Assembly (NCBI GenBank): GCA_048940645.1
Contig: JBHLOI010000079.1
Span: forward strand, 1-13,252
Direction of reading: 5' to 3'
Source of the DNA: Promethearchaeota archaeon
GTDB lineage: Archaea > Asgardarchaeota > Lokiarchaeia > Sigyniarchaeales > SOKP01
Length of the DNA: 13,252 nt
The notes below the pieces were generated by a model, which was given only the letters and a program-made list of their open reading frames with translations, was not told the DNA's origin and searched no databases. Shown in pieces: positions 1-13,252 of the stretch. Within the stretch, counting starts at the first letter, position 1. Each line of letters opens with the position of its first letter. Position numbers and translations under genes: made by a program.

Positions 1-1652
1 ACTTTTCTTCTGATTATTTTATCAGAACCAGTAACTATTCTTAGTAAAGTAGCCCAATTATACATAATTGTTTGATATTTTAAGTTTAATGTTTGATCTA
101 ATCGCCCTGTCTTATTTACTTTCTTCAAGTTCTCTTCATGGAAATCAGACCATTCTAATTTTCTATCTTTTATTCCTAATTGTTTTTTATATTTTCTTCG
201 TTTAGAAGTGCTTAAATTTGGAGATATTGGAGGAGTATGCATAACAATAACGATCTTATCATTATATGAAAGTTTAATATATGCCCTTAATAAGTCAACT
301 TGATAATCTTTAATCCCCTTAGTGCTTGGTCCACCTGTAAGTAAATCATGGAGATCAGCAACTGAATCTTGCCCCGTGTCAAGAAAAATAAAAGAATAGC
401 TATCTCCAATTCTTAACTTAAAATTAAGATTTGGATTAATGTATCTAAAGTAATCCTTTAAATATTTATCTCTAGATTTAAGAGCTGTTAAATAATTGAA
501 AAATTTAATATCATAATATCCTTTAATATCAGAATACGTCATACCAAATATTTTATGAATTTGACTGAATCTCATGCCGTAATGTTCCTTACGGTAATCA
601 TGATTTCCTACTGTTGTAAAAATCGGAACTAAAATTTCTTTTTTATTAATATATTCAGAGTCTTTTCCTAAGTATGGAGGTTTCTCTAAACCTCTGTTTA
701 AACCCAATAGAATCTCAATAAAAACATGAAAGTTATTCTCATATTGATAATTACCCCTTGCTATATTAAGATAATCAATTAAGTCCCCAGTCATTAATAC
801 AAAATCTAATTCATTTTGTAAAGCTTTTTTATTTACAAATTCAATAAAAAGTCTTAAACTGTAATTGAAATTATATTTAGCATATCTTAATTCTTCATAT
901 TTTTCTTCCTGAAATTCTTCTCGAAATTCAAAATCTCTTGTTAAAACGAATGTATCAACCTTATTAATTTTCTTCTTTCTTTTTTTATAATATTCCAATT
1001 TAGCTCTTGCTTTTTCTTTAAGAAAGTTTAAGATAAAATCATTTCTACGCGCTATATGGAAATCTGAAGCATGAATAAAATCGAAATTTTTCCATTCCTT
1101 ATTAAATATAGCAATACTATGGTAATTTACCTTATTATCAATTCTATTAGGAATATCATGAACAATATCGAATAATAAGAAGTCTCTCTTTATTTCCTTT
1201 AACAATTGCTCAACTTTTTTCACAATAGAAATTTCTAATTCAAATTTTACATGATATAGCTCCTTTCTTTTTCCAAATACATTATCTAATTGTAAAACAC
1301 AATTGAATATGTCCCAAATAATACAATTTTGTTCCTCCAAAATAGATTGATCTCTAAAATCTAATTTTTTAATTTTAGAAATCTCAGTCAATTTAATAGG
1401 ATATAAAGTTCCCCTTCTTTGTTGAAAATTTCCATCATCCTTTAGTATCGGTTGAATGAATATGTTTAAATGAAAATATTCTAAAATTCTTTTAATAGAA
1501 TGTGATGGTTTAGCGATTATTAAGGAATCAATGATAATACTTCGATTATATTCATTTGCCTTATTCTTAAAATCTCTTAAATTGAGTAAAATAGGTTGCC
1601 CTAAATTTGGCTTTATTATTATTGGAAAACTTCCTTTTGATAGATCTAACAT
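1..1652 (-). CDS. Calcineurin-like metallophosphoesterase with ~190 aa N-terminal domain; 3' end beyond the window (>=550 aa)
   Basis: Not in the ORF track. Manual translation from ATG at 1652 (MLDLSKGSFPIIIKPNLGQP...) stays open to the window edge. Ordered motifs: FIHASDFHIA (DxH, ~1050-1079), VLMTGDLIDY (GDxxD, ~771-800), TVGNHDY (~595-615), FIFLDTG (~372-392), VMHTPP (~228-245). The final GHxH motif should lie outside the window. Confidence 0.9.
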   Translation of the reverse strand, partial: MLDLSKGSFPIIIKPNLGQPILLNLRDFKNKANEYNRSIIIDSLIIAKPSHSIKRILEYFHLNIFIQPILKDDGNFQQRRGTLYPIKLTEISKIKKLDFRDQSILEEQNCIIWDIFNCVLQLDNVFGKRKELYHVKFELEISIVKKVEQLLKEIKRDFLLFDIVHDIPNRIDNKVNYHSIAIFNKEWKNFDFIHASDFHIARRNDFILNFLKEKARAKLEYYKKRKKKINKVDTFVLTRDFEFREEFQEEKYEELRYAKYNFNYSLRLFIEFVNKKALQNELDFVLMTGDLIDYLNIARGNYQYENNFHVFIEILLGLNRGLEKPPYLGKDSEYINKKEILVPIFTTVGNHDYRKEHYGMRFSQIHKIFGMTYSDIKGYYDIKFFNYLTALKSRDKYLKDYFRYINPNLNFKLRIGDSYSFIFLDTGQDSVADLHDLLTGGPSTKGIKDYQVDLLRAYIKLSYNDKIVIVMHTPPISPNLSTSKRRKYKKQLGIKDRKLEWSDFHEENLKKVNKTGRLDQTLNLKYQTIMYNWATLLRIVTGSDKIIRRK

Positions 1653-2067
1653 TTCAAATATATATATCTCAACATTAAATGGATAAAAATAGTTTAATAA
1701 TAATTAGTTGATTTTTTCAAATAAAAGAATTTATTTATTATTTTTATTCAGATTAGAAATCTAAATTTTAGTAAAAACCTTTGAAAATCTCAATATTTTC
1801 AATTATTTACATATATAAATTTATCTATTGAATACTTTCATGTGTTATAAAAAAATCTAATAAAGTCAAAGATTTAAATATGTGAAAATTGTATATCTTA
1901 TAAGTATCTTAAATTGGATGTTTAAAATGGAAGATTATTTAATTAAACGTCTATTTGAACAAAACGAAATTCATTTTTTGTATTTAAATAAAAATTAAAT
2001 TTTAAATTACAAATCCTACTTTTAATTTAATAAAGAGTATAAAACATAATAGTTAAAATTCAACAAT

Positions 2068-3561
2068 ATGACGGATGAACTAAAAGAAGAAGATAAGGAA
2101 AGTAAATCGGAAAGTAAAGTAGAAAAAGATGATGATAGAGTAGATAAGGAATTTTTGAGCAAAGCAAAAGATTCAAGAGACTTAATAGATAAAAAGTTAA
2201 GGAGTTTTGAAAATAGCATTGAAGATATTTCTGATACCATTAAAAATGGTGAAACTGAAGAGGAACCAAGGAAAAAAGAAGAAACTCAGATAGAAGAATT
2301 AAGTGAAGAAATTAAAAGTCAACAAGAAAACCTCGAGCAAATTAAGAAAAAGATTGATGATAAAGAAGATTATCTTACTGCTATTGAAGAAACAATAAGA
2401 GCATTAGAGGAACGATACAATCGGAAAAATGAAGAAATGCAAAACCTAGACGAGAGAATACAGATTACCACCGAGAGTAAAGAAACATTAGAAGAGGAAT
2501 ATAAGGAACTAATAAAGAACAATGAGCAATTAATCAAAACCTATGAAGCTAGGCAGGTAGATTTAATAGTACTAACTGATAGTGTAAAAGAAAAAGTCAC
2601 AACACAGGACGATTTAAGATCAAAAATAGCAAAAATTAATCAAGAATTTCAAGAGAAAGAACAACTCTTAGAGAAGCAGAGAGAAGAAGCAGAAGCTTTA
2701 GATAAGAAAATAAAAAGCCTAACAGCAGAAAATGAGACTTTAAAAGTATCAATTGGAAAAAATAGGTTTGAATTAGACCATACAAATAAAGAAATAGAAG
2801 CTAAAGAGGAAGAAAAAAAATTACTATCAGAACAATTAGAGAAAAAAGAACAGAGAATAAAAGTCATAGAGCAACACATTGAAGATTATAAAGAGGGATT
2901 TCCTGAGATGGAAAAACAAAGACAAACATATGAAGAACTTTTAGCAAAATATAAAGTTCAATTAACTGAAAAACAACAACAATTAATTGATGTTGAATCA
3001 AGGATTCAAGGTTTGAACGACAATCTAGAGTCTTTTGATGAACAGATTTCTAAAAAAGAAACTTTAATTGAAGCTAATGAGAAAAGAATAGATGATTTGA
3101 AAAAAGATATTGATATTACCAATAAGGAGTATATTGAAAGAGAGGAGCGGTTAAATTCTCTTACAGAAAAATTAGAATATATGCAAACTGAACATGATAA
3201 ACTTGTTAAAGCAAAAGAAGTTATTGAAAACAGCACAAACGAATCTAAAGCATTACTACAAAAATTAAAAATAGAGTTAGAGAATCAGGAAGAAGAAATA
3301 AGAGATAAGGAAAGCAGGATTCATAGATTAGAGACTTTATCATTCATCTATAGACTTTCAAAATTCTTTGGTGGGATATTAATCGGAGTAGGGGTGTTCT
3401 TTATTATTCTTGTGATAGGTGATATGTTTAATTTTATCAATTTTGGAGATGTTCAGATTATTAATTTTGGGGATTTCAGTTTGGGGGTTCTAGGTTTATT
3501 ATTATTAATAAGCGCTATATTTTCAATTATTTCTGGGATATTTCACCTTGAGAAATCTTAA
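2068..3561 (+). CDS. Long coiled-coil protein with C-terminal two-TM hairpin anchor (497 aa)
   Basis: Acidic N-terminus of ~70 aa, then ~350 aa of E/K/Q/L/I-rich heptad-like sequence almost free of Pro/Gly, then two hydrophobic helices (FFGGILIGVGVFFIILVIG; LGVLGLLLLISAIFSIISGIF). No Walker A/B motif. Confidence 0.85.
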   Translation: MTDELKEEDKESKSESKVEKDDDRVDKEFLSKAKDSRDLIDKKLRSFENSIEDISDTIKNGETEEEPRKKEETQIEELSEEIKSQQENLEQIKKKIDDKEDYLTAIEETIRALEERYNRKNEEMQNLDERIQITTESKETLEEEYKELIKNNEQLIKTYEARQVDLIVLTDSVKEKVTTQDDLRSKIAKINQEFQEKEQLLEKQREEAEALDKKIKSLTAENETLKVSIGKNRFELDHTNKEIEAKEEEKKLLSEQLEKKEQRIKVIEQHIEDYKEGFPEMEKQRQTYEELLAKYKVQLTEKQQQLIDVESRIQGLNDNLESFDEQISKKETLIEANEKRIDDLKKDIDITNKEYIEREERLNSLTEKLEYMQTEHDKLVKAKEVIENSTNESKALLQKLKIELENQEEEIRDKESRIHRLETLSFIYRLSKFFGGILIGVGVFFIILVIGDMFNFINFGDVQIINFGDFSLGVLGLLLLISAIFSIISGIFHLEKS

Positions 3562-3617
3562 AATTAATAGTTTTTGATATACTTTTTATTTTAAAAAATA
3601 TTAATTGACGATCAAAA

Positions 3618-5483
3618 TTGACAGAATCTAAAAAGGAAGAGATTTTACCTAAAAGAACCCTAAAGTTGTCTCAAGCAGTAATATATGGAATAGGTTGTGG
3701 AATAGGGGGATCAATATTTATTCTTTTAAGTGATGGAATTGCAAGTGCAGGACCTGGAATTTTAATAAGTTTGATTTTATGTGGAATTCTTATTTTTTTT
3801 ACTGCTCTTAATTATTCAGAATTATCAACAAGTTTACCAATAGCAGGTGGCGCTTATAATTTCACTAAAGAAGGTCTAGGTGGTTTTTTAGCGTTTATAA
3901 TTGGATTTTTTTTATGGATTGCTAATATTGCTGCTTGCTCATTTTCAGCACAAAGTTTTGCTCTAGTAATTAATAAAGTTTTAGAAAAAAATAGTATAAA
4001 TGTACACCCTATATTTATAGCTTTTATAAGTATTTTACCTCTATTATTAACAAGCCTGGTAATATTTAGGACACAAAAAATTGCTATTAGAGCTTTATTA
4101 ATATCTACTATTATTCTAATTGGAATGTTAATTTTCTTCATATTTTCGGGTTTGATAATATCTCCTATCGTCCCAACATCAAATTTTAGCTCCGACTTTT
4201 TACTTTCAGGTACTAGCTTCTTTGGAGTTATATCAGCATTCTCTTTATTATTCATTTTATTTACATCAATTACCTCTAATTTAGCATATTTGAATGCAGA
4301 TTTAAAAAACCCTTCTAAAAATGTTCCAAAGACAAATATTTATGCAATTTTAATAACATTAGGCATATACTTGTCAATAACTATAGCGGTTCTATTAAAC
4401 ATAGAGGTAAGCTCAACGAAAGGAACGCCTATTCTATTGGTTGTTCTTGAAAACATACTAGGGCCTTTTGGCTTTTACTTTATGGCTATTGCTGCCTTAA
4501 TCTCCACAACAATAGCTATTAATGCCGCTCTGGGGTCAGCAGTAAGTGTTATAACTGCATTAGCAAGGGATAGGTATATTCCAAAAAAAATCAGAGCAGT
4601 AAAAAAAAGAACTGATATGCCCGTACTAGCTTTAATGATTACAGCTTTTTTAGCAATTATTTTCGCAATTTTTGCTCAAATAGGATTGACAGCTAACACT
4701 ACAAATCTTATTTATTTTATTGGTCTAGCTTCAGTTAATTATGCTGCTGTTAAATTAAGGCATAAAAGAAAAGAATTAGATCGTCCATTTAAAGCACCAT
4801 TTTTTCCTTTTCTTCCGATTTTACTATTTATCTGCTTTTTAACCTTTGCAGTCTTATTTGGAATTATTATATCTATTGAGGCACTCTTTTTAGCAATAAT
4901 TATTTCTATCATTGGTGTGGCGTATTATTTATTGACAATTGCAGATAAGCCCTCGATTTCTTTAACTTTAGCAGGAATTAAGTTTTTTGTAGTTATCGTC
5001 ATTGGATTTGTTATTTGGATTATAAACAATTTCTCAAGTGCTAGTTCCAACGCCATCTCAATGAATAGAATATTGATAATTATTGGTGTTTTTACGATTG
5101 GAACCATCATTTTTGATCTATTTCCTCTTCGTCAAGTTATCTATTATTTTATTAGAAAAGTGGATAAAGCAAAAGTAGCGATCAGATTTGGGAATGCACA
5201 AATAATCGAATTAGGAAAAAAAAGATCAAAAATTATTCATGTAGTGAATATTATAATAACGTTATTACAATTTCTATCTGTTATTTTTATCTTTTCTATT
5301 GTTTATCTTTTACTGAATAATATGATAATTATTGAAGAAATAAATCTTGGTACGACAATAATATCTAAAGAGGCTGGAAGATTTCTCTTTATTTCAATTT
5401 TAATGTTTTTTGGTATAGTCCTCTTTTTTAGTACAGTTATATTGTGGTATAGAAATAGAGAATTAAAACAACTCGGAATTTAA
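3618..5483 (+). CDS. APC-superfamily amino acid permease with ~4 extra C-terminal TM helices (621 aa, TTG start)
   Basis: APC motifs GCGIGGSIF (TM1), AGPG, YSELSTSLPIAGGAYNF, LKNPSKNVPK, ALARDRYIP, LRHKRKELDRPFKAPFFP. About 16 hydrophobic segments by eye. Confidence 0.9.
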   Translation: MTESKKEEILPKRTLKLSQAVIYGIGCGIGGSIFILLSDGIASAGPGILISLILCGILIFFTALNYSELSTSLPIAGGAYNFTKEGLGGFLAFIIGFFLWIANIAACSFSAQSFALVINKVLEKNSINVHPIFIAFISILPLLLTSLVIFRTQKIAIRALLISTIILIGMLIFFIFSGLIISPIVPTSNFSSDFLLSGTSFFGVISAFSLLFILFTSITSNLAYLNADLKNPSKNVPKTNIYAILITLGIYLSITIAVLLNIEVSSTKGTPILLVVLENILGPFGFYFMAIAALISTTIAINAALGSAVSVITALARDRYIPKKIRAVKKRTDMPVLALMITAFLAIIFAIFAQIGLTANTTNLIYFIGLASVNYAAVKLRHKRKELDRPFKAPFFPFLPILLFICFLTFAVLFGIIISIEALFLAIIISIIGVAYYLLTIADKPSISLTLAGIKFFVVIVIGFVIWIINNFSSASSNAISMNRILIIIGVFTIGTIIFDLFPLRQVIYYFIRKVDKAKVAIRFGNAQIIELGKKRSKIIHVVNIIITLLQFLSVIFIFSIVYLLLNNMIIIEEINLGTTIISKEAGRFLFISILMFFGIVLFFSTVILWYRNRELKQLGI

Positions 5484-5540
5484 AATTAATCGTTCAAATA
5501 TTTAACTAAACATCAAAAATTATAATTCTTTTTTAAATAT

Positions 5541-6272
5541 ATGGACTTTCCTAGGCTAAATTTGCATATTCATTCAAAATATTCAGATGGAAGAAATAAT
5601 ATAAAACAAATCGTAAGAAAATCAGTAGAATATGAATTGAATTATATAGCTATAACGGATCATTTCACAAATTCTTGGAAAGCAAGTATTATACCCAATT
5701 TAAACTCAAAAGAAAAAATTAATAAATATATTTCAGAAATTAACCAATGTCAGAACTATTTAAAAAGGGAAAATCTTAAGTTAAAGGTATTTAAGGGAAT
5801 AGAAATCGATATTAGTAGTTCAGAAAGTTATATTTTAAATTTGTTAAATCCTTATGATTTTGATATAATCCTTTTCGAATATATCGAGAGCCCTGAAGGT
5901 ATCGCATACGTAAAGAATATCATTAAATCCTGGAAAAAAAAATCTACTGCAAAAAATTTCCCAATCTTAGGATTAGCACATTTAGATCCAGCATTTTTTA
6001 TTTATAGTTATTTTGACATCTTAATAACATTCTTAAAAGATTATGATATTTATTTCGAATTTAATTCCAGTTATTCACAGTATTATGCATGTAAATTCCA
6101 AGACTTCTTCTTAAAATTAAAAGAGAGTACCATTTTAGTGGCTATAGGATGCGATTCTCATAATTTGTTAGATTTAATGAATATTGAGGAACCATTTAAT
6201 ATGATAAGAAATTATAAACTTGAAGATAATTTATCAATGTTGATTAAACTTCTTGAATCGAGGGATTTTTAA
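5541..6272 (+). CDS. PHP-domain phosphoesterase (YcdX/HisJ/PolX-PHP-like)
   Basis: PHP motifs NLHIHSKYSDG, IAITDHF, GIEID, AHLD, FEFN and GCDSH. Confidence 0.9.
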   Translation: MDFPRLNLHIHSKYSDGRNNIKQIVRKSVEYELNYIAITDHFTNSWKASIIPNLNSKEKINKYISEINQCQNYLKRENLKLKVFKGIEIDISSSESYILNLLNPYDFDIILFEYIESPEGIAYVKNIIKSWKKKSTAKNFPILGLAHLDPAFFIYSYFDILITFLKDYDIYFEFNSSYSQYYACKFQDFFLKLKESTILVAIGCDSHNLLDLMNIEEPFNMIRNYKLEDNLSMLIKLLESRDF

Positions 6273-6283
6273 TAAAAAGGTAA

Positions 6284-6628
6284 TTAGATTCGTAATTTAT
6301 TTATGTATTCCATATAATATTTGAAAGCTCTTTCAAATGAAATATCCAACAGTATTTCACTTTGTTCTTTAGGTTCATTTAACATTTTTTTCAATTCTCT
6401 TTTTCCAATATTGAAAATCTCTTTAGCAGCGATGATCTTTTTACTCATTGGCATATTATCTATTTCAGTAATTGTTTTATTATATTTCTTCTGCCATTCG
6501 CTTAGTGCCTGCCAAATTATACCTCTCATAGCTGGAATAGATACATTGATAAGTTCACATAAACGTTTAGCAATATTTCGAATCAATTTTAATTGGACAG
6601 GATTAAAATTTACTTTAATATATTCCAT
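6284..6628 (-). CDS. Hypothetical small basic, probably helical protein (114 aa)
   Basis: ATG start and K/E/I/L-rich composition typical of real genes here. Converges on the PHP gene with an 11-bp gap. No recognisable motif. Confidence 0.7.
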   Translation of the reverse strand: MEYIKVNFNPVQLKLIRNIAKRLCELINVSIPAMRGIIWQALSEWQKKYNKTITEIDNMPMSKKIIAAKEIFNIGKRELKKMLNEPKEQSEILLDISFERAFKYYMEYINKLRI

Positions 6629-6649
6629 TTCCGTATTTCTTAAAGCAAT

Positions 6650-6719
6650 TTCGTTAAAATTTACTAAGTACGTGATAGGTTCCTCAACCCGATTTTTTTA
6701 TTATTAATTCGTTAAAATT
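6650..6719. repeat. 12-bp direct repeat TTCGTTAAAATT (6650-6661 and 6708-6719) in a divergent intergenic region
   Basis: Exact 12-nt match with a 58-nt period, between the 114-aa gene and the sirtuin. Function unknown. Confidence 0.5.
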
Positions 6720-6912
6720 CTATATAAAACTTTAGGTATAAATAATCTCAATTAGACAATTGTGTTTAATATTTTTAAAATACACTATTTAATTTTAGAA
6801 ATCTGTGGATTTATTTTGACACTATATTAAAGAAACCAAAGGTTTTCATCTAAGCGAAATTAAATAAATTATATAATTAGCTTTATATTTTCAAATAATT
6901 TTTTATTTAAAT

Positions 6913-7668
6913 ATGAGCCTTGAAGAGAAAATTAATCTAGCAGCAAAATGGATAATTGATTCAGAAAGATTAGTTGTGTTTACCGGAGCAGGAATATCTA
7001 CTGATTCAGGTTTACCAGATTATCGTGGACCAGACGGAGTATGGACAAGACGGGATAAGGGACTGCCTCCGCCTAAAACACCACCATGGGATCAGGTGAA
7101 ACCGAATCCTCACCATTATGCAATTGTAGAGTTAATGAAAATGGGAAAATTAAATTATCTGATTTCCCAAAATATAGATGGGCTACATGCTAAATCAGGT
7201 ATCCCTTTTGATAAATTAGCAGAGCTTCACGGCAATATGTATTTTATGAAATGTTTATCGTGTAATAAGAAGATGACATTTGAAGAAGCAGGATGGGATA
7301 AAGCAAAATGGGGACCAGGATACAGAACCAATCAAGTTCGAAAAGACCAACCTGATTGTCCTTATTGCGGGAGTAGAATCATTTCAAGTATCGTTAATTT
7401 TGGCGATCCGTTGCCATACGATGAGTTAGAAGAATCAATTAACCGATCTAAAGCTGCAGATGTATTTTTTGTAATTGGTTCATCTTTAGTAGTAACACCG
7501 GCAGCTAACATGCCAGGTATAGCCAAGCGAAATGGAGCAAAATTAATTATCTTAAATAAGGGGGAAACTCCTTATGATTATGCGGCAGATTTAAGATTTG
7601 ATGATTATATCGAAGAGATACTTCCTCTTATTTTAGAAAGAGTTAAGGAAATGCTAAATGGAAATTAG
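6913..7668 (+). CDS. NAD+-dependent protein deacylase (Sir2 family, Zn-binding), with SIRT6/7-like N-terminal half
   Basis: [23 protein letters not shown], catalytic ELHG, Zn ligands CLSC...CPYC, [17 protein letters not shown] and NKGETPYD. Confidence 0.95.
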   Translation: [251 protein letters not shown]

Positions 7669-7702
7669 TTTGTCGATAAAATTAAATTCAATTTAAGAAT
7701 AA

Positions 7703-9352
7703 TTATTTTATTTTACCATATAAAACTTTGTTTCTATTATACTCTTTTAGAACTCTTTTTCCTTCTTTGTTTGATAATGATAAGGAAATATCGGCATTTC
7801 TACTTAGTGAACCAGTAAAAATCTGTTGATTATCAGCATAAACAATAATATTACTACTAGCATATTCTGGATCAGCTTTTAGAATTATTTTTTGGCTTTG
7901 GACTTCTACATCTAGTTGAATTTTTCCTTTACTTGATTTTTTCTCTTTATAGAAGCTATTAAGTTTTTTATATCTTTCCGATCTTATTGGTTTAATTGGA
8001 TTCACGACAATATCTTGTCCAAAGGAATACATTTCATATTCTAACTGTCTTGTTTTATAATCTCTTACTTCCACTACAGGTCTAGCAAGATCTTTATCTC
8101 TAAAGCCATGGGGAACTTTTACTGTCATCTTTATAGTTAAGACTCTTGAAATATCTCCATCTTCAATAAAAATGATGGTATCTATTATTGAGGGGAGCAT
8201 ACCAAGTTCAATTCTACCGATAAATCTCTGAATTGCGTCAATTGCTGAAGATGAATGGACTACGCCCACCATACCTACTCCAGATAATCGAAAATCTGCA
8301 TAGACTTGAAAATCTTTTGTTGTTCTCACTTCATCAAATATTGTAAAATCAGGACGCACCAATAGTAGGATGTCTGCTGAATTTTCAAGACTTCCTTCAA
8401 GCTTAGTATATTGTGTGATTTCAGGTTTGACTTGTAAGTCTCTCACACTTTCTAGTGTTTTCACAACCTTATTTTGGTGTAAATAGTAATTTGCTAATGC
8501 AGCTGAAAAAGTGCTCTTACCAGCTCCAGGTGATCCAGCGACTAGAATTCCCTCTGCTTTTTCCAGACGATTGCGGAGTCTTGAGTCGATGGAGTAATCT
8601 GATAATGTTAAATTAACGAGTGGGCGCACTGCAGTTATTTCAACATCATTAGAAAAAGGAGGGCGCGTAATTACTATTCTAAATTCTCGCAATTGGGCTA
8701 CAACAGCACCAAACTTTTCAATTTCAACGAAGGAATGAGCATCTTCCCGTACAAATTCTATAATTTCTATTGCTATTTCTTCTAATTGATTTTTAGTTAT
8801 TATATCATCTCTTACTTTTTCTAAATACCAATTACCTGGGCTTCCTTTTTTCGCATAAGGAGGCAATCCTTGTTTTAAATGGATACTCATTGTATTTTCA
8901 TCAAAAAATTGGATTAATTTGAGTGAAACTGAAGTAACTTCTGTTGGTGCTACTTTTTCCTTTACAGACATCACTTTGATTCCTTCAAAAATACCTACAT
9001 CTCCTTGAATTCTATCTGCTGTAATTAATACAGCCTCGTTTTCATGAGCACTTTCTCTAATTAACGCATCTAATTCTCCTCCAGGAGCCATTTTGATTTC
9101 TTCTCTAGTAGGTCTTTTCCCAATTATATGTAACTTTATTTTATTTTCTTCATGATACTGTCTAAGTCTTTTAAGAACATTTAAACCCAAAAACCCAATT
9201 TCTTTTTGGATATTTGTTCTGTATTCTACTTCAGCAACAACTACACTGGAAATAAAAATCTCTGGGTATTCGCCCAATTCTCCATCTTCAATCAAATCTA
9301 AAATAAGACCGTTAAAAATAACCGATGTATCACATGCGAATTTATCTGGCAT
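7703..9352 (-). CDS. PINA-family PIN-domain P-loop ATPase (PINc/VapC + PilT-like ATPase; archaeal Holliday-junction branch-migration ATPase family)
   Basis: N-terminal PIN (CDTSV, VVAEVE, GELDALIR, LITAD), Walker A AGSPGAGKST (~8511-8540), LLLVRPDFTIFDEVR (Walker B), GVGMVGVVH, DAIQRFIGRIELG and DLARPVVEV. The second ATG (9352, MPDKFACDTS) is preferred over 9370 because it follows GAGGAGG and sits just before the PIN domain. Confidence 0.92.
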   Translation of the reverse strand: MPDKFACDTSVIFNGLILDLIEDGELGEYPEIFISSVVVAEVEYRTNIQKEIGFLGLNVLKRLRQYHEENKIKLHIIGKRPTREEIKMAPGGELDALIRESAHENEAVLITADRIQGDVGIFEGIKVMSVKEKVAPTEVTSVSLKLIQFFDENTMSIHLKQGLPPYAKKGSPGNWYLEKVRDDIITKNQLEEIAIEIIEFVREDAHSFVEIEKFGAVVAQLREFRIVITRPPFSNDVEITAVRPLVNLTLSDYSIDSRLRNRLEKAEGILVAGSPGAGKSTFSAALANYYLHQNKVVKTLESVRDLQVKPEITQYTKLEGSLENSADILLLVRPDFTIFDEVRTTKDFQVYADFRLSGVGMVGVVHSSSAIDAIQRFIGRIELGMLPSIIDTIIFIEDGDISRVLTIKMTVKVPHGFRDKDLARPVVEVRDYKTRQLEYEMYSFGQDIVVNPIKPIRSERYKKLNSFYKEKKSSKGKIQLDVEVQSQKIILKADPEYASSNIIVYADNQQIFTGSLSRNADISLSLSNKEGKRVLKEYNRNKVLYGKIK

Positions 9353-9959
9353 TTTCCTCCTCTTCAGCATCTAATTTGCTAATTATTTCAAATTTATTAA
9401 CACTATAATAAATTGGTTTGGATAATCTATCAACTGTAGCAACAATTAAATCCTTTCGAGAGCTCATTGCCACTCGGGACATTTTATCTAAATCTTTTAA
9501 TTCAATTGGGGCTCCTTCAAAAATCGGGTAAATTAAATATTTAGCAGCATTTTTCTCAAAATCTACCCCTCTCTTATATACACGAAAATCAAGACCATCA
9601 CCGTATCCAGCTCGTACAACATAGCCCCTTTTACGTAAATCCATATAAATTATATATTTTTGCCATAATCTTGGATCATACCTAGTGAAAAACGTTAATA
9701 GATTTTCAAAATCATATATTTCATTACTTTTATCATTATCTTTCCATATTAAAATCCTATTTCTTTCACATAAGAGAAGAACTTCTATTGGTTCCAAAAT
9801 AAGCTTCTGTTCTCCATTATCATTCTCTTCTAAGGTGCCAATATAGGAATTGCTGTAAAATTCTTCAATAGCTTTTTTATCATAAATAAAGACTTTATCT
9901 TCCTCGAGAACTGCTTCGAACTGACTTTTCTCTACCTTTTCATCAGCTTTTTCTGTCAT
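9342..9959 (-). CDS. endA: tRNA-intron endonuclease (EndA/Sen) family subunit, probably the non-catalytic structural subunit
   Basis: LILEPIEVLLL (N-domain), YMDLRKRGYVVRAG, DFRVYKRG, RVAMSSRKDLIVATVD and IYY. The catalytic His position is Ala, and the protein has no His at all. Confidence 0.88.
   Translation of the reverse strand: MTEKADEKVEKSQFEAVLEEDKVFIYDKKAIEEFYSNSYIGTLEENDNGEQKLILEPIEVLLLCERNRILIWKDNDKSNEIYDFENLLTFFTRYDPRLWQKYIIYMDLRKRGYVVRAGYGDGLDFRVYKRGVDFEKNAAKYLIYPIFEGAPIELKDLDKMSRVAMSSRKDLIVATVDRLSKPIYYSVNKFEIISKLDAEEEENAR
9356..9362 (-). promoter_or_regulatory. Shine-Dalgarno-like GAGGAGG inside the endA 3' end, 3 nt upstream of the PINA ATG
   Basis: Minus strand reads ...GAAGAGGAGGAAAATGCCA. 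It also encodes EEE of EndA, so it could be coincidental, and the spacing is short. Confidence 0.35.
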
Positions 9960-10096
9960 TTTCCAATTTATTATAGTATTTTATGTTTAATGAATTTAAT
10001 CATAATAAGAAAATAATAATTATATTAATTAGAAAAAATTATTTTTTGAACATTTAAGTTTTTATTATTGAATAAATATTTAAGAAAAATAATTTG

Positions 10097-10978
10097 TTAT
10101 TTTTGTCGAGATATTATGAAATTTATCAAACTTCCGAGATTTTTAACATTTTCATAAACCTTTGGAGCCTTTTCTTCCAAATAGTCTTTAAAAACCTCCC
10201 AATTCTCTTTCTTTCCCGAAGGTGTCTCAGCTAATAATTTTTTAGCCTTATTAAAATCGTAAGTAAACACTAGAGCATTATCAACTCTATTAGCATCATC
10301 ACTTAACAGGAAAATAAAATAATCATTTAAATCCCAAGGATTTGATACATGATCTGGTTTGTTTCCATCCCCCGCATTCTTTCCTCTTAATAAACGTGTA
10401 TCTACCTGTGTTGGTAACACCATATTAAAATTGATGTTTTCTTTTTTATATTCTGCTGCCATAGCTTTTTGCATTCCTACAACGGCAAATTTACTTGCAA
10501 CATACGCAGTAAGTCTTATGGGAGCAATTGGATATGCTTCGCTTCCAGTAATTATAAATCTTGCTTTATTGTTCTTATCATCTTTTTTCATATATGGATA
10601 AGCCGCTTTAAATGTAAAAAACACACCTAATATATTAACATTTAAAATTTGGGAGAATACTTCATTTTTAAATTCATGAGTTGCCCACATTCGTGAATAA
10701 CCAGCATTAGCAATAATCCCATTTAAAGGACCTAACTCTTCATAAAATGATTTAAATGCTTCTGCAATTTCATCATATTTGGTAATATCTGCAGTCTTTA
10801 CAACTATTTTCGCATCAGTTCCATGAGAAATAATTTCTTCTTTAGTTTGAGTTAATTCTTCAAGAGTTCGAGATACTAATCCTATATTTGCTCCTTCTTT
10901 GGCGCAAGCCATGGCAACAGCTTTACCAATTCCCCTTCCAGAACCAGTAATGGCTATATTTTTACCCTTTAATATCAT
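10097..10978 (-). CDS. Short-chain dehydrogenase/reductase (classical SDR, likely NADP(H)-preferring) with ~50 aa C-terminal extension
   Basis: TGSGRGIG, VSRT (basic residue after beta2), ADIT, NAG, VNILG, catalytic S (TGS) and YVASK, LPTQVDT. Confidence 0.93.
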   Translation of the reverse strand: MILKGKNIAITGSGRGIGKAVAMACAKEGANIGLVSRTLEELTQTKEEIISHGTDAKIVVKTADITKYDEIAEAFKSFYEELGPLNGIIANAGYSRMWATHEFKNEVFSQILNVNILGVFFTFKAAYPYMKKDDKNNKARFIITGSEAYPIAPIRLTAYVASKFAVVGMQKAMAAEYKKENINFNMVLPTQVDTRLLRGKNAGDGNKPDHVSNPWDLNDYFIFLLSDDANRVDNALVFTYDFNKAKKLLAETPSGKKENWEVFKDYLEEKAPKVYENVKNLGSLINFIISRQK

Positions 10979-11097
10979 AATAAAATCAAAATTTAGTAGA
11001 ATATAAGATTTACCTTATATGATTAAAAATTCACTTTTAATAAACGCAATACTAAAAATAAAAGTTAATTTAGAGTATCTTCTTTAACCAATTGATC

Positions 11098-11691
11098 ATG
11101 AAAGAATTATATAAAGAAATTCTAAGTAAACTGAATGAGGCAAAAAAAATAGTATTTATGGGAATTGGAGAGGAGAAATTAACAGACGATGGAGTAGGCC
11201 CATACATTATCAGCGAATTATTATCATATTCAAATTATAGAGTTAAGTTTATAAACGCTGGGGTAGATCCTATGGCTCGAATAAATGAAATAATTGATTT
11301 CTCCCCCACACATTTAGTCATATTAGATACATGCACCTTAAGTGAGCCACCTGGAACTGTTGCAATAATAGAAAGAGATTTAATATATGATTCCGTTCCG
11401 ATTTCAACCCATACTATTCCAGTTCATATTGTAATTGATTTAATTATAGATAAATTGCCTGATTTGAACGTATTCATGATTGGATTTGTCCCAGAAAGCC
11501 TTGAAGGTTTCAAGGATTTGAAATTATATAAAGGTGGTAAAATAGCTTTTGATGAATTAGACGAGAATACTGATCTCCCTTTTTTTGAAATTAATTTAAC
11601 CAAAGAAATTCAACAAGCAGCCTTACAAGTAATAAAAATTATAAAGAGATTGGTTAATGATCTCAAAACTAAGCCTTATATAGATAAATAG
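11098..11691 (+). CDS. hycI: Hydrogenase maturation endopeptidase, HycI-like (peptidase A31)
   Basis: MGIGEEKLTDDGVGP (GxGN..xDDG-type motif), THLVILD, PPGTV, ISTHTIP and IGFVP. ATG at 11098 is preferred over TTG at 11092. Confidence 0.85.
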   Translation: MKELYKEILSKLNEAKKIVFMGIGEEKLTDDGVGPYIISELLSYSNYRVKFINAGVDPMARINEIIDFSPTHLVILDTCTLSEPPGTVAIIERDLIYDSVPISTHTIPVHIVIDLIIDKLPDLNVFMIGFVPESLEGFKDLKLYKGGKIAFDELDENTDLPFFEINLTKEIQQAALQVIKIIKRLVNDLKTKPYIDK

Positions 11692-11814
11692 GTTATTATT
11701 TATAAAAGGAAAATGAAGTTATCATACCATCCTCCAATAACTAAATTTTTCTTAAATTCTTTTTAACTGATAATAGAATCTCTTAATTAAAATTATAATC
11801 CAGAGTCTGAAAGT

Positions 11815-13029
11815 ATGGTTACTGTACCGATTTGGGATCCCTCAGAACGATTTTTTTGGGGAATTGCAATAGCAATAGCACTAATGTGTGGAATATATTT
11901 TATATATAAAGCGAGAAAGAGGGAAGTTTTTAATGAGAAATTCATTATGTTTGGGTTAGCAAGTCTCCCTCTTGGTTTTGCAATAAGTTTGATATTTACT
12001 TATTTTCAAGTTTTTCAAGTTCAAGGAACCTTTATTAACCATGTATTTTATGGAGATTATGATAACATTACGCCACTTTATGAACTTCTTGGTAGATTAA
12101 GTTATATTTCCCTTGGAATTGGTGCTTTGTTCTTTGTATTGGCTTTTGACATAATCGTAAAGCACACGAGATATCTTCTAACAATTATTTACGCGATTTT
12201 AATTGTAATAGAAATTATACTACCCTTAGAAACTCCATTTTTAACAATAGGTAGATATGTATTTAATTTTCCTATAATACTTGGATTATTAATCATAGTT
12301 CCCCTAGTATTATTTCTTTATACAAAATGGTCACATCTTGATTTTAAAGCCGTTTCTTCGTTTTTATTATTCGGCTTCCTATTATTTGTGATTTCATTAA
12401 ATCTGGCTAAGAAAGTTCATAAAAATCTCGATGTTTACCCTTTAATATTAAGTCCTCTTCTATTGATTTTAGGCTGTTGTATCACTATACTCCCAACAAT
12501 TATTAATCCCAAAATTATATCCCGAGCTTTAACTTACTGGATCTTATTTGCAATTTTAACTATTCCTTTACTCATCATTATGCTTTATATTAATACTATC
12601 AATAAATTACCGTTTCAATTTATCATTGAATTTCTTGTTGCATTTATATATATATACATAATATTTTTCCTCATAGTAAAGAATATAAGGGCCGAAATAA
12701 TCTTAGAGAATCGAGATACGGGAAATGAAATAGAATCTCAGGTTTTAGGAATATTCACCAGACCTCAAAAAGTTACTGAGGAAGAGGTAATATTTCACAG
12801 GGAGCGAAAAATTTGTTTAGTCTGTAAGGGAAAATTATTAAGATCAATATATCTTTGTCCACAATGCGATGCGCTCTATTGTATAAAATGTTCAGATGCA
12901 TTAAGGACCATGGAAAATGTGTGCTGGTCATGCTATACGCCAATTGATCCGACTCAACCTATAAAATTCAAAGAAAAGGAAGAAGAAAAAGATATTGAAA
13001 TTTCTAAAAACATATCAAAAAAATTGTAA
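11815..13029 (+). CDS. Multi-pass (~9 TM) membrane protein with C-terminal C4C4 RING-like zinc finger
   Basis: Nine hydrophobic helices in aa ~13-290, then FTRPQKVTEEEV and CLVC-x10-CPQC-x4-CIKC-x10-CWSC (12814-12933), then a charged tail. Confidence 0.85.
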   Translation: MVTVPIWDPSERFFWGIAIAIALMCGIYFIYKARKREVFNEKFIMFGLASLPLGFAISLIFTYFQVFQVQGTFINHVFYGDYDNITPLYELLGRLSYISLGIGALFFVLAFDIIVKHTRYLLTIIYAILIVIEIILPLETPFLTIGRYVFNFPIILGLLIIVPLVLFLYTKWSHLDFKAVSSFLLFGFLLFVISLNLAKKVHKNLDVYPLILSPLLLILGCCITILPTIINPKIISRALTYWILFAILTIPLLIIMLYINTINKLPFQFIIEFLVAFIYIYIIFFLIVKNIRAEIILENRDTGNEIESQVLGIFTRPQKVTEEEVIFHRERKICLVCKGKLLRSIYLCPQCDALYCIKCSDALRTMENVCWSCYTPIDPTQPIKFKEKEEEKDIEISKNISKKL

Positions 13030-13069
13030 TATTACATAAAGTGTTATAAATTATAATTTATCTATTCGG

Positions 13070-13252
13070 TTAGAAAACCCATATAAACAAAGAAATGATA
13101 AAGATTATAATTAGGATCAAACTAATGCATGGCCATGAAAATAGGGCATTTTTAACATAATTTAATTTGAAATCAACAGCTTCATGGGGACACAATTCCA
13201 CACAACAATAGCATGTTATACATTTTTTTTTAATCCATTTTGGGATATTCCC
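13070..13252 (-). CDS. C-terminal end of a 4Fe-4S ferredoxin-domain protein with a terminal TM helix (5' part outside window)
   Basis: Not in the ORF track. Minus strand reads GNIPKWIKKKCITCYCCVELCPHEAVDFKLNYVKNALFSWPCISLILIIIFIISLFIWVF*, with TAA at 13072-13070. It contains a CxxCxxCxxxCP motif. Confidence 0.85.
   Translation of the reverse strand, partial: GNIPKWIKKKCITCYCCVELCPHEAVDFKLNYVKNALFSWPCISLILIIIFIISLFIWVF

Follow-up and report, generated by a model that had tools for sequence, protein, structure and literature searches.

SIRT6 and SIRT7 are the chromatin-bound sirtuins of human cells and have long been considered eukaryote-only. A reading of the 13,252-nucleotide stretch of DNA analysed here (the window), made from the letters alone, had proposed that one of its genes codes for a prokaryotic sirtuin with the class IV architecture of these enzymes. 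This raises the question of whether the likeness is inherited, where such a protein belongs relative to class IV and what it may do. A prokaryotic short form makes the origin of class IV testable, and a tail-less relative of about 250 residues could serve as a minimal model, in which the effects of helix-bundle loss on acyl selectivity and NAD binding can be studied apart from nucleosome anchoring. The closest homologues (77-92%) mostly bear the label Promethearchaeota, and their names turn the suspected Asgard host into a Promethearchaeia (Loki) archaeon.

The open reading frame is free of internal stops, and every motif that had been quoted for it is present (Table 1). The protein scores 120 bits against PF02146; the Pfam SIR2 match is split into two stretches because the helical segment of the profile is absent from the window sirtuin. 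All residues expected of the family are intact, namely the catalytic histidine, the NAD-binding motifs and the four zinc cysteines, and the zinc module holds a 31-aa insert of the Asgard type, W..WG.GYRT....QP.C. The serine of the SQNIDG motif is common to class IV, and a threonine takes its place in 100% of the long forms.

Table 1. Position of the sirtuin gene and its sequence features in the window.
Feature	Position	Strand	Details or basis
Intact sirtuin gene, Asgard SIR2b / prokaryotic class IV-type putative NAD-dependent lysine deacylase	6913..7668	+	251 aa, PF02146, AlphaFold2
GAGIST NAD-binding loop, aa 25-30	6985..7002	+	sequence; invariant across alignments
17-aa linker in place of helical module, aa 46-62	7048..7098	+	alignment + model
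SQNIDG motif, aa 85-90	7165..7182	+	alignment
ELHGN with predicted catalytic His106 (= SIRT6 H133, LoSIR2b H114)	7222..7236	+	alignment
Zinc module C114-x2-C117-x31-C149-x2-C152	7252..7368	+	alignment
NFGDPLP substrate-binding strand, aa 162-168	7396..7416	+	alignment
GSS + NKGET NAD-binding motifs, aa 189-191 and 215-219	7477..7569	+	alignment

The feature that sets this protein apart is its linker. Between GVWT, which starts at 7036, and KPN, which ends at 7107, there are exactly 17 residues, as had been counted; the helical module of the other classes, put at 35-40 aa, comes to 33-35 by the same measure. In a joint alignment, the W-to-P distance of the window protein is 19 residues. It ranges from 18 to 21 in eukaryotic class IV (44 proteins) and from 35 to 44, with a median of 36, in the long-form sirtuins of prokaryotes (51 proteins), and the net loss therefore amounts to about 17 residues. 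The linker folds into one short helix followed by a Pro-rich loop in an AlphaFold2 model (pLDDT 94.7), and its residues P53 and W59 correspond to SIRT6 P80 and F86. The protein thus lacks the helix bundle between the two domains, an absence described as a class IV feature (PMC10942634), as well as the helical module after GxW by which class U and class III are recognised. Further residues common to class IV lie outside the linker (S85, S95, G50, the H178/S179 type), and the KP motif is lost. A spacing of 18 between Q and ELHG was discarded as a class IV marker, as it is also found in many long bacterial forms.

The C-terminal half had been thought to keep prokaryotic motifs. This holds only for NKGET, which stands where eukaryotic proteins have NLQ.T, but NFG[DE]xLP and GSSLxVxPA are not restricted to prokaryotes. 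Residues F163, G164 and L167 are conserved in 79%, 65% and 90% of the 44 eukaryotic class IV proteins, respectively, and both NFGDPLP and GSSLVVTPA of the window protein fit the non-animal class IV consensus. Most of the motifs that look prokaryotic in this half thus represent the ancestral condition of class IV, and the WEDSL sequence is a derived form of animal and plant SIRT6.

Among solved structures, human SIRT6 is the best phmmer match (174 bits, E 3.5e-50), ahead of Sir2Af2 (156 bits, 7e-45), Sir2Tm (141 bits, 5e-40) and SIRT7 (108 bits, 3e-30). Residues 3 to approximately 135 align with human SIRT6 without a gap, which bears out the claimed resemblance over some 130 residues; the description of a near residue-for-residue match goes too far, since the identity to animal SIRT6 over the whole core is 36-39%. 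The superposition on SIRT6 that had been suggested as a check yields the best fold match (Z 29.9, rmsd 2.1 Å over 238 residues), followed by Sir2Af2 (Z 27.6, 4.1 Å). As the alignment used for folding included SIRT6 relatives, the model may be biased towards SIRT6 and this match is not fully independent. In searches of proteins clustered at 50%, about 105 of the 150 best representatives are short-linker proteins carrying the eukaryotic NLQ motif, and those of them that were looked up are of the SIRT6/SRT1 type. No curated prokaryotic NCBIfam model reaches its cut-off (NF040867, 210 versus 320; NF001753, 206 versus 243).

With human SIRT6 (class IVa; PDB 3PKI, 3K35, 3ZG6), the window sirtuin shares the absence of the helix bundle, the gapless N-terminal half and most acyl-channel residues, but it lacks the N- and C-terminal tails of SIRT6, has FGDPL in place of WEDSL and NKGET in place of NLQPT. 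Also missing is the loop between C166 and C177 of vertebrate SIRT6, in which K170, R172, R175 and R178 anchor the enzyme on the nucleosome acidic patch (PMC10942634). Lacking both WEDSL and the 10-residue C3-C4 loop that carries the acidic-patch arginines in vertebrates, it falls outside class IVa. The class U enzymes Sir2Af2 and Sir2Tm and the CobB-type archaeal sirtuins resemble it in size, in being a stand-alone domain and in their CxxC...CxxC zinc site, with 40-44% identity; they differ by a helical module that is about 17 residues longer, by their TQN, LHxxAG and KP motifs and by an rmsd to the model of 3.2-4.8 Å, compared to approximately 2.1 Å for SIRT6.

We determined how far the short form extends. 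Scores are distributed bimodally across 250 other Asgard genomes, about 87 of which (~35%; E <= 1e-49) contain the high-scoring form, and the short linker was checked directly at about 35 Asgard loci. The short form is present in 45 of the 54 genomes of the host's family and is also carried by Freyarchaeum and Heimdallarchaeum; the searches did not detect it in 59 genomes from the largest other Asgard family or in a complete 4.4-Mb Loki genome with tailed histones (G213). In the Dehalococcoidia, 11 verified and four probable cases were found among 251 genomes (4-6%), and in the Desulfobacterota eight among 251 (~3%), the seed genome being counted in both. The Actinomycetota contributed one of 201 genomes, a Rubrobacter, one other archaeal phylum likewise one of 201, and the Thermoprotei-containing phylum none of 301. 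Three bacterial short forms occur among the best 80 of at least 599 sirtuin loci, plasmids gave no close match (best 38%) and an atlas search yielded no more than a hint of bacterial relatives. From the genome counts, we therefore conclude that the short form is common in Asgard archaea and sparse elsewhere. An Asgard-exclusive distribution is ruled out by the bacterial copies. The sequence-only reading had set its proposal against a form widespread in bacteria and devoid of special Asgard-eukaryote affinity: bacteria do possess the short form and the Asgard affinity is weakly placed, but the sparse counts speak against a widespread bacterial occurrence. The zinc insert measures 12 aa in bacterial copies, 31 aa in Asgard copies and a median of 24 aa in eukaryotes.

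Several unusual copies were noticed during this survey. The Rubrobacter-type actinobacterial copy (L215:1108-1899, - strand) has an Asgard-type zinc insert, unlike other bacterial copies, and likely represents a separate transfer. Long and short sirtuin forms lie in tandem in a Dehalococcoidia genome (L164:557-2187), as do two high-scoring copies in some Loki genomes (G240:C190 and G210:C9). At another Loki locus (L219:2758-6227), two sirtuins are inserted among ribosomal protein genes, and one product of this locus (P0121, 408 aa) combines a leading 160-aa domain that has no Pfam match with a short-linker sirtuin. Two bacterial-type short-linker sirtuins (P0128, P0129) follow an N-terminal region of 250-290 aa that also has no Pfam match. 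In the protein P0124 from a Logan contig, the N-terminal half groups with class IV-type sirtuins and the C-terminal half with long bacterial forms, and its long linker is unrelated; it is possibly a recombinant or a true intermediate.

In the phylogenetic trees, eukaryotic class I and II sirtuins were left out, and eukaryotic class IV was represented by SIRT6, plant SRT1, SIRT7 and fungal and protist forms. With the linker and zinc-insert columns removed, the prokaryotic short forms and all eukaryotic class IV proteins form one clade (100/98). Within it, the eukaryotic proteins are a monophyletic group of their own (100/100), and the window protein lies outside this group. The same short-form clade is recovered with the N-terminal half (100/100) and with the C-terminal half (SH-aLRT 97), so that a chimera of a class IV N-terminal half and a class U C-terminal half was rejected. 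In line with this position, the window protein lacks the marks of the eukaryotic crown: the NLQ.T motif, the glutamate before the first zinc cysteine and GR.C are all absent. The window sirtuin is a stem relative of class IV and not a crown member. The earlier designation as an intermediate or ancestral SIRT6/7-type enzyme is hence supported in part, but not in the sense of a half-and-half intermediate, as both halves group with class IV.

An affinity of Asgard sirtuins to class IV has been described before. Grau-Bové et al. (2022) found a well-supported sister relation of SIRT7 and Loki/Heimdall sirtuins and considered an archaeal origin or an ancient transfer in either direction to fit their tree (10.1101/2021.11.30.470311). 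Their tree likewise has Asgard sirtuins as the prokaryotic sequences nearest to a class IV family, and their Asgard clade is very probably the clade of the window sirtuin. The placements differ: theirs is beside SIRT7 alone, ours outside all of class IV with the bacterial members included, and a SIRT7-only link was rejected here (p-AU 2.8e-5, with one fish SIRT7 in the set).

That a class U or class III sirtuin lost its helical module independently of SIRT6/7 might be suspected from the best NCBIfam scores, which belong to archaeal CobB/PRK00481 models although all are below cut-off, and from the 46% identity to some long-form bacterial sirtuins, which exceeds the identity to animal SIRT6. Such convergence is very unlikely, since the deletion equals that of class IV in length and position, shared residues occur outside the deletion, the clade is recovered without the linker columns and by both halves, and the AU test speaks against an independent deletion, which it rejects (p-AU 0.007). 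A position inside class III/U, which had been named beforehand as evidence against the proposal, was accordingly not found, and the likeness to class IV in architecture is genuine and due to homology. A gene acquired from a eukaryote would agree with the direction-neutral transfer considered in the 2022 paper (10.1101/2021.11.30.470311). However, the prokaryotic sequences lie outside a monophyletic eukaryotic class IV, the gene order is kept across the host's family (PHP - sirtuin - PINA - endA) and the GC3 of 0.25 resembles the 0.19-0.23 of the neighbouring genes; we regard both transfer from eukaryotes and contamination as extremely improbable.

Descent of class IV from an ancestor shared with the window sirtuin leaves the question of the donor. 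Several placements of the eukaryotic sister group are compatible with the three trees computed, rooted or unrooted, and with three AU tests. In one scenario, class IV passed vertically from the Asgard host to eukaryotes, bacteria acquired their copies by later transfer, and the enzyme already served as a chromatin eraser in the host. This is in agreement with the short form in about 87 of 250 Asgard genomes from several classes (Loki, Freyarchaeum, Heimdallarchaeum), compared to 3-6% or less of bacterial genomes, with a rooted tree in which the basal branches of the clade are a paraphyletic set of Asgard forms, with the Asgard-type insert of the Rubrobacter copy, with the published Asgard link (10.1101/2021.11.30.470311) and with AU tests that reject eukaryotes neither with all Asgard forms (p-AU 0.096) nor with the Heimdall/Freyr subclade (p-AU 0.43). 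It has to contend with the best tree, in which eukaryotic class IV is sister to the bacterial short-form clade (57/85; an outgroup-free tree agrees, with weak support), with the absence from the 59 genomes of one large family and from G213, and with the bacterial nature of the nearest sampled long-form relatives, which are class U-like and come from Dehalococcoidia and Desulfobacterota. We consider it plausible, although short of probable. The same bacterial outgroup and sister group, together with a single clade of all prokaryotic forms that is not rejected (p-AU 0.22) and with the lack of a histone-fold match in five bacterial carriers, would fit an origin in Dehalococcoidia/Desulfobacterota and separate transfers to Asgard archaea and to the eukaryotic stem, the enzyme being a general deacylase and originally independent of chromatin. 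Here it is the weakness of the 57/85 support, the sparseness of the bacterial copies and their shrunken, derived-looking zinc insert that argue against, and we can offer this route only tentatively. The special affinity between Asgard and eukaryotic sequences that had been anticipated is not borne out, given the bacterial short forms and a best tree that favours a bacterial sister. An Asgard origin of SIRT6/7 is thus possible. The wider proposal that all eukaryotic class IV sirtuins descend vertically from Asgard SIR2b, and that histone tails or long acyl groups were already preferred before eukaryotes arose, by an enzyme of SIRT6-type architecture, is in our view less likely than not. Whichever prokaryote was the donor, the short-form lineage very likely arose once, when a class U-like ancestor lost about 17 residues; among the long-form sirtuins sampled, the nearest relatives of this ancestor are bacterial. 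The lineage would then have expanded across the Asgard archaea, entered anaerobic bacteria in a patchy manner, and led to all eukaryotic class IV sirtuins.

A July 2026 preprint reports assays of three sirtuins of Ca. Lokiarchaeum ossiferum (bioRxiv 10.64898/2026.07.02.735847). In these assays, LoSIR2b performs NAD-dependent deacetylation of Loki histone-tail and yeast H4 peptides, LoSIR2a and LoSIR2c are barely active on histone-tail peptides, and Loki and Hod SIR2 chimeras rescue silencing in yeast (10.64898/2026.07.02.735847). The preprint does not use the term class IV and draws no ancestral inference, and long-chain deacylation is not among the assays considered here (10.64898/2026.07.02.735847). 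The L. ossiferum B35 genome codes for three sirtuins, of which UYP45352.1 alone has a short linker and is 59% identical to the window protein; the other two are 33% and 36% identical. The residues stated for LoSIR2b, Q94 and E112-G115, occur at these numbers in UYP45352.1 only, and N106/H123 of LoSIR2a fit another B35 sirtuin. Because the preprint gives QNID at positions 94-97 and the B35 record has QNVD, UYP45352.1 was equated with LoSIR2b by residue numbering. Besides its linker, LoSIR2b shares the Asgard-type zinc insert and the clade with the window sirtuin, and differs in belonging to a host of another Loki family and in its gene neighbourhood.

We therefore consider it very likely that the window sirtuin is a soluble NAD+-dependent protein-lysine deacylase of the prokaryotic class IV branch, an orthologue of LoSIR2b and a member of the single-deletion lineage ancestral to eukaryotic class IV. 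Based on the chemistry of the family and the intact residues, an acyl-lysine would enter the cleft between the Rossmann and zinc domains and attack NAD+, upon which nicotinamide would leave; His106 could then act as the base, resulting in free lysine and O-acyl-ADP-ribose. In the model, loss of the helical module would open a SIRT6-like acyl channel, and long-chain acyl substrates are therefore plausible. The SIRT6 channel residues P62, F64, V70, W71, P80, F86, V115, M136 and I185 (PMC8389836) map, in this order, to P35, Y37, V43, W44, P53, W59, I88, M109 and I160. Nine of 11 checked positions are matched or conservative; SIRT6 F82 and M157 are unmatched and the N-terminal lid is absent, which makes a long-chain preference uncertain. 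An action on archaeal chromatin proteins, as had been envisaged, gains ground by analogy: since the orthologue deacetylates histone-tail peptides in vitro, the substrates of the window sirtuin likely include lysine-rich histone tails. The Loki paralogue that is efficient on histone tails is also the SIRT6-like one, a link that the preprint does not draw and that would suggest a pre-eukaryotic preference if class IV descends vertically from Asgard SIR2b. The window sirtuin is probably not histone-specific, because no histone-fold match was found in five bacterial carriers of the short form and a Loki genome with tailed histones lacks it.

As the Asgard link is published and the activity of an orthologue has been assayed, the value of the window sirtuin is limited and it adds a member to a known clade. 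Small additions made here are the rejection of a SIRT7-only link and the connection of LoSIR2b to class IV, which is absent from the preprint; in reviews, archaeal sirtuins continue to appear under class III or U.

The host genome (3.8 Mb, 30% GC; assembly 90% complete) contains one other full-length sirtuin match, a long protein of the CobB/class U type on contig C60. Four untailed histones and Alba are encoded in the assembly, and a tailed histone was not found in these 90%. A congener of the host has one short-tailed histone, and the sequence beside its gene corresponds to the outermost start of contig C47; the tailed-histone gene of the host therefore probably lies in an assembly gap.

The neighbours of the sirtuin gene code for a PHP protein, PINA, a tRNA endonuclease and a hydrogenase maturation protease. 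The order PHP - sirtuin - PINA - endA is conserved only within the host's family and the sirtuin gene converges on PINA, and the neighbourhood hence provides no functional clue. A promoter scan of the sirtuin gene remained at chance level. The PHP-domain protein (5541-6272, +) is kept upstream of the sirtuin in the host's family, and a 114-aa open reading frame without a family match (6284-6628, -) is kept between the two in relatives, with 40-89% identity. On the other side, the endA-like tRNA splicing endonuclease overlaps the start of the PIN-domain PINA-type ATPase, and this pair (7703-9959, -) adjoins the sirtuin in related Loki genomes too. Further away, the window contains a calcineurin-like phosphoesterase that continues past the contig end (3-1652, -), a long coiled-coil protein of 497 aa that has two membrane segments in its C-terminal part and only sub-threshold, crescentin/ATG16-like matches (2068-3561, +), and a 404-aa multi-pass membrane protein with a Cys-rich, zinc-ribbon-like C-terminal tail and no Pfam or NCBIfam match (11815-13029, +).
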